This document shows, piece after piece, positions 1-64,000 of a stretch of 64,000 bases of DNA; positions within the stretch are counted from its first letter, which is position 1, and each line of letters starts with the position of its first letter. Location of the stretch: sequence record OP079919.1; one strand, written 5' to 3'. The notes under the pieces were generated by a model, which searched no databases, was not told the DNA's origin, and saw only the letters and a program-made list of their open reading frames with translations. A program made the translations under genes and the position numbers.

Positions 1-2
1 AT

Positions 3-791
3 TCTGGTTACTATCTGCTTAACGCGGGGGGATTTAACGTCCCTAACCGTAACGGGATTAAATATACTGCCAACCAGTATATTCAAGAGTGTATGTCCGA
101 GGACTCCGATCTCATGCGTCGTATTAAACGCGGTGAGGTTTATGGGGAATGCGGACATCCTCCTATGTTCTTTTACGAACGCGTCAACGGTGTGATAGTA
201 AGAACCAAGATCACCGATCTTTATCAATGGATCATGCGTCTTAAAACTATCGACATGGACAGGGCGGCTTTCCACATTCGCAATATCCATTTTGATACTG
301 ACGCATGGACCCCTAACAACAACGGCCCGATCTATAACAGTATCGAAGTTAAACCTTACCTTTCAACCGTGTTTGGTAAGATGTTTGAAGAGAACCTGTT
401 AACACCTGATATGAACACCTCTGTTTCTATCAGGACGGTCACCGCTCCTCAGCAATTCGGTCATAAGTCTCGTGAGGTTGAATACTTCACTGGTTACGAT
501 TGGGTTTATGAGGCGGGCATGGATTGGGCTAACAAACACATGACTGCGGGATGCGAAGCCTTCCTGCAAGAAATGGTGTTTGATGAAAAACAATCCATGA
601 CGCTGGATACCGATACAGCTATTCAGCTGATCGAAGCAGGGCTGGAGAAGGTAGACAATATTCGTAGCGTTGAGGGCGTCGAAGCCTTTGAATCTATCAA
701 AGGACTGCTCGGGTCTCTTAAACGTCACAACGAAGATCGTAAACAGAAACACACCATTTCCTACGCTTCTAACTGTCTGGATTTATTCTGA
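3..791 (+). CDS. Prohead (head maturation) protease, T4 gp21/phiKZ gp175-like; 5' end truncated by the window
   Basis: The frame is open from nt 3 (SGYYLLNAGGFNVPNRNGIKY...). NRNG, GEVYGECGHP (His), SVSIR (Ser) and YDWV (Asp) follow the order of the T4 gp21 motifs. The C-terminal region has A/G-x-E sites (AGCE, GVE, AFE) typical of self-cleavage. Confidence 0.8.
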   Translation, partial: SGYYLLNAGGFNVPNRNGIKYTANQYIQECMSEDSDLMRRIKRGEVYGECGHPPMFFYERVNGVIVRTKITDLYQWIMRLKTIDMDRAAFHIRNIHFDTDAWTPNNNGPIYNSIEVKPYLSTVFGKMFEENLLTPDMNTSVSIRTVTAPQQFGHKSREVEYFTGYDWVYEAGMDWANKHMTAGCEAFLQEMVFDEKQSMTLDTDTAIQLIEAGLEKVDNIRSVEGVEAFESIKGLLGSLKRHNEDRKQKHTISYASNCLDLF

Positions 792-792
792 T

Positions 793-824
793 AATAACTG
801 GAGGGGGAAACCCCTCCAGTTATT
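793..824 (+). terminator. Intrinsic terminator
   Basis: 14-bp perfect stem AATAACTGGAGGGG/CCCCTCCAGTTATT with a GAAA loop and a T-run, directly after the stop codon. Confidence 0.85.
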
Positions 825-877
825 TTTTACTCACATCCTATTTTTATGTCGACATAACACAATAAGCGAGTTTAACC

Positions 878-1528
878 ATGTTTAAGAAAGATCTCTCACT
901 CACTCAACTTAACGATCTGGCAGCAATCAATTTTCTGGTAACCGCTCCTCTGGAAGTTAAATTGATCAGCAACCTTTACGGTGAGATGGAACGTATTTGG
1001 GGTCAGATGCGCGATCAATATGGCGAACATCTCATCGAACGCAATCTCGGGGGCGGGGTTAAATCTGACGGCGTAAGAGATTATGCCGAGAAACTCACCG
1101 TTCTCGTTTTTAACTCCATCGGATCATTCCAGCGTGGTCTGTCAAAGAAAACCATCGGTGATAAAAATGATGAAGCGACGACGCTCATTCGTCGTGTACC
1201 CGCATACACCGATCTGTCGAACGAAAAACTTTTCAAGATCTTCATGATCAATCTGTTCGGTTACGACGAAGATCTTATCGCAATCTCTTTTGCGACTAAC
1301 GATAAAGATCGTAGCAAACTGCTCTTCCGCTACATCCTCAATCGCTTTGACATCGTTCGTAACAATCCTGAGTCCGAAGAACTTATGGAAGGTTTCTATC
1401 CTGATAACTTCTTCGAGATCGTTGCCGAAAGACCAAGCGACGTTTATCAGGAATGTTTCGCGTACATCGTGGAACAGGGTTATCCGGTCATGAAAGCGCT
1501 GCAGTACTACGCGTCCTCTTTACGCTAA
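878..1528 (+). CDS. Hypothetical protein (216 aa)
   Basis: Long ORF with phage-like codon usage and no competing frame; no motif recognised. Confidence 0.8.
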   Translation: MFKKDLSLTQLNDLAAINFLVTAPLEVKLISNLYGEMERIWGQMRDQYGEHLIERNLGGGVKSDGVRDYAEKLTVLVFNSIGSFQRGLSKKTIGDKNDEATTLIRRVPAYTDLSNEKLFKIFMINLFGYDEDLIAISFATNDKDRSKLLFRYILNRFDIVRNNPESEELMEGFYPDNFFEIVAERPSDVYQECFAYIVEQGYPVMKALQYYASSLR

Positions 1529-1658
1529 AAGTTTTAAGACCTATATAACTAAGGTGAGGCAAACACAGACAAAACAGTCTGGGTGATGTTGTAACATCAT
1601 CTTTTCGTTTCCTCATCTTTCTTATTTTAACATCCAATTTATTATCGAGGACCGAAGA

Positions 1659-2102
1659 GTGAGCAAACTTAACAAAACTTATGCTGAATCCCAAACTGCC
1701 GCTATTGCCAATCTGACCGAACACGCGAGCTACGACAAAGCAACGGCGCACACTACCTTTTCAGCAGAAAAGTTTTCTTTGCCTGAAGGGGTAACCCCTG
1801 AAAGTATTAAGACGCACAAAGATCTCTTCATTGACATCACCGGTGCGATCGAAGAAGCTACCGCGCAACAAACGCTGGCAGCTCATAAGGCCGATGAAAA
1901 AATTCTCACCACCACGGGTTCTCTGGAACTGGGCGGGGTCGTCTTTACCTCTCAACACCACCTGAAACAAAAAGTAGGGGAGCACGAACTGTTCGGCGGG
2001 AGTGTAACCAGCGTCGATTACATCTATTCTCCCGAAGCGACCGAATGGGCGGCAAGCATGCGCGCCAATAACGCGAGTATCGCCGAAGATCTTTTTAAAT
2101 AA
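1659..2102 (+). CDS. Hypothetical protein (147 aa, Ala/Thr-rich)
   Basis: GTG start after GAGG, followed by a strong hairpin. Confidence 0.8.
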   Translation: MSKLNKTYAESQTAAIANLTEHASYDKATAHTTFSAEKFSLPEGVTPESIKTHKDLFIDITGAIEEATAQQTLAAHKADEKILTTTGSLELGGVVFTSQHHLKQKVGEHELFGGSVTSVDYIYSPEATEWAASMRANNASIAEDLFK

Positions 2103-2110
2103 GGCATTCT

Positions 2111-2135
2111 TACTCCTGCCCTTAGGGCAGGAGTA
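2111..2135 (+). terminator. Hairpin terminator flanked by 13-bp direct repeats
   Basis: TACTCCTGCCC-TTA-GGGCAGGAGTA, with TAAATAAGGCATT at 2096-2108 and 2134-2146. Confidence 0.75.
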
Positions 2136-2172
2136 AATAAGGCATTTTTATTTTTTAGGGGAAGAAAGTAGA

Positions 2173-2451
2173 ATGGCTTCTAAGTCAACCACAAGAATCT
2201 ACGAACTTGCAGATGGTGGGATTCGGATTGGGTTTGTGAGAAATGAAGAATCGATCAAGGTTAAGGTAGAACAGTTTGACCGAGAGCGCAAACTCATGAA
2301 TCTGTATGGTGCAACCATCCATATTTTAGAAAAAGCAGGTGCCATCACAGAATTAAGAAAAGTATTAGGTAAACAATTTCCTCGTTGGGGGTTCAATATG
2401 AATCCTGAAGCAAAGGAAGACATCGTGCTTACTTTTATCAAATTGTTCTAG
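2173..2451 (+). CDS. Hypothetical protein (92 aa)
   Basis: ATG with a purine-rich upstream sequence; followed by hairpin 2461-2485. Confidence 0.7.
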   Translation: MASKSTTRIYELADGGIRIGFVRNEESIKVKVEQFDRERKLMNLYGATIHILEKAGAITELRKVLGKQFPRWGFNMNPEAKEDIVLTFIKLF

Positions 2452-2552
2452 TATTTTATGGTAGGGGTGCTTTAGGCACTCCTACTGGACTCATCGTGCA
2501 TTTTAATTCAACACACAAAAAGAATGAGACCTGTACTATTTAAGTAAGAACA

Positions 2553-3254
2553 ATGATAGGAGTTGCTTTCATGGATTCAATAAGCTGGTACGGAAAATTT
2601 AAAGCAGTAACCGAGGATTTGATTCCGGTTGATCTTTTACGGTACTGCTTATGGTCGATCACCTTTAATGACAAAGCGCATGATTTGAATCACGTTTATC
2701 ATGTTTGTAAACAAGGGAACGATCTTGCATTATTACAAGATTACGACGACCACTGGCGAAGCCTAGTATTAGCCGGTTGCCTGCTTCATGACATTGGGTG
2801 TCGTTACGATCGTAAAACCCATCATCTCATAGCCTATGGGTTGGTCTTCGATTTAACCCATCGTTATTGCACCGGACACTATTCGCCGGAAGAGACATTG
2901 ATCATTGCGAAAAGTTGTCTGGAGCACAGAGCAAGCTGGGAGGGTGATTTCAGTCATCCTATTTCAGAAACGGTTGCTCTGGCCGACAGAGGTATTCCTG
3001 ATTTCGAGTTATACTGCAAACGAGCCGTTCAGTTCAGGTTAGATCAAAACCTGACTGAAGATGTTTTGGTAGAAGAAGTTCGCGTTCACATGTTAGACAA
3101 GTTCCTACCTAAGACGGGTTACGTTTGGAAAAACTATCCTGAATTAGGATTGTCTTTATATGAACAAGAATGGAAAGTGTTCCACGATAAACTTAAAGAC
3201 GAAGTTGTCTTTAGAGAGGCTGTACTAGAAGCGTACCGTAAATTAAAATCTTAA
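2553..3254 (+). CDS. HD-domain metal-dependent phosphohydrolase
   Basis: AHDLNH...GCLLHDIG...HH...EH...ALAD matches the H...HD...D pattern of the HD superfamily. Confidence 0.85.
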   Translation: MIGVAFMDSISWYGKFKAVTEDLIPVDLLRYCLWSITFNDKAHDLNHVYHVCKQGNDLALLQDYDDHWRSLVLAGCLLHDIGCRYDRKTHHLIAYGLVFDLTHRYCTGHYSPEETLIIAKSCLEHRASWEGDFSHPISETVALADRGIPDFELYCKRAVQFRLDQNLTEDVLVEEVRVHMLDKFLPKTGYVWKNYPELGLSLYEQEWKVFHDKLKDEVVFREAVLEAYRKLKS

Positions 3255-3311
3255 TCTATATTGTTAACGTCCTCATAAGGGGCGTTAACAATAACCTACG
3301 AGGAAATCATC

Positions 3312-3806
3312 ATGATTATTTTACTTGCTGTTTTTGCTATTATCCTTTGTATTGGTTTTTGTTATAAAAAGATCAATATCAAAAACGACATCGGAATCAA
3401 GGTTAACAACGCCACAAAGATGGTTATCGATATTAACCTTGGTAAAATTAAAGGCGAATTCAAGATCGTTAAACACAGTCGCTGTTTCAAACCAAGAGTC
3501 TCTCCTGGTCTAAATGGATTGGTTTATACCGTCCCTGTGTTTTGTACGTTATCTGAATTCATCACCGGCTTATATTCTGAAGAAATAAGACCTTACGACA
3601 AACAAAAAGATAAACACCTCTTAGACGTCGTCAGAGCCATCGTAGGGGCCGAATTAAAGGACGATGGTATGATTGCCTTATTCGACGACACGACCCTTTG
3701 TGAGACCGTAGAGAGAGCCAGAGAGTCATTTGTGATGAATAAGGATTATTTCTTCTCTGAGAAGGGGTGGAACCGAGGCAATGTTATTGCACCTATCAAC
3801 CTTTAA
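3312..3806 (+). CDS. Hypothetical protein with N-terminal membrane anchor
   Basis: GAGG RBS; hydrophobic N-terminus MIILLAVFAIILCIGFCY followed by KK. Confidence 0.75.
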   Translation: MIILLAVFAIILCIGFCYKKINIKNDIGIKVNNATKMVIDINLGKIKGEFKIVKHSRCFKPRVSPGLNGLVYTVPVFCTLSEFITGLYSEEIRPYDKQKDKHLLDVVRAIVGAELKDDGMIALFDDTTLCETVERARESFVMNKDYFFSEKGWNRGNVIAPINL

Positions 3807-3820
3807 TTAAGGATTTTAAA

Positions 3821-3961
3821 ATGTCTGACATGTTTGACGTGGATCAACTCAACAACCTGAACCTGGAAGCGGTTGAAGAGAAAGTCGAATCTCTTCGTGA
3901 TGGTGGCGGTGAAGTTGTCGAGGCTTCCGATGAATGTGAAGGCGGCGCCTGCAAAATTTAA
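3821..3961 (+). CDS. 46-aa acidic protein ending in an NrdA-like redox tail (ECEGGACKI)
   Basis: AAGGA RBS at 3809-3813, ATG 3821, TAA 3959-3961, then a terminator. MSDMFDVDQLNNLNLEAVEEKVESLRDGGGEVVEASDECEGGACKI; the C-terminus resembles E. coli NrdA ...DDGCESGACKI. Confidence 0.8.
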   Translation: MSDMFDVDQLNNLNLEAVEEKVESLRDGGGEVVEASDECEGGACKI

Positions 3962-3970
3962 AACGCGTAA

Positions 3971-4004
3971 TAACTCCTACTCCCCGCATGGGGAGTAGGA
4001 GTTA
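3971..4004. terminator. Bidirectional terminator between convergent genes
   Basis: 15-bp perfect stem TAACTCCTACTCCCC/GGGGAGTAGGAGTTA with loop GCAT. Confidence 0.85.
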
Positions 4005-4020
4005 ACAGTACTTTTTTTTC

Positions 4021-4917
4021 TTACAGCATGTATTCAGGAGCGGTAACTTTAGCCGCTTCACGAGTCATCGCAGCAAGAGTTCCAGAATCGGTAAGACTCT
4101 GGAGAATCGCCGTAGGCTGCAGGAATCCGGATTCAGCACCGCGACCAGCTGGGTTATACATCGGGAGTTTGCTCAGGAAAGAACGAGCAATCTCTTTAGC
4201 GGCCTGGGTATCGAAATCGATCAGACCGGTGTATTCCATGTTGATGTCACGCATCTGACCAGCTTCGTCTTTGTTACGACGCATCTGGATTTCAACGGTG
4301 TTACGCGGCATGATGCCTACTGCAAGAGCAGCGTGGGCAACATCACGCATATTACGCGTCGGTTCCAGATAAATGTTCGCACAAGAGATTTGGTCGATCA
4401 GGAGATCACCTGGATCGTCGAGGATAACCGCACGAGGGTGACCCAGATCCGGATCGTTCAAACCATACAGAGACCAGGAGCGATGGAGGTTAGTATAAAC
4501 CTCACCTTCGATATCCACGCCAGCATGGTTGATAACACCGAGGGTACGAGTACCGCCCGACGGCACGGAGAATACACGGCCAGAGAAACGCTGTTCTGCG
4601 AATTCGGTCTCGATACGTTCAGAGAGACCGGTGATTTCACGACTACGCGTTTCAAACCAGGATTTCGCCAGTGAGTGGAGGATGTTACCTGCCGGCATAC
4701 GGCTAAACAACGCAGGGGTGCTGATACAGAAGCACCAGGTCTGCTGTTGAATATGCGGATGCTCGGAGACCATGTTGGCGATATTGGGAGCCCAGCCATA
4801 CTGGCCCCCTTGAGGGCCATTCAGAACAGGACGGTCGCCCACGCCGAACGCAGAGTACCATTCAGAACTCCCAGGTACCAGCGTGGTTGTGTTCCTAAAC
4901 GGAGTGTTGCTTGACAT
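4021..4917 (-). CDS. Tail tube protein (phiKZ gp30-like)
   Basis: 298 aa, immediately downstream of the sheath gene in the canonical sheath-tube order of phiKZ-like phages. Confidence 0.8.
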   Translation of the reverse strand: MSSNTPFRNTTTLVPGSSEWYSAFGVGDRPVLNGPQGGQYGWAPNIANMVSEHPHIQQQTWCFCISTPALFSRMPAGNILHSLAKSWFETRSREITGLSERIETEFAEQRFSGRVFSVPSGGTRTLGVINHAGVDIEGEVYTNLHRSWSLYGLNDPDLGHPRAVILDDPGDLLIDQISCANIYLEPTRNMRDVAHAALAVGIMPRNTVEIQMRRNKDEAGQMRDINMEYTGLIDFDTQAAKEIARSFLSKLPMYNPAGRGAESGFLQPTAILQSLTDSGTLAAMTREAAKVTAPEYML

Positions 4918-4932
4918 TTAGAGTCACCTTAC

Positions 4933-7092
4933 TTAGGAGTTAGTGGTATCGAGATCTTGTTCGTTATACGCGGCAAGACTCATGTTCATCATGTACTTAC
5001 CTTTACGGAACCAGACGTTAGCGACGGCGTTCAACACCGCACGACTGCCGGCTCCGGTCTCGTTATAAGTACAGTCAACCCGAAGGTCTTTAAACATGGT
5101 GCCCATACGACGACGAATAGCTGCTTCAGATGTGTCTTTTACCGTTGCCGCGTAAGTCGTAGCGTCAATGGTCGTATCGCCGGACACCAGTGTCCACGCA
5201 TCGGCGACAATCTTCTCAATACAAACCGCAGTGAAGTTAGTGATCAGATCTTTCAGCACAGAATCGTTATCGTCATACACCGTTGGAAGCGCAGGACGGT
5301 AATACTGAGACGTGTTGTACGGACGAAGACTGATACCACCTTCATCGAAGTTATTCGCAGCAGCGTCATCGCCTTCGAAGTCCATGGTCGGAGAATGCAT
5401 CTGAGTGAGGATACGGTTATCACCATGATCCGGAGAATTCACCGAGCTCAGGTTACCACCGCTATTACCGCCAAGACGAGCGAAGAAGTAAGCCAGGTCC
5501 AGCGTTTGCGGGAATTCAAGGCCGGTGCTTTCGTCGATGATCTTAGCATCCCACAGGGAGATAGCCGCACGGGACGCCGGAGTGCCGTAAAGCGAAGATT
5601 CCGGATACAGACGAATCTTAGTCGCCAGAGACTGCATCATGGAATAACGCTGGGCGATGGTATTGTCTTCCAGCCATTCGGAAGCCTGCAGGATCAGAAT
5701 CTGATCTTTGCGGGTGTTCCAGAGCTCGATCAGCGCGTTCTTAATATCCAGGTTATAACCCACATCCCAGATAACAGATTGGCGGTTGCGCGTCCAATCG
5801 TTAACAGTGGACGATTGAGCATAAGCCTGAATATCAGCCAGATACAGAGACTGGGCTACAGTCCAAGCGTCTTTGATACTCAGCTGGTCAATATGGCCGT
5901 TGTTGGTCGCCGGGTCGAAGTTGTAAGTTCCTTCAACCGGAACCGGTGTAGTCCGATCCGCTTTCAGGAACGGAGAGATACCGCCAGCAGCGTCGATATA
6001 ACCGGAGTTAGCGAACGGGTTAGCGTCATCCACCAACATACACGCATAGTACGGAACGTTGGTATGGTTGGTCAGCGTGAACGGGTTCATCTGACGAATT
6101 GGGTTGACGCCCGTTACGTTAACAAGCGCCGATTTACCGGCAGCCAGTTCTGCTGCATACAGCGCCGCACAAACTTCCTGGATGTTCTGATCGTAGACCT
6201 TGACTTCGTAGAACGGAGCAGGGCGCAGAGTCACCTGACGGTTGACGTTAGCGTTGGTGAAGTCACCCACTGCAGTCGCCAGGCTGTAACGAACATCGTA
6301 CTTGTCTTTGGTGTTGAACAGCGTGTACGTTGCCGATTCACCGCCATTAACGTTGGAGAAGAAAGTCGGGACGCCCGTAGAAGATTTTACGTACATTCTC
6401 ATTGAGAACGGGAACACGCCGTATTCTTCAACGAAATCTGACACTGAATCCCAATCCGTGGAAGCATCGAGACCCATGGTCAAACCGTGCAGGTTATATG
6501 CGTCACCAACGCCAGCCGGAAGTTCGAAGAACGGATACTGAGTAAACGTAACTTCTTCCCCATTCACCGTTTCGGTGAACGTCGATTTTACGAGCTTGCC
6601 GTATTCTGGCGTGGTCGGCGCGGTAACGTCGAGCTTAACCAGTTTAACGTAAACGCCCGGCACTGCGGTACCGCCGGTAACAGGGATCAGCTCACCGTCG
6701 TCGTCGAAAAGATAGCTGCCGTCAGTCGCACGCTGATACTGAGGAATAGATGTACCGTTCCCGATAGCGATGGCGTAAGCAACACGAGCTACTACGGTGT
6801 TGGCGGAAACACGGCGTACGCCAAAACCACCCTGACCGCCGGAGGTGATCATCGAGATCAGCCGAGATACCGGGGAGTAGTAAGGGGTGTCAACATCCAG
6901 GATATCGCCGTAAAGATTGGTAAAGTCACTTGAGTTTATGAAACTCTGTCCGAGTTCACCCTTAGGGGTGACTACGGGAATAACCGGGTAATGACAAGGA
7001 TACGTAGGCAGAGACGTTACCGGGTTTAAGCGGCCTTTATCGTCCATACCGTTATTGATGACTTGTCCCGGAATGATTTTTGTAAAGCTCAT
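4933..7092 (-). CDS. Contractile tail sheath protein (phiKZ gp29-like)
   Basis: 719 aa with strongly biased codons. Sheath-like N-terminus (IIPGQVINNG...PVVTPKG...FTNLYG) and C-terminal WDVGY segment; divergent from the baseplate/terminase operon as in phiKZ and SPN3US. Confidence 0.88.
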   Translation of the reverse strand: MSFTKIIPGQVINNGMDDKGRLNPVTSLPTYPCHYPVIPVVTPKGELGQSFINSSDFTNLYGDILDVDTPYYSPVSRLISMITSGGQGGFGVRRVSANTVVARVAYAIAIGNGTSIPQYQRATDGSYLFDDDGELIPVTGGTAVPGVYVKLVKLDVTAPTTPEYGKLVKSTFTETVNGEEVTFTQYPFFELPAGVGDAYNLHGLTMGLDASTDWDSVSDFVEEYGVFPFSMRMYVKSSTGVPTFFSNVNGGESATYTLFNTKDKYDVRYSLATAVGDFTNANVNRQVTLRPAPFYEVKVYDQNIQEVCAALYAAELAAGKSALVNVTGVNPIRQMNPFTLTNHTNVPYYACMLVDDANPFANSGYIDAAGGISPFLKADRTTPVPVEGTYNFDPATNNGHIDQLSIKDAWTVAQSLYLADIQAYAQSSTVNDWTRNRQSVIWDVGYNLDIKNALIELWNTRKDQILILQASEWLEDNTIAQRYSMMQSLATKIRLYPESSLYGTPASRAAISLWDAKIIDESTGLEFPQTLDLAYFFARLGGNSGGNLSSVNSPDHGDNRILTQMHSPTMDFEGDDAAANNFDEGGISLRPYNTSQYYRPALPTVYDDNDSVLKDLITNFTAVCIEKIVADAWTLVSGDTTIDATTYAATVKDTSEAAIRRRMGTMFKDLRVDCTYNETGAGSRAVLNAVANVWFRKGKYMMNMSLAAYNEQDLDTTNS

Positions 7093-7250
7093 GCTCTAAG
7101 CCTCATATTCGGAAAACGTTTTATTAAGATATTTTTTTGATCAAAAAAATATAGATGGCCGGCAATCGTATGTCTAGAGTCACCATAAGTTACTCTCGTT
7201 TAATTTAACCGAACCCGGCACATAACATTCAACATAAGGAGCGGGGAGTC

Positions 7251-8129
7251 ATGCTTCTCAACGCATACGAAACCACAGTTGGCAAACCCTTTGCGATCAT
7301 GGATAAAGTCCAGGGCGTCCTAAAATCGTTAGCGACGATGGATGACTTAGACCATTCCAGTAAAGAAGGGGTTTATTTCATTACCTATGAAAACGGCAGC
7401 CAACTTCCTCTTTTTATTTTCCCTTTAAGTTTATTGGATCATCAGCGTCGTAAAATCACTGTTGTTGACAAGCGCCCCTTCTCCAATAAAAAAGACATCA
7501 TCATTAGCCCTGTGGAATTTATCGGGCAGTTCACCGCGGCGTGCATTCAGCAAGATGTGTTTGAAGGAAACTTAAACACCATCAAAAATTCTCGTTATCT
7601 GACGACTCGCGGATACGCCAAATCCCTCAGCAATCGCATTGGGCGTCAGAGCGGTTTAGACCCAAGAGAAATGATTGAGCTCGCCATCATTCTAGGTCAC
7701 TTCTTTGTATGTCTCACAGAAAAGCAAAACGACGATTACCAGTTCGTTAGCGCCAACGTACTGAAAAATGCGTTGCAATTAGATCAGAGTATGACTCAGC
7801 CTATTATTGAAGAGATGGGGTTCATTTCAACCATCCCTGAGCTGACCAAATATATCGCTGATCGACCGGGCTTTTTCAAACTGAAGAATTTCACCCAAAA
7901 AGATTTTATCGGGTTGGGTAGCAACATCATCTTCAGTAACCTCGGCAAACAGGTTGTCGGCGCAGCACTGGAACACCCTCCGTTATTTACCGGATTATGC
8001 TTTATGGCGCTGAAGAACAGAATGTACCTTCAGACTGTTTTGGGTCAGCAAATCGATCCTAAGTACAACGAAAGATTAACCGATAGTTTTGTTAAAATGA
8101 TCAACGGGAATTATCCCGTCCAACTTTAA
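7251..8129 (+). CDS. Virion structural protein (phiKZ gp28-like, baseplate region)
   Basis: AGGAG RBS; first of three genes between sheath and terminase (synteny). Confidence 0.7.
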   Translation: MLLNAYETTVGKPFAIMDKVQGVLKSLATMDDLDHSSKEGVYFITYENGSQLPLFIFPLSLLDHQRRKITVVDKRPFSNKKDIIISPVEFIGQFTAACIQQDVFEGNLNTIKNSRYLTTRGYAKSLSNRIGRQSGLDPREMIELAIILGHFFVCLTEKQNDDYQFVSANVLKNALQLDQSMTQPIIEEMGFISTIPELTKYIADRPGFFKLKNFTQKDFIGLGSNIIFSNLGKQVVGAALEHPPLFTGLCFMALKNRMYLQTVLGQQIDPKYNERLTDSFVKMINGNYPVQL

Positions 8130-8134
8130 AAGGA

Positions 8135-10738
8135 ATGGACATGAGTGTGTCGTTGGTTCAACCAAGAACTGACTTGATACGTTACGCCGAGTCCAATATG
8201 TGGTCGTCTCCCTATAACGATCAACAATTCAGGCTGGAGCTACAACGTATCAGTCCCCCAGTAGGGTTGGTCAATACCTTTACGTATATGGGTAAAGGGA
8301 GAGGATTACCCGATTCTACTACCCCTCATCACGTCTATACCCTTAGCGGTACGTCGCTAGGGTACTGGAACTTCATCAACAAAAATATAAAAACTAATCC
8401 AGTCGATACCTGGGTGAGAGTTGATTGGCTCAGCCATCAGCGTGGGGTTTATATTGAACTTTATCGTCCCGACGGCAGAATCTATCCAAGAGATTGCGCG
8501 TGGATCATGCGGACTTATGACGGGGGACACCTTCTTTGTGTGGAACGTTTAACCAACTACCCGCTGCCATTAAACGATAACTTCTATCTACGGTGTTATA
8601 CCCCTGATTGGGATATTTATCGTGGGGTGGAAGGAACCGACGAAAATAACGGGTTTCAGTATACCAGTTTCGTTGGTCCAACTCAGGCTAATCTCACGGC
8701 GCTCCAAACCCAACTCAATACGTGGAGTGGTTTAGGTGGATTATCGTCCATTTATGTCGATGGAATAAAATGTCCGTCACTTCCTACAGTGTCGGCTGTT
8801 ACGTCGAATACCATCGTAGAGATTTTCTACGATCCGACCGTTTATAGAGTCGATAACTACGACTTGAAAACTCTGCCGGACTTCTATTCTGATTTGGATA
8901 GCAAACGCAAATACATCGTTCACCCTCCTAAGGTTGAAGGTGACTGGGCTTTCCGGTACTTCGACGATTGCGACATCTACATCACGACCCCAACCGGGAA
9001 AGGACTATATTTCAATATCAATAGTCCGGATGCGTTGCGTCAACTCACTCACGCTGACTATAGTGTGAGTACTGATTACGTCGCGACCCTTATTGATAGC
9101 CTGACGGATCTTAAGAATCGAGATGACCTGAAATTGCAGGTGATTTATCGCAGCACGAACTGGAGTCACAATCTCGTATGGGAAGCCAATCGAATCAGGT
9201 ACCTTTACCGTCTTGATGATAATGGAATAATCAACGCAATGACTGCGGTCCACTCCACGCTACCTGAATGGACAGCCAGTGGTTTGGAAAATTCTTATTC
9301 CATGCTGATCAACAGACAGAAATGGGGAGAGCTGACCGATGAGAACATCGTTAAAGCATTGGGGTTCAATGCCCTGACTCAAGCTTTAGCATCGTCACCA
9401 GTTTCAATGCCCTACGTGGAAGGATACGCCGGTTATGACGTTCCAATTAGTTTCCAAGAAGCTTGCGTGGCTTTTGAGTACGATGCGGACGGTTTACTCA
9501 TTAATAACTACCCATTGACTAATGCGCTGAAATATGCTCCAACCAATCCGACCTGTGCTATGGTGGAGTTCATTGCTGGTAGTCCGGCAATCACCAGACA
9601 TCAAGTGATTGGGAGCGATCCAGTTACATTATTGAAAAACTGGTCTTATTTGGCTTTGCAATCTGGCCGGTTAGTCTCTACTGGGGAATCTGACGGGAAA
9701 TGGGTACCTGCGGTATTGGGTACTGACTATACCGTTACCAATGGTGTTCTTACCTGGATCCACGACTCAACAAACCGGATAGGTAGAGTTATCTTTAACG
9801 ATGTTTTCCTTTACAAGGATTTCACGTTATCACATCTTGATAACTCCATTTATTTCGCCATTACCGAAATATGGGAAGGCGGAGGGATAGCTGCGGATAT
9901 CGCACCGGCTAACATCTACATTTGGATGAACGGTCATCCTCTCATTCTTAACGTCGATTACGTGATGGATTACCCTAGGGTATTCATCAACAACAAGATG
10001 TATTTGAATGAGAGTGGGGAAAACGATTTTGTCGTGGCTGCGTTCGGGATAAGTACGAGTTTAACTCAGCCGGTAGAAGAATCTGAATTGGGTTATATCG
10101 TCGGCGGAACCATCGGGGTTAACGGCCGTTACAATATCCGAGATGGAAGAGATACGAGGCTTATCGCCGCGGGTCGTTTATTCCCATCTGATGGCATTGA
10201 TGATTCAGAGCAACACGCTCCTCAGAACGCCGGTTATTCTCTCAACGGTTACCCGTATCAGGTTAAGCACGTTTATCAGACCGTTCAAAAAGCGGTGGAT
10301 TTTAATAACTATCCTCGGTACGCCGAAGACAGGGATTTGGATAATCGTATCTGTACTTACCTGACGACGTATTGTGAGAAACCAGGTCCTGTCGTTTGGC
10401 CTAACATCTCCGACAAATACAGATTGTTTAGTCCTTTCCTGAATCAGATCGTAAACGCAATATTGCTGAAAATCATTACCGTCCCTGCACCAACCACAGG
10501 CGGGGTATTCAGCAAACAGGTAATCAATGAGCTAACCAAAGATTATCAATGGTTGCTTGATTACGATCCGGCTTTCTTGAAATACGACTTGCGGTATTAC
10601 ACAATCAATCCGTTTTCCATGGCGGGTATGCAAACTGTAACAACCGCCCAGTTACTCTTCATCACTCAGGTTAACGAAATCTATCTCAATAGCGCGTGCG
10701 GCATAGAGGGATATTTTGAGGTAAATAATAATGTTTGA
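8135..10738 (+). CDS. Virion structural protein (phiKZ gp27-like, baseplate region)
   Basis: 867 aa, aromatic and beta-rich; conserved position in the operon. Confidence 0.72.
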   Translation: MDMSVSLVQPRTDLIRYAESNMWSSPYNDQQFRLELQRISPPVGLVNTFTYMGKGRGLPDSTTPHHVYTLSGTSLGYWNFINKNIKTNPVDTWVRVDWLSHQRGVYIELYRPDGRIYPRDCAWIMRTYDGGHLLCVERLTNYPLPLNDNFYLRCYTPDWDIYRGVEGTDENNGFQYTSFVGPTQANLTALQTQLNTWSGLGGLSSIYVDGIKCPSLPTVSAVTSNTIVEIFYDPTVYRVDNYDLKTLPDFYSDLDSKRKYIVHPPKVEGDWAFRYFDDCDIYITTPTGKGLYFNINSPDALRQLTHADYSVSTDYVATLIDSLTDLKNRDDLKLQVIYRSTNWSHNLVWEANRIRYLYRLDDNGIINAMTAVHSTLPEWTASGLENSYSMLINRQKWGELTDENIVKALGFNALTQALASSPVSMPYVEGYAGYDVPISFQEACVAFEYDADGLLINNYPLTNALKYAPTNPTCAMVEFIAGSPAITRHQVIGSDPVTLLKNWSYLALQSGRLVSTGESDGKWVPAVLGTDYTVTNGVLTWIHDSTNRIGRVIFNDVFLYKDFTLSHLDNSIYFAITEIWEGGGIAADIAPANIYIWMNGHPLILNVDYVMDYPRVFINNKMYLNESGENDFVVAAFGISTSLTQPVEESELGYIVGGTIGVNGRYNIRDGRDTRLIAAGRLFPSDGIDDSEQHAPQNAGYSLNGYPYQVKHVYQTVQKAVDFNNYPRYAEDRDLDNRICTYLTTYCEKPGPVVWPNISDKYRLFSPFLNQIVNAILLKIITVPAPTTGGVFSKQVINELTKDYQWLLDYDPAFLKYDLRYYTINPFSMAGMQTVTTAQLLFITQVNEIYLNSACGIEGYFEVNNNV

Positions 10739-12446
10739 TACCAGCACCACATCGACCACATCAAGTACGAGTGTTGCGGCGACGGGTCCTCAGTTACCTA
10801 ACTCGAATGATCTACTCACCCCACTCGATATTTCCAACCTTTACGATCCGGATACGGTAGCTGATTCTGATGCGTCAAAATACATCGTTGGTCGTGAAGG
10901 CCAAACGGTCATAGACGGATTGAACCAACGAGCTTACGTCATTACTCACGTTGGGACTGAAGATGCGAAATACAAATCAACGTTAAAACGGATAGGGTTT
11001 GTTACGGATAGCGACGACAACTCGAGTGACATCATTGGTTTACCGGGACGCTTTGCCGGCAATGGTGTTTTGGGAATCGACTACAGTGTCAGACCTCCTC
11101 GGGCTGTCATCGATGGTCGTGTATGGGCTCCTGATGCAGCCTACGGTTTGCTTTATAAAGGCGTGGTTATCGGTGATAGCGGTCAGGTCATTTCTGTTCA
11201 ATACGCAACTAATGGTGATTTGATTTCTAATCAGGTCCCGACTAAATTAGCTGCGGTTAACAACATGACCAACCACAGCATCTTCACCACTACTGCATTT
11301 TCGGTGACTCAAACGGCTGACGAACTCCCGGACGGAAGTTTGTGTACGCTGGTGTTCTTCGATGCTGCCGGTAACATGATTCCTGAACCTTATGAACTTG
11401 GCGTGATGCACACTGCGTTGCTGAGAGATCATCAGATCGGGATCAAGTATGTTTCGGCTATTGAACTGGTCTCTCCTTGGTTCACCGATACGACCGATCC
11501 TACTACGCTGAACATTCCTATCAACGTTGCGATGAGTTCGGTTCAATTCTCTGCGCGCATCCATTATAACGATGGGTCTACCAAAGAGCAATTGATTGAC
11601 GGGACCAAATGTGCGATCATCGGGCTCAATGAATATAAACCTACTACGGTGGGTCAGCGAGCTTCGATCGTACTTCGTTATTCGTTCGATGAGGACGAAC
11701 AGGCTTTAATTGCTACGCCTAATTATCCCGACATGATCACCCAGGCTTATCAGATCGTTTGTACTCAGGTTAACGGCGCCTACTCTCCAAAACTCTACAC
11801 TTATCCGGTGTGGAACGGAACAGGGTATTCGCTCAAACATTACCTGTACGATCTTACCCGTGGGTATGCGACTGACGTTACTCAGCATGTTACACTCAAC
11901 GACACGTCGCCAGCCTTCCAGCCGGCTAACTATGGCGTTCAGCAAGACATGGTGTTTAACCTGACGCTGTCAGACGTATCTTCGACGTTTAAAGCATGGA
12001 CGCTGGTACAACATACTTCTATTACGTTGTATAAAGCGAATACCGGCACGGGTCGTCGTTGGGCTATTCAGTACTCTTCTGCGAATAATCCTTACGTCGC
12101 TTATAACGTCGGGTATACCGAAGCCAATGGTGTTCAGTCCATTAACCTGGCTGGTTCCATCCTCACGATTTCTGATTGGTTGAATCGACTCTACTATCCG
12201 GTAGAACCATTGATCGATACCACGAAAGAATCGGCGGCTCTGGTTCCTAACTATATCCGGTTGGTTGACACTAACGGGGTTACTCACGACCTTGAAATCA
12301 ACGATTGGAATAAACCTCAAGCTCTCACTTCTCCTGTTGCAAGTGGCCAAACCCTCTTCCTGCAATGGATTCAGAAATCAGAGAACGGGGCCGAACTCCA
12401 ATTGGCGACCACGGGTGTTGTTGTAGACGTCGCTCCGAGCAATTAA
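10731..12446 (+). CDS. Virion structural protein (phiKZ gp26-like)
   Basis: 571 aa, Thr/Val-rich, overlaps the previous stop, directly upstream of terminase. Confidence 0.72.
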   Translation: MFDTSTTSTTSSTSVAATGPQLPNSNDLLTPLDISNLYDPDTVADSDASKYIVGREGQTVIDGLNQRAYVITHVGTEDAKYKSTLKRIGFVTDSDDNSSDIIGLPGRFAGNGVLGIDYSVRPPRAVIDGRVWAPDAAYGLLYKGVVIGDSGQVISVQYATNGDLISNQVPTKLAAVNNMTNHSIFTTTAFSVTQTADELPDGSLCTLVFFDAAGNMIPEPYELGVMHTALLRDHQIGIKYVSAIELVSPWFTDTTDPTTLNIPINVAMSSVQFSARIHYNDGSTKEQLIDGTKCAIIGLNEYKPTTVGQRASIVLRYSFDEDEQALIATPNYPDMITQAYQIVCTQVNGAYSPKLYTYPVWNGTGYSLKHYLYDLTRGYATDVTQHVTLNDTSPAFQPANYGVQQDMVFNLTLSDVSSTFKAWTLVQHTSITLYKANTGTGRRWAIQYSSANNPYVAYNVGYTEANGVQSINLAGSILTISDWLNRLYYPVEPLIDTTKESAALVPNYIRLVDTNGVTHDLEINDWNKPQALTSPVASGQTLFLQWIQKSENGAELQLATTGVVVDVAPSN

Positions 12447-12458
12447 GATTCGTTATCC

Positions 12459-12488
12459 TAACTACCGGTCTGAAAAGACCGGTAGTTA
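12459..12488 (+). terminator. Intrinsic terminator
   Basis: 13-bp stem TAACTACCGGTCT/AGACCGGTAGTTA, GAAA loop, T-rich tail. Confidence 0.8.
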
Positions 12489-12529
12489 TATTTTATATCG
12501 AGACCGAGACAAACCGACAGGATAAAACC

Positions 12530-15500
12530 ATGTTTGCAAGTAAAGACGAATTAGAACTACATCTTGCAAGAGAAAAACTTGCTATGATAGGAGCGACAGA
12601 AAGTCAGCTCCCCGAATACCTGCTCGATGACGACACAGAAGCGCTTCCCATCAGGACCCCAGAAGAATTGCTTCTAGCCCATTATCGAGAAGACACATTA
12701 AGTGCGATCAAAACGGTCAGGTTCTTAAAGGACTTCGAACGTTATAACGCTAAACCGGATCTGACGACGAAGAACATCTCTTTCTTAAAGGTTGCTGAAA
12801 TCTTTAGACTGATGGGGATAAAGAATTACTATTTCTGCCTCCAGCTCAACAATCCGTTGCTGATAGGGGTAGATCCTTACGACCCCAACCTGACAGATGA
12901 ACAAAAATTCATGATCCTCCAGGAGTGCCGTGAAAACTTCTGGTATTTCCTCCGTGAAGTACTTCATCTGAGCGGTGGTATTCAGTTCCAGGCAAACAGA
13001 GCAAACATCTGTTTCTTATGGTGTTATTTGTGCCACGTCAACACCATGCTTATCATTCCCCGCCAATTCGGGAAAAATTCTAGATTAGATTCTCTTGTAA
13101 AAATACCCAACGGTTGGAAGAAAATGGGGGATATGCGCAAGGGTGACGTAGTATCCACTCCTGATGGTAAAACGGCTAAAGTTACCGGGGTTTATCCTCA
13201 AGGTGTCACTCCTTTATATAAGGTTACTTTTAAAGATGGAAGAGAATCTTACGTCGGGTCTGATCATTATTGGACGGTATGGGATCCCGGTAAGGGTGAT
13301 GGCGGGGTCTGGCGAACACTGACCACACTCGAGTGCCAACAACGCATGACCGAGATGAAGAAAGCGCATAACTATCTTTCTGTTCCTTTGGTTCAGCCTG
13401 ATAATGATCCAGATAAGAAACTTGCCATTCATCCTTATGTTCTAGGTGTTTTACTAGGTGACGGATGCATCTCTAATAAAAGCGTTGTTGTAGCTAAACC
13501 AGATAAAGAGATGTTCGATAAGGTTACAGGGCTCATCCCTGAGTCACTAGAAACCTCATGGGTTGATGATAAGAGCTTTATCATCAGACGTAAGCCGACT
13601 AACATAACCCAGAACAATCAACTTAAAGATGATTTAACCAATCTCGATTTATTCGGATTGCGGTCCTGGGAGAAATTTGTTCCTACCGATTACTTAAATG
13701 GTTCTTATCGCCAGCGTTTAGAGTTGCTACAGGGTTTACTTGATACTGATGGACACGCAGGTACGGGTGGGAACATTGAGTATTGCACGACGTCTCCTAA
13801 ACTCGCTAAAGATTTCGTTTACCTTGCTCGTAGCATCGGGGCAATATGTTCTTGTAAAGAACGCCACACGTATTACACGCATAATGGCGAGAGACGCCAG
13901 GGGAGATTATCTTATCGCATTAGTGTTCGACACACACAGCCTTGGGAACTCTTCACGTTAAGTCGTAAACGAGATCGTTTAGTTGACAAAACACGAGGGT
14001 TAAAATTTAACAGCCGTTTAACCATGCGTTCCATTGAGTATGTGGGGGAAGAAGAGACTCAGTGCATTGAAGTGGACCATCCTGATCATCTTTACATCAT
14101 GGATGATTTCGTCGTCACTCACAACACTGTTTCTGCCCAGAGCATTATGTTCTGGCTAACTTACTTAACCGGGAAGTCTTACGAATCCCACTTAATCACC
14201 CTGAAAGACGATAACCGTAGTCAGTTCGTAGAGGCGTTAAAGGGTATCCGTAACAACATCCCGAGTTACTTAACCAACGTGGGGTGGCGAGATAAGGATA
14301 GCGGTAACTCATTAACCTATAGCGCGTTTGGGGATGATAAGAAAAACATCTTCCGTATTAGTGTACCTCAAATCGGTAGAGAGGCGGCTCGTAACGTCGG
14401 TCGTGGTTTGACTATCAAAACGCGTATGATTGACGAACCGGCATATATCAACTTCATGGAAGAGATACTTAACGGTGCGGGCCCTAGTACACTAACGGCT
14501 CGTGCTAACGCCAGAAGAATAGGTGAACCCTATGGGACGGGATTCATTACCACGCCTGCGAGTAAAACGACGGCAAGCGGCGAATACATGTACAACATGT
14601 TGATGGATGCGACCGAGTGGCGGGAAACGTTCTTCGACAGTTTTAACGAAAGTCATCTCTACCAACGTTTGATTAAAGCAAGTCCTGTGGAGGGAATCAC
14701 CAGTCCTACCGTAGGCATGGTTTTCAACTACTTGCAGCTGGGTAGGAATAAAGACTGGGTTAAGAAAACCATAGACGAGTTAAAACTCAGTTTAGCCGAA
14801 GCGAAGATCGACTTACTGTTAATGTGGGACGACGCCAGTAAAGGTAAACTTTTCGACGACTTAACTCGAGAAGCGTTAAACGAGGGTAAACGAGGAATAC
14901 TCTGGAGTCAGGAAGTAGGGAGTACGGGGTTGTTCATCGACTGGTTTATTACGCCAGAAGAACACACCCAAATCATTACTGGGAATAGTCAAACCTTTTA
15001 CGTAGTCGGTTGTGATACTTCCGCTGCGCAAAACCGAGACGCCTGTACTGTCGTGATAAGAGACGTCATGGACGGTAAAGTGATTGGGGTGGGTCGTTAT
15101 CCGATAGCCTACTTAATGGACGTGGGCGAGGTACTACAAACGATCCTGTTAGAGATTAAGAACAGCTTACTGATCATCGAGCGTAACTTCGCGCATCACA
15201 TGATCGACCAACTGCTCGTTAGTCTTCCTGCATTAGGCATCGATCCCTTTAAACGTATCTTTAATCAGATCGTACAGGATCCGGTTAAATACGAAAAAGA
15301 AATGATCGAGTTTAAACAACGTAATTTCGCTAACAGAGACAGTCACTTCTATCTGAGATTCAAACATTTGTTTGGGTTCGTTACCAACGCCAAAACGCGT
15401 GACGAAGTATATAGTTTTATCCAAGAAGCGGTAGGGACTACCGGAGATAAAATTTACTATACTAAACTCATCGACGAACTGGTCAACCTCAAAGAGAAAG

Positions 15501-15928
15501 GGGGAAGGATAGACCACGAAGCCAATAAACACGATGACCTGGTTATCGCTTGGTTGTTAGGATTCTGGTTCTTGAAACTGGGTAACAATAAAAGCGAATA
15601 CGGAATTCCTCCAGGTATTAGTTTGAGTAAAATCAGCTTGATGCGTGTTGGGGACGATAAAAATGAGGAAACCAACAGTGCGCACAATGAAGCGATGATC
15701 GCACTCTATCGTCGTAAAGTTGAAGAGCTGAGTGACAGACTCATTAAAACCACCGACAATACCGTAGCTCAAAGGATCGAGTACATGATTGACAAACTCA
15801 GCAGCATGATCCCTCAAGATAAGCGTAAGAGTTTGACCATCGATGAAATCGTTAGAAAGGCCAAGGAGGAAAGAAGTCGTCGAGTATTGGAAGCGCGTAA
15901 GTTACGCAGTCGTTACGCGTACATGTAA
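12530..15928 (+). CDS. terL: Terminase large subunit (intein-containing)
   Basis: Likely start ATG 12530 after AGGA (the track start 12365 overlaps the previous gene). Walker A PRQFGK|TVS is restored after intein removal; Walker B MIDEPA; nuclease motifs VGCDTS and HDDLVIA. Confidence 0.93.
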   Translation: MFASKDELELHLAREKLAMIGATESQLPEYLLDDDTEALPIRTPEELLLAHYREDTLSAIKTVRFLKDFERYNAKPDLTTKNISFLKVAEIFRLMGIKNYYFCLQLNNPLLIGVDPYDPNLTDEQKFMILQECRENFWYFLREVLHLSGGIQFQANRANICFLWCYLCHVNTMLIIPRQFGKNSRLDSLVKIPNGWKKMGDMRKGDVVSTPDGKTAKVTGVYPQGVTPLYKVTFKDGRESYVGSDHYWTVWDPGKGDGGVWRTLTTLECQQRMTEMKKAHNYLSVPLVQPDNDPDKKLAIHPYVLGVLLGDGCISNKSVVVAKPDKEMFDKVTGLIPESLETSWVDDKSFIIRRKPTNITQNNQLKDDLTNLDLFGLRSWEKFVPTDYLNGSYRQRLELLQGLLDTDGHAGTGGNIEYCTTSPKLAKDFVYLARSIGAICSCKERHTYYTHNGERRQGRLSYRISVRHTQPWELFTLSRKRDRLVDKTRGLKFNSRLTMRSIEYVGEEETQCIEVDHPDHLYIMDDFVVTHNTVSAQSIMFWLTYLTGKSYESHLITLKDDNRSQFVEALKGIRNNIPSYLTNVGWRDKDSGNSLTYSAFGDDKKNIFRISVPQIGREAARNVGRGLTIKTRMIDEPAYINFMEEILNGAGPSTLTARANARRIGEPYGTGFITTPASKTTASGEYMYNMLMDATEWRETFFDSFNESHLYQRLIKASPVEGITSPTVGMVFNYLQLGRNKDWVKKTIDELKLSLAEAKIDLLLMWDDASKGKLFDDLTREALNEGKRGILWSQEVGSTGLFIDWFITPEEHTQIITGNSQTFYVVGCDTSAAQNRDACTVVIRDVMDGKVIGVGRYPIAYLMDVGEVLQTILLEIKNSLLIIERNFAHHMIDQLLVSLPALGIDPFKRIFNQIVQDPVKYEKEMIEFKQRNFANRDSHFYLRFKHLFGFVTNAKTRDEVYSFIQEAVGTTGDKIYYTKLIDELVNLKEKGGRIDHEANKHDDLVIAWLLGFWFLKLGNNKSEYGIPPGISLSKISLMRVGDDKNEETNSAHNEAMIALYRRKVEELSDRLIKTTDNTVAQRIEYMIDKLSSMIPQDKRKSLTIDEIVRKAKEERSRRVLEARKLRSRYAYM
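13076..14125 (+). mobile_element. Intein (350 aa) with LAGLIDADG homing endonuclease, inserted in the terminase Walker A
   Basis: Runs NSRLDSLVKIPNGW...VVTHN followed by +1 Thr. Block B DHYW, block F TQCIEV; LAGLIDADG motifs VLGVLLGDG and LQGLLDTDG. Confidence 0.93.
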
Positions 15929-15940
15929 ATTTTTATAAGT

Positions 15941-15960
15941 CTACATTATCATGGTGTAAA
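15941..15960 (+). promoter_or_regulatory. Candidate phage early-type promoter
   Basis: CTACATTATCATGGTGTAAA; the 14-mer ATTATCATGGTGTA recurs exactly at 38318-38331. Resembles the phiKZ early TATATTAC motif. Confidence 0.6.
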
Positions 15961-15989
15961 CCTCAAATAAACTTTTAGGAGCTAACACC

Positions 15990-16205
15990 ATGAATAAATA
16001 CAACGTTACTTTTATCCGTCACGACGATACTCTGGTCGCTAACGTTCCTTGTGTCAACGAGGAAAAGGATGTGTTACTCGGAGGTGGGTTGGTCGATTCT
16101 CGTTTAGGTCATCTCGAAGTCGATATCAAAACGGGAACTCTCGTTCTCAGATCCAATTGCGCCAACGATTCACTCACGACGGAATGTCGCCTGCATTACA
16201 TTTAA
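15990..16205 (+). CDS. Small hypothetical protein (71 aa)
   Basis: AGGAG RBS, own candidate promoter and terminator. Confidence 0.75.
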   Translation: MNKYNVTFIRHDDTLVANVPCVNEEKDVLLGGGLVDSRLGHLEVDIKTGTLVLRSNCANDSLTTECRLHYI

Positions 16206-16208
16206 CAT

Positions 16209-16242
16209 TATACCCCTACGGCGATTACGCCGTAGGGGTATA
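16209..16242. terminator. Bidirectional terminator
   Basis: 15-bp perfect stem TATACCCCTACGGCG/CGCCGTAGGGGTATA between convergent genes. Confidence 0.85.
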
Positions 16243-16250
16243 GTTTTTAT

Positions 16251-16856
16251 TTAGTTTTTAATGTAATCCACTAACGCTTCAAAATCACCGTCGTAGAAAT
16301 ACGGTTTAATTTTGATTAAAGAACAAGCCGCAGACAGAGCATTTTCGTAACGATGAACGAATCGCTCAAAATACTCTCGGTTGAGAAGACGGGTTTCTTG
16401 ATCATCTAAAATCGATCTGGATCCCGCTCTTTGTAAAAACGTATCGTGATCGATTTTTACAAAGATAAGTTTATCGGGGTACATTTGGGTGCTGAATATT
16501 TTTAAAGCCTTTACGTTGCGTTCTATAACACTGTAAAGACCTATTCGACCATTACCCTGATAAACCGCAGTAGAAATGAAACAGCGATCGGAAATAACCG
16601 TCTTACCTTGGTTTAAAGCAGGAACAACAACTTTATCCCCTAACTCTATTCGCTGAGCAATAGCGAGATAAAGTTTTGCTTCTTCACAAATCCCATTATC
16701 GATAATGAGATTACGGATGGTTAACAAAGAGTCTGGAGACTTAGCCGGTTCCTCCACTTGAAGAACGTCGTAATTATCGGCCTTCAATCTCTCTGTTAAC
16801 TGTTTAGTTAAGGTTGACTTGCCCGCCAAGTCCATGCCTTCTAGAACAATGTACAT
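16251..16856 (-). CDS. tmk: Thymidylate (dTMP) kinase
   Basis: YIVLEGMDLAGKST P-loop, VEEP, VISDR and PDKLIFV motifs. Confidence 0.93.
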   Translation of the reverse strand: MYIVLEGMDLAGKSTLTKQLTERLKADNYDVLQVEEPAKSPDSLLTIRNLIIDNGICEEAKLYLAIAQRIELGDKVVVPALNQGKTVISDRCFISTAVYQGNGRIGLYSVIERNVKALKIFSTQMYPDKLIFVKIDHDTFLQRAGSRSILDDQETRLLNREYFERFVHRYENALSAACSLIKIKPYFYDGDFEALVDYIKN

Positions 16857-16926
16857 AGTGAATTTCTCCTGTAGATTTCTATCACTATAACTTATTTATA
16901 ACCGTTTTATTTTAGGAACCAACATC

Positions 16927-17370
16927 ATGACCGAAGAAGAATTTAACGAGAAAGTAAAGGCTATTGCCGACGAACGGCAGATACCGGAAGTTTTCGCCGA
17001 ATACATCGTTATTAGAGAATTTCTTCAATCTGACTCGTCATTCAAAATCGCTGACCATTTAGTCCGCATAGAGGAGTACGAGTACCGTAATATCAAGATT
17101 CCGCCAGAAAGATATGTATTTCGCCCTAGTATTTATGCGGCGGTCTCTGAACCCGCGGCTAACAAAAAAATAATAGGTTTAAAATTATACATCTTTGATT
17201 ATTTCCATAATCTCAAACCGGGGTTAGTCTTTGCCTCTAACGAAGAGGAAGCGGTTAAACTTATCAAAGAACGCGGGGTAACCGGATTGCCAGACAGGTT
17301 TTATTCCACGGTTAAAGAAATAGAAATTCCTACTCACTCAACTTACGTTCGTTACGCTACCGGAGAATAA
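16927..17370 (+). CDS. Hypothetical protein (147 aa)
   Basis: AGGA RBS; first of a tightly packed accessory run. Confidence 0.75.
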   Translation: MTEEEFNEKVKAIADERQIPEVFAEYIVIREFLQSDSSFKIADHLVRIEEYEYRNIKIPPERYVFRPSIYAAVSEPAANKKIIGLKLYIFDYFHNLKPGLVFASNEEEAVKLIKERGVTGLPDRFYSTVKEIEIPTHSTYVRYATGE

Positions 17371-17372
17371 AA

Positions 17373-18053
17373 ATGGAAAAGAAAAAAGAACCATCTTTAT
17401 CTGAATCAGACTTACCTAAAAATAAGCTAGAAACCCCATTTGATCTTGTCGACAACTATCAAGAAAATAAAAAGGGGATCGTTGTTATTGTCACGCCCAA
17501 TGAACAACTCCCTAAAGATGCTCAGGGTCGGACCCCTGACTTACGGTCGGACAGTTCTCCTGCTTTTAGAAGAGAAGATCTTTTTAAAGCAATGCAAGAC
17601 GTCGATCTGGAAGAAACATATCCGGGTACTCGTAAAACAAATCCTGAGTTATACCGGTCTTCGCCTTATCCAACTCCCGAAAACAAGAATATCTTAAACG
17701 AAGTAACAGGTGGGATGAAGCGAGGAGAACTGAACTACCTTTCTGCTGAAACTGACCCTGAAAAATCTATCTTCCATCCTAAAACTAATAGAGGATCGAG
17801 AACGTTATTGCGCGTTACCGATAAATGGTTCTTCTATCGCGTACATCAATTCCACGACGTTCATCACAAACGTCGTAAAGCGCGTTTCGATAAAATCACC
17901 TTCATGTTACTTCGACACAGTTGGGTCGAATACAAAGAATCGCTTCATAAGAAGAAATATCATATCTTCGATAAGACCCCTCGGGCCAAGGCTGAACGTT
18001 TAGCACTTAAACGTTCCAGAGAAAAGATTAAACCAACTTTGATGATTAGTTGA
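17373..18053 (+). CDS. Hypothetical protein (226 aa) with basic C-terminus
   Basis: Tightly coupled ORF; contains a DnaB-like segment GGMKRGEL. Confidence 0.7.
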   Translation: MEKKKEPSLSESDLPKNKLETPFDLVDNYQENKKGIVVIVTPNEQLPKDAQGRTPDLRSDSSPAFRREDLFKAMQDVDLEETYPGTRKTNPELYRSSPYPTPENKNILNEVTGGMKRGELNYLSAETDPEKSIFHPKTNRGSRTLLRVTDKWFFYRVHQFHDVHHKRRKARFDKITFMLLRHSWVEYKESLHKKKYHIFDKTPRAKAERLALKRSREKIKPTLMIS

Positions 18054-18361
18054 GGTTAGGCGTGGAGATTCCATTAGTAAGTTCAGGGGTTGGGATGCAC
18101 GATAGGTATTACGAGATAATCAGATATGGTTTTAACGAGTGTTTAAACGGATTGGATGACGAAAACAACCAAGCCAGTTACAAAGATTATCATGGTAATA
18201 CCTTTACGGCATGTCGGCTAAAACCTAATGATGGGTCTGTTCCTATTTATTCTTTCCGGGTAGGAGAACGAACCCTATTAACAGGTGTAACTGATCCAAG
18301 AGCGGTGGACTTAACGGAATACCGTAACCTTTTTAGGTTCATTAAAATCAAAGGCTATTAG
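18050..18361 (+). CDS. Hypothetical protein (103 aa)
   Basis: TTG start overlapping the previous stop; start uncertain. Confidence 0.55.
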   Translation: MRLGVEIPLVSSGVGMHDRYYEIIRYGFNECLNGLDDENNQASYKDYHGNTFTACRLKPNDGSVPIYSFRVGERTLLTGVTDPRAVDLTEYRNLFRFIKIKGY

Positions 18362-18363
18362 CT

Positions 18364-18795
18364 ATGACTGCAAAAACGGTTTATAAGTCGGGTTATCTCC
18401 CTATTCAACTCGAAGGTTGTTCTAAAGAACAACTTATCGATATCAACAACCAGCTTTTTAACAGGCTTAAAGAGCTCCGTAAAAACTACATCCCTGGTGA
18501 TTACGAAATCACTCTCATCACCGACATTCTGAAAGGCAAAGAACCCAAAAAGAATAGTTTCTTTTACAGTCTGACCTGCGTCAGGGATAACAGCTTGTTA
18601 GACCCCCCCATTTCAGAACTTAAAATCAAATTAAATTCTGTGGCAATTTTCCCTTACTCTTGGGTTATCAGGGGTCATAAGGCCAGAAACGATAAAGATC
18701 CCGAAATTAAAAGATTGAAGAAACACCTCTTTCGGATTTATAAACACAATCTTCATAAGCGGTCTAAATTCCATAAATTAAGGAAAGGTCAATGA
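18364..18795 (+). CDS. Hypothetical basic protein (143 aa)
   Basis: Coupled ORF with Lys/His-rich C-terminus. Confidence 0.65.
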   Translation: MTAKTVYKSGYLPIQLEGCSKEQLIDINNQLFNRLKELRKNYIPGDYEITLITDILKGKEPKKNSFFYSLTCVRDNSLLDPPISELKIKLNSVAIFPYSWVIRGHKARNDKDPEIKRLKKHLFRIYKHNLHKRSKFHKLRKGQ

Positions 18796-18938
18796 GATCT
18801 TTTACACAACCCTTTACGATACATCGATACCCTAGTGTCGATAAGTTCATAAGGGAACCCGGAAACAAATCTCTGCTGTTATTGAGTTTCTTCAACTTAG
18901 AGATCAAAATCAAGAACGCAGAGCTTAGGGGCCGTTAA
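18792..18938 (+). CDS. Possible small protein (48 aa), not in the ORF track
   Basis: ATGA overlap with the previous stop and AAGG upstream; MRSFTQPFTIHRYPSVDKFIREPGNKSLLLLSFFNLEIKIKNAELRGR. Confidence 0.45.
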   Translation: MRSFTQPFTIHRYPSVDKFIREPGNKSLLLLSFFNLEIKIKNAELRGR

Positions 18939-18957
18939 CAATCCATTTCCAGGAGAT

Positions 18958-19113
18958 GTGTTCTTTACTGAGGAAGTTGGTAACGATAAAATTCTCTTAG
19001 TTGTCCGGGTTAACCTCGGTACCGGGGAACGTTACTACCAACTCAATAATCTGGAATGGGTTGTTTGCACTAACTCTCTCACCGTGAGAGAACTCACTTT
19101 ACTTTTAGGATAA
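18958..19113 (+). CDS. Possible small protein (51 aa), not in the ORF track
   Basis: GTG closely after AGGAG; MFFTEEVGNDKILLVVRVNLGTGERYYQLNNLEWVVCTNSLTVRELTLLLG. Confidence 0.4.
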   Translation: MFFTEEVGNDKILLVVRVNLGTGERYYQLNNLEWVVCTNSLTVRELTLLLG

Positions 19114-19118
19114 TCATT

Positions 19119-19625
19119 ATGAACAATATTAAAGTTATCGGTCAAACAGAACAACGCGTCATCGACAAAGCACGCGCCTACAATAACCTCGTCAATGAAA
19201 CCGATTTCGGAGACGGTAAAATCAAAACGGTTCACGAAGCTATCGTTCAACGCCTGCTCTGTGAAGCAGAGCAGCTCGGTTTAGATATCGATCAAGAGCC
19301 GTTTGCTTCTCTGGGGAATCGCCAATTCACATTCTACCGCGTCCCGGAAGATGCTCATCTCATTCCATGGCACAATCATGTTTTCAACATCTGTCAAGTG
19401 GAAGACAAACTTCAGGCACGTGACGCTAAAATCGTCGCGATGACATTGAACGGGTTTGACTACCAGATCGAGGTTGATTCGGAACGAGGAACTCGTACCT
19501 ACTACCTTAACGGTCAACGTATTTGTGATTGCACCGGTACTCCGACGTTGCAAGATTTCAAAGATCTCTTCTCGGAAGAACGTCGTCGTTATTATCAGCA
19601 GTTAGAGAAGGCCCTACAGGGTTAG
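19119..19625 (+). CDS. Hypothetical protein (168 aa)
   Basis: AGGA RBS; phage-like codon usage. Confidence 0.75.
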   Translation: MNNIKVIGQTEQRVIDKARAYNNLVNETDFGDGKIKTVHEAIVQRLLCEAEQLGLDIDQEPFASLGNRQFTFYRVPEDAHLIPWHNHVFNICQVEDKLQARDAKIVAMTLNGFDYQIEVDSERGTRTYYLNGQRICDCTGTPTLQDFKDLFSEERRRYYQQLEKALQG

Positions 19626-19633
19626 GAGCGAAC

Positions 19634-20125
19634 ATGGATAAGAAAGGCCAAGGTTCTCTTTACGGCAAAATTATTTGTACCGGTTTCAATATCGATAAAA
19701 CTACAGAAGAAGGGTTTGATCTCCTCAGTCTCGTATGGGGAAGAACACCCGGTGAACTTTCGAACTCTGAAATACCTGGGGTGTATTTAGAGCCATTCTC
19801 GCTCAAAGTAGAGAGAGTGGAGCTGAAGATGGCCGAAGAAATATTCGGTGCCGGATGTACGGTAAACTATTCGGGTATAGCGGAAGATCACAAAAGCCAC
19901 GTTTATCATGTCCGAGCGGAGACCTATGGAAGGGGACACTGTCACTTCGGATTAATTTATAATCACGAAACTGAGAAACTCCATTTCATTGAACGCGGTG
20001 ATATTGACATCAAAGAAAGTGAGGGGCTTCAACACGCAACTATTGAAAAACTCATACTTTCTTACGACGTGGTAAAATTCGAAGGTAGTCCGCAAGAATA
20101 TATCGAGTTTATGAAAACTCGTTAA
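19634..20125 (+). CDS. Hypothetical protein (163 aa)
   Basis: AGGAG RBS before ATG 19634 (the track start 19529 overlaps the previous gene). Confidence 0.75.
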   Translation: MDKKGQGSLYGKIICTGFNIDKTTEEGFDLLSLVWGRTPGELSNSEIPGVYLEPFSLKVERVELKMAEEIFGAGCTVNYSGIAEDHKSHVYHVRAETYGRGHCHFGLIYNHETEKLHFIERGDIDIKESEGLQHATIEKLILSYDVVKFEGSPQEYIEFMKTR

Positions 20126-20132
20126 AACCAAC

Positions 20133-20167
20133 TATACTCTCCTCCCCTTATCGGGGAGGAGAGTATA
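20133..20167. terminator. Bidirectional terminator
   Basis: 15-bp perfect stem TATACTCTCCTCCCC/GGGGAGGAGAGTATA between convergent genes. Confidence 0.85.
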
Positions 20168-20182
20168 ACTTATTTTTTTTTC

Positions 20183-21673
20183 TTACTTGTACGCGTCTTT
20201 AGTCAGCGTTCGTAAAACGATATACAACATCAGACTCGTTCTTAATGAACTTACTGTAATTCGGGTTTTTATCCCCGTCAGTTGTCTGACAATGTCATCG
20301 CCTTCATCTCGCATCTTAAAGACACTTTGGTTTTGGCTACGGCTACTGAGATACGCACCCCGCATTCGACGTAAGACTTCTCTCAGGTCGTTAGCCCGAA
20401 TACCGTTTTCCGTTAAGTATTCGAACAGGTGGGTAGTAACTTCATCGACGAACTCTTTGTATTTAGTTCCCTTTGGCGAGTTATACTGATCGGGGAATAC
20501 CCGGATAATTCGCTCCAGTTTATCCCTGGGAGAGTTGTCAATGGCTTCCGCAGCGTAACCTACCAGCTCGTCCTTGTAAAATCCAGCAGAAGAACTGAGG
20601 ACATTTTGGATGTAGTTTTTATACTGAGTTACGTTCTTCGTCACCTCTCGTACGCTTACTCCGTCTTCCAGCGTGACCATCCCACCGTCCAATCTGACGA
20701 TATTGGTTTTCGATTTCACTTCATGGAAAACTTTGTTAATGTCGTTGATCACGCCTCTGAGTCGATCCTGGATATCACCGACCATGTAAATGATTTTCTT
20801 GTCATCATCCATGGTGGTAAACGTTTTATAATGGATCCCCGTTTTGGGATCTAAAATAAACTCAGCCCTGGCTCGGATTAACGCCATCCAACTACCGTAA
20901 CGTTTGATGTCATAACGCATGCTTAAACGGTTATAAGTTTCCATAGCGATCTCTTTCTTCGCCAGGTATTTATAATCGTTCGCCATAATACTCGTCAAAC
21001 ATTTGTAATGGTACATCGCTAAGATGTTAACCATCGCATTGTGTTTAACGCGGTCATGGAGATCGCTATGAAACGTCCGGTACAGCAGGTAAACGATGCT
21101 TAGGTTGAACACGTCACCGGTGACTTTCCAGGTCGCATTGATCAGTTTACAGGCGTGGAGGTTTTCTCGTAACTCTTCTTCGTCGACATCGAAGATTTCA
21201 GCGAACCAGCGGTTTCTGTCTTCTGATGTGAAAACGATTCGGTGGATACCTAAATAGGGATTACCAAAGAATTCCACGTACTGTTCGTTCTTGGTGGTAA
21301 ACCCAATGACGTACCGGGTCAGTCTATCGGCCCAACGGTTATCGATTTCTAAATCGTGTCCGAATGCGTTAAACACACCGAGTATCGCGTGATCGGTATT
21401 GAAATTGTAATTGGGTAGCAGAGCTTCAAAACCAGATATCCCAAATGTTTTTTGAAGGAGTTTCTCGATTCCCTTGTCGGGGGTAATCTCCTCGAACATT
21501 TTGACTTCGGGTTCGGTGTCGTACATCCCGTCTTCGACCAACATCGGATCTCCGCTTAAAATCCCGCTGGGATCAAATACCGGTAATCCAGAAAGCTTAT
21601 CGAACCATTGACGGTCGTCATTCTGAAAATAACTTTCAGAACCGTTGAGACGATCTGCGTATTGATTAAACAT
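20183..21673 (-). CDS. Conserved phiKZ-like hypothetical protein (496 aa)
   Basis: Long clean ORF after GGAG; function not recognised. Confidence 0.8.
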   Translation of the reverse strand: MFNQYADRLNGSESYFQNDDRQWFDKLSGLPVFDPSGILSGDPMLVEDGMYDTEPEVKMFEEITPDKGIEKLLQKTFGISGFEALLPNYNFNTDHAILGVFNAFGHDLEIDNRWADRLTRYVIGFTTKNEQYVEFFGNPYLGIHRIVFTSEDRNRWFAEIFDVDEEELRENLHACKLINATWKVTGDVFNLSIVYLLYRTFHSDLHDRVKHNAMVNILAMYHYKCLTSIMANDYKYLAKKEIAMETYNRLSMRYDIKRYGSWMALIRARAEFILDPKTGIHYKTFTTMDDDKKIIYMVGDIQDRLRGVINDINKVFHEVKSKTNIVRLDGGMVTLEDGVSVREVTKNVTQYKNYIQNVLSSSAGFYKDELVGYAAEAIDNSPRDKLERIIRVFPDQYNSPKGTKYKEFVDEVTTHLFEYLTENGIRANDLREVLRRMRGAYLSSRSQNQSVFKMRDEGDDIVRQLTGIKTRITVSSLRTSLMLYIVLRTLTKDAYK

Positions 21674-21681
21674 ATCGTCTC

Positions 21682-22527
21682 CTAGATCCGACTTGGGACA
21701 GCGTTTCTGATGGCGTTGTATCTCCGATCCGGGTCAGAATACGTCATGAGTTTTATCCAGCGAGTTTTAAACAATTCCTCGTACTGGTTAAGACTATCAC
21801 GGTACTCACTGATATCGTCACGGATAATATCAACCTGGACCCCAGAGCGGGCTACTCCTTCGTCGACTTTGTACCGAACTGTTTTCCAGATGTAGTTCTT
21901 GGTCATCAGGATAACTAAGTCGCCAAATACGTCGTAGGCTCTCGGATGTATCGTAGATAACCCATCGTCATAACTCAGGATAAGTTTACCTGTCAGGGAG
22001 AATACCCCACTCGGCGCGCCATGGATCACAAACGAGTTATTCCCGACGAGAGTTATATTCGTGAACGTCTGGGGGATTTCTCGGTTGGGTAACATCCCGT
22101 TGATCATGGAGTTCAATGCATCGTTGACAGTACCTACCCCGCATGAGTCAGCATTGCCAAGTACGCTCATGATTCCACTGGAGGAATTCATCGCCCCCTG
22201 GTAAACTTCCACAACCGAAATAATTTTCCGACCGCCCGTCAAGAAATCAGGGACGTTAACCAGCTGCATCCCTTGGCCGAGATGTTCAATCCGAGATCCG
22301 GTTAAATCAATCAGCTCTGTCACCCCACCCTGGACGTTGCACCGGGGTAGGATGATCGCATGTATAATTTTTTCTCGAATGCCTTGCTGAACGGTGGTCT
22401 GCGCGTACTGGTTATACCAGTTCCCGGTCAGATTCCCGTTAGGGTTCGAGAACGCAAGCTCCAACAGGTACTCGGGGATATCACTCCCGTTGAGAACTTT
22501 GTTGATCGCGTAGTCCACGCAGTTCAT
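21682..22527 (-). CDS. Probable virion structural protein (phiKZ-like conserved)
   Basis: MNCVDYAINKVL... start (alternative GTG 22542); position between terminase and phuZ as in related phages. Confidence 0.6.
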   Translation of the reverse strand: MNCVDYAINKVLNGSDIPEYLLELAFSNPNGNLTGNWYNQYAQTTVQQGIREKIIHAIILPRCNVQGGVTELIDLTGSRIEHLGQGMQLVNVPDFLTGGRKIISVVEVYQGAMNSSSGIMSVLGNADSCGVGTVNDALNSMINGMLPNREIPQTFTNITLVGNNSFVIHGAPSGVFSLTGKLILSYDDGLSTIHPRAYDVFGDLVILMTKNYIWKTVRYKVDEGVARSGVQVDIIRDDISEYRDSLNQYEELFKTRWIKLMTYSDPDRRYNAIRNAVPSRI

Positions 22528-22542
22528 AATCAACTCCCACAC

Positions 22543-23685
22543 TGAGTTTCGGGACTGGAGAAATTTCCGTCTCGATAAAAATTCAACTGAGAATTTTTAC
22601 TCTGGGGTTTTCGGCGGTTATAATATTTCACTGCGGGAATTTAAAAACTCAACGGGTTTACGATCCCGTATGTTTTTGAGTTTTATTTCCCGTATAAAAT
22701 ACTCCGTGCCGTAAGACAACACCCCACAGAAAAAACCTCGCCTTCGGAAAAATTCCTCGAAGGCGAGTTGCCATGATCTCACTCGAGCAAGAATCAATCC
22801 GACATACAATCCCAAACGGTCCGAAATTTTTTCTTCGGAATTTTGGTCATTGGTAAATTTTTACATACAAATCTATTTTATATTTGTATTTTTCGCGTGC
22901 GCGGATATTCCAAATTTTCAAAGATAATCTAAAACCGATTCCAATTCTGGGTTTTTATTTTTCTGTGTTTTGATTTTCCAAATCCAATTTTCAAAAATCT
23001 AAATCTAAAAAATCTAAAAAATTTAATACTCAAAAATCAATTTTTCCTAGGGGTCCTTATTACGCGTGCGTACGCCCGCACGCGTATAAAAAACAAATAT
23101 AATACTACGTATTATATTTTCCTTTGGTTTTATATTTTTAATTTATTAAAAATATATTAATATAAATTATTATATTTTTTATTAGTTTGTTTTTATAAAA
23201 AATATATAAATATATATTTATATATATTTATATTCATTAGGCGCGCGCCAGCGTGCGTGTGTGTACGTGCGCGCACGCGTAATAGAGAAGGGATGATAAA
23301 AATACAGGATTTAATCTGAGAAATTATCCAGAAAAAATCACACAGAGTAAAAAAATATTAACCGGAACGATTTTGAGAAGATTTAATACCCAACCTAGGA
23401 ATTCGTATCAGTCGGATGAAAAAGGGTTTTAGAAATCGATACAGGAAGTTTTAGAGGGTATTCCGATCGAGTTCTCAGGAAAGAATTATTCAGATTAAAA
23501 TATTTTAATCAGGGTAATTAATTTTTACAGTGAATTAAATTTATCGAGACGAGAAGATTTAATCGCAAAGTAATATCTTACGGAGAGTATAATCTTCTGA
23601 ACAGGACCGAGATCTCGAATAGCCAGATGGAAATTATCCATCCGTTCGAAAGTTAACCTGAAATATCCCTAAGAGGCCAAATCCT
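22543..23685. other. Large non-coding region between divergent genes; candidate replication origin or packaging-related site
   Basis: 1.14 kb without credible ORFs; ~155-nt core (23086-23240) with about 12 G/C; flanking inverted repeats, hairpins and direct repeats. Confidence 0.55.
23058..23284. repeat. 13-bp inverted repeat of alternating purine-pyrimidine DNA flanking the AT-rich core
   Basis: TATTACGCGTGCG (23058-23070) and CGCACGCGTAATA (23272-23284); internal hairpins 23061-23086 (10 bp) and 23095-23119 (11 bp); palindrome GGCGCGCGCC 23240-23249. Confidence 0.9.
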
Positions 23686-24420
23686 ATGCAACCAGCTAAC
23701 CCATGGAAAAACAACAAACACGTTAAATCACAAGATAACACCACCGCAGACCGGTACGAATCTCTTCTGCGTGAATTACCTGATGCGCTCAATGCGACTC
23801 CCAGAGACCCAGGTTACTTGATCGCTACCAAAAAGATTTTATTAGTACTGGAAATTCTCGAAGGAACTCGATTGTCAGTTCGTGACGTGATGGAAAACGA
23901 GAACCTGATTCGTAAAGTTCACGAGTTACTGGTGGAGTTGGGTTGGAAGCAAGCGATTAGCCGAGGGACTCAGGTTTTTGTTACTCACCAGGATTTAATT
24001 AAACCGGGTGTTTACCGATTGATTGATCTCGATGAAACCGCGATGGGTTACACCAAAGAGATCATGGATCATATTTTATTAGACCGTCGGTTCAGTGTTC
24101 GGGTGGACGGTAACGATATCCGGATTCTTCCTGGAGACCGTAGTGCGAGTAATCCGTTTAGTCTGCTGTCTGCTAACGTAGTAAGTAGCTGGCGTAAGGC
24201 GATACGGGAATACGATAAAACTGTTACCAGTAATCTTATTGGACATCTGACGGTTATCGGCGAAGATACGATGAGTTGCCCGCTCGATTTAAAACTCATC
24301 TTCGCCCTGCTGGATTACCTCGGCTGGCCGGAAATGTATTTAACCGGCGAACAGATCTTATTGAGTAACCCCATGGGTGATTATCAAACCCTCGAGGTGA
24401 ATTTTATCGATCCTGAGTAA
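23686..24420 (+). CDS. Hypothetical protein (244 aa)
   Basis: GAGG RBS; apparent internal duplication of an LLxxLGW...G(T/E)Q motif. Confidence 0.75.
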   Translation: MQPANPWKNNKHVKSQDNTTADRYESLLRELPDALNATPRDPGYLIATKKILLVLEILEGTRLSVRDVMENENLIRKVHELLVELGWKQAISRGTQVFVTHQDLIKPGVYRLIDLDETAMGYTKEIMDHILLDRRFSVRVDGNDIRILPGDRSASNPFSLLSANVVSSWRKAIREYDKTVTSNLIGHLTVIGEDTMSCPLDLKLIFALLDYLGWPEMYLTGEQILLSNPMGDYQTLEVNFIDPE

Positions 24421-24672
24421 TTCTCAACTACAGTCCGATGTTATTAGTAAAGATCTTTGGACTCCCTGTTGATTAACTAGCGACCCAACCTCATCTCTTT
24501 GAACCTCCTTACCACGAGCGAGATAACCAAAGTAGCTAGGGATTTTCAGGGGGTTCAATCCCCATTTTCGTTAATCTTATTAGACCCACTGTCCTAAGCC
24601 CATGAAGCCTTGAAATCTCTCCTGTAGCAGACAAAGTTTTCGTTCGGTGGGATAGATTAACGTTTTTATTCA

Positions 24673-24745
24673 CGTCGTATTATCTGATGAGTCTTCGACG
24701 CTAAACAAGACGAAACCTAATGAATCTATTTTATTAGGTCATAAT
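24673..24745 (+). ncRNA. Type I hammerhead ribozyme (self-cleaving after C24740)
   Basis: Stem I ATTAT(24679-83)/ATAAT(24741-45); core CTGATGA(24684-90); stem II GTCTT/AAGAC; GAAA(24712-15); stem III CCTAAT/ATTAGG; GTC cleavage triplet. Loop II CGACG is complementary to upstream CGTCG(24673-77), giving a pseudoknot. Confidence 0.93.
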
Positions 24746-25376
24746 TCAACCTAAGCGTTGAACGGGCAGTTAGGGGCAATGGTCCCCGAGGTCTTCAGCT
24801 TCTTCGCCTGCCCGCACTAAAAAGTTCTTTCATGATTAGGCGTGCCGCGCTCTACGAGCGGACAACAAGCAACCGAAAGTGGGAGAGAAAGAAGCGTGTC
24901 CGGTCGCTTGCCGGAAAGTTGGTTCAGGCGGGTTTCTTCCCAACCCAAACGACGCTGCCCAAGATAGGGCTGCAAGTCGTATTAGCGTATTATACCGGTA
25001 TGCGGGGTTTCTGCGATAAACCGGGTTAGCTACGGGTAAGAAACCGGCCGGAGTAATCAGCCTTTCGTATTCGGGTAACGTGAGTTATCGTAGAGATATC
25101 TCTGAGGGTTAGGCCAACCCCCGACGTTCTTCGAGTACGAAGGGAAGCTTGCTCAGCTTCGTAGAAACTCCAAAATCTCAGACGGTCACACCTCGCAATC
25201 TTACGGCAGTATGATTGCCTATTCGTCCTTTGTCGCTCACCAAGGGGCGAGTAGGAAACCTCTGCCACGGCGTTTCGATTGTTTGCCTTTGCCATAACCC
25301 TCCTGTATAGGTTGAGTGTTAACTTCCCCAAGAGTATAACCTGTTATCTCTCTCTTCGTGAGGAGTCGGAGATAAT
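24741..25376 (+). ncRNA. Putative large structured ncRNA (~580-635 nt) downstream of the hammerhead
   Basis: GC-richer stretch with no credible ORF, more than 12 stems, multiway junctions, GTGA (GNRA) tetraloops and a 10-bp end-to-end helix 24744-53/25308-17. Confidence 0.7.
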
Positions 25377-25400
25377 GGGATAAATTCTTAGGAGTTCGTT

Positions 25401-25589
25401 ATGTACACATACCAGTATACCGTGCGATACCGAATACCTAATTCTGTGTTTACGACTTACAGCGGAGAAATTACTTCTGACTGTTTGCTCAATAACGCTA
25501 ATCGCATTTTTGATGTCTTGCGTACTGAAGTTCTTAAAGCTGTTAACGTTAACTCGTTTAGCATTACGAACTTTAAGCTGAAAGAATAA
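25401..25589 (+). CDS. Small hypothetical protein (62 aa)
   Basis: AGGAG RBS at 25389-25393; lies between two structured RNA blocks. Confidence 0.7.
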   Translation: MYTYQYTVRYRIPNSVFTTYSGEITSDCLLNNANRIFDVLRTEVLKAVNVNSFSITNFKLKE

Positions 25590-25759
25590 GTCGAGCTACG
25601 CGCTCAACCTACCTTAGGGCCGGAAGTAGTTACGACTTAGGGGGAAAGAAGAGTCGTGCCTTTGAGTACCCCAACCCCATTCGTGTGGTGATCTTCCACA
25701 TCATCCCATGGATAATGCTGCATCATCATCATTAAAGTTCTACCATGAATTTTATTCCT

Positions 25760-25790
25760 TCCAGTAGGGTTCGTCCCTACTGGACTTTTT
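25760..25790 (+). terminator. Intrinsic terminator closing the RNA locus
   Basis: TCCAGTAGGG-TTCGT-CCCTACTGGA followed by CTTTTTT. Confidence 0.8.
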
Positions 25791-25922
25791 TCGCGTTTTA
25801 TTTATCGGCACATATAAGGTTATAGAGGAACTAGATTTTTTGAGTTCTAAATTATGGTAATGTAAAGCAAAAGATAATGCTTTCCATTCCAACTATCATA
25901 ATTTCTTTTAGGAGTTTCATCT

Positions 25923-26885
25923 ATGAGCACATTACGTGTTTACGCGTGCGGCGGTACCGGTATTAATATTGCGTCTAAATGGATTGCCACCGGTGCGAAT
26001 ACGCTTATTCGTAAAGCCCAGTTCATTGGACTGGATAGCAGTGAAAACAACAAACCGTATAACGACGCCTTTAAGGTCGAACGTCCTGAAGGAACTCGTG
26101 GCGGTGGCAAAGAACGTAAGCTGATCGGTAAAATCGCTGCTGGGTTTATTGACAGTATTTTGACCAAACATAAACCGGGCGATTTCAACCTGATCATCAT
26201 GAACGCGGCTGGCGCTACCGGGAGTACGTTCGGCCCGACTCTGATCAACCGTCTCCTCACCCAGGGCGTTCCGGTCATTGCGTTGGTCGTAGGTGACCTG
26301 ACTTCTGAACTGGAAAACTACAACACGGTTAAAACGTTTGAAAGCCTGGACAACCAGCGCATCAATCTGAACGTGCCGGTTATCATCGACTACGTGGACA
26401 ACGCCAAATATCCCAGCCGTGGATTGGCCGACAAATATGCCATCGGCCGTCTTGATATCCTGAGCCTGTTCTTAACCGACGAACACGAAGAAAGCGATTT
26501 CCAAGACATCCGGAACCTGTTCTATTACAACCAGGTTACCAAGGCGGCGCCTACTCTTGCTCGTATCGACTTCTTGACCGATACTCAGTTAGACAACGTT
26601 ACTCCGGGGCTGGTTGCTGAATTTGGTTTGTATCGTAAAGCGGACGATATCGGTAGCCATATTAAAAATCTGGCATACCGTTCGACCGGCGTTATTCAGG
26701 AAGGTAGCACTAACTTCCCGGCTGGAATAGAACATCTCCACATGGTCTTTGACCACGATGCGACGATTAAAGATATCTTGGTTCTGGTCCAGGATCTTAA
26801 AGATATTGAGATCCAAAATAACGAACGTTTTAAATCCGCTCAGCAGGTTGGAAACGGCGGCGATGATTCTGGAATGTCCTACTAA
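25923..26885 (+). CDS. phuZ: Phage tubulin PhuZ
   Basis: YACGGTGIN (T1), GLDSS, GGG (T3), AAGATGST (variant tubulin signature), DFQD (T7); 320 aa; upstream of the DNA polymerase/chimallin block. Confidence 0.92.
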   Translation: MSTLRVYACGGTGINIASKWIATGANTLIRKAQFIGLDSSENNKPYNDAFKVERPEGTRGGGKERKLIGKIAAGFIDSILTKHKPGDFNLIIMNAAGATGSTFGPTLINRLLTQGVPVIALVVGDLTSELENYNTVKTFESLDNQRINLNVPVIIDYVDNAKYPSRGLADKYAIGRLDILSLFLTDEHEESDFQDIRNLFYYNQVTKAAPTLARIDFLTDTQLDNVTPGLVAEFGLYRKADDIGSHIKNLAYRSTGVIQEGSTNFPAGIEHLHMVFDHDATIKDILVLVQDLKDIEIQNNERFKSAQQVGNGGDDSGMSY

Positions 26886-26894
26886 GTAAAACAA

Positions 26895-26929
26895 TACTGC
26901 TACAGCCCTTCTATGGGGCTGTAGCAGTA
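26895..26929 (+). terminator. Intrinsic terminator
   Basis: 15-bp stem TACTGCTACAGCCCT/GGGGCTGTAGCAGTA with T-rich tail. Confidence 0.85.
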
Positions 26930-26999
26930 GTTCTTTATTTTTTGCATCTATCTATAGGTCTAACTAAAAAACCGCCTATAAACCTTTACAGGAAGCTTT

Positions 27000-27305
27000 A
27001 TGATAAAAACAACCAGAGTGGTTAAAACGTTGAGTTTTCGCGAATATCATTCTGTGATACTTAATGTCGATAGTAACGTTGCTACAGCAGAAAGGTTGCT
27101 CCTCAAGGAGGCTTTAATCGAACACGGTTATCAGATCGACGACGGTTTACCTGAGAGCTATCCTCTTTATCCAGAATCACTAAGGGAATTCAGAGATATG
27201 TTGAAGGCCAGTATCGAACACATAACTTTGGGGATTCCCACAAACGCCAAGGTCGAATATATCAGTCCTACTCTTGGACTCTTCAATATCATTTTTACTT
27301 ACTAA
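27000..27305 (+). CDS. Hypothetical protein (101 aa)
   Basis: AGGA RBS; first of the small-gene run between phuZ and the polymerase. Confidence 0.7.
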   Translation: MIKTTRVVKTLSFREYHSVILNVDSNVATAERLLLKEALIEHGYQIDDGLPESYPLYPESLREFRDMLKASIEHITLGIPTNAKVEYISPTLGLFNIIFTY

Positions 27306-27321
27306 CAGCAGGTGAGCTAAT

Positions 27322-27891
27322 ATGTACTCAGTGGGATCAGAATGGCTTAAGGACCAAATTTTAACATTTGGTTATTCGGTAGGAGAAACGTCTGATGGAG
27401 ATCCTAAGCAGTTAACAAGTTTTATCCGACCTATTGTGGATGGTGTGGTCGAGGCATTGAATGCTGACGACCCTGACGACATCTGGGATATCATCAGACG
27501 TTTTGAGCGGGCAATGTCAGGCAATTATGCTGTCGAGTCTATCTTCGACTTTCTTACCACCAATGTAAGAAAATTGGCTAAGCGATCTGGTTACGACCCC
27601 AGGGTGAAGTTTAGAGTCAGAGAAGTCAGAGTCGGGCACCGGATAAATTTTGTTTTTGAAATGGACCTCGACGCAACAATAGCCGCGGTTAATTCCCTCA
27701 ATCAAGAAATGCTGGAAGAAGATCTCGATGAAATTGTTTCCGATCACCCAGGAGTTGACGTACTTCAAAAACTTGAAAACGTTAGGAAAAGGGAACTACA
27801 AGAAAAACTTAATTCCTTTACACGAAATGTACTCGGAGTTCGTGTCGTACCAGCGGGAGCTAGCAGACGTTACCTTAATAAAGGAGTCTGA
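27322..27891 (+). CDS. Conserved hypothetical protein (189 aa)
   Basis: AGGTGAG RBS; clean ORF. Confidence 0.75.
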   Translation: MYSVGSEWLKDQILTFGYSVGETSDGDPKQLTSFIRPIVDGVVEALNADDPDDIWDIIRRFERAMSGNYAVESIFDFLTTNVRKLAKRSGYDPRVKFRVREVRVGHRINFVFEMDLDATIAAVNSLNQEMLEEDLDEIVSDHPGVDVLQKLENVRKRELQEKLNSFTRNVLGVRVVPAGASRRYLNKGV

Positions 27892-28264
27892 TCTAGAAAT
27901 CGTTTTTGGCGGATTGATACAGTACGTTATGGATGAGTTCCCCTTATCTGTTCGGTGTATAACTTTTGATCAAACTTCTTTCGATAAAAGGATAGCGAGA
28001 AAACATTATTCCTCGGAAGTACTTGAGGAAATATTGGATGCAATGAAATGTGTAATAGCTAAACATATTTATGCGCTCACTCCTAACACTTTGATTAGAA
28101 AGCCCGTGTTTTATCATCTGATTAATACTCGCGTATTGGTGATCCATATAAGTGATTACGATCTAAGAGAGCCTGACAATGCATCGTATCCTCGTTCCAG
28201 TAAAACCCATCGCGGACGCAATGACGACCTTCCAACTCCCCGAGATTGGCGCGATGACACATAA
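27827..28264 (+). CDS. Hypothetical protein (start uncertain)
   Basis: ORF fills the gap between neighbours; the track start 27728 overlaps heavily. Confidence 0.6.
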   Translation: MYSEFVSYQRELADVTLIKESDLEIVFGGLIQYVMDEFPLSVRCITFDQTSFDKRIARKHYSSEVLEEILDAMKCVIAKHIYALTPNTLIRKPVFYHLINTRVLVIHISDYDLREPDNASYPRSSKTHRGRNDDLPTPRDWRDDT

Positions 28265-28547
28265 CCAGTTATTAGAAATGATTGTGAAATTGAGCTTAGA
28301 AGCTCGTTTTAAATCTTACGGGCTTTCTGGTGCGATTGATATCATCAAGGATTTAATCTACGCGTTTAAACCGAAGGATTCAGTCCCAGACATTCTATTG
28401 GGTTTTTATCTCCTCCCGGGAATGGTCGCATTAACGGAAGAAATGACTGCGATTGAGAAAGCCAGGGATGTTTTCGGATGGGACCTTTATTGCCCTAACA
28501 TGAAGTCACAACATATCGTCGTCTATGCGGGAGAACCACGTGCCTAA
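28179..28547 (+). CDS. Hypothetical protein (start uncertain)
   Basis: Overlapping run of small ORFs. Confidence 0.6.
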   Translation: MHRILVPVKPIADAMTTFQLPEIGAMTHNQLLEMIVKLSLEARFKSYGLSGAIDIIKDLIYAFKPKDSVPDILLGFYLLPGMVALTEEMTAIEKARDVFGWDLYCPNMKSQHIVVYAGEPRA

Positions 28548-28872
28548 GATAACTATTCAACTTGCAATACCGCCGGGAACCGATGTGGAAGGATTTGTTT
28601 CTGCATATGGCAGTCTCTTAAGAGCACATCGGATTAAATGTAACATCCCTAGTCAGGATGTTCAGCTTAACCATCCGTTGGAAGAAGCCCGGGAACAAAT
28701 TCTGGGAGACTTCCAACGTACCAACTCCCAGCTTCAGTCGATCAGCGCTAAATACGCAGACGTCTCTGTGTCCAATGTTCTTTCAGACGGGCGCAAGATG
28801 ACTATCATTTTAGCGTGCGACAGACCCAATAGTGAGTTCATCAATGCGGATTTCTCACACCAGTCTCAATGA
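28540..28872 (+). CDS. Hypothetical protein
   Basis: GTG 28540 after GGGAG, overlapping the previous stop. Confidence 0.6.
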   Translation: MPKITIQLAIPPGTDVEGFVSAYGSLLRAHRIKCNIPSQDVQLNHPLEEAREQILGDFQRTNSQLQSISAKYADVSVSNVLSDGRKMTIILACDRPNSEFINADFSHQSQ

Positions 28873-29161
28873 AGAAGCTTTCCTGGAGGCCATCAAACAA
28901 ATTTATTTGAGAGATGACCCCCTTCCTTCTGATCAGACAATTTACGAAGTCGTTTCCGAATGGGTTGATGATCTCTTTCAAAATGGTCATGTGGAAGAAG
29001 ATGTCATTGATCTTTTTCTGGACGGACTCCCACCTACAGAGCTTTTGAAATCTGTAACGGTGCATCCTCTTTTTAGGAAGCGGGTGGTTTATTCCGTTAA
29101 TCCTTTAAATGGTATGACTGAAACTGTGGGCTTCCCCTTAATCATTCTGGAGTACGTATGA
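28832..29161 (+). CDS. Hypothetical acidic protein
   Basis: Coupled ORF; stop overlaps the next ATG. Confidence 0.6.
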   Translation: MSSSMRISHTSLNEEAFLEAIKQIYLRDDPLPSDQTIYEVVSEWVDDLFQNGHVEEDVIDLFLDGLPPTELLKSVTVHPLFRKRVVYSVNPLNGMTETVGFPLIILEYV

Positions 29162-29571
29162 CCATTAGTGTGAAGAACGGGGATATTGTTAGTTTTTCCC
29201 TGGTACAAGCAAACATCATCAACAACGATTACACCAACGTAACTGTGTTAGGTCACGTAATGTTCGATGTTGCTCGAGGGCACGATCCTGAGCTCCGCAA
29301 TAAACATTACAATCTTTATCCGTACTTCAAGGATAAAGTTAATAATGTGGACGATCCCAATTACGCTGACGGTTATTTGGTCTTAAAGTTAGCCAATGGC
29401 GCACTCAGTCCCATTGGGATCCCTTGGATCAACGAAGATACCTTTGAGGTCATCAGCGGAGAAACCCGTGTTTACACATTCCCTACCTGGAAAAGTAAAT
29501 ATGAGTCAAGTCTGCATGAGCTCTTGGCTAACCTCGGCGCCGAATATTCTTATACCAGTACTAAAAAATAA
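29158..29571 (+). CDS. Conserved hypothetical protein directly upstream of the DNA polymerase (phiKZ gp49 position)
   Basis: ATGA coupling; followed by a terminator; synteny. Confidence 0.7.
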   Translation: MTISVKNGDIVSFSLVQANIINNDYTNVTVLGHVMFDVARGHDPELRNKHYNLYPYFKDKVNNVDDPNYADGYLVLKLANGALSPIGIPWINEDTFEVISGETRVYTFPTWKSKYESSLHELLANLGAEYSYTSTKK

Positions 29572-29574
29572 ACC

Positions 29575-29606
29575 GTTACTCTCATCCCTAATGGGATGAG
29601 AGTAAC
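29575..29606 (+). terminator. Intrinsic terminator
   Basis: 14-bp perfect stem GTTACTCTCATCCC/GGGATGAGAGTAAC. Confidence 0.85.
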
Positions 29607-29690
29607 CTCTTTTATTATTATTTTTTTATTGCCGTTCCTTTTTATTAGACGAAAACAATTTTAAATTTTAAAGTGAAACGGAGCTTAAAG

Positions 29691-31775
29691 ATGACTGAGA
29701 CTTTTTTAAGTCCGTTTGTTGATGACGATTACAGTGCCGATAGGAATATCGTTAAACACTATCATGAACAAATGGCTTTGTATCTTGGTAAAAAGCGCAA
29801 TGAAGATCCTAAAGCTATTTACGAAGTACTTTCTAAACACATCCAGCCCAATCAAAACGGCTATAAAGATCGTCGTATGCAGGTTTTAGTAAAAAACAAG
29901 TACGGCGATAGAGAAGTTAAAGTCATGACGGCATCTAATTTCTTTAATGAAGTTAGACGTCAGAACTGTCATCTCAGTCCCAGTATGGTTGCTTACAAGA
30001 ACACTGAAGAAGAGCAATCCGTTAATGCAATCGGGACAGAAAAATTTCTTAGCCTTCGGTCCCACTATAAAGGGTTAAAACAAAAGGCCAGTGACGAAGG
30101 TGATGAATGGGGTAAGAAGGCTTTCCACGAAATTCAAAACGCCTTGAAAATATTCAACAACGCCCAATCAGGCGCAATGTCATCCCGTGGGACTCCTCTT
30201 GTTAATAAGTCAGGTCATACTGCTCTGACTAGTGCTTGCCGTGCTTTGACCAGTACCGCTAACATGTGTAATGAAAAGTTATTGGTCGGTAACCGATTCT
30301 TTAACTCGTACGAGCGAACGATGGAGAACTTACTGTCGTTGCTCTCAGTTACTGACATTAAGCGAATGGACGAAGTCATCAAGAAACTGAAGATGAACTA
30401 CGCGACCATAGACCAGGTTATGGAAATGGTCAAACGTTGTTCTCGTCGGTATTGGAGAGACGTTAAACAACTCGGCTACATTAAAGAGTTTTTGGAGCAA
30501 CTTCGTCCGGTTGAATTAACGGCTTTGCTTTGCAATATGGATATCGAGGGATTGAGGGTTACGAATAAAGAAATCCTTTATAAATTCTTTGATGACTTCT
30601 CTCATATACCGGAAGTTCCAGAAGGCGCTAAGGCTGAAGATTATACTCCGCCTGATAACGGAGACCGATACACGCTTTGTGTGTCTAAACTCTTAGCGAA
30701 ACCAAGCAAAGTTCAGTTAAACTTTTTAAACCAGTATCATCTGGAAATGGAACATAAGTGGAAAGACTTTATTGAAGTCTTCTTTAAATGCTCCATTCCT
30801 CCATCGGGCATTTATGAAATCAGGGATATGATCCGAGAGGTAGTTCAAACCTCAGATACCGATTCCTCGATTTACACCGTAGATAAAGTCGTAGAGGATT
30901 ACACCGACGAAAAAGGACAATCGTTGAGATTGAATGGGGTTCTTACTTACTTCATTCGAATGATAGCGGTTCATCAGCACGCTCAGTTAAGTGAAAACAT
31001 GAACGTTGCTAAACGCTACCGTAATCGTCTGACGATGAAGAACGAGTACTTGTTTGGAGGATATGTTACAACATTAATGTCAAAACACTATTTTGCCACA
31101 CAGCTGATGGTAGAAGGGGTATTGAATAAAAATGTTGAAATGGAAATTAAGGGTGTTCACTTAAGGAGTTCTAAAGTAGCTCATGAGATAAAGGATTTTG
31201 CACACAAACTCATGAGGGAGATATTGGATTGTATCTATGACAAACGTCAGATGGATGCAGCCGATATTCTCTTTAGAGCAGCAGAGTTAGAAAGGGCCAT
31301 CATTAAGGATATCAACGAAGGCCAATGGGGTTGGCTAACACGCAACACGATAAAGAGTGACGACGTGTACACATTGCCGGATCAATCAGTGTATCAATAC
31401 CACTTACTCTGGGAGGAAGTGTTCTCCCCTAAATACGGACACGCTCCACCACCACCCTATTCTGCTATGAAAGTTAACCTTGATTTAGGTAATAAAGGTA
31501 AGGTCGAAGAGTTTTGTAAGAATCTGGAAGATAGAGAACTTGCAAATCGTTTATTAGATTTCTTCGTTAAGAAAGAGAAAAAAGAAATCAGTACGTTCTT
31601 TGTTCCTGCTGACGTATTACCAAGATTAGGCAAGTTACCCGATGAAGTTATTAAAGCCGCGGATATCCGACAGATCATTAAACAGAACTTAAAATCCGTT
31701 TATGCTGTGTTGGAAGCCTGTGGGCTGTATATTGTTAACGATAAAATAACGCGTTTAATTAGTGACGAACACTAA
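29691..31775 (+). CDS. Family B DNA polymerase, catalytic half (phiKZ gp50-like)
   Basis: GGAG RBS before ATG 29691; KIFNNAQSG (motif B-like), TSDTDS (motif C), KHYF and IKGVHL; the exonuclease/motif A half is encoded at 60945-62666. Confidence 0.88.
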   Translation: MTETFLSPFVDDDYSADRNIVKHYHEQMALYLGKKRNEDPKAIYEVLSKHIQPNQNGYKDRRMQVLVKNKYGDREVKVMTASNFFNEVRRQNCHLSPSMVAYKNTEEEQSVNAIGTEKFLSLRSHYKGLKQKASDEGDEWGKKAFHEIQNALKIFNNAQSGAMSSRGTPLVNKSGHTALTSACRALTSTANMCNEKLLVGNRFFNSYERTMENLLSLLSVTDIKRMDEVIKKLKMNYATIDQVMEMVKRCSRRYWRDVKQLGYIKEFLEQLRPVELTALLCNMDIEGLRVTNKEILYKFFDDFSHIPEVPEGAKAEDYTPPDNGDRYTLCVSKLLAKPSKVQLNFLNQYHLEMEHKWKDFIEVFFKCSIPPSGIYEIRDMIREVVQTSDTDSSIYTVDKVVEDYTDEKGQSLRLNGVLTYFIRMIAVHQHAQLSENMNVAKRYRNRLTMKNEYLFGGYVTTLMSKHYFATQLMVEGVLNKNVEMEIKGVHLRSSKVAHEIKDFAHKLMREILDCIYDKRQMDAADILFRAAELERAIIKDINEGQWGWLTRNTIKSDDVYTLPDQSVYQYHLLWEEVFSPKYGHAPPPPYSAMKVNLDLGNKGKVEEFCKNLEDRELANRLLDFFVKKEKKEISTFFVPADVLPRLGKLPDEVIKAADIRQIIKQNLKSVYAVLEACGLYIVNDKITRLISDEH

Positions 31776-31781
31776 GCAGTA

Positions 31782-31815
31782 AATACTTTCGCTCCTTTAC
31801 GGGAGCGAGAGTATT
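31782..31815. terminator. Bidirectional terminator
   Basis: 15-bp stem with G-T pairs between convergent genes. Confidence 0.8.
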
Positions 31816-31820
31816 AGCGG

Positions 31821-32933
31821 TTACCGAGATAATTTATTTTGTTTTAACATGGCGGTGACTTGTTCTAAGTATTGTACTTGTAACGGCCCCGGAATGAAAT
31901 GTTTAATCATCCCTTTAATATCTTGCTTGGACCAAACATCGATATGACCATTCACCGTCCCCATTGCGTTGAAGCTTTTATTATTGAGTGCCAAACTAAG
32001 CGTCAATAACTTCATTATTGGGAATTGCCAAATGGCGTTTGTTTGACTATATCGATTGTATCTCTTCGCATCTACAATGAGAGGGTTGACATCCATCGTC
32101 ATAAAGTCGCCTATTCTCTGTATGACGTGTTCAGGAGAATAGCTCGGTGTTAGCGTTAAAGTCTCGACCAAGAAGGTTAAGAATCCTTTGAGTAGTTCAC
32201 CCACTGGATTGATATTGAACTCCCCCTTGACTACCGTTAATTGGTCGTCGATGTTCTCACCGTTAACTACGACGTTATAGAGCGAATTGAATACACTCAA
32301 TTGATGCTGCAAACACCTTGCGTTGATTAGAGGAGTGCCGGCTAAATAACGATGAGGATCTAATCCAGTTTCTGATCCTTCAGCTAACCGTTCGTTAAGG
32401 TAACGCCAATACCCTATACCCAAAGCCGTGATATCCACCCCTATTACTGCAAACCCGCCATAATTCATCGGATCGTTTTTGAGAGAAGTGGTATTAGTGT
32501 AACGGATGTCCGTCTCGGTGCTAATCAGCGGGATGATGCTGCAAATGTCTCTTTCGTCTAAATCGAAATAATCATCGAGATTATCTTTAGCCGGATAAGA
32601 GACCAACATTTCAGTCAACCCATTCGCGTACATCACGTTTTGTTTTACGACACCTTTATTGTATATAGACGTGATTCCGATAGTCGACGCCCAACTATCT
32701 ACTTGCATCTCGATCATTGCTTTAAGGTAGGTGGGATCCCATTCAGGTTGAATGTTCATTAATGAAAGTAACTGAACCAAAGGATGTTGGTTCTGTAAAA
32801 CGTAGGTGGTATTGTCGTTCCGTGCGATCCACTGATTACGATTAAAATCCAAGATACGTATTACATTACTGAGCCTACCATATTTATAGACGGCAGGACG
32901 ATGATCGGTTGTTATTAATTTTAAAGGTTTCAT
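31821..32933 (-). CDS. Conserved protein, probable virion component (phiKZ gp52 position)
   Basis: 370 aa, AGGA RBS, divergent from chimallin as in phiKZ-like genomes. Confidence 0.65.
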   Translation of the reverse strand: MKPLKLITTDHRPAVYKYGRLSNVIRILDFNRNQWIARNDNTTYVLQNQHPLVQLLSLMNIQPEWDPTYLKAMIEMQVDSWASTIGITSIYNKGVVKQNVMYANGLTEMLVSYPAKDNLDDYFDLDERDICSIIPLISTETDIRYTNTTSLKNDPMNYGGFAVIGVDITALGIGYWRYLNERLAEGSETGLDPHRYLAGTPLINARCLQHQLSVFNSLYNVVVNGENIDDQLTVVKGEFNINPVGELLKGFLTFLVETLTLTPSYSPEHVIQRIGDFMTMDVNPLIVDAKRYNRYSQTNAIWQFPIMKLLTLSLALNNKSFNAMGTVNGHIDVWSKQDIKGMIKHFIPGPLQVQYLEQVTAMLKQNKLSR

Positions 32934-33090
32934 TGTAGTCCTGTTAGTAACTCAGTATTATGTTATTACATATATCTATTATATGTAAACAAACACACCT
33001 CTCCGAAAGGAGGGGAGACCAATGCCGCGGAGTAAAAATCCGTTAAGCATAAAATCGATCAGTTTTTACCACCCCTAAATAATTTCAGAC

Positions 33091-33110
33091 CGATATTATT
33101 TAGGTAGATA
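33091..33110 (+). promoter_or_regulatory. Candidate early promoter of chimallin
   Basis: CGATATTATTTAGGTAGATA fits the recurring C(T/G)A(T/C/A)ATTAT motif. Confidence 0.55.
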
Positions 33111-33191
33111 AACAACACAAATGTTTATCTGTTTTGATCAAACTAAATAACATCCCCTTTATAAAAAGCTAATAGCTATTAGGAGTTAAGA

Positions 33192-35204
33192 ATGTCCGAC
33201 AATCAAAATGGCAACAACTGGGAACAAACCGTCCTGAACACCGCTGCTGGTAAAGGAGAGCCGATCGTCTCTGCTTCTGCCGAGAATTTCGGTTCTCAGC
33301 TGCTCGGTCTGCTCGGCCAGGCTTCTCTTCTGGGTTCTTCCAAGAACGTGCCGGAAGTAGAAGAAACCGCGGCTCTGATCAAGAAACGCGTAACCGATCT
33401 GAAAAACGGTACGCCGGGCGAAACCCAGAAGAAGATCCTGCCGGAAGTGAACATCATCACCAAACCGATCATCTCTGCACTGCCGGGCATCGTCCTCTCC
33501 CTGCACATGAACAACAACCCTGCGGTATACGTCATGCCGGTGCTGTTCTCTAACCGTCATCTGACCAATACCCTGGAAGAGATCCAGATCGACAACGGCG
33601 TTAACCAACAGCGCAAAATGTCCATGCCGTTTACCCCGGATTCCTACGCTCGTGCTGATCTGTTCGAACAGATCAAAATGCACTACAAAGCGATGCTCCA
33701 GGATAAAGGTGTGAGCGAATGCGTGATCATCAACGTGATGGTTATCGACCTGGAACAGATCGTTGGTGACGATGTCCTGAATCAGGGCAAATCGCCGCTG
33801 CTGCGTGATGAAATCATGCGTAGCTGGGAACAGGGTCTGATGGTACAGATCGCGAAAATCGCAGCCAACCAGCCGAAAGCTTCTCTGCCTTCTCCGTTCT
33901 CTGCGACCGGTGGCAAAGCCTATGGTCAGCACGGTAATGCGATTGCTCGCGTTGAACCGATCCGCGGTCAGTATGTTAACGAAGGTCTGCTGTCTCCGGC
34001 GAACCTGACCATCCGCATGCAAACTGCTAACCACAACGGTTATCAGGGTAATGCTGAGCAGTCCCGCGAAATCGTCAACACCTACGCGACCGTTAGCCTG
34101 ATGGGTTCTCCGATCCAACAGTTCAACCCGCAGCTGACCGGTAACATTCCGCAGCCGTACCTGCAGACCCCTAACGGTCGTCCTCAGGGCTACACCCCGC
34201 TGCAGCCGGTGGTTATTATGAACCACGCTAAAGCTGGCGAAGTGCTGGGCGATGCGACTGGCCTGTCGACCTACTTCATGGGTCTGTTCTCTCTGATGGC
34301 GACCAACAGCAACTACCTGTTTGCTGAAGCTCTGCGTTCTAAGAACGTAGGTTCTCGTGGCTCCCTGACTGATATGGAACACCGCATCCGTCAGATGGAA
34401 AATGGATTACCTCCGCGCACTAAGGGTACTGAGATGACCGACGCTAAACTGTCGGATATCGATTTCACCACTAACTGGATTCGCGCCAATATTGGACCTA
34501 AAGCAGTCTTTGCTGCTGACCTGATCCAGTTCGGCCCGGATGCGGCGATCTCCAACTTCCTGTTCAACCTCACCTCCGGTGCGAAAGACTACAGCAAATG
34601 CGTGAAAACCGTTATTGCTATCGTCGATTCCATCTCCGGTGATGCGAAAGCCATGTCTGCGGTTATCGCAGAAAACCAGGCCAACAACAATGGTAACGGC
34701 GGATGGATTCCAGGTAAACCGGTACTGCACGTTTCTAACGCGCTGATCCCGGTCGGTACTGCTGTACTGGATAACAAACGCATTGCGCTCGGCGAAGTGG
34801 ACGAGATGTTCCTGTCCAAGCACTACAAAGATCAGATCACCCCGATGAACCAGTACCTGGAAAACATGTACGGGTCTAACCCGAACGTGCCGGAAAAACT
34901 GCGTCGCTATAACCTGCTCATCCAGCTGTCCACCATCTTCTCTGAAGGTGTAAACCTGTTCGGCTTCGCTCGTCGTTGCTACTGGGATCCGCTGTTCATG
35001 GATGCGTTCACTAAAGCGATGAACACCATCGGTTCTCTGCAGGTTACTGGCTCTATGGGTCAGTTCGCTGCTAACGTTCAAGTCTTCGCTCCTGGCCAGC
35101 AGTATATCTCTCAGGCAACTGCTGGTAACTCCGGTGGCGTCGTTCTGGGTAACGGTATGATGCTGGGTGCAGGTGGCGGTCTGGTGTTTGGCCCGTCCTA
35201 CTAA
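33192..35204 (+). CDS. chmA: Chimallin, major phage nuclear shell protein
   Basis: 670 aa with the strongest codon bias in the window, AGGAG RBS and own terminator; immediately upstream of the nvRNAP beta' gene; Gly-rich C-terminal tail typical of ChmA. Confidence 0.85.
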   Translation: MSDNQNGNNWEQTVLNTAAGKGEPIVSASAENFGSQLLGLLGQASLLGSSKNVPEVEETAALIKKRVTDLKNGTPGETQKKILPEVNIITKPIISALPGIVLSLHMNNNPAVYVMPVLFSNRHLTNTLEEIQIDNGVNQQRKMSMPFTPDSYARADLFEQIKMHYKAMLQDKGVSECVIINVMVIDLEQIVGDDVLNQGKSPLLRDEIMRSWEQGLMVQIAKIAANQPKASLPSPFSATGGKAYGQHGNAIARVEPIRGQYVNEGLLSPANLTIRMQTANHNGYQGNAEQSREIVNTYATVSLMGSPIQQFNPQLTGNIPQPYLQTPNGRPQGYTPLQPVVIMNHAKAGEVLGDATGLSTYFMGLFSLMATNSNYLFAEALRSKNVGSRGSLTDMEHRIRQMENGLPPRTKGTEMTDAKLSDIDFTTNWIRANIGPKAVFAADLIQFGPDAAISNFLFNLTSGAKDYSKCVKTVIAIVDSISGDAKAMSAVIAENQANNNGNGGWIPGKPVLHVSNALIPVGTAVLDNKRIALGEVDEMFLSKHYKDQITPMNQYLENMYGSNPNVPEKLRRYNLLIQLSTIFSEGVNLFGFARRCYWDPLFMDAFTKAMNTIGSLQVTGSMGQFAANVQVFAPGQQYISQATAGNSGGVVLGNGMMLGAGGGLVFGPSY

Positions 35205-35228
35205 GAGTTCGGCTGTAAGCTCACTAAA

Positions 35229-35257
35229 GGAGGAGGCGGAAGCCTCCTCCCTTTTTT
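35229..35257 (+). terminator. Intrinsic terminator
   Basis: GGAGGAGGC-GGAA-GCCTCCTCC plus T-run. Confidence 0.85.
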
Positions 35258-35290
35258 ATGCATTTCATTTTTTGAGTGAACGGAGACGTT

Positions 35291-36895
35291 ATGGATCAGT
35301 ACGGTGATCGTATTATTGATGCATTAACAGCGCCTGAATTTTCATCATTGCAACCAGAGGCTCAGTTTAAAACTTATGCCGAACAATACGGTGGTGACCT
35401 TTCTGACGACAAACGTTTTTATGAACCCCTTTATCCCGACTTCACTGACTATAACCGTTTGCATGATACTGCTAAGGTCGATCCGGTTTACCTGAACGAT
35501 TTCGATTTTTGTTTGGAAGAAGACCGAGAACGAATCGCATCTTTGATTCGTATGGACTTCAACACCGACACATTCGAAACCGTCGCGAGATGTAGTTGTG
35601 GGCATTTGAAGGGCAACTATTTATTGGGTCAGAAAAGATCATGTCCCATCTGTCAATCCCTTGTAGAGAAAGTCGTAGAGACTTCCTTAGATACTAAGGT
35701 ATGGGTCAGGGTTCCAGAAGGTGTAGTTGGATTTATCAGCCCGGCTTATTACAAAACCTTCTTATCGAAGATCGCGACCAATTCTCCAAAGATTGAGATC
35801 GTGACTTGGCTCATCGATCCGTCTTATCGTCGGGGAAGCCGAGCTCAGCATACTGAGTCCGGTCGTCGGATGTTGGCTGAACTCGATAAACTCGGAATAG
35901 TGCCCGGGCTTAACAGCTTTATATTGAACGCGGACAGATTCATGGAACACTTCCTTGTTGGTGAAGGAAGAGGTGCCGTGAGCATGAAGCCGGCTGATGG
36001 TAAAAAGCATTTGGATAAGTATTACGAATATCGTCATCTTATCTTCCCGCGCTATTTGTCCGTACCCAATAAACTCGCCACCATCATCGAGCAAGATGGT
36101 AAAGATAAGTACGTTTCTTCAACCCAATTGAAAACCTCGGCAATCTACCAATCTATTGCGGATACGAGGGATTCTACTGAGTTTTATAAATGTACGATTA
36201 AGGACCTTAAAGAGAACGCTGATATCGTCGGGAAGGCAATAGTTCGATTAGGTAAGCAGAACTCTGATAACTATAAGAGTCAGCTGTTTGCTAAATCGAG
36301 CCTGATACGTAAACACGTAATCGCGGGATCGTTATCTTTATCAGGTCGTGGTGTTATCACGTCAACTACCGGATTGCATGACGCCGGTGTTGCTAAGATA
36401 CCTTGGATCATGGCAGTGGCTATGCTGAAGAAACACATCCTGGGATATCTTTACCGTTTAGGGTACAGTCCCCTGAAAGCTGAAAGTGTAATCAGTACAG
36501 CAGCGCACCAAGTCGTCCCGGTTATCGATCAATTCTTTACCAAGCACGAAAAGCAAAAAGACATTGTCTGCATTTTAGGAAGAAACCCATCAATTCAGTA
36601 CCTGTCAGCAAAAGCCTTCTTTATGTCGATCAACCGAGATTTAGAAGACGAGTCGATAAACTTACCGATACTCTCGGTTAAAACCTTTAATGCTGACTTC
36701 GATGGCGATACGATGTATTGCTACGTCCTCAGCGATTTGAAAGGCAAAGCCAAAGCGTATGGGTCGTTCGGTCATCAGTCCATGCTCGATGAAAACGAAC
36801 CATTTACAATAAGTCGATTTGCTGATCAAACTTCAACGAATTTGATGAACCTCAACAACATGATGAGAGGAACACCAATCAATGAATGCGGCTGA
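35291..36895 (+). CDS. Non-virion RNA polymerase beta' N-terminal subunit (phiKZ gp55-like)
   Basis: Zinc motifs CSCG and CPIC, SGRGVI, RNPSI and the catalytic NADFDGD; uninterrupted ORF. Confidence 0.93.
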   Translation: MDQYGDRIIDALTAPEFSSLQPEAQFKTYAEQYGGDLSDDKRFYEPLYPDFTDYNRLHDTAKVDPVYLNDFDFCLEEDRERIASLIRMDFNTDTFETVARCSCGHLKGNYLLGQKRSCPICQSLVEKVVETSLDTKVWVRVPEGVVGFISPAYYKTFLSKIATNSPKIEIVTWLIDPSYRRGSRAQHTESGRRMLAELDKLGIVPGLNSFILNADRFMEHFLVGEGRGAVSMKPADGKKHLDKYYEYRHLIFPRYLSVPNKLATIIEQDGKDKYVSSTQLKTSAIYQSIADTRDSTEFYKCTIKDLKENADIVGKAIVRLGKQNSDNYKSQLFAKSSLIRKHVIAGSLSLSGRGVITSTTGLHDAGVAKIPWIMAVAMLKKHILGYLYRLGYSPLKAESVISTAAHQVVPVIDQFFTKHEKQKDIVCILGRNPSIQYLSAKAFFMSINRDLEDESINLPILSVKTFNADFDGDTMYCYVLSDLKGKAKAYGSFGHQSMLDENEPFTISRFADQTSTNLMNLNNMMRGTPINECG

Positions 36896-37517
36896 CGCGT
36901 TTAGCTTTAGTTGTGCCGGCGCTATTGACGAAGGTCGAATGCGTCAGTATGCCGGCTACGTTCAAATGAATTTTGATAACGTGAAAGGTATGGGAGGTTG
37001 GCTGGCGAAAGAAGCAGAAAAAACGTTAGACCGATTTTCTAACTTCATGAATTCCAGGGCGTGGGAGTTATCCAAAATCCTAACGGGGAATGGCGATGGT
37101 GAATACGTAGGACGATTTGACATCGGTTATTTAGGTTCCCTCAACGCTCAACAACAAGCTCAGGGATTCATGCGGGACTACATCATGGCTAACCCATTGG
37201 TTATGCAGATGTATCTTGATGGAGGATTGGAAGGCTACGGTGGTGAGTTCTCCCCGTTCTGTAATGCCGTTGGTAAGAACAACGTTTTCTATCGTAACGC
37301 CACCCATGGTATAGTACAAACTGAAACTAAAGACGATGTTCAGAAAACCTGGTTCAGTCACTTTGGTGATGTGCCGGGTACAGGAATGTCCTTTAGGGAA
37401 CAAGCGGACATCATGAGAACTTGGAAAGCGACCAATCACCTGATAGGTTCTCAACTCTTTGATATGACCTCACCATCGAATAAAAAGATGAATGAGGATA
37501 ACGAAGAGGAAACATAA
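36882..37517 (+). CDS. Conserved core hypothetical protein (211 aa)
   Basis: Overlaps the RNAP stop; synteny with the chimallivirus core block. Confidence 0.75.
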   Translation: MNAADAFSFSCAGAIDEGRMRQYAGYVQMNFDNVKGMGGWLAKEAEKTLDRFSNFMNSRAWELSKILTGNGDGEYVGRFDIGYLGSLNAQQQAQGFMRDYIMANPLVMQMYLDGGLEGYGGEFSPFCNAVGKNNVFYRNATHGIVQTETKDDVQKTWFSHFGDVPGTGMSFREQADIMRTWKATNHLIGSQLFDMTSPSNKKMNEDNEEET

Positions 37518-37565
37518 ACATTTTTGGGGGGGGGAACTCCCCCATTTAACATCGAGAGTAAACTT

Positions 37566-37928
37566 ATGAATAGCGAACAAACCAAACCCATGCATAGTGT
37601 TTTTATGCAAATCATCAGTTCCGAAGAAATCGGTAATTTGAAGAATGCCGTTCGGAATACCGAATTCCTTTTAGCCGAATTAGGCGAATCGGAAGACGGC
37701 AAACCACTGGATCCATCCCATCTGATCTTTATTGTAACCGACATGTCTTTTGACGAACACGGAAACTTGATGGGAAGAGTAACTCCCACCGGCCCATACA
37801 AGGACAAGGGACGGGAATGGATTTCGACTAAAAAATATAAAACACCTATTTTTAAGTTTATTCCGAGAGTGGCCACGAATAACCGCAATTGGACCTTCAT
37901 CAATAAACTCGACGTGGTGGTCAAATAA
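37566..37928 (+). CDS. Hypothetical protein (120 aa)
   Basis: ATG 37566 after GAGAG; stop overlaps the next ATG. Confidence 0.65.
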   Translation: MNSEQTKPMHSVFMQIISSEEIGNLKNAVRNTEFLLAELGESEDGKPLDPSHLIFIVTDMSFDEHGNLMGRVTPTGPYKDKGREWISTKKYKTPIFKFIPRVATNNRNWTFINKLDVVVK

Positions 37929-38290
37929 TGGAAACCACCCGGGATTATACAGCGAAGATCAAATGGCCTTTTGTTGTTGTGTTTAATCTCAAAGATGGTC
38001 CGGAGGAAACTTCCTCCGTGATCATTAAAACCAGGATCCCTTCTGGCGGATATAAGGAATTCCACATCTACTTAAAAGATTTAATCGACCGTGCTCGTTT
38101 AAACGTTCGAGGGTCAATCTCGGATAAAGATTTCTTAACCGATATCAGCGAGTATTTTATTTCGTCTGTTGCTTCTAAATCAGCGGATAAGAAAACCTTG
38201 GCTGAGGCCTGTCGGTCGGTTTTAGAAGGAAACGTGTTTAATCGTAAGATATTCGTTCCCTTTTACGGACTCAGGCCGAGAGAAGAATAA
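37928..38290 (+). CDS. Hypothetical protein (120 aa)
   Basis: TAATG coupling. Confidence 0.65.
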   Translation: METTRDYTAKIKWPFVVVFNLKDGPEETSSVIIKTRIPSGGYKEFHIYLKDLIDRARLNVRGSISDKDFLTDISEYFISSVASKSADKKTLAEACRSVLEGNVFNRKIFVPFYGLRPREE

Positions 38291-38367
38291 TTGACATGCA
38301 GATAATTATACATCGATATTATCATGGTGTATAAACAAATGAATATTTTATTTATAAGGAATCTATT

Positions 38368-38493
38368 ATGTCGATCATCGCCTCTATCGCTATCGTTGTT
38401 ATTATTACCGCAGTAGTTTACACTCTCACCAAAGATGCCGTGGAAGAAATCTTCCCGGCTCGTAAAGAAATGGCTGTTCGTAACAAACGTTAA
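38368..38493 (+). CDS. Small membrane protein (41 aa), not in the ORF track
   Basis: AAGGA RBS; MSIIASIAIVVIITAVVYTLTKDAVEEIFPARKEMAVRNKR; candidate promoter 38314-38333 and terminator 38504-38525. Confidence 0.75.
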   Translation: MSIIASIAIVVIITAVVYTLTKDAVEEIFPARKEMAVRNKR

Positions 38494-38548
38494 TTTATTG
38501 TTACTCCCCTCCTTTCGGAGGGGAGCCTAACCATGATTATTTTTTTTC

Positions 38549-38956
38549 ATGAGGTTCATGATGACCGGATTTTGCGTAGCAACAATGTCGACGTTGGGCT
38601 TTATTGCCGATGACGTTAAGCTCGCCATGGACAGGCATCTCACTTATTGGTTTGCGTCCAGACGCGATCAAAATAAGTTAATAGGTGAAGTTGATTCCTT
38701 TGAATACCTTTTGATGACCTATCAAGGTAATCGGAGCGCTTTGGTCAGTAATGTTGAAAGCGCGCTCAGGACTTACTTCCAGCAGATTTTCAGTACTGTA
38801 GAAGTTCAAGTAACTGATACTGATATGCCGGGCGAAACGGAAAACTTTACACTGGTCATGGCGCTTAGAGTCACCCATGAAGGTGTTGCTTATGATCTCC
38901 AAAACGCCGTTATCGTATCTGGCGCTTCTTATACTCTTCTTCCGAGAGGTAATTAA
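38549..38956 (+). CDS. Conserved core hypothetical protein (start uncertain)
   Basis: First gene of the operon leading to the SbcD-like nuclease. Confidence 0.7.
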   Translation: MRFMMTGFCVATMSTLGFIADDVKLAMDRHLTYWFASRRDQNKLIGEVDSFEYLLMTYQGNRSALVSNVESALRTYFQQIFSTVEVQVTDTDMPGETENFTLVMALRVTHEGVAYDLQNAVIVSGASYTLLPRGN

Positions 38957-38958
38957 TA

Positions 38959-39720
38959 ATGTCTGATAAAATGCCATCCGAACACTACGCGCTTAAATTC
39001 TTAGAGGGCGGTACCCCTAAGGTTATCAATGGTAAGCGCTACCTGGAAATGAACGGCGAATTGGTGAACGTCGCCACTTCTATTTCAGAGGCGACCTTCG
39101 TCAGAGACTGGCTTCTGGGGTTCTCTTTGGGTTACGTTGGAGAGAAGTCTTATTTTGATTTCGCGCGGTGGATGGAAATCAGTAACGAAGGTCGTTCAGC
39201 GGTTATCGTCCATGACAATGAAGACGAAAATAAACCCGTCTTCGTCGTCCCTCCTCTGACCGATACGAAAATGACAGCTCAGGAAATGGAAGTTCTTCAA
39301 GTAGCCGCTGGCGTGATGAGCAATGCTTATGGTGCACAATTCGGCGGATCGACCAGTAGAAGTACCGAGATACTCCTACAGGGCCTGTCCATTATTCAAA
39401 AAGGTCTGCAGTCTGGCGAATACACCATAACTGATCTCGTCCCATCCTTCATCTATGAAAAATACTCGATCAATCCTCGTGTATTTAAAAAGATGATGCA
39501 CTGCAAAAATACCTTTGGATTGGACACCAATGATGAAAGCTGGAAAGTATTAGAAGCTTGCTTCAGGGTCATCGACGAAGGTAAAGTGTTAAAACAACAA
39601 CAGTACGACTTCTTAATGGCGATCACGCAAAATACAGCAATCGTCCCTGATCAATGTAAACCTGACAGTAAAAATAAACAGGAAGATCAATTTACAGAGA
39701 TCAACCCATTTGAGTGTTAA
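38959..39720 (+). CDS. Conserved core hypothetical protein (253 aa)
   Basis: GAGG RBS; coupled to the nuclease gene. Confidence 0.75.
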   Translation: MSDKMPSEHYALKFLEGGTPKVINGKRYLEMNGELVNVATSISEATFVRDWLLGFSLGYVGEKSYFDFARWMEISNEGRSAVIVHDNEDENKPVFVVPPLTDTKMTAQEMEVLQVAAGVMSNAYGAQFGGSTSRSTEILLQGLSIIQKGLQSGEYTITDLVPSFIYEKYSINPRVFKKMMHCKNTFGLDTNDESWKVLEACFRVIDEGKVLKQQQYDFLMAITQNTAIVPDQCKPDSKNKQEDQFTEINPFEC

Positions 39721-40853
39721 GCATGATTAATTCCCCCAAGAAAATTAGGATGTTGTGGTCAAGTGATCATCACACACTTCATGAAGGTACCCCCACAGTT
39801 CACATCTTAAGTAACCTGGGGGAATTCTTTTATAAGTACAATTCCCTGGCAGAAACTGACATCGTTGTTTTTGGCGGTGATTTTTTTCATAAGCTAGTCG
39901 ATGCTTCTAACAGCTCGATGCGTTTATGTGAATATTGGATTAACAAATTTTTAATTCGGTGTGCTGAAAATAACGTTGTGGTGAGAGTACTGGAAGGGAC
40001 GAGTTCTCACGACTGGGAACAACCGGAAATATTCCAAATATTGAGCCCGGATAACCTTGATTTAAAATGGGTTAAAGAGCTGAGTATTGAACGCATTGAA
40101 AAACTGGATATGACCGTGCTTTACGTTCCGGATAACATGGGGGGTAAGAAGCCCGAGGTTATTTGGGATGAGGTCATCGATCTTCTAACTAAACATAACC
40201 TGGAGAAAGTAGATTTTATCTTTTTCCACGGATCGTTTAAATACCAGTTAGACGAACGTTTCAGTAAACACAGTCACGATGAAAAATTGTGGTCAACCAT
40301 TGTTAACTATTATATCTTTGCCGGGCACATCCACAAACCTTCAGAATGTGGGCCGATTAGATGTTCGGGATCCTTCGATAGAACGGGTCATTCAGAGGAA
40401 CATCCTAAGGGCGGATATATCGTTGATTACTTCCCAGACGATAAGAAGTGTACCGCCACCTTTTATGAGAATAAAAAGGCGCTGCCTTATATCACCCTGA
40501 GAATTACACCGGAAACAACAACAGAAGAACTAAATGATAAGCTTGGGTTCCTAATGGATAAGCGATACCCCAAAGCCAGTCATTTTTGGATTAGAGGAGG
40601 GAATCCTCTCGTCGTTAATCCGATCATTCAGTTCTTCAAACAACAGTATCCTCAGTATGACTTTAAGAAAGAAAACGTCGTTACTCACGAAGCAGTAATT
40701 GACGATGAACTTTATACTGAAGATCTTTATTCTGGTATAACGTTAACGAAAGATAACATCATCCCTTCTCTAATGGGCTATTTGAATAAGAAGATTTTGT
40801 TAGTGGATGAAGAGTTAGATTCCCTAACAAAAACAATGGAGGAGTTTATCTAA
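39714..40853 (+). CDS. SbcD/Mre11-like metallophosphoesterase nuclease
   Basis: SDHH, GGDFF, GTSSHD, FHG and GHIH calcineurin-like motifs. Confidence 0.9.
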   Translation: MLSMINSPKKIRMLWSSDHHTLHEGTPTVHILSNLGEFFYKYNSLAETDIVVFGGDFFHKLVDASNSSMRLCEYWINKFLIRCAENNVVVRVLEGTSSHDWEQPEIFQILSPDNLDLKWVKELSIERIEKLDMTVLYVPDNMGGKKPEVIWDEVIDLLTKHNLEKVDFIFFHGSFKYQLDERFSKHSHDEKLWSTIVNYYIFAGHIHKPSECGPIRCSGSFDRTGHSEEHPKGGYIVDYFPDDKKCTATFYENKKALPYITLRITPETTTEELNDKLGFLMDKRYPKASHFWIRGGNPLVVNPIIQFFKQQYPQYDFKKENVVTHEAVIDDELYTEDLYSGITLTKDNIIPSLMGYLNKKILLVDEELDSLTKTMEEFI

Positions 40854-41653
40854 TGAGGGCGTTAGGGGCGTTAAATATCTCGGTAGGGACGTCTTTAGCA
40901 TTCGAAGGGGCGGCTAAAATACAGTTGCTCCAATCGGACTCCTTACTTATCAATCTACGGACGATAGCACGTAATGCCAGGGAGGCTTACGATAAAGATG
41001 ATTCCGACGGAAAGGATGTTGATCTTCTTACAGCAGCGGCAAGCGATGATTTGATAGGTCTTATTAAAACCGTTCAGGGATGGATGGGACAAAAAACGAT
41101 CAATCTTATCGTTTATCTTCCTTCTTACAGATCGCTCCCTAAGATTTTTAAAAGGGCGAATCTCTGGGAACCGACAACGGATATCCAGAAAGAAAAAGAT
41201 AGACTTGATACCGCCGTACTGAATAATTTAAAAAAACGGTTCGGGGCTAATATTAAGGAAACGGACGTCAACCTTCCTGAATTTATAGGGAATGGTTTGA
41301 TTTTAACGCATCACCCCATTGATCTTGTAATGACAGGAAGTGGAACAAGGTTGCGTTTAATCGAATCCTATACTGGGACTTTGAAAGGACATTCTCAGTG
41401 GTACACAAAATTTTCCGGTGGGGAAAAACTGTTTAACATTCCCCTAAACAAATTAACCATTCAGATATTCGGGGATGGACCGGTTAATTTTAAATCGGAA
41501 AAAAGTCATAAACTTAAAGACCTAATAAAAGATATCGCTATTAAAGGTAAATGGACCTCGGTAACGACTCTGGACGCAGTGAGATCTAGTATCAATGTTC
41601 ACGCTAAAGGATTTGACCGAGATGGGTTATTAATACTTTTAAACGGCGGGTAG
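40853..41653 (+). CDS. Conserved core protein, possibly nuclease-fold
   Basis: TAATG coupling, GGAGGAG RBS; function not established from sequence. Confidence 0.7.
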   Translation: MRALGALNISVGTSLAFEGAAKIQLLQSDSLLINLRTIARNAREAYDKDDSDGKDVDLLTAAASDDLIGLIKTVQGWMGQKTINLIVYLPSYRSLPKIFKRANLWEPTTDIQKEKDRLDTAVLNNLKKRFGANIKETDVNLPEFIGNGLILTHHPIDLVMTGSGTRLRLIESYTGTLKGHSQWYTKFSGGEKLFNIPLNKLTIQIFGDGPVNFKSEKSHKLKDLIKDIAIKGKWTSVTTLDAVRSSINVHAKGFDRDGLLILLNGG

Positions 41654-41693
41654 CTTTATATTAGCACAAACCCAATTTCAAAGGATTTACGTC

Positions 41694-42437
41694 ATGAGTG
41701 ATTTCAACAACGGTAACAATGGTAACTCCCGTCCCAAAACTCCACTGAACGATTATCGTTACCCGCACCCTAAAACCAAAGAACCTCTTCCGGGCGGCAA
41801 ATACCCTGCGCAAGCGTACTGGGAACTGACCGCCGCTGGTAAGGTCGTTTTCAAAGTACAAGACGGTGTGTTCGGCGGCGGCGATAACGCGTACAAGAAA
41901 AAAGAAATTGAAATGATCGCGTTCGAGCGCAATGCCATCTTCCAGCTTCTGAGAGAAGCAGCGACCGATCCCAATTTCACCAAATCCCAATACACTGTTC
42001 GTGATCGCCAATTCATTCGTGAAGGTGGTCAGGCTAAGATGTCCGACAACCCGATGACCATCGGTGTGTTTACCGTCATCCGCGATTCGAACGGTGTTGT
42101 TCAGCTCGGATTCAGCAAGTCTGATTTCAAAGCTCTGTTCGTTTTCGACAATGCCCGCGAATCCACTCTGGTCGATTTTGTCGACGGCGAATTCAAACCA
42201 GCTCACGCTCGCATGAGTCGTCTGTATGTCCTCGGTTATCTTTCGGCCGTGGAAGGCTGGCTGAACGCTGCTGAGTTCTCTCGCTACCAACCGCCTAAAC
42301 CGAAAAATGGTGGTAACGGTGGCGGCGGTGGCTGGAACAACAATAACGGTGGCAACCGCGGTAATGGCGGCGGTAACAGCTGGGGCGGTGGTGGCAACGC
42401 ACCGGCCGATGACTTCGCGGAAGACATTCCGTTCTAA
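41694..42437 (+). CDS. chmC: Probable ChmC nucleus-associated nucleic-acid-binding protein
   Basis: Asn/Gly-rich disordered termini around a folded core; gene order ChmC, sigma-like subunit, PicA as in phiPA3/Goslar; ends DDFAEDIPF. Confidence 0.68.
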   Translation: MSDFNNGNNGNSRPKTPLNDYRYPHPKTKEPLPGGKYPAQAYWELTAAGKVVFKVQDGVFGGGDNAYKKKEIEMIAFERNAIFQLLREAATDPNFTKSQYTVRDRQFIREGGQAKMSDNPMTIGVFTVIRDSNGVVQLGFSKSDFKALFVFDNARESTLVDFVDGEFKPAHARMSRLYVLGYLSAVEGWLNAAEFSRYQPPKPKNGGNGGGGGWNNNNGGNRGNGGGNSWGGGGNAPADDFAEDIPF

Positions 42438-42451
42438 ACACAAAGATACTC

Positions 42452-42477
42452 TCTCCTACTCTCTAGGGAGTAGGAGA
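42452..42477 (+). terminator. Intrinsic terminator
   Basis: TCTCCTACTCT/GGAGTAGGAGA stem with T-rich tail. Confidence 0.75.
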
Positions 42478-42555
42478 TTACTTTTCGTTATAATTTTTTA
42501 GCACTATATTATTTACTGGTAAACCCCGGCTATAAAAATTATTGGGAGTAATAAC

Positions 42556-44142
42556 GTGGAATTTAAACTCAGTTTAAAACAGAGTGGGAAAAGTCCATTT
42601 GCTGGAGTTATTGCGCAATATGGCGAAAGCATTATCGAGTTCAAAGGCAGTGGCAGATTAAATTGTGGTACGATTTACGATGATCTTTTCTTTTCTTTTA
42701 ACGAATACGTCGGGCATTTAGAAGAAAAGAATAAGGCCCGTTTATGGGAACTAATGGTTGCGGGTAAGACCATTTTGGACCCTTCTTATTTCGACATTGA
42801 TAACGTCGACGAAGAACTGATGTTGAACAACCGGGATTATAATTTCCTCGTTAAGAAACTCAAACCCATCGTCGCTGAAATCTTCGATGTGTTGAAAATG
42901 AAGAACTATGAGTACTTCATGGAACAGTCCGGGTATATCGATCCACCTAAAGATCTTACCTCGATGTCTGGTCTTGGGGAGTATCCCGCTGAGACAACTA
43001 TCACCGCCGAAGATTATCGTAATCTGGCAGCGTTGGTTTTAGGTTTACGCGGCCCACTGCCCATCATCACCGAGATGATTTATAAAGTCGAGAGCATCGC
43101 CGGTAAAGCATATAAGGAAGTCGTAGCTGGGGATCTGATAAATGATATCGAGTGGGTCAAGCAACACGTCGGCTGGAATCGTTTAAACGAGTATATTTCT
43201 TTTACTTATAGCGCGAAGGGAAGGGGGCCTAATGGACTGAGAATCGATATTGTCAGTGACGATCGATTCACTACTCATGTCGTCTATAAGGCGTTGTTCG
43301 GGCGTTTATGTTTAAGTCACGTGCCCAGCAAAGATCCACGAAAGAATTTGGTTAAATCGCTTTATTCCATCGTCAACCAATCCGACAAAGTTCCTAGTAG
43401 TGTAAGGGAAAAGAAAGGAGGGGGTAAAGACGAGAGTAACGATAGAAGGAGTTCTTACGAGATCTATCAGTTACGAGAAGAAGTGAACGCAACCGATGAA
43501 GCGGCTGTGGCCGAGTTCTTTACGTTCGGTATGTTTGATGAAGATGACAATCCGATTTATAAAGATCGATTCGTACATCAGTGTAACGGTTTGAACATAG
43601 CTGATCCTAACAAAGCAGAAATTCTACATGATCTTCTGCCGGATAACTGGGATTATGAACCGAGACAGCATATCGTTAAATTGTGTCAGATGGCTTTCTC
43701 TGACGACATTCCTTTTAACATTTATTATGCACTGGATTATCATCAATTGATGTCGGCCATTGTGTTGGCTCAGTTAAAGCTACATCAAATGGGATATCCT
43801 CACCTCGCGGTATTGTTAACGTCAGTTGAGGATCCTGAAGGTGAGCGGATCAACGCAGACGTAATCTTCTCTTTAAACCAAACAGAACGTCAACGTATCG
43901 AATCGTTATGTGATGTAGTTAAAGGAGACGGGGCCACATCAACTAATAACGAAGCAGTATCAGCGGCACTTGAGTTCTTTAAGGAACTCGGCAACAGTGC
44001 ATGGCAGTCAACCATAGAGCTTGGTCTTATCGATGACGATAAAGCTTTAGAAAGTGCACCACGCGGTTTTTTATACGAAGTCAATTTGGATATTCAGATT
44101 AAAGAAGAGTTCATTCGTCTTTATGAAGAAATCAACAGTTAA
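42556..44142 (+). CDS. nvRNAP promoter-specificity (sigma-like) subunit, phiKZ gp68-like
   Basis: 528 aa; GGGAG RBS; candidate promoter 42504-42523; identification by synteny and size. Confidence 0.68.
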   Translation: MEFKLSLKQSGKSPFAGVIAQYGESIIEFKGSGRLNCGTIYDDLFFSFNEYVGHLEEKNKARLWELMVAGKTILDPSYFDIDNVDEELMLNNRDYNFLVKKLKPIVAEIFDVLKMKNYEYFMEQSGYIDPPKDLTSMSGLGEYPAETTITAEDYRNLAALVLGLRGPLPIITEMIYKVESIAGKAYKEVVAGDLINDIEWVKQHVGWNRLNEYISFTYSAKGRGPNGLRIDIVSDDRFTTHVVYKALFGRLCLSHVPSKDPRKNLVKSLYSIVNQSDKVPSSVREKKGGGKDESNDRRSSYEIYQLREEVNATDEAAVAEFFTFGMFDEDDNPIYKDRFVHQCNGLNIADPNKAEILHDLLPDNWDYEPRQHIVKLCQMAFSDDIPFNIYYALDYHQLMSAIVLAQLKLHQMGYPHLAVLLTSVEDPEGERINADVIFSLNQTERQRIESLCDVVKGDGATSTNNEAVSAALEFFKELGNSAWQSTIELGLIDDDKALESAPRGFLYEVNLDIQIKEEFIRLYEEINS

Positions 44143-44175
44143 CATCCCCCATTAATCTTTTTAGGAATAATCATC

Positions 44176-45648
44176 ATGTCTACTGAAGGCAAAATCTATC
44201 TGGTCCGTGCGCGTTTTGGTTTGGCAAACATCTATCAAAATCAGGTAAACAGAACACAGAGCATGAGCATCAACTCCCAAGATGTCGATCTGCTCAACGT
44301 TTCAAAAATTAATGGTCGGGTCAGTCAGAACACATTGCACGAAATCGGCGTGCGGACAGGTGGAGTGTCCACTCAAGCCGACGGTTACGCGTTTATCGAA
44401 GATGGCTGGGACGCACCCCGTCGTGGGCTGGCGATGCTTGAATTCGAAATTGAATCAGCAATGAACGTCGAAGAAAAACTTCATATCCTCGGTTATCTGG
44501 CCGGCGGCAGTCCGTCTATTGATGAAGGCATTCCAGAAGACGTTATGTTTGTGCCGGTGCGTAATTGGGTGGTTAACAAAACCATGCAAATGATGCATAC
44601 CGGTCTGATGAAGTCCACAAGTAATTTGACAAGTGCGTCTCAGGTCCTTTTAAACAACCCGATGGCTTCAGGTGGCTCGTTCGCTATTCGTCCTCTGGAT
44701 ATTGTTGACGGTGCCTCAGGTATGGTTGCTGATGACGTCCAGGACCAATCGATGAATGGCGGGATGGAATCCCAGTATGTCGGAACCAGTAACTCCATCC
44801 TTCAGCATACTGGCGCTGCTTACTCTAAAGCCAAAAACCAATCTCCGGGGGAATATGCGAAACAATTGCTCAAGTCGAGTTTACGAGCCGGGTCCTCTAT
44901 GGAGACTTCTCGTGATCCGTATGGATCCATGGGTGATGCGTGCATGGACCCTGGTCTGAGCGAGACGGCCCTGCATCGAGACCCGTTCTTTAAAACCATG
45001 CGTCATGCGTTAGGTATGGGTCAGATGCAAGGATTCCAAGGTTTCTCCGTGGGTCAGATTGCATACGTCTTTGAGAATCTTCCTGACGTTATGGATATCA
45101 ATGCGTGTGACGGAGATCGTTTCCAGATAGAAGATCATCGCTTGACGACGAATGAGTTGGGTTCGTCTAACTATAACGAAATCATCGGTAATGAGTTGAG
45201 TAGCCTGGCGCAGTACATTCTCGTTGAATCAGAGTTGGGTTACCTGGACATCGCGGCAACTAACAATGTCCAGAATTCCGTCGATAACGTCAATGGAATG
45301 CCGGTAGGTTTCGTTGTAGGCGAATGTGGTCTGCTGGTTGACGGACTGGAAGGTTCTTTGGAGGAACGTGTCGAGAAAGCAAAAGAGCTCTTCTTGAGCC
45401 ATTTCTTCTTGAAGTACGCTACTCCGTATCTGCACGACCGTACTTTGATCAGCTTCCGTATGACGATGCGTCTCTTCGGCGAAACCGTTATCGAGATCTT
45501 CACCAATGGCGATGAAAGCAACAAACGCCGTATCGCTTTCCCGACCTTCTCGACTAACCGGACCGATCTGACTCTGGCGTCTATGGAATCTGCGGTTAAT
45601 ACCGGCACGACTTTCTTCCGTAACCTGAAAGACTATTTTAACTTTTAA
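44176..45648 (+). CDS. picA: Probable phage-nucleus import factor PicA/Imp1 (phiKZ gp69-like)
   Basis: 490 aa directly after the gp68-like gene in the conserved block; synteny only. Confidence 0.62.
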   Translation: MSTEGKIYLVRARFGLANIYQNQVNRTQSMSINSQDVDLLNVSKINGRVSQNTLHEIGVRTGGVSTQADGYAFIEDGWDAPRRGLAMLEFEIESAMNVEEKLHILGYLAGGSPSIDEGIPEDVMFVPVRNWVVNKTMQMMHTGLMKSTSNLTSASQVLLNNPMASGGSFAIRPLDIVDGASGMVADDVQDQSMNGGMESQYVGTSNSILQHTGAAYSKAKNQSPGEYAKQLLKSSLRAGSSMETSRDPYGSMGDACMDPGLSETALHRDPFFKTMRHALGMGQMQGFQGFSVGQIAYVFENLPDVMDINACDGDRFQIEDHRLTTNELGSSNYNEIIGNELSSLAQYILVESELGYLDIAATNNVQNSVDNVNGMPVGFVVGECGLLVDGLEGSLEERVEKAKELFLSHFFLKYATPYLHDRTLISFRMTMRLFGETVIEIFTNGDESNKRRIAFPTFSTNRTDLTLASMESAVNTGTTFFRNLKDYFNF

Positions 45649-45663
45649 TAGGAACGTTTAATA

Positions 45664-47055
45664 ATGAATAACCTGAACAAACTTTATCTGTCCATGCTGG
45701 AAGCTTGGGGTGCTAAAATGGAACCCGATCATAGTCTGGTTATGGTTCTGGATGGAGAGAAGTACCCTATTAAGGTTGATGGAATGAATGTCTATCTCCC
45801 GGTAGACACTGTTCTGGATGGTAACACCATGGATAAAGTTTTCTTCCATCCGGCCTGCGAAAGCATTATCAGCCGCGAAACAGAGATCTTTAAAGTCATT
45901 CGTAAACTGACCGGCATGAAGCTTCTGGATACCTTTAAAAAGCTCCCCCTGGTTCTGTTCAATATCGCGTCAAAACGTTCCAACAAAAATCTGCGCAGTG
46001 ATCTGGTTGATATCATCGATCCGTTACGCGACGTCAAAGAAGCAACGCGTAAAGAAGTAATGAATCTGTTTGAACAAATGCGTGTCGATCTCGAAGAGAA
46101 CGCAACTGTCGACAATCGTTTCATCCACTTCCAAACAACACGCGGCGGCCGTAGCAAAGTAGGCGGGGAAAAGATCTGTTATAAAGCTAAACCTATTTTC
46201 CCGTTCTATTCGGAAATGGCGAAAAAGCTGAATCGCAGTGAAGGTCTTCCGGATAACCAATCTGTTGATGTTAACGGATGTCAGATTAGTGTGGGCGGGC
46301 TCCGAATCGCAGTGGGTATCTTTAAAGCGGTGTTCCCGGAAATCGATACGCCGGACTTCTACGAGTTCGAATATCATCATCCGGACGCCGCTCGACTCTG
46401 CGCGTTCTCTGGGGCGTATGTCAACGTGGCTGAATCCATCAACTCTCTGCAGAACTCGTTCCGTACTGAGTTCGATAAGGTTGGAGTGTATGGGTTGGAA
46501 GTGGGCTTCTTTGAGAAGATGGATAATATCTCCGAATTCTACAAACAAGTTCCTGCCATGAACTATAACTCCCAGAATACAGTGGCGGATAGTTCATCAG
46601 GTAAATCACATTTGATCGACCAGGTGATCAACACTCAGTCAGTGATTAACCAGAATCAGCCGCAGCAGAACCCCCAACAACATATCGGTGGTGACAGCAA
46701 CAACGGTTTCCGTTCCGTTGTAGAAGCCAGCATGCAGCCTGGTGAAGTTTATCAGGGTTGGTATTACGACCAGAACACGTCGTTCTATATCCACACAACG
46801 ATGTCTACTGCCGGTCAGGTAAGCTATCGGATAACTCGCGCCGGTAACTTACTCAGCCGAGAATATAACGGGGTACCTCAGCAGCAAGGGATGTATCAGG
46901 GCTATGGTCAGTATTATCAACAGCAGTACATGCAACCTATCGCTTACGCTAACGTGGGCGCGCCTCAGCAGCAGCAGTATGTGATGGCGACTCCTCAGAT
47001 GCAGCAGTCTGTTGTTAACACTGGTTATCAACAGCCGTCCATTCTGACTTTCTAA
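45664..47055 (+). CDS. Conserved core protein (phiKZ gp70 position) with Gln/Tyr-rich tail
   Basis: AGGA RBS; low-complexity C-terminus QQGMYQGYGQYYQQQY; terminator 47067-47094. Confidence 0.75.
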   Translation: MNNLNKLYLSMLEAWGAKMEPDHSLVMVLDGEKYPIKVDGMNVYLPVDTVLDGNTMDKVFFHPACESIISRETEIFKVIRKLTGMKLLDTFKKLPLVLFNIASKRSNKNLRSDLVDIIDPLRDVKEATRKEVMNLFEQMRVDLEENATVDNRFIHFQTTRGGRSKVGGEKICYKAKPIFPFYSEMAKKLNRSEGLPDNQSVDVNGCQISVGGLRIAVGIFKAVFPEIDTPDFYEFEYHHPDAARLCAFSGAYVNVAESINSLQNSFRTEFDKVGVYGLEVGFFEKMDNISEFYKQVPAMNYNSQNTVADSSSGKSHLIDQVINTQSVINQNQPQQNPQQHIGGDSNNGFRSVVEASMQPGEVYQGWYYDQNTSFYIHTTMSTAGQVSYRITRAGNLLSREYNGVPQQQGMYQGYGQYYQQQYMQPIAYANVGAPQQQQYVMATPQMQQSVVNTGYQQPSILTF

Positions 47056-47066
47056 CTTAACCTGTG

Positions 47067-47100
47067 TAGTGAATGGGGAAATCCCCATTCACTATTTTTT
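47067..47100 (+). terminator. Intrinsic terminator
   Basis: 12-bp stem TAGTGAATGGGG/CCCCATTCACTA plus long T-run. Confidence 0.85.
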
Positions 47101-47111
47101 TGGGATAAAAT

Positions 47112-47462
47112 ATGCGAGCCGTCGTTTTAACTAAAGATTATTTGCTTTACTGGGAAAAACAAAACCGCATTACGGTCAGAAATATTGTAAATCTCCTCAA
47201 CGTTAAACCAGTTTACGGGGAACTTTTATCTGATCTTCATGCCAGAGTGGATTCAGAAAGACTCACCGTTGAATTTCGTAACGTCGTGGCGAAGTTTGAA
47301 AGATTTAAACTAACCCCCCAATTGAATATTGAAGCGGACGTTTCTTTCATGGGAAGCTTAAAAGAAAACACGCCTCCCTCCTCCGACGTGGTTTACCACG
47401 CCAGAGGATTTTTAATGGGAGACCGTTTAAATGTTGTTGCTATTGACGTTTCGTTGAAATAA
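47112..47462 (+). CDS. Hypothetical protein (116 aa)
   Basis: GGGA RBS; fills the gap. Confidence 0.6.
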   Translation: MRAVVLTKDYLLYWEKQNRITVRNIVNLLNVKPVYGELLSDLHARVDSERLTVEFRNVVAKFERFKLTPQLNIEADVSFMGSLKENTPPSSDVVYHARGFLMGDRLNVVAIDVSLK

Positions 47463-47496
47463 ATTAAAACTGCGCATTGTATCTTAAGCGACTATG

Positions 47497-47820
47497 CTAA
47501 CTTAACCTCTGAGTATTTGCTTTAGAGATCAAGTTATCGACGATCTGCTGGTCGACATAAAGAAACGTGGTCATTCCACTAACATCTTGACTTGGATCCG
47601 TGATTTTATTTAAAAAACAAGTTATCCATCTCATTTCAATGGGTATATTGTGTGCTCTCAAAACACGACTAAAATCGTACTTGTGTGCATTAAGAAAACT
47701 TCTATCGGAGATAACCTGGGTCTTAGCCATGGAAGTTAAATAATCAATGTTGCTGCGTAATAAGACCTTGGTATCCTCGGAGAAGTAAACGTCATCAACG
47801 GTGACAAAATTACTGAACAT
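47497..47820 (-). CDS. Hypothetical protein (107 aa)
   Basis: AAGGAG RBS on the minus strand. Confidence 0.65.
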   Translation of the reverse strand: MFSNFVTVDDVYFSEDTKVLLRSNIDYLTSMAKTQVISDRSFLNAHKYDFSRVLRAHNIPIEMRWITCFLNKITDPSQDVSGMTTFLYVDQQIVDNLISKANTQRLS

Positions 47821-47895
47821 AAGCTAACTCCTTTAAGACCTATATCATCGCGATGTACCACAACTTTAGGAATAACAACGATAGAGGCACATTTC

Positions 47896-50007
47896 ATGGC
47901 AGAAAAATTTGTCTATAAGAAACCCATAAACCAGCTTAAACCAGAGTTGATGTCTATCAATATTAACTTGAACTCATTTCCCTGGTCGGTTTCATCGTCA
48001 CGTCAATATATGTTGGGTGGTAACGTAGCTAAAGCAGTTTCCATACAAGGGGCGTCGACAAGACGCAACCCTACCGGCTTCGAACCAGAATATGCTAAGT
48101 ATGCTCGTAAAGTCGTAGCGCCGTCAAACATGACTGTAGAGAGAACATTTTATCAGCGATCTCTTCAACCCGGTAGCAATCTTGCAGATGATTGGGCGGA
48201 GATCCACGTTATCTTCTTTAATGAAGAACACCAGCTTTATGATCTCTTGACTATTCCACGATTTAATACGCAGAATACTTACGTTGGGTTTGAGTACAAA
48301 CTTAACAAGGATAACCTTCGTAAACTCAGTACAGAATCACCGACCTTTAAGAAAGGCGATGTGTTTGCGTATTCTCCAAATATCAGCGATACTGGAGAGT
48401 GGATGTTTGGTACTGAGGCGATGGTTTGTGGGATGACCGCACCTTATACCGAAGAAGACGGCATTGCGATCACTGAGAGCTTTGCTCGTAAGCTGACCAG
48501 CATCTTCCAGCATTCTCGTAAGTTCTCCTGGAACGAAGCAGAGTACGTACCGCTGAATCTTTATGGAACATTAGATTCTCCACGGCCTTTCCCTGAGAAC
48601 GGAGAAAGTGTTCGTAGCGACGGCATCGTCATGGGTTTCCGTAGACGTGACACTTCGAGCGCTCTGGTGGGGTTAACCAAAAAAGCACTCATGCGTCCTG
48701 ATCAAACTTATGATATTCTTTTCTACGCACCTAAAGATTGCGTTGTTAAAAATATCTCGGTCAAGTCAGATCGCTATAAGAACGTTTCCAATAACAAACG
48801 TCAGGAGAAGATTACTCAGCCCCACACTCAGTTGCTGGAACGTTATGAACAGCGCTCTAACCAAATGGCGTTTGAGGTCCAGGAGTGGTATTACCGGATG
48901 GATGCGAAGTTTAAAGATTCCGATCTTCCTTTCACCCATGCGCTCCAAGAGTTCATCTCTAAACAGTTAGGCGACGTCACTAAAAACTTCGCTACCGGCA
49001 AGTATAACCAGGTCAAGCGAACCCACCGCAATAAGGCGCTTTTGGATTGGAACGTCGAGATTACTTTAAAGGAAAGAGTCACTGCGCGTAAACGTTTTAA
49101 AATTACCGACACTCAAGGTGCAAAAGGCGTAATCGTTCACATTATACCCGATGCTAACGCACCTCGATATGCCGATGGACGTCGATCAGAAGTCATTATT
49201 AACAATACTCCTGCTTTTAGACGCCAGATCTTTTCGGCGTTAATAGAAGCTGGGGTTAACTTAATAGGTCTGGAGATCGAAAACAGGATCAGGGTTCTCG
49301 TTGCTCAAAATGGAGGGTATAAGAAAGCTTATCAGGAGCTCATTAAGTTTTATCGTTCTACCGCTCCGGAGTTCGCTGATATCGTTGATGCCGCTCTCCC
49401 CACGGAAGAAGAACAATTCGATCACGTTGACTTTGTGTTGAGTGATAAGATCTGCGTTCAACGTCGAAGCGACGCCCAGCTGTATGGCGCCGATATTCTG
49501 AGATTGATGCGCGAGACCTATCCGGATATCAGACCTCAAAAGGCAATTTACATTAACGAGCTCGGTCAGGAAATCACCACCATGTTCCCTGTCAGTATCA
49601 GCAGCATGTATTACATCCTGCTTGATAAGTTCGGTAACGATATGAGTTGTCAGTCATTCCCTAAACGTAACGTGTACGGCCTGCCGTCTAAGTTGAACCA
49701 TGGCGATCGTTATAGGGATTGGCACCGTGCTCAACCAGGCCGTAATATGGGCGAGGCAGAATCACGTCAGAAGAATACTCAGATGGGGGGAGAAGAAGTT
49801 GTAAGGCAGTTAGCTGCAGCTAACTCCCCTTACGTTTGTATCATGATGACGAAGCGTATTATTCGGGCTAATAACCCGTTTCGAATTAAAACCATTATTA
49901 AACCTGAAGAGTATGCGATGAGCCGATCTTTGGGAATGACGATGAATTTACTTAACGACGCGGGTTATACTTTACGTAAGGAAAAAGACAGTGATCTTAC
50001 TTCGTGA
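47896..50007 (+). CDS. Non-virion RNA polymerase beta C-terminal subunit (phiKZ gp71-73-like)
   Basis: MLGGNVAKAV, YTEEDGI, KITDTQGAKGVI and GRNMGEAE correspond to conserved RpoB regions; uninterrupted. Confidence 0.9.
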   Translation: MAEKFVYKKPINQLKPELMSININLNSFPWSVSSSRQYMLGGNVAKAVSIQGASTRRNPTGFEPEYAKYARKVVAPSNMTVERTFYQRSLQPGSNLADDWAEIHVIFFNEEHQLYDLLTIPRFNTQNTYVGFEYKLNKDNLRKLSTESPTFKKGDVFAYSPNISDTGEWMFGTEAMVCGMTAPYTEEDGIAITESFARKLTSIFQHSRKFSWNEAEYVPLNLYGTLDSPRPFPENGESVRSDGIVMGFRRRDTSSALVGLTKKALMRPDQTYDILFYAPKDCVVKNISVKSDRYKNVSNNKRQEKITQPHTQLLERYEQRSNQMAFEVQEWYYRMDAKFKDSDLPFTHALQEFISKQLGDVTKNFATGKYNQVKRTHRNKALLDWNVEITLKERVTARKRFKITDTQGAKGVIVHIIPDANAPRYADGRRSEVIINNTPAFRRQIFSALIEAGVNLIGLEIENRIRVLVAQNGGYKKAYQELIKFYRSTAPEFADIVDAALPTEEEQFDHVDFVLSDKICVQRRSDAQLYGADILRLMRETYPDIRPQKAIYINELGQEITTMFPVSISSMYYILLDKFGNDMSCQSFPKRNVYGLPSKLNHGDRYRDWHRAQPGRNMGEAESRQKNTQMGGEEVVRQLAAANSPYVCIMMTKRIIRANNPFRIKTIIKPEEYAMSRSLGMTMNLLNDAGYTLRKEKDSDLTS

Positions 50008-51970
50008 TTATGCGAATCTGACCGAACGAGAGCTCCTGACCAAATGGTGGAAGAATCGTGTTAAAGTTGTGGTTAAGGATGACCACGGTGAAACACTAGA
50101 AACCGATTCTTACGTGTTGATGGTGAATTGGTACGGATTATCGATTCACCGAGCCTATAACAAAATCCCTTATTCCATACAAGAGATATTCCAAGCCAAA
50201 GTTTGGAATGATAAAACAATACAGCGGCCCATTAACTGGTTCCTCCAAAATCAGTTGATGCCGTTAATTGACGATCCGGTTGAAACTGATCGGATCAAGC
50301 AAATGATCTACGAGTGGCAGATCAAACTTAATAACTTCCTGCATTTCTTTGGACAGGGTGCTGAGATATCGGCATTGGGGTACGATATACTCGACGTCAT
50401 GGACCATCCTTCGATGAAGAGTATCAAGGAGCGGATCCATTCTCTCGAAATAACCATCGATGAAGGGGAGGCGGAATTTAAATCGCTTATCCTTGAGCAT
50501 GAAGATTTCGATAGCAACACCTTTGCTTTACTCGCTAGGACCGGATCGGTTTCGGTCAATCAGGGCTTCCAAACCGTTATTATCAGGGGATCGGTATTTG
50601 ACCTAAACAACCAGATACTCCCCAATCCTGTAGAAGCATCATTTGCAGATGGTTTGGTTAATTTGGCAGATGCTTTGGGTGAGAGTAAAGCGGCGGGCAA
50701 GAGTCTCATCAGTAACGGCCGCGCATTGGAAGATTCAGAGTGGTTCCATAGGAAATTGCATATTGTGACTTCCGTGGTGACAGATCTGCATCATCAGACT
50801 GATTGCGGGACAACCTTCACAGTACCGATTAAAATTCTTTCCAGGGATATGCTTTCTGCTATGAAGGGCAAGTATATCGTGGAAGAAGGTAAGTTGGTGT
50901 TATTAACCGATCAAACCATTAAACGTTACCATAAGGGCGACGTTATTAATATGAGGTCGGTTAAAGGCTGTCTTACCCATAAGCCTGGTGAACCTTGTGG
51001 GGTGTGTTACGGTAAGATGAAGGCGTCGATACCGTATAACGTCATCATGATGAAATCTGCGAATCCTGGGATGTATTCCGCCACGGCAATTGCAGAACGT
51101 ATTGGTCAGGCTCTTCTTTCGACCAAACACTTCATGAGACACACTCAAACTATTCCGTTCTTTGTTAAGCCAACAGATGCGGATGTGATCTCCTCTGATA
51201 CGAATTACATTTTCTTGAATAAAGAAATGTGTCGTAAAGGAACTAAGGTCATATTGGATGGGTTGATCGGAAGCGAGCTTTCTGACTTCCGAAATCTGGA
51301 ATCTCTGGATGAGATCAATTTCGATCAATTGCGGACATTCCCTTCTGTTGCGTTTGAATATGAAACGGAAGACCCGATGACCGAAGGTATTGCGATCACA
51401 CAACGTAATATCACCACGTCCGTATCCTCTCGTAGTGCAAGGATGTCAAGAGAGTTTATCGAGTACGCCATCGTTAAAGGTTGGGAGAAAGATAAAAAGT
51501 TGATTACGGTCGATCTGTCTGATTATCGTAGTGAGGATCCGTTGTTCTTCCTTCCTTACGTGCATGAGGACCTGGATCAGTATCGCCGTCAAATCGAAGG
51601 ATTCGTCTCTTTCTCCAACCGTAACAACGCTTGGAAGCAAAGGGAGATAACTCCTGAGATCTTCGGGGAAGTATTAGGGGAAATGTGGAGCTTGGTAAAC
51701 CGTAAGTTTGCTGGGATCAACATTATTCACTCCGAGATTATCCTCTACTCCCTGTTAACCAGGGATCCGTTTAACGGATTGTATAGGATACCGAGAGGCG
51801 ACGAGCCCCAGTATTTCTCCGCTTTCACGCATTGCATTAACAATCGAGGAATAGGGACCCTGGCGATTTACCAGAAGCAAAATCAGATACTCGAATCCCC
51901 TGAGACGTATGATATTAAAGAACGTCAAGGAGGCGCCTTTGAGTGTTATCTGGCTCCAGCCGTCCTATAG
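49991..51970 (+). CDS. Non-virion RNA polymerase beta' C-terminal subunit (phiKZ gp74-like)
   Basis: Bridge-helix-like GKSLISNGRALEDS, DCGT, Zn cluster C...CGVCYG, trigger-loop-like AERIGQALLSTKH. Confidence 0.88.
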   Translation: MILLRDYANLTERELLTKWWKNRVKVVVKDDHGETLETDSYVLMVNWYGLSIHRAYNKIPYSIQEIFQAKVWNDKTIQRPINWFLQNQLMPLIDDPVETDRIKQMIYEWQIKLNNFLHFFGQGAEISALGYDILDVMDHPSMKSIKERIHSLEITIDEGEAEFKSLILEHEDFDSNTFALLARTGSVSVNQGFQTVIIRGSVFDLNNQILPNPVEASFADGLVNLADALGESKAAGKSLISNGRALEDSEWFHRKLHIVTSVVTDLHHQTDCGTTFTVPIKILSRDMLSAMKGKYIVEEGKLVLLTDQTIKRYHKGDVINMRSVKGCLTHKPGEPCGVCYGKMKASIPYNVIMMKSANPGMYSATAIAERIGQALLSTKHFMRHTQTIPFFVKPTDADVISSDTNYIFLNKEMCRKGTKVILDGLIGSELSDFRNLESLDEINFDQLRTFPSVAFEYETEDPMTEGIAITQRNITTSVSSRSARMSREFIEYAIVKGWEKDKKLITVDLSDYRSEDPLFFLPYVHEDLDQYRRQIEGFVSFSNRNNAWKQREITPEIFGEVLGEMWSLVNRKFAGINIIHSEIILYSLLTRDPFNGLYRIPRGDEPQYFSAFTHCINNRGIGTLAIYQKQNQILESPETYDIKERQGGAFECYLAPAVL

Positions 51971-51986
51971 ACAATAGGAGTTAACC

Positions 51987-53537
51987 GTGCGTAAGACGGT
52001 GGTCATTAACAAAGCGCACAATTACCTCAGAATAACGGATTATTCTGAGGAGTTTGTGAACAGAGTGATAATGCCGTTCTGTCGACGGTATCTTTATAAG
52101 TACAAAAAAGAACCTATCCCCGGGACGCGCAAAAGTAGAACAGTCGTGGATAAATGTTTTGCCCGCATGAATAATGACAAAACGGAATTCCGTATATCGG
52201 CGGGTCTTCTAAAAGAATTCCTGAGTTTTATGGAATATTGCGGGTACGCTCCTAACAGGGTGGAAATCCGGGAGGTTCCTGAAATTGTTCCGGCGAGGAT
52301 ACATTTCGAATGGAATAAAGGATGGGGTGGGTATAAACCAGGGAGTGAGCAAGAACAGAAGGAATGGTGCGATTACCAGATTGCTGACGGACCCATAAAA
52401 GTCAACAACGCCGGAACAGGTGTGGGTAAGAGCTTTTGTGCGACCAAGCTCATGGTCGACATGGGGGTTCGTGGACTGATAACAGCGTTGCCTCGTTATA
52501 TACCGATATGGTCCAAATGCTTGTTTCAATATTTGAAACTCTCGGTTGAAGACGTGGTCTATGTTGAATCTGGTGGGCTTGAGGAGTTAGCCGAAAACAT
52601 TCAGAAGGGAATCATTAATCCCAAAATTATCATTCTCCCGTTAACCAGGATTGACTCGCACTATAAACGGATGAGGGAAGATGATACCGTTCCTGACTTA
52701 GATGAACTCTACGCTAAGATGGGAATCGGGCTGAGGATCATGGATGAAGGGCATGAATCTGTTTATCAGGTTTACATGTCCATGCTTTACGGTAATTTCT
52801 CCAAGACCCTGGCGTTGTCAGCAACCCTGAAAGCCGATGATGCTTTACAGAACCGTATCTATTCGTACATCTATCCTCAAAGCATCCGCTTGAAGGACGG
52901 GGAATCGAAGAAATACATCGATGTTTATGCTTACCATCACTGGATTGACATTAGGAAGTTCAGGATTAACCCCAGAGGATTTGGGGGGTATAACCACGTG
53001 AAGTTCGAACAAGGGATTATGAAGTCCCCTTACCTGCTCGGTAGGTATTACGAACTCTGTAAACAGGCGTTTGAAGAGTTTTATGTCAAAGACTTGTTAC
53101 CCGAGCAAAAAGCCCTCTGGTTCTTTGCGACGGTAGAAATGTGTGTCAACATGTTGGAGTTCTTTAAAAGGGACTACCCGGAAATGGATTTCGGGAAATA
53201 CACCAACGAGGAATCGTCTAAGGCAGATACCAAGGATAATTACCTCAAGCACCAAGTCTTGATTACCACTCCTCAGAGTTGCAGCACCGGTAAAGATATT
53301 GAGAAACTCTACGTTGCGTTTAGTCCCTATGCGGTTTCTTCTAAACAGCGTAACGCTCAGTCATTAGGGCGTTTAAGGGAAATAACGAAATGGTGGCCCG
53401 ATCTTTCTCCTAAGTACGTTTACTTCGTTTGTCAGAACGTAGACAAGCAAGTTGACTACCATCGCAAGCGAATGGAGGAGTTCGCCAACAAAGCGAAGAG
53501 TATCACCAATATCAATAGCGGGCATTCCATTCCTTAG
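51987..53537 (+). CDS. Superfamily 2 helicase (phiKZ gp75-like)
   Basis: GTG after AGGAG; GTGVGKS, MDEGH, LSAT and QSLGRLR motifs. Confidence 0.9.
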   Translation: MRKTVVINKAHNYLRITDYSEEFVNRVIMPFCRRYLYKYKKEPIPGTRKSRTVVDKCFARMNNDKTEFRISAGLLKEFLSFMEYCGYAPNRVEIREVPEIVPARIHFEWNKGWGGYKPGSEQEQKEWCDYQIADGPIKVNNAGTGVGKSFCATKLMVDMGVRGLITALPRYIPIWSKCLFQYLKLSVEDVVYVESGGLEELAENIQKGIINPKIIILPLTRIDSHYKRMREDDTVPDLDELYAKMGIGLRIMDEGHESVYQVYMSMLYGNFSKTLALSATLKADDALQNRIYSYIYPQSIRLKDGESKKYIDVYAYHHWIDIRKFRINPRGFGGYNHVKFEQGIMKSPYLLGRYYELCKQAFEEFYVKDLLPEQKALWFFATVEMCVNMLEFFKRDYPEMDFGKYTNEESSKADTKDNYLKHQVLITTPQSCSTGKDIEKLYVAFSPYAVSSKQRNAQSLGRLREITKWWPDLSPKYVYFVCQNVDKQVDYHRKRMEEFANKAKSITNINSGHSIP

Positions 53538-53629
53538 AATTTTTCAGTACTAAATTATGACTAGGTCAAGAGCTGAGGGTTTCCTCAGCTCCCACCTATT
53601 ATGCGTTTACAAATTTAGGAGGAACGACT

Positions 53630-54079
53630 ATGCGTTCCGTCATGATCATAAGAGCCGGAAAGGAGATCGAACCCTTTGCATTGGAAGCCTTGATCGCGGG
53701 CATTTTGGACTACACGGCGCATCAGAAACTTGAAGATGCGTATGAGATCATGGACTCTTTACTGTCGAACATTGTCACGGATAGTTTGGACGAACTTAAT
53801 GACAAAATGCTCGAACCCACCACTCGACCTCTTTCCATATACGAGAAGGAAAAATATCAGCATTATTTGAACGAAAAGAAGAACGAACGTTATATTCGTT
53901 TCTTCCAATTACGTCAGCGTACTCTGAGCGCTTTCTCGACGTTTCTTGAAAACTTTAACGACCCCATCCTATCTATGTCTAAAGGTAATAATCTTTTACC
54001 CAAGTTGGAAGCCGAACGAAATAATATTTTGTTCGTCTCATTAGAGCAGAAGAAGAATGGAACCAAAACAAAACAATAG
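53630..54079 (+). CDS. Hypothetical protein (149 aa)
   Basis: AGGAGG RBS; hairpin 53570-53591 upstream. Confidence 0.75.
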   Translation: MRSVMIIRAGKEIEPFALEALIAGILDYTAHQKLEDAYEIMDSLLSNIVTDSLDELNDKMLEPTTRPLSIYEKEKYQHYLNEKKNERYIRFFQLRQRTLSAFSTFLENFNDPILSMSKGNNLLPKLEAERNNILFVSLEQKKNGTKTKQ

Positions 54080-54455
54080 CCTGATTTCGGTATTGCGATC
54101 TCGCTCCAATTATTCTGAGGAAGGAGGCTTGGTAGCTGGAGAATATCTGGCGGATTATTTTGAAAACGCCATTATTCAAGAGCATATGGATTTGGGTTAT
54201 TTAAGAAACATGTGTTATGAACAGGCGTTAATGGGCAACAGGTCATTAACAAAACCGGGCTGGATGCATCCAGCCCTCTCTTACGACGCAAGTGACGTCT
54301 GTGACGATTTATTTACAGAAGCGATGGAAATACTCGCTGAAGTTAATAATGACGTCACAGAGGCTCTGAATTGCATTAATTCCATTTCCTTTAAACGTAC
54401 TTCCCGGCTCCTCTTTAGTACCGGAAGTGTAATTATGATAAAAACCCAATGGTAA
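54057..54455 (+). CDS. Hypothetical protein (132 aa)
   Basis: Overlapping coupled ORF. Confidence 0.65.
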   Translation: MEPKQNNSLISVLRSRSNYSEEGGLVAGEYLADYFENAIIQEHMDLGYLRNMCYEQALMGNRSLTKPGWMHPALSYDASDVCDDLFTEAMEILAEVNNDVTEALNCINSISFKRTSRLLFSTGSVIMIKTQW

Positions 54456-54820
54456 ACAGAATAAGAAGTTTGGTTAGGGTCAGTGTCCCAGCAGACATCC
54501 CCTGGGCTTCTGATTCGAGGTTGTACCACGCCAGCGCACTTTTCTTTGAACGCTGGATTTACTATGGTGATTTCTCTCCTGAAGCTTACGACGAACTCTT
54601 TATCGATGTCGAATCTTTATTTGAGAAACCACCGAAATTAGATGTCAATGAGATGTTTGATGAATGTTTACTCTTAGTGGAAAACATTCGTAATGACGAA
54701 CTTAACAGTGAAGTGAAACATCTTATTGAGAGCAGTCGTTTTAAGGTATCGGTTGAGGGCACGAAGCTCATCAATTGGGATCATCAACGCTTTTTAATCT
54801 TAGTGGAAACTTTAACATGA
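54449..54820 (+). CDS. Hypothetical protein (123 aa)
   Basis: Overlapping coupled ORF. Confidence 0.65.
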   Translation: MVNRIRSLVRVSVPADIPWASDSRLYHASALFFERWIYYGDFSPEAYDELFIDVESLFEKPPKLDVNEMFDECLLLVENIRNDELNSEVKHLIESSRFKVSVEGTKLINWDHQRFLILVETLT

Positions 54821-55266
54821 GTAGAAAATCTATTGTACTGCGTCTTCCGGCTTCAACTGTTGCCGACCTCAAGGAATTCGACGAAGAAGCGCAACTGCTT
54901 CTCCTTACTACCGGCCTGACTCTGGCCAAACGACCTGCTCAGGAGCTCGTTAAAGAAGACGAGGATACCGACCCTCGCTCCATCATTTCCAAAGAGGTCG
55001 ATGATATCCTCGAAACCATCGACGACAATTACGACGATGACGATTCTGACGGCGATGATGAATCGGCAGAAGCCCGTAAGGATGAACAACGTACGGTGAT
55101 TCATCAGCAAATGGCTGACTTCATCGAAGAGTTTGTTGGGTTGCTGACCGACCCTCAAAGTGAAAACTGCGGCGTATTGGCGGCCATCGCGCTGGAAGAA
55201 CTCGACACACCTATCAGCTGGGCTGCTGATGACAAAACTGGCCTGACCACGATTGTATACGGCTGA
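54817..55266 (+). CDS. Highly acidic hypothetical protein (149 aa)
   Basis: ATGA coupling at 54817; D/E tract DDNYDDDDSDGDDES; followed by a terminator. Confidence 0.75.
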   Translation: MSRKSIVLRLPASTVADLKEFDEEAQLLLLTTGLTLAKRPAQELVKEDEDTDPRSIISKEVDDILETIDDNYDDDDSDGDDESAEARKDEQRTVIHQQMADFIEEFVGLLTDPQSENCGVLAAIALEELDTPISWAADDKTGLTTIVYG

Positions 55267-55269
55267 CAG

Positions 55270-55302
55270 TAATCCTCCTACCCCAATGGGGTAGGAGGAT
55301 TA
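55270..55302. terminator. Bidirectional terminator
   Basis: 15-bp perfect stem TAATCCTCCTACCCC/GGGGTAGGAGGATTA. Confidence 0.85.
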
Positions 55303-55321
55303 GCTTATTTATTTTTTTTTT

Positions 55322-56614
55322 CTAGAAAAGTGAATCGTAAAGATTGAGTACCGTTGTTTCTACTTTAGAAACGTGGGCGTTTTTCATCTTAGTTAACATA
55401 AACCGGGTTGGGATGTTAACAACTTCACTACTTAAACGGCTGGCTGATTTACCCAAAGAAACCCCGCAACAAACCTTGCAGTGGTTATCTTCTTTTGTCT
55501 GACAGAGATAAGGAACGCGCATCTTAACCGTACTACCTATCATTTCGGTCTCATTCCCCTCCAGAACGGTCGGTTTACCATTCTTAAGGTAATATCCCCC
55601 CTTCCAGTTCTTGAGGCTGTAAGGGTCGATATAGACGTCCTCTGTATAGGTTGTTCCGCAATCGTCTTCAGCTACAACGATTCGTGAGGTTAACCGCATC
55701 AGTTCTTTAACCCCTGCGCCACCTTCACCCGTTGCCTTACCACGGTCATAGGACGCGGAAACTGCGGTATTGATGTAGTGGGTAATTTGGTCGTAATTCC
55801 AAATCTCATTAAGGGGTTGTTTTATCAGAATAAACTCACCCGTGTTAAAGTCCCTTTCCAGACCAAAGACCAGGAACATTTTCTTACGGGCGTTATCGAT
55901 AAATTTCTTATCGATGAAGAAGTCAGAAGAAGCGCCGTTCAATTGCTCTTCCATGTCGAGGTCTACGATCTGTTTGATGATGTTCGCTGCGACAATGGGG
56001 TCGTTTAACTCATGGGCGTGTTCTTTAAACAATCTCTCTCTTAGTGCAATGACCGCTTTACTTACGGTAACCGCCTGAATACTCCCGGCTTTAGTAAAGA
56101 TATCATTTAAGCCCATCAGATAGTTGGCTTGTTTAGTAAGCTTAAGACACTCGGTCACGCTTGCTTTACCGGCCGGTATCTCTTCACCCGGCTGAGGGTC
56201 ATCTACCATTAATTCGGCGATGACGTCTTCCACTAATCTACCGGTTATGAGTTTATTGTGATACGGAGTCCGGTTTTGGAATACTTCCCAGAAAAGACAT
56301 CTGTTAAGCAATAAGATCCCCATCGTTGTGGTGACGCTCCCCTCAATACTCGGGTGCCATTTATTGTCTATCACCAACTTCTCGTGTTTGTAGAATAGCG
56401 GGTAAGCGAGATCCCCTTCTATTTCTATCGTGTCCCCGTCATCGTTATAACACCAAAATCCGTTAGGGCTGCGATGAAGGAACCAGGGGGTTTTACCTAA
56501 CAGAGTCTCGTTCTTTGCATTATCAGTAAGAACAGAAAAGGTACTCAGTATCCAGAGTTTCTTTTGATACATACGTCTCTCAAAACACTGGAAGAGGTAA
56601 TCGATCTTATTCAT
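55322..56614 (-). CDS. Virion RNA polymerase beta' fragment (phiKZ gp80-like)
   Basis: TTMGILLLN, bridge-helix-like SYDRGKATGEGG, EDDCGT and Zn cluster C...CKVCCG are RpoC features distinct from the nvRNAP copy. Confidence 0.78.
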   Translation of the reverse strand: MNKIDYLFQCFERRMYQKKLWILSTFSVLTDNAKNETLLGKTPWFLHRSPNGFWCYNDDGDTIEIEGDLAYPLFYKHEKLVIDNKWHPSIEGSVTTTMGILLLNRCLFWEVFQNRTPYHNKLITGRLVEDVIAELMVDDPQPGEEIPAGKASVTECLKLTKQANYLMGLNDIFTKAGSIQAVTVSKAVIALRERLFKEHAHELNDPIVAANIIKQIVDLDMEEQLNGASSDFFIDKKFIDNARKKMFLVFGLERDFNTGEFILIKQPLNEIWNYDQITHYINTAVSASYDRGKATGEGGAGVKELMRLTSRIVVAEDDCGTTYTEDVYIDPYSLKNWKGGYYLKNGKPTVLEGNETEMIGSTVKMRVPYLCQTKEDNHCKVCCGVSLGKSASRLSSEVVNIPTRFMLTKMKNAHVSKVETTVLNLYDSLF

Positions 56615-57491
56615 TGGTTAACCCCAGCTTTTTCACTAATCCGTCAGCGTAGTACAGACTTTCCACATCAGAGAAATCTTCTCCTAAGCGAGCAGAGAGT
56701 TTATCGAGGAAACTCTCATTGGTAATCCCGCTGCACAGCATCAAACAAATGATTTCTTTAATGTATTTTTTAGGTTCAGTCTCTTTCATCTCGTTGAGTC
56801 GATCAAGATAGTACTTGTAAATAACCAACCACCCGATACCTAATTTGCCCGCGCTAACAACGTGTTCCCACGCCAACGTTCCGCGTAAGAATTCTTTATT
56901 GCCCCTGACTCGGTCGCTGACGTATTGAGGGACTTCAACGTCAGCATCAGGGTTAATCAACGACGTCCTTAAAACCTCTAACAGATGTTCAGAGACGTCA
57001 GAGATAATCATTTCGTACAGGCTGGTGTCTTCCAGATCAAGGAGCTTTTCGATCACCGCTATAAAACGATCTTTTGTTTCTAAGTCGGTCGCTTCCAAAA
57101 TAACACTCAGGGACAGAAGGTCCTCGTAACCATCAAGAATATAGGCGACGTCGATGATATTAGTAAGCAAGGGAAGATGATCTATGGTGATCTGATCTTT
57201 ATCAATCTCAACGCCAAGTTCTGTGATGATTTGAATACTATTAGCGATGAGGATATCCCTTATAGCGTTAGTCTGTTCAATGACCGTCATCCCTTCATCA
57301 ATGAGTATTTCCAGGATTTGACTTTGTACGGTTGTTTCTTCCTGACTAATCGCAATTAAATTATACGCTTTATCGAATGTATTGAAATTAAATTCGGTAA
57401 TAGATTTAGCAAAGGCCAACCAGGTTTCTCCTAACTCAGATGTCAGGATACTGGCTTCAGTGAGGTCTATTGCTCGTTTTTCAAAAATCAT
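56607..57491 (-). CDS. Conserved protein, probable virion component (phiKZ gp79 position)
   Basis: AGGGG RBS; coupled to the vRNAP subunit gene. Confidence 0.65.
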   Translation of the reverse strand: MIFEKRAIDLTEASILTSELGETWLAFAKSITEFNFNTFDKAYNLIAISQEETTVQSQILEILIDEGMTVIEQTNAIRDILIANSIQIITELGVEIDKDQITIDHLPLLTNIIDVAYILDGYEDLLSLSVILEATDLETKDRFIAVIEKLLDLEDTSLYEMIISDVSEHLLEVLRTSLINPDADVEVPQYVSDRVRGNKEFLRGTLAWEHVVSAGKLGIGWLVIYKYYLDRLNEMKETEPKKYIKEIICLMLCSGITNESFLDKLSARLGEDFSDVESLYYADGLVKKLGLTNE

Positions 57492-57534
57492 GGTTTAACC
57501 CCTGCTAAAGGTCGTGGGTAATAGGAGACATAAA

Positions 57535-58242
57535 ATGCGTAGTAGCCAGCAGAAAGCCAAGGCTAGTCACAAGAAAGCGATCAAAAATACTCACCGCAAG
57601 AAAAACTGCAGCGGAAAGAAGATCGTTTTAACTAAGAAACAGAAAGAAAGAAAAATGATTGAAACGGTCACTGCTATGGCGAAAGCCGGGGATGTCTCCA
57701 GTGTTCAATTACTGGCTGCTGCCAGCGCCAAAGCTAAGGGTGTTAAATCGGGAGAGCTTAAGACCAAGCAGCTTATCGAGCTGGTAGATGAAAATATTCA
57801 ACAGCTCATTATCTCTCACGCTCTTGTGGAAGGCATTGCCGAATGTTTAGATGAAGGGCTTATCGAAGATCCTGATAATTCCATCTCTGATAAAGTCAAG
57901 GAATGCGACGAATTGACTGTACGTTGGATGGAAGACGCTAACGCCGTTATTGCGCTCAGCCACACCGAACTCATTCCGGAAGATTACGTCGATATGGCCA
58001 TTAGTTTTATGGCCAGCACTATCGGTATCATGTCCGATAGCTACCCTCGACTCATCGAATTAACCGAAGATATGAAATCAGTCATTAATAAGAAAATGGC
58101 TGAGATCATCGATGCGGTGAAAGCTGACTATCCGGAAGCTACTGAATTCGAACAGGTCTCCAAAATTCACCAGAAACGGATGATGAAAATCATGCCGCTT
58201 TACGGGACCCCAGCGCCTGTAGAAGAAACTGAAACCGTTTAA
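57535..58242 (+). CDS. Hypothetical protein with Lys/Arg-rich N-terminus
   Basis: AGGAG RBS before ATG 57535; basic N-terminal ~40 aa then an acidic helical body. Confidence 0.75.
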   Translation: MRSSQQKAKASHKKAIKNTHRKKNCSGKKIVLTKKQKERKMIETVTAMAKAGDVSSVQLLAAASAKAKGVKSGELKTKQLIELVDENIQQLIISHALVEGIAECLDEGLIEDPDNSISDKVKECDELTVRWMEDANAVIALSHTELIPEDYVDMAISFMASTIGIMSDSYPRLIELTEDMKSVINKKMAEIIDAVKADYPEATEFEQVSKIHQKRMMKIMPLYGTPAPVEETETV

Positions 58243-58259
58243 TCATAGGACCGATATTT

Positions 58260-59876
58260 ATGTCTGAAGAAAACAACATTCCGGCCCAAGGGACGGCGCA
58301 CGACAAGAACAACCACACGATGAGTCAGTTCCAGGAACCCAAAGATCTCAAGTTGGGGGTGTTCGATCCAAAAGAAGATAATAATTTCATTAAGATCTTC
58401 TTAGGTGTTGACTCAGAAGAGTACAAGAAACTCTCTGGGCTTATCTCAAGGTGGTTGGAGTACAACTTTACCCTTAACGAGCCCAACGCCAAACCGGCCC
58501 AGATTAACGCGGTTAAAGACAAATACTTCGGGTATCTCAAAGAACAGTACCCGAACAAAACAGAAGAAGAGGTTAACGAGCTGGCTCAGTCATACTACAG
58601 CTTCGCAACCAACTTCACTGAAAATCTGTACCGCCGGAACGAAACCGTTAATGGGGCGAAAACGACTAACGTCTCTTTAAAAGCCCAGGGTATCGTCGAG
58701 GGAGACATCGTTGGCCGCGCACCAGGGTTGGGTAAAAAGCTCCCTATGCGCGATATGATGCGCCGCCATTTCCGTCGCACCACTAACGAAGCGGAAAACT
58801 TCGACGTTCTCCTGCGTAACTCATTTATTCAGTTACGTATTTCCCGCCCAACCATTCTGGAACTGGGGCGTCTGCTGGAAGACATTCAGCTCGAAGTGAA
58901 AAACTACGTTCGTCAGGTTAATGGTAACTCATTAACTCTCGCTCGTACTTCTATCGCTCGGGTTATTTGGAAATTCGTTTCTGATCGCATCGTATCCTGC
59001 TCCGTCAAAGATACCGACGATTATTACGATCTCGCTAACAACATCCTTTGGAGTGACTTTGGTGCGCTTTGCATCTCGTTACTTTCCGCATCGTCGTCCA
59101 AGGGTGTGAATTTTCAACTCGAGTGTCTTGCGAACAACTGCGACTGGGAAGAGTATCAGGTTATTGATCCTTCTCTCTTGCTTCGTCCTATTCCTGAGAA
59201 TCTTTCAGAAGAGCAGTCTATCGCTCTGGGTAATATCGTTAACGGGGTTCAGCGTTATTCCCGTGAAGAGATTACTAAGCTTCAGAATAAGACCAAGTAC
59301 GATTTCGATACCAAATTGATGTTCGACGAAGGCCGGCAGTATTTTGAAATCGCTCCTCCTACGCTGTCCGTTGCGTTTGAAACCTTCGACATGTTCGTCG
59401 ATAAAGTCATCCCTTCGATTCAGCAATTGCGCGCTAACACCATCAACGATCAGGAGTATGCCGTTGCTCTGGCTAACCTCATCCAGAGTATCGCCGGTAG
59501 CGAATACGCCCATTGGGTCAAATCCTACGTGATTAACCCGGAGAGCGGCACAGACGGCGCGCCTACTAAGTATGATCGTTTAGGTGAAGGTGGGTCTCGT
59601 GAGTTTAATGAAGGTCTCTTTGATATCCTCGATAGCGATGTTGAACTTTCCCAAGAACTCATCAAAAAGATCAACCGTATCGGTCCATCGATGACACTCA
59701 CCATCATCGGGGTGCCGAACTATCATTGCCCTCGTTGCGCAAAATCAAGTTCTGAAAGCGGTATCACTTATAAAGGCATCACCCCTATCGATCCGCTTAT
59801 GGCTTTTTTTACCCTAACCCAGTTGATGTTTATGGATCGGGTGGTGAATCTAAGCGGTCTCGACGCAACCCCTTAG
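58260..59876 (+). CDS. Conserved protein with two Cys pairs (possible Zn-binding tail/baseplate assembly factor)
   Basis: AGGA RBS; CLANNC and CPRC; 538 aa. Confidence 0.7.
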   Translation: MSEENNIPAQGTAHDKNNHTMSQFQEPKDLKLGVFDPKEDNNFIKIFLGVDSEEYKKLSGLISRWLEYNFTLNEPNAKPAQINAVKDKYFGYLKEQYPNKTEEEVNELAQSYYSFATNFTENLYRRNETVNGAKTTNVSLKAQGIVEGDIVGRAPGLGKKLPMRDMMRRHFRRTTNEAENFDVLLRNSFIQLRISRPTILELGRLLEDIQLEVKNYVRQVNGNSLTLARTSIARVIWKFVSDRIVSCSVKDTDDYYDLANNILWSDFGALCISLLSASSSKGVNFQLECLANNCDWEEYQVIDPSLLLRPIPENLSEEQSIALGNIVNGVQRYSREEITKLQNKTKYDFDTKLMFDEGRQYFEIAPPTLSVAFETFDMFVDKVIPSIQQLRANTINDQEYAVALANLIQSIAGSEYAHWVKSYVINPESGTDGAPTKYDRLGEGGSREFNEGLFDILDSDVELSQELIKKINRIGPSMTLTIIGVPNYHCPRCAKSSSESGITYKGITPIDPLMAFFTLTQLMFMDRVVNLSGLDATP

Positions 59877-59923
59877 AGCTAACTACCTTTACTAACTCGC
59901 CTGATTATCTGCAGGCGAGTAAA

Positions 59924-60313
59924 ATGTTCTTAGGGAAGTCCATTAAAACGATCACCCGCACAGAACTCAACGTCATCGATAGCAAATTAAATCGTATCGG
60001 CATGGGGTATGTGGGGCTGAGTAAAATGACTCCCTTCGATCCTATCAGTTGGGTAGAGGAAGAGCATGAGTATACTCACCCGTTCAGTCTTCAACGTCGC
60101 TTTTACGACTACGGTTATTTCCGCCTAAAAGAAATCTTTACGTTAAACGAATACTTAAACATGGAAGCTTACCTTTTGGATAAGGCGATGAAGTACATTC
60201 GTTTAGGGGCCGATTCCAGATTAAAAGATGAAATCAGGCTCAATAAAGATAAAGCTGAGCCGGAAGCCAGTGAGGTCGAAAAAGTCATGAAAAACCTATT
60301 AGGTAAAGGATAG
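59924..60313 (+). CDS. Conserved hypothetical protein (129 aa)
   Basis: Clean ORF coupled to its neighbours. Confidence 0.7.
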   Translation: MFLGKSIKTITRTELNVIDSKLNRIGMGYVGLSKMTPFDPISWVEEEHEYTHPFSLQRRFYDYGYFRLKEIFTLNEYLNMEAYLLDKAMKYIRLGADSRLKDEIRLNKDKAEPEASEVEKVMKNLLGKG

Positions 60314-60318
60314 CGATT

Positions 60319-60900
60319 ATGTCTTATTCCAAACCTTCAAGTACTTCTATCACGCCAACCAATAAGGTGATTGAAGAAACCGAAGAAGCCGTTCAGCAAC
60401 AAATCACCTTAGAAAAAGAAAATGTTCCTACCGTCGTCCTTGCCAGTGAGATGGTGGGTTCTAAAAGTAACGCAGTGACTGACGTTTTCGTAGAGGCCCT
60501 GACACGCTATAAAAACGTATTAGCCGGTAACCTTGTTCTTAACAAATCCCAGCTCAAAGAAGAGCAGGCTGCGTTTATGAACACAGTGAGTAACACGATG
60601 AATCTTGAGTTTAAAGATTACGTGTTAACCACCGATGCGTTGGTTCTTTTAATGCGTGATAACAAAGAAGCCTTCAACGAAAAGCGTCTGTACGAACTGT
60701 TTTATTATGTTCAAGCCGACTACTCTAAGAAGGCAGCTGAACGTTACATGCGTTACATGTCGGCTTTGTATACCCTGTCCCAAAACCTTCGTAACCGTTC
60801 TCGAATCGGTAAGATGGTGGACATTGTCAGTCTTTCCTCTGGCTATACAACTAAAGCCGCTACGAATATCCAGAATTACTTCAACCGTAATTACGGTTAA
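60319..60900 (+). CDS. Conserved hypothetical protein (193 aa)
   Basis: AAGGA RBS; followed by a terminator. Confidence 0.75.
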   Translation: MSYSKPSSTSITPTNKVIEETEEAVQQQITLEKENVPTVVLASEMVGSKSNAVTDVFVEALTRYKNVLAGNLVLNKSQLKEEQAAFMNTVSNTMNLEFKDYVLTTDALVLLMRDNKEAFNEKRLYELFYYVQADYSKKAAERYMRYMSALYTLSQNLRNRSRIGKMVDIVSLSSGYTTKAATNIQNYFNRNYG

Positions 60901-60943
60901 TACTACTCCTACTACTCCTACCGCCAAGGCGGTAGGAGTAGTA
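60901..60943. terminator. Bidirectional terminator with a duplicated arm
   Basis: TACTACTCCTACCGC/GCGGTAGGAGTAGTA stem preceded by a tandem copy of TACTACTCC. Confidence 0.85.
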
Positions 60944-60944
60944 T

Positions 60945-62666
60945 TTATGCTACGAGTTTATTGTAAACTTTTTCGATCTCAGTAATGGTCGGGAATCTAT
61001 GAAGTGTGGTGCAGAGACTCAACGCATTTGCTTTAGGGCTGCTGGCGTAGTTGACTCCGACTTCCCTGAATTGGAATCGGTTCAACCCTTCAATTTTACA
61101 CGCTTCCATACGTGTTGTTTTATTTGATACGTTCAGCGCCACTGTCGCCGTAGGATAAGCACCAGTAACGTCGATATCATCGGTCAAACCACGACCACGA
61201 CTTCTGATACCCGGCATGCCGATAAAGAGCGCTTTACCCATGTCCTCGTTCTTTTCAGTCTCCAACAACGCAATCCAATCTTTAAGATCTGGTTTAAGAT
61301 CATCAAGTTCATCTTTGCTTGTCGTTCCGCGAGTACCCCAAACGTAACCGTTATCTTTAGCAACAAAAGACAGTTCATCGGAAATACATTTCGGCTGACT
61401 AGGGTAGTTAAAGAATTCAGACGATTTCAAAAGCATAGGTAACGAGAGACTTAAGTCGTCCGTCTTTTCGTTAAGTTCTTCTATCGTGATGTTATCTTTG
61501 ATGTTGTATATGCAATATTCGAAGATATGATTCTTTTGCATATAACGGTGCCAGTCGGGAGAACCTGCTGGTAAGTGACTACCCGATTCGGTATAGAGTT
61601 TACCTTCTATCCCATTATCTTGAGCGGTGAATTCCAATCCATAAGAATCCTTCTTACCCTGAGGAGCACGTTTAATCGCATAGAAGGATGCCGCATCCAA
61701 CCATTGCCATGACGACATAGCTTGAACGGTAGGGAAACTTTCTTGCCACTCCAGAGGTTGTTTATCACCGTTCTCCTTGACCTTATGGGTTCTTCCTTTA
61801 TTGAACCAATAATTTTGGAATTCCTCAGGAACATTCGGGTCGCTATAAACCGCAGCCGGATCAATGTTGTAAGCGAGTAACGCTTCCTCGTTCTTCTCCA
61901 TATCGAACTTGGCGTTCCAAGACGCTATCCAATCCGGATGCCAATCGTGCCAACGTGCGACGTTACTTTCCACTACTTGAGCTTGGTTGTCGAAGAGCTC
62001 CCAAATCACAGTCGCGTTACGTCGTTTTAAAACATCTCCTAATAATCGCTCAGCTTCAGATTCTAAAGTCTCGATAATCTTCTTATCCGACATTCCATTA
62101 AAAATCCAACGAACTGCTGAGAAGTAAATCTTTTCTTTAAACGTGGTCGACGCCATAATGATAGAGTCATCATTATTGTTGATCATGTTTGTTTCTACGT
62201 CATATGCCGCCGTAGTGTAAGATTCAGTTTCTTGGTATTTCGCCTGTGTTCTAAAATAGTAGTTCTTTATGAGTACCGGAGTGGTTTGCTCACAACCGTA
62301 GACATATGGAGAGTTCTTCATAGTCAGCAGGTCGGCTTTTTTATCAGGCACGCCATAGAGGATTCGGCTGATATTCATCGCCATACGAGCACGCGTGCTT
62401 TTATAACTATCGCATAATCGTTTGTCGATGTAGTCTTTCTTATCTTTAAACTTACGGAATTTTTCTTTCGTAATATAAAAATCGACAACGAGATCAGGAA
62501 TACCTATCAGCGAATCAGATCGAGATCCGTCTTCATGGACATTGGTTATTTTAACCAGGTTATAGTCTTTTAATTTGTCGTACCGCGATGTGCTGTAAGC
62601 AACTTTTTTACATACTTTTCCAATGATAGGAGAGTCATTTTTTTCTCCTGATCCTAGTGTAATCAT
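60945..62666 (-). CDS. Family B DNA polymerase, 3'-5' exonuclease/motif A half (phiKZ gp82-like)
   Basis: Exo I YDVET, Exo II WNAKFD, Exo III YNIKD, and motif A DVTGAYPT. Confidence 0.9.
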   Translation of the reverse strand: MITLGSGEKNDSPIIGKVCKKVAYSTSRYDKLKDYNLVKITNVHEDGSRSDSLIGIPDLVVDFYITKEKFRKFKDKKDYIDKRLCDSYKSTRARMAMNISRILYGVPDKKADLLTMKNSPYVYGCEQTTPVLIKNYYFRTQAKYQETESYTTAAYDVETNMINNNDDSIIMASTTFKEKIYFSAVRWIFNGMSDKKIIETLESEAERLLGDVLKRRNATVIWELFDNQAQVVESNVARWHDWHPDWIASWNAKFDMEKNEEALLAYNIDPAAVYSDPNVPEEFQNYWFNKGRTHKVKENGDKQPLEWQESFPTVQAMSSWQWLDAASFYAIKRAPQGKKDSYGLEFTAQDNGIEGKLYTESGSHLPAGSPDWHRYMQKNHIFEYCIYNIKDNITIEELNEKTDDLSLSLPMLLKSSEFFNYPSQPKCISDELSFVAKDNGYVWGTRGTTSKDELDDLKPDLKDWIALLETEKNEDMGKALFIGMPGIRSRGRGLTDDIDVTGAYPTATVALNVSNKTTRMEACKIEGLNRFQFREVGVNYASSPKANALSLCTTLHRFPTITEIEKVYNKLVA

Positions 62667-62744
62667 GGGCTCACCACATTTTATGAATGTTGAAGTTCTC
62701 TAAACAATTACGCTTATAGTTATTTTTAACAGAGGCCTTATTAA

Positions 62745-64000
62745 ATGATTGACGTCAGTTTTCTCCGTCCTGCTAAGGTGGGTGGGATGGAGTTTATGGA
62801 TTTCCAATACACCAATTTCTTCGACGAACTCAGCAGGGCCTTTGATGACGTAATTGTCGAGGGTGAATTAAAGGAAATTCCTGATGAGGTTCTTGGGCTT
62901 GTGCGCAAGTATACCGGATTTAGCAATATCGAAATTAATTTGGTAGAGGTGGGCAATCTTGCTATTGAAGCCGGGTATTTAAATCCCAATAATGTGTTCA
63001 ATATTGAGAATATTGAAAAATATCTTCCTCGGTCTGAGTCTACTTTGTACCGTTGGTTCACCGGAAATAAACAAACGTTCTTTAAAGGTACAATAGATTA
63101 TCAAACGGGATCCGTTGGCGGTGCTTACGCCGAACTACCCTTCCGCCTATTTGTTAATTCCCGCCTTAATACGTTTTTATCCAAATCGTTCCTGGACAAG
63201 TACAAGGCTAGTCAAGGTCAGGCGTTAGCCGCTGCATTTATTCATGAGTTGGGCCACGCATTTGGCGCGATCATGATGATCCATCAATCCGTTTACGATG
63301 CCATCACCGTAAGAACAGCGGTTGATTTCTTTACTCGAGCTAAAACGCCTAAAGATCGCGTTACCGTAATAAAGGACGGTTACCGGTTACTCGACCCAGA
63401 TGCTAAATCCGATCAGAAAATCGAAAGCGAAATCGCGAACGCCGAAGACGGTAATGAATTCGTTATTTTTCTGTCCAAGATAGCCTCGCAACGTAACCTC
63501 AAACGCAGTTTAAGCTTGGGCGTCACTAAGATGAACTCTGAGGTTGTTGCGGACGCTTATTCGGTCAGAATGGGGTGCGGACGATCTCTTGCCGTGGCAA
63601 TAGGGTCAATAACTAAGAACAGTCATTTAGGTCAGCTAGTACTTACTTTGCTGTTGTCCCTCATGACTGCGTTTTACAGCGCTTCTCTTTCTCTTACCGT
63701 CGGCGGTATCATGGGCGTCGGCGCCCTAGTAGTCTTCTCCTTGCTTTTTTACATGGGTAACAATACGCCGGATGTCTATAATTCAGAACACCGTAGAATG
63801 ACCGACATTCTTACTCAGATGATCGGCAAGCTGAAAGATAATAAATTTATTTCAGCTCAAGATAAACAAAAGTACTTGGGTCAGATTATCGAAACTCAGA
63901 AACTCATTGATGAGAACAAACCCTTCATTGAGGGTTCCGTTTTCCAATCGATGTGGATGTGGTTAAAGAGCGGATCCGATGCTAAGTTAACCAATATCGA
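62745..64000 (+). CDS. Probable head/ejection protein with zincin HExxH motif and transmembrane hairpin; 3' end truncated
   Basis: Open frame from ATG 62745 (GAGG upstream) to the window end: MIDVSFLRPAKVGGME|FMDFQ..., HELGH at 63243-63257, EVVAD at 63540-63554, hydrophobic segment LVLTLLLSLM...VVFSLLFYM. Confidence 0.75.
   Translation, partial: MIDVSFLRPAKVGGMEFMDFQYTNFFDELSRAFDDVIVEGELKEIPDEVLGLVRKYTGFSNIEINLVEVGNLAIEAGYLNPNNVFNIENIEKYLPRSESTLYRWFTGNKQTFFKGTIDYQTGSVGGAYAELPFRLFVNSRLNTFLSKSFLDKYKASQGQALAAAFIHELGHAFGAIMMIHQSVYDAITVRTAVDFFTRAKTPKDRVTVIKDGYRLLDPDAKSDQKIESEIANAEDGNEFVIFLSKIASQRNLKRSLSLGVTKMNSEVVADAYSVRMGCGRSLAVAIGSITKNSHLGQLVLTLLLSLMTAFYSASLSLTVGGIMGVGALVVFSLLFYMGNNTPDVYNSEHRRMTDILTQMIGKLKDNKFISAQDKQKYLGQIIETQKLIDENKPFIEGSVFQSMWMWLKSGSDAKLTNI

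Follow-up and report, generated by a model that had tools for sequence, protein, structure and literature searches.

A free-standing copy of the ribonucleotide reductase redox tail in Klebsiella jumbo phage KPN8, joined to a segment predicted to dock on host NrdA

The jumbo phage KPN8 encodes a 46-amino acid protein that, by sequence comparison, we show to be a free-standing copy of the redox-active C-terminal tail of NrdA, the large (alpha) subunit of class Ia ribonucleotide reductase (RNR), preceded by a segment predicted to dock on NrdA where the NrdB subunit binds. Our favoured reading, to which we give a probability of roughly 40%, is that the protein is a two-part module (docking segment plus redox-tail copy) that would act in trans on host NrdA as a docked spare reductant; inhibition of the host enzyme by blocking of NrdB is almost as probable. 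The cell's supply of DNA precursors is set by ribonucleotide reductase, the redox tail of which has been studied only within the enzyme. Neither a detached NrdA tail nor a phage mimic of the RNR tail turned up in our literature search, and the family to which the KPN8 protein belongs (PHROG 10239) is listed as of 'unknown function', in keeping with the statement in a preliminary description of this DNA that no function had been described for such a protein. The finding represents a new variant among the small protein effectors of RNR and points to an undescribed viral route for acting on DNA-precursor supply.

The window analysed here, a stretch of 64,000 nucleotides, corresponds at 100% identity to positions 186,001–250,000 or thereabouts of Klebsiella phage KPN8 (OP079919.1), a 256.6-kb (256,576-bp) member of the Miami group of jumbo phages that carries tubulin-like and split multisubunit RNA-polymerase genes. 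The open reading frame encoding the 46-amino acid protein occupies positions 3821–3961 of the window on the plus strand, stop codon included, running from an ATG at 3821 to a TAA at 3959–3961, and its product, which belongs to a conserved family of small jumbo-phage proteins, contains 13 acidic and three basic residues. Two segments can be distinguished, both on the plus strand: residues 1–25 (3821–3895), the predicted NrdA-docking segment, which is defined by a family alignment and a complex model, and residues 26–46 (3896–3958), the NrdA-tail-like segment, which is delimited by profile and alignment and extends from an R-D-G boundary to the C-terminus. The second segment contains a C-x4-C pair made up of Cys39 (codon 3935–3937) and Cys44 (codon 3950–3952), and the protein ends in an isoleucine.

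The preliminary description credited the gene with a ribosome-binding site and a terminator of its own, and both are readily recognised. A Shine-Dalgarno-like AGGA is located at 3810–3813 on the plus strand, 7 nt upstream of the ATG, and a terminator-like element, to which no strand is assigned, is found at 3971–4019, between the gene and a convergent tail-tube gene. The latter element comprises a perfect, G+C-rich 15-bp hairpin at 3971–4004 (dG –28.5 kcal/mol, z –7.2, with none of 200 shuffled sequences as stable) and a run of eight U residues at 4012–4019; because this run begins 7 nt past the hairpin stem, the element was missed by a simple terminator scan. In the record of phage Miami, a ribosome-binding site, coding sequence and terminator are annotated at the matching places. 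The KPN8 record annotates an alternative start, a GTG at 3767, giving a 64-amino acid product (3767–3961) that overlaps the upstream gene, but the ATG at 3821, and hence the 46-amino acid product, is favoured by the Miami record as well as by the family alignment. On its other flanks the gene is bordered by a preceding open reading frame (3312–3806) encoding a 164-amino acid protein with a hydrophobic N-terminus, for which a Pfam search gave no match, and by the convergent tail-tube and tail-sheath genes.

In the class Ia enzyme, the last ~24 residues of the alpha subunit are disordered and carry the cysteines C754 and C759, which form a CX4C motif that exchanges disulphides with a redoxin and then re-reduces the active site. 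The electron-carrying role that the preliminary description gave to this cysteine pair is thus in agreement with the literature. Of the last eight residues of the KPN8 protein, seven match the very end of class Ia NrdA from enterobacteria, with both redox cysteines in register. This octamer is the same in all 80 NrdA sequences that were fetched from the Enterobacteriaceae and Erwiniaceae (80 species), and four members of the phage family match it at all eight positions. When a profile was built from 13 members of the family, it aligned end to end with E. coli NrdA residues 751–761, again the extreme C-terminus, albeit with an E value of about 1, since the match spans only 11 residues. A further comparison used the C-terminal half of the profile, which scores 16.7 bits against E. 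coli NrdA, second only to the 46-amino acid protein itself, whilst the best score in a local background of 990 stop-to-stop KPN8 reading frames (146,014 residues) is 3.2 bits; ranks three and four in this test are taken by two phage NrdA tails. The near-match to the E. coli tail noted at the outset is therefore well founded.

Likeness to phage NrdA proteins reaches back as far as the R-D-G boundary that marks the end of the folded body, indicating that residues 26–46 correspond to the whole of the flexible tail. Like the E. coli tail (residues ~738–761), the KPN8 protein is acidic and predicted to be flexible, and has its C-x4-C pair at the extreme C-terminus. Unlike that tail, it is joined to no catalytic body: the ten-stranded barrel (Ribonuc_red_lgC) with its active-site cysteines is absent from the 46 residues, which have no Pfam match. 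Two further differences are that a conserved but unrelated N-terminal motif stands in front of the tail and that the carriers checked lack nrdA (see below). There is no likeness at the DNA level between the KPN8 gene and E. coli nrdA; the 3' end of the gene is identical to the ends of host nrdA genes at 23–29 of 33 nt, a figure that is explained by coding constraint alone.

Free-standing homologues were identified by tblastn in 86 phage records, a number that includes a few chance or NrdA-tail matches, the others all being jumbo phages. The jumbo-phage carriers infect Klebsiella, Erwinia, Dickeya, Serratia, Salmonella, Yersinia and Proteus. Among 1.84 billion proteins, 32 clusters were recovered when the profile search was exhaustive; a word-indexed protein search returned five relatives only. 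The match to PHROG 10239 (E = 2e-4, 22.8 bits) aligns residues 4–46 with positions 6–47 of the 47-position profile, and a larger, fused member of the family (P0010) matches the same profile through its C-terminal module. Single-sequence searches of Pfam, NCBIfam and the PDB (phmmer) with the 46-amino acid protein gave no match. Across 45 members, both cysteines are invariant, with a spacing of four residues in 40 proteins and three in the remaining five; the last cysteine lies two residues from the end in every case and the final residue is isoleucine in all but one (44/45). That the cysteines, their spacing, their position at the end of the protein and the terminal isoleucine have all been kept points to selection on the redox pair rather than to decay. 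The conservation in relatives that the preliminary description had proposed to look for by tblastn is thus borne out.

Within the Miami group, the gene is unchanged between KPN8 and Miami (0/141 nt, 100% identity), as against 14 changes in the 495 nt of the upstream gene. Over a greater distance, the last 69 nt (window 3893–3961) are identical at 61 positions to the corresponding gene of Erwinia phage pEa_SNUABM_13 (L001:3998–4066), and in the tail part six codons differ between the two, five of them synonymously. As the KPN8 and pEa_SNUABM_13 genomes are otherwise unlike at the DNA level, this suggests that the tail part was exchanged fairly recently between the two phage lineages. Gene neighbourhoods vary between lineages and consist mostly of hypothetical proteins. 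The Alexandra/JA11 clade, in which the gene is found between those for dCMP deaminase and thymidylate synthase, is the only one with neighbours in nucleotide metabolism. Yersinia phage phiR1-37, whose DNA contains deoxyuridine, encodes a homologue (g117, L010:4959–5114) without the GGG motif. This gene is almost untranscribed in RNA-seq, with values of 3.9, 1.5 and 1.2 where those of its neighbours are in the thousands. The KPN8 gene sequence is present in RNA-labelled wastewater runs, although these say nothing firm about transcription.

Do the carriers of this gene have an NrdA of their own? Searching the whole 256,576-bp KPN8 genome by tblastn with four NrdA/NrdB queries revealed no NrdA or NrdB body, the only match being the 46-amino acid reading frame itself, which extends to the genome as a whole the earlier remark that no nrdA body lies upstream of the gene. 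With the same number of queries, tblastn found neither NrdA nor NrdB in 254 of the 266.5 kb (95%) of the Alexandra genome and no NrdA in the 212.8 kb of Serratia phage PCH45 (MN334766.1). No reductase is listed in the gene table of phiR1-37, and no NrdA body was seen within 10 kb at 26 other loci; beyond single loci, the nrdA check covered the four carriers KPN8, Alexandra, PCH45 and phiR1-37. Since KPN8, PCH45 and, over the part searched, Alexandra are without a phage NrdA, they must use that of the host. PCH45 encodes both the alpha-tail protein and, as a beta-only phage, an NrdB (L119:24783–25889) that is 80% identical to that of E. coli and has a host-like C-terminal tail; this phage thus already invests in supplying a partner for the host alpha subunit. 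KPN8 itself carries two thymidine kinases, a thymidylate synthase and a DHFR, and a crude scan of its genome revealed no thioredoxin- or glutaredoxin-type motif. As a separate observation, many of the phiEcoM-GJ1-like phages of E. coli and Yersinia (~52 kb) encode a host-like NrdB at one end of the genome, beside the endolysin.

What of the N-terminal half? The preliminary description regarded everything other than the cysteine tail as acidic and flexible. The first part of this stands, but the segment is more than a flexible leader: in the family alignment, residues 1–25 are acidic and carry a conserved D-x-x-x-L-x-N-hydrophobic-x-hydrophobic motif followed by a helix, with no sequence likeness to either NrdA or NrdB. 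When its complex with E. coli NrdA was modelled, a check that had also been put forward in the preliminary description, the prediction gave an ipSAE of 0.72 (0.74, 0.72 and 0.71 in individual runs) compared to 0.00 for the best control; in the benchmark, 58 of 80 solved complexes and two of 110 mismatched pairs attained the ipSAE mark. The confident part of the modelled interface is formed by residues 5–31 of the small protein, whereas the cysteine tail (residues 32–46) is placed without confidence.

On NrdA, the predicted footprint takes in residues 311–328, 341–350, 394–405, 586 and 711–723, and the Klebsiella enzyme has the same residue at 33 of the 35 interface positions. Tabulated contacts in the E. 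coli holocomplex place V709, M711, Q712 and K584 of NrdA against the NrdB C-terminal tail, and E314, N322–G324 (including R323), N328 and E397 against the NrdB body. Residues 711–712, 314, 323–324, 328 and 397 are shared between footprint and contacts, with 586 lying near K584, such that the predicted footprint overlaps the NrdB docking site in both its tail- and body-binding parts. Taken at face value, the model predicts docking of the N-terminal half at the NrdB-binding site of NrdA, although it may simply be putting an acidic peptide into a groove that is seen occupied in solved structures. We considered whether the N-terminal motif shares ancestry with the NrdB tail and rejected this on sequence: the profile of the N-terminal part has no match to the E. 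coli NrdB tail and, with –0.6 bits, ranks the tail of a phage NrdB 42nd of 630, and a pairwise local score of 27 for likeness to the NrdB tail is only suggestive.

How might such a protein act? In the scheme that we favour, the acidic N-terminal half would dock, as predicted by the model, at or beside the NrdA groove that receives the NrdB C-terminal tail, and docking would bring the C-x4-C tail copy, the part established by sequence, near to the entrance of the active site. There, the copied tail, once reduced by host thioredoxin or glutaredoxin, would hand electrons on to the oxidised active-site cysteines and so provide NrdA with a second, ready-reduced shuttle whilst the native tail is being recharged. 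Both the reduction of the tail copy by redoxins and its reduction of the active-site disulphide are inferred from the likeness to NrdA. Phages that rely on host NrdA for their deoxynucleotides would by this means keep the enzyme turning over faster. Three observations lead us to prefer the spare reductant: the cysteine pair is strictly conserved, the carriers depend on host NrdA (with one, PCH45, adding an NrdB) and one clade keeps the gene among those for dCMP deaminase and thymidylate synthase. Amongst the options listed in the preliminary description, a trans-acting effect on RNR is the best reading.

The proposed arrangement has a counterpart in the photoRNR chimeras, in which alpha truncated at residue 753 is fused to beta residues 341–375. 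As in these chimeras, the phage protein would, if the complex model is right, bring together beta-tail-type docking and the logic of the alpha tail in one polypeptide at the NrdA active site; however, the chimeras are man-made and retain the beta tail whilst dispensing with the CX4C motif, whereas the phage protein does the reverse and is a separate molecule. By analogy, it can also be likened to thioredoxin, glutaredoxin, NrdH and phage NrdC, small dithiol proteins in the electron path to RNR that are often phage-encoded. It differs from these redoxins in lacking the thioredoxin fold, a CxxC motif and any match in Pfam or NCBIfam, in that its cysteine pair is C-x4-C and located at the C-terminus and in that the redoxins are donors whilst the KPN8 protein copies the acceptor tail.

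If true, a natural detached tail that brings a docking segment with it would represent a novel kind of RNR effector and a ready-made probe of how the tail reaches the active site and of whether re-reduction limits turnover in the cell. It would explain how several lineages of jumbo phage manage without a large subunit of their own, and RNR would join the list of host enzymes on which phages act through a copied short piece of a host protein. It is tempting to go further and to propose that the virus supplies the enzyme with a spare part, allowing phages that lack NrdA to run host RNR beyond the limit set by re-reduction, with anchor plus tail serving in addition as a portable NrdA-targeting module for attachment to other domains. 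We put this wider proposal forward as speculation that is less likely than the spare reductant itself; such a spare part would be unprecedented.

Several points speak against the spare reductant. As modelled, the protein would compete with NrdB and so looks inhibitory; the native tail is tethered and thus present at high local concentration, making the gain from a copy supplied in trans less than obvious; and the phiR1-37 homologue is almost silent. The first of these leads directly to the main alternative, possible though somewhat doubtful in our estimation, that the protein inhibits host class Ia RNR. Here, the N-terminal half would fill the NrdB groove or surface on NrdA and the tail copy would plug the active-site channel or rival the native tail, blocking both radical transfer and re-reduction, with the result that the phage stops host DNA-precursor synthesis or reshapes the pools. 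The modelled footprint, which coincides with NrdB-tail contacts (M711 and Q712, and near K584) and with NrdB-body contacts (E314, R323, G324, N328 and E397), would fit exclusion of NrdB better than it fits a spare reductant. There is also precedent, in that C-terminal peptides of the small subunit are the classical competitive inhibitors of RNR. The KPN8 segment resembles the NrdB C-terminal peptide (residues 360–375) and the inhibitors derived from it in being short, acidic and predicted to lie on the same region of NrdA, but differs in that its motif is internal, has no detectable sequence likeness to the NrdB tail and is followed by a redox tail.

A second precedent is yeast Sml1, to which Spd1, Dif1 and Hug1 are related. 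Sml1, a small inhibitor, acts on the large subunit and prevents its C-terminal CX2C tail from regenerating the active site. Like the phage protein, Sml1 is largely unstructured and binds the large subunit (as predicted on the phage side); by analogy, the KPN8 protein too would affect how the C-terminal cysteine tail regenerates the active site. The two are not detectably homologous, as searches of Pfam, NCBIfam and PDB sequences gave no match to Sml1, Spd1, Dif1 or Hug1. Unlike the phage protein, Sml1 is cellular and contains no copy of the NrdA tail, whereas the cysteine pair of the phage protein is strictly kept, which suggests redox use rather than mere competition. Indeed, a pure blocker would have no need of invariant cysteines, exact spacing or a terminal isoleucine. 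The salvage and thymidylate genes of jumbo phages, exemplified by those of KPN8 described above, would be in keeping with inhibition, but carriers without an NrdA of their own should need that of the host, and the NrdB that PCH45 adds, having a host-like tail, would be blocked as well. Were the protein nonetheless an inhibitor, it would be, to our knowledge, the first natural protein of a bacterial virus to block a subunit interface that has long been pursued with synthetic peptides.

Further clues come from larger proteins that end in the same anchor-plus-tail module, which is found behind two unrelated N-terminal domains. The first, of ~105 amino acids, has a gene of its own immediately ahead of the module in pEa_SNUABM_37 (L015:2587–2913 and L015:2950–3135) but is fused to the module in SA002 (L012:4638–5129) and in four metagenomic proteins; the second, of ~230 amino acids, occurs as a fusion in SPLA10 and three others. 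For neither domain was there a match in Pfam or among PDB folds, their AlphaFold models have pLDDT values of 60 and 70, and a BFVD search with them returned only uncharacterised jumbo-phage proteins. The genes upstream of the module in KPN8 and PCH45 are unrelated to the fused domains. That some phage lineages attach the module to other domains suggests that it may also serve as a portable tag for docking on NrdA, if the complex model holds. Separately, a metagenomic member of 58 amino acids (P0015, L112:368–544) has a cysteine-rich N-terminal extension ahead of the module.

The portability of the module could also be taken to mean that, real as the likeness to NrdA is, NrdA is not its target at all, and that the protein is aimed instead at a factor that recognises the NrdA C-terminus, in defence or quality control for example, or that its cysteine pair forms a metal site. 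Some defences, such as DRT9, do respond to phage RNR activity. We consider this improbable: no factor recognising the NrdA C-terminus is known, two cysteines alone make a poor metal site and the predicted docking on NrdA passes its controls. More improbable again is that the free tail acts as a decoy or sink, tying up host thioredoxin and glutaredoxin or their electrons with no need for NrdA. Whilst the tail is a natural substrate of the redoxins, its last eight residues are almost identical to those of the host and the scan of KPN8 itself revealed no redoxin motifs, a dithiol peptide cannot act as a sink unless an oxidant is present, and the conserved N-terminal motif, the predicted docking on NrdA and the fusions to other domains would all be left unexplained.

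Two remaining readings can be set aside as highly improbable. Split RNR genes occur in phages, and residues 26–46 do align with annotated phage NrdA C-termini, but the lack of any NrdA body by tblastn in KPN8, PCH45 and the part of Alexandra covered, or within 10 kb at the other 26 loci, contradicts both an origin of the protein as the tail half of a split nrdA and the option, entertained in the preliminary description, that a phage NrdA without a tail is encoded elsewhere and uses the protein as its partner. Equally, the shortness of the reading frame, the near-silent phiR1-37 copy and the different start annotated in the KPN8 record might suggest a decaying 3' remnant of nrdA or a spurious reading frame, a possibility that the preliminary description had named as fatal to its proposal, but the family is conserved across unrelated lineages of jumbo phage, the gene has its own start, ribosome-binding site and N-terminal motif, and neither the synonymous differences from pEa_SNUABM_13 nor the identity to Miami is what decay would leave.

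Two minor observations concern the surroundings of the gene. Over window positions 3000–5000, a record described as 'Stenotrophomonas phage BUCTxx100' (OR529409.1) is 97.6% identical to KPN8, and given this degree of identity to a Klebsiella phage, the host label looks doubtful. Upstream, window positions 2553–3254 encode a 233-amino acid protein with a strong match to PHROG 3921, which is of unknown function, and a weak match to the HD domain (E = 0.005, below the Pfam cut-off), so that the protein may be a metal-dependent phosphohydrolase.

Follow-up and report, generated by a model that had tools for sequence, protein, structure and literature searches.

The stretch of DNA analysed here (the window, 64,000 nucleotides) belongs to the genome of Klebsiella phage KPN8 (OP079919.1), and positions in it equal those of the record minus 186000. 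With 256,576 bp, a PhuZ tubulin and genes for a split multisubunit RNA polymerase, KPN8 is indeed the jumbo phage that a first-pass annotation of the window had taken it for. The region of interest is a 1.5-kb stretch between a 244-aa open reading frame (ORF244) and phuZ. It holds a hammerhead ribozyme surrounded by a gene-free structured leader of about 1 kb, which consists of a 5' domain upstream and a block of about 540 nt downstream. The flanking genes and a strong terminator all lie on the plus strand. The features of the locus are the following:

23686-24420, plus strand: ORF244, which stops 253 nt 5' of the ribozyme.
24437-24600, plus strand: 5' non-coding domain, with 96-99% identity among close relatives.
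24502-24515, plus strand: the 13-mer ACCUCCUUACCAC, kept in two distant lineages (contigs L016 and L023) amid otherwise unalignable sequence.
24549-24572, plus strand: short G+C hairpin followed by a U-run, terminator-like and weak (24549-24563 in the terminator scan).
24673-24677, plus strand: 5' arm of the pseudoknot, CGUCG.
24679-24745, plus strand: type I hammerhead ribozyme proper, based on sequence, on a descriptor compared with shuffles and on covariation.
24745-24762, plus strand: hairpin P1 (UUCAAC-CUAAGC-GUUGAA), from minimum-free-energy folds, sharing U24745 with stem I of the ribozyme.
24746-25285, plus strand: G+C-rich structured non-coding block of about 540 nt, based on the absence of an open frame, on the fold z-score and on identity.
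25321-25400, plus strand: leader element, made of UAACCUGUUA, a hairpin, UAAUGGGA and the ribosome-binding site of the small ORF, with 97-99% identity in close relatives.
25401-25589, plus strand: 62-aa ORF, the first gene 3' of the ribozyme, with homologues at the same position in the distant contigs L010 (63% identity) and L023 (34%).
25760-25793, plus strand: intrinsic terminator with a 10-bp stem and a U-run, found by a terminator scan and conserved in all relatives.
25923-26885, plus strand: phuZ.

The 62-aa ORF, which has no Pfam or PHROG match, is the sole credible gene between ORF244 and phuZ. The absence of tRNA and retroelement contexts had been noted from the letters alone, and both observations held: ARAGORN finds no tRNA in the 64-kb window or in the related loci, and Pfam scans of the neighbouring ORFs give no retroelement signal.

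The elements of the ribozyme were read off the sequence of the plus strand as follows:

24673-24677: pseudoknot 5' arm CGUCG, whose partner is the CGACG of loop II (24696-24700).
24679-24683 and 24741-24745: stem I, 5 bp, AUUAU with AUAAU.
24684-24690: core CUGAUGA (C3 to A9).
24691-24695 and 24707-24711: stem II, 5 bp, GUCUU with AAGAC, beginning with G10.1-C11.1.
24696-24706: loop II, CGACGCUAAAC, 11 nt.
24712-24714: G12, A13 and A14.
24715-24739: stem-loop III, 10 bp from A15.1-U16.1, with the strands ACCUAAUGAA (5') and UUUAUUAGGU (3') flanking the 5-nt loop UCUAU.
24738-24740: cleavage triplet GUC, in which C17 is 24740 and the predicted scissile bond is 24740/24741.

From 5' to 3', the order is CGUCG-U-AUUAU-CUGAUGA-GUCUU-CGACGCUAAAC-AAGAC-GAA-ACCUAAUGAA-UCUAU-UUUAUUAGGU-C/AUAAU, where the slash marks the scissile bond. 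The strands of stem I, which no loop closes, are separated by 57 nt that hold the core and stem-loops II and III. Loops cap stems II and III, whereas stem I is open, and this defines a type I topology. The core residues C3 U4 G5 A6 N7 G8 A9 and G12 A13 A14 are all present and invariant in five distinct sequences, except for N7 (U or C). Three helices are formed, with 5 bp in stem I, 5 bp in stem II (G-C first) and 7-10 bp in stem III (A-U first), and the cleavage triplet, identical in all sequences, follows the NUH rule, with a residue other than G at H17. Stem I of KPN8 is weak, as it is made of five A-U pairs. The arm CGUCG, separated from stem I by a single nucleotide, is the exact complement of the CGACG in loop II, so that the pseudoknot known in this class can form with 5 bp in KPN8; it has 4 bp in L016, and its spacing is kept in L023. 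In short, every feature of sequence and structure that characterises the hammerhead class and can be assessed in silico is present.

To estimate how often such an arrangement arises by chance, a strict descriptor (the core and three stems with minimum lengths of 5, 5 and 6 bp) was run on the window and on 200 first-order Markov shuffles of it, on both strands in each case. The descriptor identifies a single site in the window and none in any of the 200 shuffles, and a loose version matches about 0.2 times per window. In the whole 256-kb genome of KPN8 the descriptor scan returns no second good hammerhead, only loose matches with 3-bp stems. The pseudoknot is less demanding, since we estimate that chance alone would give a loop of 11 nt a Watson-Crick match of 5 bp to some 12 nt of flanking sequence in about 5% of cases. 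This part of the structure therefore needed comparative support, which the comparison described below has supplied.

A search with the Rfam hammerhead models had been proposed as a check on the first-pass annotation, and its outcome is mixed. At gathering scores no model matches the region. Under relaxed conditions, RAGATH-1-hammerhead (RF03152) aligns in the correct register over model positions 25-77 (21.0 bits vs a gathering score of 56.3), and Hammerhead_3 (RF00008) aligns in a wrong register (24.2 bits vs 48.5, E 0.039). The copy in L023 scores 19.1 and 18.8 bits with the hammerhead models. By gathering threshold, the element thus falls outside the Rfam hammerhead families (RF00008, RF03152, clan CL00010), and such scores, together with a partial or wrong-register alignment, place it outside the seed-defined RF03152 and RF00008 as they are curated. 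The likeness to RAGATH-1 runs through stem I, CUGAUGAG, stem II, CGAAAC, stem III and GUC; the difference is that only the 3' two-thirds of the model are matched. Because these scores are below threshold, curated pipelines miss the element, and hence it is unannotated in all deposited genomes. The same scores could be read as the sign of an inactive relic or of a chance look-alike, a reading to which the shuffles described above, with no match in 200, are already unfavourable.

Nearest-neighbour folding of the isolated region prefers a structure of -21.2 kcal/mol over the hammerhead fold, which reaches -10.2 kcal/mol when calculated without its pseudoknot. The competing structure includes a 9-bp helix between 24694-24702 and 24754-24762. 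Misprediction of this kind is usual for hammerheads, since neither the core nor the pseudoknot is modelled in minimum-free-energy calculations.

The region is shared, with 93-97% identity, by six further deposited records of Miami-like phages (five of them distinct). Identities to KPN8 were compared for Miami, the metagenomic contig L015 and VB_ZK_P1. They amount to 94.5-98.6% for the ribozyme, 96-99% for the 5' domain (24437-24600), 96-98% for the block (24746-25285) and 92-97% for phuZ, and they fall to 81% for ORF244 (Miami and L015) and to 68-70% for the spacer at 24601-24650 (Miami and L015). The block of about 540 nt is thus about as conserved as phuZ, and ORF244 is among the least conserved parts of the locus. 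Values of 95-99% in the non-coding parts, vs 68-70% in the spacer and 81% in ORF244, point to selection on the RNA. The few substitutions within the ribozyme are confined to sites where the class tolerates them, namely N7, the tail of loop II and distal stem III. In Miami, A24679 is replaced by G, which converts an A-U pair of stem I into G-U. Two bases of the loop II tail, outside the pseudoknot, also vary within the clade, and U7 is C in L015, this being the sole core substitution found in any sequence and occurring at the free position of the class.

Two further lineages were located in Logan assemblies by means of PhuZ and ORF244 protein searches, so that the ribozyme is known at this locus, ahead of phuZ and its neighbouring small ORF, from three lineages, namely the KPN8/Miami clade, L016 and L023. 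The lineage of SRR11192622 has proteins 74% (PhuZ), 41% (ORF244) and 63% (small ORF) identical to those of KPN8. It is represented by two contigs, L016, which ends inside the locus, and L010, which begins in the 3' part of the block. Upstream of GUCGUAUUAU, L016 is mostly unalignable with KPN8, and from there on the two are nearly identical across the whole ribozyme and for 21 nt into the block. The similarity thus begins at the pseudoknot arm. The third lineage, L023 (SRR21633404), is more divergent, with 49% identity in PhuZ and 34% in the small ORF. No nucleotide segment of its locus matches KPN8 as well as the ribozyme, which is 80% identical across 79 nt (E 3.5e-13).

In L023 all the core bases are kept and stem II is identical. 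Stem I changes from AUUAU/AUAAU to GUCAU/AUGAC, which involves two double changes, and the pseudoknot changes from CGUCG/CGACG to CGUCU/AGACG, with one G-C to U-A double change and the same 1-nt spacer to stem I. In the alignment of five distinct sequences, which comprises 110 pair cells, 98.2% of the cells hold standard pairs. Both partners have changed in three of the pairs, of which two belong to stem I and one to the pseudoknot. The observed pairing values were reached in 6 of 500 column shuffles, and pairing fell to 22-55% when the partners were slid by 1-3 columns. The element therefore shows covariation, with all the double-sided changes coming from a single sequence, L023; since stem II is invariant and stem III shows one-sided variation only, these two stems contribute little or no covariation evidence.

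Taken together, these comparisons bear out what had been annotated from the letters alone. The type I hammerhead at 24673-24745 has all its elements, occurs in three lineages and shows compensatory changes, and the proposed 5-bp pseudoknot between loop II and the 5' arm is upheld by the double change of L023. We regard 24673-24745 as very probably a selected, functional hammerhead. A relic or look-alike would hardly have retained its invariant core bases in three lineages that have diverged to 34-74% identity in the flanking proteins, nor compensatory changes in stem I and the pseudoknot, nor 95-99% identity next to a neutral-looking spacer with 68-70%, and this reading is extremely improbable despite the low Rfam scores.

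The region downstream of the ribozyme had been described as a large structured block. In the KPN8 clade this description applies: the G+C content is 0.48-0.535 across windows spanning 24700-25299, vs 0.44 in the whole window, and the fold z-score of the block is -3.97 on the plus strand and -2.68 on the minus strand. The block is also identical to that of KPN8 in the portion visible in L016 and L010. The description does not extend to L023, where the block is mostly replaced. Variation within the alignment bears on the strand as well, because changes between C-G and U-G or between A-U and G-U preserve pairing on the plus strand only. In a consensus fold, 13 of the 15 variable pairs still pair (12 by changes of these two kinds and one by full compensation), although this fold was chosen to fit the alignment and single-sequence folds are the fairer control. 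In the latter, pairing is better preserved on the plus than on the minus strand with three of the four references; with KPN8 as reference, 11 pairs are kept and 10 broken.

The 3' domain of L023 is shorter (about 350 nt), strongly structured (z -5.2) and mostly different in sequence. It shares with that of KPN8 a hairpin that immediately follows the cut, a further hairpin, CCNGGUCGCUNNCCGG, in which one pair shows compensation, and short motifs near the ribosome-binding site of the small ORF. At the site of P1, the L023 hairpin has a different sequence, ACGAC...GUCGU, and overlaps stem I by 2 nt. The leader element before the small ORF shows a comparable pattern in L010, where the flanking motifs are retained and the sequence of the hairpin is entirely different yet still pairs.

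The block has no match to large RNAs known in Rfam (e.g. GOLLD, ROOL, group I and II introns, RNase P). In 24300-26800, with E up to 10, Rfam returns only a chance-level SNORD26 at 25323-25395 beyond the two hammerhead models, and positions 1-1400 of L023 give chance-level matches only. No paralogue of the block is found elsewhere in the phage genome. An origin from the host or a plasmid was considered and discarded, as the block has no match in E. coli genomes or plasmids. The possibility that it is an intron splitting a gene was likewise rejected, as ORF244 terminates at a stop codon in every relative, and the small ORF is preceded by a ribosome-binding site of its own and opens with its own start codon. 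The block is a candidate new structured RNA.

The ribozyme had also been placed at the exact 5' boundary of this block. The block does begin downstream of it, but a conserved domain at 24437-24600 lies upstream, so that the ribozyme stands in the middle of the leader rather than at its edge, and cleavage would split this leader of about 1 kb. Structured non-coding RNA precedes the ribozyme in all three lineages; in L023 it is a domain of about 240 nt with a fold z-score of -4.1. Besides the ribozyme, the only upstream sequence common to the three lineages is ACCUCCUUACCAC, which occurs once in the 64-kb window. This 13-mer contains what we take to be the last nine bases of 16S rRNA (the 3'-end-like motif CCUCCUUA). 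L023 has a second CCUCCUUA beside its ribozyme. Around this motif the local folds have little stability and are not the same in the different lineages. Two other roles for this region were tried and abandoned. In KPN8, segments 24488-24527 and 25342-25381 can pair strongly over a long range; the other two lineages have no such pairing, so it was left out of the core mechanism. The possibility that CCUCCUUA serves as a Shine-Dalgarno sequence on the minus strand was dismissed because it is followed by ORFs of 5-6 codons, or by none, without conservation.

The genes on the 5' side bear on one alternative function, in which the ribozyme mainly separates the mRNA of ORF244 from the message of the small ORF, as has been proposed for hammerheads flanking prophage genes (PMC3088659). 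An ORF on the same strand does end 253 nt upstream in KPN8 and about 240 nt upstream in L016, with only a weak terminator-like hairpin in between, and the general idea comes from the same work (PMC3088659). Nevertheless, no same-strand ORF exists in the approximately 520 nt of L023 contig upstream of the ribozyme arm; what lies there is an A+T-rich stretch, a small minus-strand ORF and a minus-strand terminator, and after these the non-coding 5' domain of about 240 nt. The constant neighbours of the ribozyme are therefore non-coding RNAs on both sides and not an upstream gene. With ORF244 being in addition the least conserved part of the locus, this operon-cutting role is unlikely to be the main one.

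Another alternative takes the 5' fragment as the functional product: an RNA of about 300 nt that would show CCUCCUUA and bear at its 3' end the ribozyme in a compact fold, closed by a 2',3'-cyclic phosphate. Its targets would be Shine-Dalgarno sequences, or else a protein with affinity for the 3' end of 16S rRNA. The survival of ACCUCCUUACCAC in all three lineages and its single occurrence in the window, the second CCUCCUUA beside the ribozyme in L023 and the type I layout, which keeps the ribozyme on the 5' product, are all consistent with this idea. However, it comes without an identified target, the local folds are weak and variable between lineages, so that display of the motif in a loop is conjectural, long complementarity to the leader of the small ORF is seen in the KPN8 clade only, and a C/U-rich motif of 9 nt could also be a signal at the DNA level. 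We regard this reading as improbable.

The distribution of these elements indicates which of them travel together. The ribozyme and the 62-aa ORF co-occur in 7 records of the phage collection, in one JGI metagenome genome and in several Logan/ENA contigs, and within the phage collection the 62-aa ORF is restricted to those 7 ribozyme-bearing records. Searches of JGI metagenomes with degenerate and exact hammerhead patterns added one near-identical Miami-like genome; the same two kinds of pattern gave no match in IMG/VR or GTDB genomes, and IMG/VR queried with PhuZ, ORF244 and the small-ORF alignment returned no relatives. A whole-region nhmmer profile found nothing near the phuZ genes of Aphrodite1, PDCC-1 and RisingSun; loose descriptor matches in these three phages lie inside coding sequence, have 3-4-bp stems and were rejected. 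The more distant phuZ contigs L024-L027 carry no hammerhead. According to this shared distribution, the unit that travels together consists of the 5' domain, the ribozyme, the 3' domain, the small ORF and the terminator, placed before phuZ.

Based on this arrangement, we consider it likely that a pseudoknot-stabilised type I hammerhead processes the leader of the small ORF, just 5' of phuZ, in Miami-like nucleus-forming jumbo phages. During transcription of the plus strand, stems II and III and the core would form, and the pseudoknot between loop II and the 5' arm would hold stems I and II parallel. The RNA would then cut itself after C24740 by internal transesterification, as expected from the chemistry of the hammerhead class. 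The 5' product would comprise the 5' domain with CCUCCUUA and almost the whole ribozyme, ending in a 2',3'-cyclic phosphate. The 3' product would begin with a 5'-OH at A24741 and carry five nucleotides of the ribozyme, the block and the 62-aa ORF up to the terminator at 25760-25793, which would end the transcript holding the ribozyme, the block and the small ORF. Owing to the type I layout, nearly all of the ribozyme would stay on the 5' fragment and the downstream RNA would receive a clean, fixed 5' end. Moreover, P1 overlaps stem I by 1 nt (2 nt for the corresponding hairpin of L023). Once the cut is made, this overlap would set P1 in competition with the weak stem I and promote release of the product.

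The net result would be a protein-independent processing event that gives the leader-mRNA a precise and context-independent 5' end and frees the 5' domain as a separate RNA. The 5'-OH end may slow 5'-end-dependent decay in the enterobacterial host, and the freed 5' RNA perhaps acts through its anti-Shine-Dalgarno-like motif. Self-cleavage is perhaps useful because transcription takes place in the phage nucleus, away from host RNases. What the analysis shows is the motif with its conservation and covariation, its strand and its structured surroundings free of genes; in vivo cleavage, the chemistry of the ends, the boundaries of the transcript and any effects on stability or translation are inferred. 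A phage "RNA ligase" was also considered as a handler of cyclic-phosphate ends and was set aside, since the product of KPN8_60 is an Acb1-like anti-CBASS phosphodiesterase instead.

It has also been contemplated that cleavage is conditional, its timing during infection being set by alternative pairing with the flanking domains or by a bound factor. The 9-bp helix 24694-24702/24754-24762 would compete with stem II, the pseudoknot and P1, the unconstrained minimum-free-energy fold differs from the hammerhead fold, and large conserved domains lie on both flanks of the ribozyme. This helix, however, is weakened in L015, a wrong minimum-free-energy prediction is the usual outcome for hammerheads, and Rfam recognises no ligand-binding motif, so we give a conditional ribozyme a low probability. 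The processing of the small-ORF leader described above remains the reading that we prefer.

Self-cleaving ribozymes in the 5' leader of an mRNA have a well-known precedent in glmS, where the 5'-OH left on the coding fragment sets its fate. The glmS ribozyme belongs to a different class and depends on a metabolite. In Bacillus, its 5'-OH product is degraded by RNase J1; in enterobacteria, a 5'-OH is expected to slow 5'-end-dependent RNase E. A second parallel is RiboJ, an engineered insulator in which a hammerhead is followed by a hairpin a few nucleotides from the ribosome-binding site, removing variable upstream RNA. The KPN8 element resembles RiboJ in having a hairpin immediately after the hammerhead and a fixed downstream 5' end, and it differs from it in that about 650 nt of conserved structured RNA separate the cut from the start codon.

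The closest natural counterparts are the hammerheads of phages and bacteria described by Perreault et al. 2011 (PMC3088659). All three types are known from bacteria and prophages, and a pseudoknot between stems I and II is predicted for about 40% of these hammerheads. In a tested representative, cleavage dropped drastically when the pseudoknot was disrupted, and high activity returned with a compensatory mutation (PMC3088659). That phage hammerheads process long transcripts is a proposal still awaiting proof (PMC3088659). The KPN8 element has in common with these hammerheads the core, the three-helix junction, GUC and the pseudoknot that replaces the loop-loop contact, as well as an intergenic position in a phage transcript and a proposed role in processing long RNA. 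In contrast, those hammerheads are mostly of type II, lie near prophage integrase genes and often appear as several copies flanking genes (PMC3088659), whereas KPN8 has a single type I copy within a non-coding leader of about 1 kb in a lytic nucleus-forming jumbo phage.

The searched literature contains no work linking hammerheads and jumbo phages in this way. As far as that literature shows, the setting is new, the ribozyme class and its presence in phages being well known. Papers retrieved with hammerheads and jumbo phages deal with unrelated topics, and those retrieved with ribozymes and Chimalliviridae are one on a group I intron, a taxonomy update and a review.

Hammerheads are abundant in phage and prophage DNA and their biological role is largely unproven, which gives value to a copy that is single, unambiguous and manipulable. 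It is carried by cultured lytic phages (KPN8, Miami, YC1, phiKp_32 and others), it keeps a fixed place before a tiny conserved gene and phuZ, and natural variants already supply compensatory mutations. Furthermore, nucleus-forming phages separate transcription from the enzymes of the host cytoplasm, so that protein-free RNA processing is a plausible adaptation.

A more far-reaching reading sees the ribozyme as the hinge of a hitherto undescribed two-part non-coding RNA module, peculiar to Miami-like nucleus-forming phages, which would free a mimic of the 16S 3' end (ACCUCCUUA) and an RNA of about 540 nt that would represent a new class with rRNA-like conservation, each with a function of its own. 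We put it forward as a speculation that is more probably wrong than right by a wide measure. If true, the functions could include the control or take-over of translation, or the handling of RNA into or out of the phage nucleus, and the phage would resort to self-cleavage because its RNA is made in a place that lacks host RNases.

Finally, the results affect the current annotation of the locus. The six frames of 24741-25331 are all stop-rich and none is open, so the two "hypothetical proteins" annotated on the minus strand of KPN8, like the different ones annotated in Miami, are probable artefacts. The RNA flanking the ribozyme is now annotated either as such spurious proteins or not at all, and recognising it as RNA corrects the annotation.

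Upstream of the ribozyme, a short motif persists in the three lineages that carry it (the KPN8/Miami clade, the SRR11192622 phage and the SRR21633404 phage), in a surrounding sequence that is otherwise unalignable.

Window 24502-24515, plus strand: ACCUCCUUACCAC motif, also found at about 1504-1516 of contig L016 (SRR11192622 phage) and at 470-482 and 518-525 of contig L023 (SRR21633404 phage).

This motif contains CCUCCUUA, the 3'-terminal sequence of 16S rRNA (the anti-Shine-Dalgarno sequence), and a second copy of CCUCCUUA is present in L023. The minus strand following the complement of the motif holds ORFs of just 5-6 codons, or none, and the local folds predicted around the motif are weak and not consistent. 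In the KPN8 clade, the hairpin bearing CCUCCUUA (24488-24527) is extensively complementary to another hairpin, at 25342-25381, located immediately 5' of the ribosome-binding site of the 62-aa small ORF. The energy of this duplex is -37.4 kcal/mol, versus -21.7 +/- 3.4 in shuffled sequences. A similar pairing was sought in the SRR11192622 and SRR21633404 lineages, and none was seen.

A second predicted pairing involves the ribozyme itself: a helix of 9 bp is possible between UUCGACGCU (24694-24702, in stem II and loop II) and AGCGUUGAA (24754-24762), the 3' strand of hairpin P1. This helix would be incompatible with the active ribozyme fold, and could therefore possibly act as an on/off alternative for the ribozyme. 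The helix is weakened in the metagenomic contig L015, a member of the KPN8/Miami clade.

Three other features have been delimited around the ribozyme and the small ORF:

Window 24549-24572, plus strand: hairpin, GGGGGUUCAAUCCCC then AUUUUCGUU, resembling a tRNA T-arm and a weak intrinsic terminator.
Window 25590-25760, plus strand: G+C-rich 3' untranslated region, from the 62-aa ORF to its terminator.
Window 24836-25060 and 25026-25331, minus strand: GenBank CDS KPN8_253 and KPN8_254, inside the structured RNA block.

No tRNA was called at the hairpin, which is missing from L016. Conservation of the 3' untranslated region is recognisable as far as contig L010 of the SRR11192622 phage, and this region may be an additional structured element of the transcript that carries the 62-aa ORF. 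As for the two CDSs, stop codons occur throughout all six frames across the region, and the records of other relatives have no annotation there. Miami gp268/gp269 are likewise located in the structured RNA block, and all four CDSs are probably spurious.

L024 is a contig from a distant chimallivirus-like phage, with a PhuZ that is 35% identical. Here 2.1 kb free of genes for proteins (3901-6000) lie 5' of phuZ and bear tRNA-Asn and tRNA-Gly; no hammerhead was found in them. RNA genes may repeatedly occupy the region before phuZ. Vibrio phage Aphrodite1 has 500 G+C-rich nt without genes upstream of phuZ (L007 4503-5000), closed by a terminator-like hairpin and with no sequence similarity found to the KPN8 leader.

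Elsewhere in KPN8, window 22800-23500 is very A+T-rich (GC 0.20-0.34) and separates the minus-strand from the plus-strand gene blocks. Divergent promoters probably lie in this region, and the reality of the small ORFs annotated there is doubtful. KPN8_60 (record 66758-67225; L019 16758-17225) carries the annotation 'putative RNA ligase'; its Pfam match is to Acb1 (E 6e-13), an anti-CBASS 2H phosphoesterase. Finally, the 1.6 kb without annotation at record 15316-16926 (L018) end in an ATG on the minus strand, with a ribosome-binding site before it; this stretch resembles a protein gene of that strand missed by the annotation more than an RNA.
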